Shown: one piece after another, positions 1-1,512 of the stretch | Position numbering within the stretch: the stretch's first letter is position 1 | Layout: each line of letters starts with the position of its first letter | Source: Naegleria gruberi | Taxonomy: Eukaryota | Length of the DNA: 1,512 nucleotides | Assembly (NCBI GenBank): GCA_000004985.1 | Contig: GG739399.1 | Reading direction: 5' to 3' (one strand) | Made by a program: the position numbers and the translations under genes | Notes under the pieces: model-generated | What the model was told of the DNA's origin: nothing | Databases searched by the model: none | Seen by the model: only the letters and a program-made list of their open reading frames with translations

Positions 1-104
1 ATTATTCAATATAGAACACATCTAGATAGTTTCCACATCATAAAAGTCAAGCTACTATATATGGTCTTTGATTAAATTTAAAAATAGACTGCCGTTAATT
101 ACTG

Positions 105-118
105 GAATATTAATATTC
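105..118. repeat. Perfect 14-bp palindrome GAATATTAATATTC.
   Basis: The reverse complement equals itself. Flanking bases (g104/a119) do not extend it. Confidence 0.85.
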
Positions 119-120
119 AA

Positions 121-137
121 AGCTTGTTGATCAAGCT
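121..137. repeat. Hairpin / inverted repeat AGCTTG-ttgat-CAAGCT (6-bp arms, 5-nt loop). Contains a HindIII-type AAGCTT and the palindromic TTGATCAA core.
   Basis: Arms are exact reverse complements. The structure lies immediately 3' of the 14-bp palindrome. Confidence 0.75.
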
Positions 138-155
138 ATTGATTGAAATCAAACC

Positions 156-192
156 GATTATTGAATATTGATCATTGAATTGGTGAATAATC
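156..192. repeat. Inverted repeat GATTATT ... AATAATC (7-bp arms, 23-nt spacer). The spacer is rich in ATTGAAT / TTGATCA motifs (ATTGAAT at 160-166 and 173-179).
   Basis: Arms are exact reverse complements. The spacer holds two direct copies of ATTGAAT and a central TGATCA. Confidence 0.65.
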
Positions 193-254
193 ACTCTTGA
201 TAATGTTACTTATTCATATTGCATGCAAATCAACCTGATTCAATCTTCAAAGGT

Positions 255-287
255 TGGTAGTTGCACCACTTCGTGGCGAAACTACCC
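255..287. repeat. GC-rich nested hairpin in AT-rich surroundings. Outer arms GGTAGTT (256-262) / AACTACC (280-286). Inner stem-loop CCAC-ttc-GTGG (266-276).
   Basis: Complementarity seen directly. Local GC content is clearly higher than the surrounding sequence. Confidence 0.65.
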
Positions 288-342
288 ATCCACGATCAAT
301 CAACATGTGATTCACTTACATTCAACTCAATTTGACCGTTAT

Positions 343-358
343 AATCAATAAATCAATG
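343..358 (+). repeat. Tandem duplication AATCAATA AATCAATG (2 x 8 nt). The related 10-mer AATAAATCAA recurs at 579-588.
   Basis: Direct reading. Could be chance in AT-rich DNA. Confidence 0.5.
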
Positions 359-454
359 AAATGTTCCTTTATTAGCAATACCTATTCAACCCAATGAGTA
401 GATTCACGTCCCAAACATTTGACTTCTCAAAGTCCATAATTCAAAAGTTAGTTC

Positions 455-465
455 TGACCTGACCT
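455..465. repeat. Overlapping direct repeat TGACCTGACCT (= AGGTCAGGTCA on the minus strand).
   Basis: Direct reading. Resembles two overlapping AGGTCA-type half-sites. No other support. Confidence 0.5.
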
Positions 466-764
466 TTAAATATCTATCAATATAAGAAATGAAAACATCA
501 AATTTACATCATTAATAGATGATAAGAATTATAATTAATGATATGAATCTTCACTAAGTAATCTCTTAAATAACCCAAATAAATCAACTCTGAATCCTAA
601 CCAAACCCATTCCGATATGCTTAATAAGCGACCTCAATTCCGAGTTGTTGAAAATTTTCCATGCTCAAAAAATTATTCGAAATGTCTGGTAATAACAAGA
701 AAGGAACTCCACAAAGGAAACAACACGCTGTATCATCTCCATCTCATCCTAAACAAAGAGTGGA

Positions 765-780
765 CCCACCACTCCCTCCC
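765..780 (-). repeat. C-rich tract CCCACCACTCCCTCCC (GGGAGGGAGTGGTGGG on the minus strand), an imperfect G-quadruplex-like motif inside a CA/CT-rich low-complexity stretch (720-790).
   Basis: On the minus strand the G-tracts are GGG, GGG, GG and GGG with short loops. Only three full G3 runs, so a canonical G4 is not guaranteed. Confidence 0.4.
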
Positions 781-1098
781 AAAAACCGTTGCGCTCATTA
801 ATCTTTGGTAAGGGATTAATTTCTGAGTGAGGTTTTCATCAATGTTTCGGAAACATTGTAAAATTTTCTTTATTTCACTAACACTTCTTTCTCATATTCA
901 CATTTATCGCTGGTCTTACGTTTTTTTCTTATCCTTAGGTCAACTATTGATAAGTTTTTTTTTACAGACAAATTTTAATTATCTCGGGACCTGCTCAATA
1001 AAGATTTTCATCCTTCAAAGCAGGTTCCAGGCTGTTTCACCATTAAGGTGGTTCAGCCCCTGAGCTTTAATACCCAATTGTCTAAATATTATTTGAAC

Positions 1099-1104
1099 TT
1101 TATT
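1099..1104 (-). promoter_or_regulatory. Putative polyadenylation signal AATAAA on the minus strand (TTTATT on +), 15 nt downstream of the TGA stop.
   Basis: Hexamer seen directly. Its position relative to the stop is consistent with a very short 3' UTR. Further minus-strand AATAAA copies lie downstream (plus-strand TTTATT at 869-874 and 368-373), so the real cleavage site is uncertain. Confidence 0.3.
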
Positions 1105-1118
1105 TTGTGTGTTTACTA

Positions 1119-1291
1119 TCAAAACACAACACTTACAATATACAATGTCCCATTACATTTCACATTTTGAACTTTTCCAAATTTAGCCTCACTAAGTGAG
1201 ACATTAGATGCAAAACCAAAAACACCACAAGTACCTGCATAAATACTTGCCAAGCCAGTAGTACCATCTAATTTTCTAACGCAATAATTGT
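1119..1291 (-). CDS. Terminal coding exon of the same gene: (D)NYCVRKLDGTTGLASIYAGTCGVFGFASNVSLSEAKFGKVQNVKCNGTLYIVSVVF, ending at the TGA at 1121-1119.
   Basis: The ORF-track entry 1119..1301 (-) corresponds to this exon, with the true 5' boundary at 1291 after the intron. The pattern 'G.iYfgD..N..vRKlDgtTG..s..AGt.G..G......L.eA.F......V..d.nG.LYI' resembles NHL / six-bladed beta-propeller blades. This is a family-level resemblance judged by eye. No search was run. Confidence 0.55.
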
Positions 1292-1340
1292 CTGTCATCA
1301 TTTTGTGTTAATTGAAAGAAATTGTCATCACTCAACATAC
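1292..1340 (-). other. Spliceosomal intron, 49 nt, minus strand: GTATGTTGAGTGATGACAATTTCTTTCAATTAACACAAAATGATGACAG.
   Basis: GTATGT 5' splice site. There is a TTAAC branch-point-like motif 16 nt upstream of the 3' AG. Without splicing, the upstream frame hits TAG at 1278-1276 after 'GDFGMLSDDNFFQLTQNDDRQLLR'. With splicing, the frame joins the long downstream ORF exactly (…GDIYFGDF-D-NYCVRKLDG…). The ORF-track Met at 1301 lies inside this intron, so it is probably not the true start. Confidence 0.5.
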
Positions 1341-1512
1341 CAAAATCTCCAAAGTAAATATCCCCAGTTAACGAATCTACTGTCATGGAATAAATGAACC
1401 TGATACAACATTTAAAGGGTCTGTTACTGCATTATTTGTGTTGCCATTGATTCCTTTTCCAAATAGTCTTGAAATGGTATTTGATTTAAAATCTAATTGC
1501 ACAACTCTGACA
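1341..1512 (-). CDS. Penultimate exon (partial, continues past the window edge) of an NHL-like beta-propeller repeat protein gene. It is read in two frames: coords 1511..1386 give VRVVQLDFKSNTISRLFGKGINGNTNNAVTDPLNVVSGSFIP, then an in-frame TGA at 1385-1383. The -1 neighbouring frame continues from ATG 1386-1384 with MTVDSLTGDIYFGDF up to the GTATGT donor at 1340.
   Basis: Manual translation of the reverse complement. There are 42 stop-free codons running in from the window edge despite the AT-rich context. The peptide carries repeat motifs (VRVVQLD ~ CVRKLD; SFIP-MTVDSLTGDIYFGD ~ AKFGKVQNVKCNGTLYIVS) matching the downstream exon. A canonical donor GTATGT at 1340-1335 joins in phase (g|ac -> Asp) to the ORF-track reading frame of 1119..1301. 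This exon is not in the supplied ORF track because it lacks an ATG. Confidence 0.5.

Follow-up and report, generated by a model that had tools for sequence, protein, structure and literature searches.

NHL propellers (PF01436; PF25021 for the teneurin NHL domain) usually have six blades and carry the motif N-x-x-[IV]-R-K…AG-x-G…L/F-x-x-P-x-G-v-a-v-D…G-x-l-Y-v-a-D. The same motif is found on the minus strand of the window, by which we mean the whole stretch of 1,512 nt that was analysed (GC = 32%). Its blades belong to a long subtype (~57 aa) with a Cys pair (NxC[IV]RK…AGTCG) and, unlike a complete NHL propeller, the window shows two blades only, one of which is broken in frame. Programmed frameshift sites offer a comparison for such a break. 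Sites of the −1 type consist of a slippery heptamer X_XXY_YYZ followed by a stem-loop or pseudoknot 5–9 nt downstream, whereas +1 sites include antizyme UCC_UGA and Euplotes AAA_UAR. As at these sites, a stop codon lies at the frame change in the window, but the window needs a −1 change, has neither the heptamer nor a stimulatory structure, and is non-homologous in its +1 frame. Unitary and duplicated pseudogenes with a small frameshifting indel are like the window in their single break, premature stop in mid-domain and protein-like flanks; the window differs in having no second lesion, and an assembly artefact would look the same. Lastly, Paramecium introns average 25 nt and are constrained at their first and last three bases (PMC8997360). 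A GT…AG segment of 20 or 23 nt likewise spans the break in the window, and its removal restores the frame, but the window gene has a 49-nt intron, the donor would be GTT, and conserved blade residues would be deleted.

About two blades are present in the window, and the gene leaves it at position 1511. The features that concern us are the following:

1398–1511, minus strand: frame B coding sequence upstream of the break (VRVVQLDFKSNTISRLFGKGINGNTNNAVTDPLNVVSG), which forms the initial half of NHL blade A and exits at the window end
1386–1397, minus strand: lesion zone TCATTTATTCCA (S F I P in frame B), with 1 nt missing or ~11 nt (1397–1387) surplus
1383–1385, minus strand: TGA stop that closes frame B, from translation
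1341–1386, minus strand: frame A sequence MTVDSLTGDIYFGDF(+G), which supplies the 'vavD..G.lYvaD' strands of blade A, from tblastn and profile alignment
1292–1340, minus strand: spliceosomal intron of 49 nt (GTATGT…TTAAC…ACAG, phase 1) that joins …YFGDF to DNYCVRKLD
1137–1291, minus strand: frame B exon that encodes blade B, (D)NYCVRKLDGTTGLASIYAGTCGVFGFASNVSLSEAKFGKVQNVKCNGTLYI (21.4 bits, E 7.5e-8 in the six-frame profile scan)
1113–1136, minus strand: 3' end, either VSVVF read-through and then TGA TAG TAA (1121–1113), or a GTAAGT donor (1136–1131)

Translation of the minus strand from 1511 in frame B gave VRVVQLDFKSNTISRLFGKGINGNTNNAVTDPLNVVSGSFIP (VRVVQLD…NVVSGSFIP), which ends at the TGA at 1385–1383. 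Frame A is −1 relative to frame B. It is limited upstream by a TAA at 1434–1432, is open from 1431 (…CSNRPFKCCIRFIYSMTVDS), reads …CCIRFIYSMTVDSLTGDIYFGDFG… across the break region, and from the ATG at 1386–1384 reads MTVDSLTGDIYFGDFG. A single nucleotide, A1386, is common to the CCA (Pro) of frame B and to this ATG. A sequence-only reading of the same DNA had placed the stop at 1385–1383, had seen protein-like sequence resume in the adjacent frame from 1386, and had noted that one added base would give SGSFIP-MTVDS. Our translations agreed with its coordinates and peptide strings, frame A did carry the NHL-like MTVDSLTGDIYFGDF, and the joined peptide was correct given that A1386 sits in both CCA and ATG. 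We confirmed that the reading frame breaks inside one NHL blade, and that the discontinuity is genuine.

The assignment to the NHL family was made through homologues. A direct Pfam match of the repaired and spliced window peptides was not found with hmmscan even at E ≤ 10; the Pfam NHL model is short (28 aa), and the blades in the window are divergent. A word-indexed protein search with the NHL part also returned no candidates. In contrast to the direct Pfam scan, an exhaustive phmmer search of 1.84 billion representatives gave 6,514 matches at E ≤ 1e-3, of which 1,070 were at E ≤ 1e-10. These relatives were multi-repeat proteins with 30–49% identity, and all six of the top homologues that were scanned against Pfam matched PF01436 NHL (E 2e-17 to 1e-65), plus the teneurin NHL domain. 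A profile search of the PDB with the window and homologue blades retrieved NHL propellers of known structure (E 5e-95 to 1e-14), namely teneurin-like proteins, SOQ1, NHLRC2, TRIM71, TRIM2, TRIM3, PknD and the designed Pizza proteins. The window itself has tandem blades with Y-x-x-D-x-x-N-x-x-[IV]-R and A-G-x-G, and both IYFGDFDNYCVRKLD…AGTCG and …VRVVQLD…FGKG match homologue blades column for column. The earlier identification of a beta-propeller of NHL repeats was thus sound, by transitive homology to proteins that pass as NHL and without a direct Pfam match.

The Cys pair of the window blades (N-x-C-[IV]-R-K … A-G-T-C-G) was also seen in a subset of the homologues. Likewise, an extra 'tG' before D-x-Y was shared by the window blades and a subset of homologues, including P0006, a CUB + NHL protein from a metagenome contig. 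From its residues, the window gene is suggested to encode a disulfide-containing, probably extracellular, NHL subtype. The cluster and contig contexts of the top homologues were metagenomes or MAGs only. A related-locus scan of metagenomes did not find a close relative, and there was no exact 38-mer match in the metagenome, viral and prokaryotic genome collections.

We scored both sides of the break against a double-blade profile (123 nodes) made from 300 homologue double blades with the window sequence left out; its consensus blade is NHRIRKVDAATGIITTVAGTGTAGFSGDGGAATAAKLNKPSGVAVDSAGNLYVADTE, 57 aa. Frame A together with the next exon scored 38 bits. The frame B part alone scored 7.0 bits (HMMER E = 3.7e-4), a value attained in 22 cases among 20,000 shuffles that preserve composition and in 2 among 20,000 random ORF peptides. 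In tblastn and profile alignments, the family's 'LxxPxG' ('L/F-x-x-P-x-G') fell on PLNVVSG of frame B. In the homologues the Gly of 'PxG' is followed directly by 'vavD..G.lYvaD', the window counterpart of which is MTVDSLTGDIYFGD in frame A. The tblastn matches of frame A included MAID-LAGNLYFGDFG, with GDIYFGD at 100% identity. Because the profile aligned the two parts as adjoining pieces in the correct blade register, we concluded that both sides of the break were coding. By these alignments, two halves of one NHL blade sit in two frames.

Downstream of the break, splicing of 1340–1292 returns frame A to frame B (…DIYFGDF/DNYCVRKLDGTTGLASIYAGTCGVFGFASNVSLSEAKFGKVQNVKCNGTLYI, that is, DNYCVRKLDG…GTLYI) and recovers the spacing Y-x-x-D-x-x-N-x-x-[IV]-R-K of the homologues. 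Among all stop-free GT-AG combinations this 49-nt intron was the best by profile (37.2 bits vs ≤30.0). Because a 49-nt GT-AG intron restores the family spacing, the locus is a eukaryotic gene with short introns on the minus strand, with its 3' part in the window. The blade B exon that follows (1137–1291) reached tblastn identities of up to 64% over 31 aa. At its end, the perfect GTAAGT donor at 1136–1131 could be joined to TTTAG at 1082 (55 nt), giving TIGY and a stop. The six-frame profile scan found no further NHL-like sequence downstream of 1113–1136. An apparent third blade at 1082–969 (YLDNWVLKLRG, stop, TTLMVKQPGTCFEG, stop), with in-frame TGAs, scored −1.8 bits, was missed by the six-frame scan, and was rejected as chance. 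A decayed blade at this place, if true, would have proved pseudogenisation; with its rejection, no separate sign of decay is left. Only the one lesion occurs in the ~330 nt of coding sequence, there are no in-frame stops elsewhere, and the other visible features are intact: the exons are open, the GT-AG boundaries canonical and the motif residues conserved.

Other features of the window were observed beside this gene. A U6 snRNA-like match at 977–1127 on the minus strand (…AGCCUGGAACCUGCUUUGAAGGAUGA…) scored 15.6 bits against a gathering threshold of 44 (E 0.95, Rfam), and this sub-threshold match probably arose by chance or marks a highly degenerate fragment derived from U6. On the plus strand, a GC-richer patch at 955–1063 contains a T-run and ACAG (955–967), an open frame at 968–1060 (TNFNYLGTCSIKIFILQSRFQAVSPLRWFSP) and a TGA at 1061–1063. 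This open frame could be the terminal exon of a convergent gene; it had no homologue in the word-indexed protein search and no exact product on record. The stretch of highest GC in the window is the 661–938 region of the plus strand, with the ORF MLKKLFEMSGNNKKGTPQRKQHAVSSPSHPKQRVDPPLPPKNRCAH, for which the word-indexed protein search likewise gave no homologue. This region has a TAA at 799–801, 6 nt before a donor-like GTAAGG (808–813), then CACTAAC (876–882) and CCTTAG (933–938), and looks like an exon plus intron, though the stop precedes the donor. Exact-product look-up of two window ORFs returned nothing on record. Lastly, the two blades contain an identical 11-mer that encodes FGK (1172–1182 and 1454–1464; ATTTGGAAAAG on the minus strand), at non-homologous positions, and this is likely chance.

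We compared the ways in which the frame could be repaired with the geometry of the homologues. Their blade period, from one N-x-x-[IV]-R-K to the next, had its mode at 57 aa (35% of 1,235 blades). Periods of 53–59 aa covered almost all of these blades; none was listed below 52 aa, and 61 aa accounted for 0.9%. The Gly-to-Asp distance between P-x-G and Y-x-x-D (G-to-D, n = 840) was 13 in 80%, 14 in 5.5% and 18 in 0.4%. Against the profile, the repairs compared as follows (a slash marks the junction):

One nucleotide added at 1386, minus strand, giving …VVSGSFIPMTVD…: period 61 aa, G-to-D 18, 4-residue insert 'sfip', 42.6 bits
Eleven nucleotides removed (1397–1387), minus strand, giving …VVSG/MTVD…: period 57 aa, G-to-D 14, 49.7 bits
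Other 1-nt repairs from 1431 to 1386, minus strand, giving various sequences: 41.8–46.4 bits

The claim that one added base restores a normal blade did not hold: it gives a 61-aa blade with an SFIP insert and the rare G-to-D of 18, and removal of 11 nt scores 7 bits more. The G-to-D spacing of 14 after the 11-nt removal is that of the match P0006 (CUB + NHL). An F-to-Y spacing of 13 had been offered as a further sign that the added base was right. The number is true of both blades, but the comparison pairs F40 with the F of AKFGK in the next blade, although the homologue of that F is L33 of DPLNVVSG; therefore, the identical spacing is a coincidence. The blade-length statistics of the homologues show that the intuitive repair of adding one base is neither the sole possibility nor the best fit. 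Removal of 11 nt outscored the 1-nt repairs by 3–7 bits, a likelihood advantage of ~15- to 130-fold. This gain is approximately offset by the far greater prior probability of 1-nt events, so that the lesion may be of either size. No local direct or tandem repeats marking an 11-nt duplication were found. The most likely position of the lesion is 1397–1386.

An intron over the break might make a lesion unnecessary, and we listed all pairs of the GT-AG, GC-AG and AT-AC types whose splicing recovers a frame free of stops. The frame-restoring GT-AG options were only 20, 23 and 53 nt long (43.6, 44.6 and 34.2 bits), and the GC-AG options of 65 and 68 nt scored ≤38.6 bits; the U12-type AT-AC candidates were 14–38 nt, lacked the consensus and were rejected. 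No GT-AG or GC-AG intron of typical size bridged the break with the blade kept: the 53-nt GT-AG, the 65- and 68-nt GC-AG and the in-frame 108-nt introns gave 29.9–38.6 bits and blades of 39–43 aa, with the best-conserved strands lost. All forms of rescue by splicing, taken together, are improbable. The form that an automatic annotator would probably call is a 108-nt intron from GT 1399 to AG 1292, in frame, or a 53-nt intron at 1399–1347, which would splice out the frame A segment and give …NVVS/DNYCVRKLD… in a functional protein whose blade is shorter. A CAG precedes the GT at 1399–1398, the 108-nt length keeps the frame, and the sizes fit those of the gene's other intron or introns. However, GTTCAT is a weak donor, carrying T at +3 and lacking G at +5. 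Such an intron would also drop MTVDSLTGDIYFGDF, the best-conserved strands of the blade, and leave 41–43 aa, far below the 53–59 aa of the homologues; the 108-nt form scores 29.9 bits and the 53-nt form 34.2 bits, vs 42.6–49.7. We regard this skipping of the frame A segment as quite doubtful. A ciliate-like tiny spliceosomal intron of 20 nt (1399–1380, GTTCATTTATTCCATGACAG) or 23 nt (1399–1377) would yield …NVVS/VDSLTGDIY… or …NVVS/DSLTGDIY…, respectively, in both cases without stops, and at its 3' end the 20-nt candidate has the heptamer ATGACAG in common with the 49-nt intron. This heptamer is found on the minus strand at 1292–1298, the end of that intron, and at 1380–1386, at the break. Against a tiny intron, the only well-supported intron of the gene is 49 nt and a candidate second one 55 nt, the GTT donor is atypical for the bases constrained in Paramecium (PMC8997360), both scores lie below that of the 11-nt removal, and the blade would shrink to 53–54 aa (2.8% and 6% of homologue blades) by losing its conserved Gly together with two or three strand residues. 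Nothing else in the sequence points to an organism of the tiny-intron kind. We judge this form highly unlikely. It had also been raised as a possibility that the frame B ORF is non-coding, with 1402–1512 an intron and the exon beginning in frame A at the AG at 1401–1400. A T-rich stretch does precede this AG, and frame A is open from 1431. Yet the frame B segment is NHL-like (7.0 bits, p about 1e-3 to 1e-4), keeps 42 codons open in DNA of 32% GC, and ends in register exactly at the 'PxG' that must precede the frame A 'vavD'. These results contradict the suggestion, which is extremely improbable. Two other candidates were rejected. Ciliate-type codes that read TGA, TAA and TAG as sense keep frame B open, but the fit is worse and the Y-x-x-D-x-x-N spacing is absent. 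Excision of an IES-type element would require ~11 nt, and known IES sizes are far above this.

Programmed recoding at CCA_UGA, by ribosomal frameshifting (−1 or +2) or by a short bypass, would yield the full-length protein. It would be consistent with the stop codon that occupies the A site where the shift would take place, and with the protein-like continuation in the −1 frame. Direct reading of frame B before the stop (GGT TCA TTT ATT CCA TGA) showed no X_XXY_YYZ slippery heptamer, tRNA-Pro on CCA would be unable to re-pair on TCC, and a hop would find no matching landing codon. The downstream structure was no better than that of shuffles: the 111 nt of 1400–1290 had a folding energy of −17.6 kcal/mol, matched or bettered by 130 of 200 shuffles (z = 0.43), with no downstream stem-loop or pseudoknot of the kind seen at −1 sites. 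A +1 shift at the stop, of the antizyme or Euplotes type, does not continue the protein, for it enters the third frame (…PDSRFVNWGY…) and not the NHL frame; in the six-frame profile scan the +1 frame, …DSRFVNWGYLLWRFWYVE and then a stop, had no NHL similarity. The sequence-only reading had held programmed frameshifting to be much less likely than an indel or an error, and the missing heptamer, the z of 0.43 and the wrong +1 frame support it; we consider recoding exceedingly unlikely. That the break is functional in any way, through a 20–23-nt micro-intron beside introns of ~50 nt or through non-canonical −1 recoding or bypass at CCA_UGA, so that a full-length NHL propeller is made, is very unlikely. 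A sequencing or assembly error deserves more weight, although on balance we consider it unlikely. The gene would then be intact, with one base lost from the consensus, perhaps from a TTT, TT or CC run within 1394–1387, and the protein would read …VVSGSF(I/Y)(P/S)MTVDS…, with a blade loop 4 residues longer than usual. The open exons, canonical splice sites and conserved motif residues elsewhere agree with this, all 1-nt repairs score well (41.8–46.4 bits), and blades of 61 aa (0.9%) or with G-to-D of 18 (0.4%) do occur in homologues, if rarely. On the other side, the repaired blade is atypical for the family, the profile favours the 11-nt removal by 3–7 bits, and the site has only short homopolymers, of at most 3 nt.

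The break is most likely an ordinary small insertion or deletion, that is, a young pseudogene or null allele, or else a sequencing error, and not programmed recoding. A real indel in the DNA of the organism, leaving a pseudogene or null allele, has in our estimation about an even chance. A small frame-disrupting indel would then have occurred between the Gly of 'PxG' (GGT 1400–1398) and the 'vavD' strand (ATG 1386), as a 1-nt loss or a surplus of ~11 nt (or 2, 5 or 8 nt). The spliced mRNA would be translated up to the TGA at 1385–1383, giving a protein truncated in mid-blade, and the copy would be a young pseudogene or null allele within a large, fast-evolving repeat family. Because all other visible features are intact, such a lesion would be recent. 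The locus does have what defines a frameshifted pseudogene, namely a frame-disrupting lesion in sequence homologous to a functional family. In favour of a real mutation, the 11-nt surplus preferred by the profile would be an untypical base-calling error. Against it, a single 1-nt assembly error accounts equally well for one lesion in ~330 nt, the T3, T2 and C2 runs in 1394–1387 and C3T3A3 at 1421–1413 are typical sites of indel errors, and the score gaps between the repair models are modest (3–7 bits) and offset by the 1-nt prior. We infer, at this strength, that the lesion resides in the organism's DNA rather than in the assembly, and that it would affect the protein in the way described.

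The locus is an ordinary frame-disrupted copy within a known repeat family. Gene prediction software will probably mask the break with a spurious intron. Whichever origin is correct, an automatic gene model across 1380–1400 is likely wrong, for example by a 108-nt intron that deletes two beta-strands. If the lesion is an artefact, the break flags an indel error in the assembly; if it is real, the gene would be another member of a large NHL-repeat family to have been inactivated recently.
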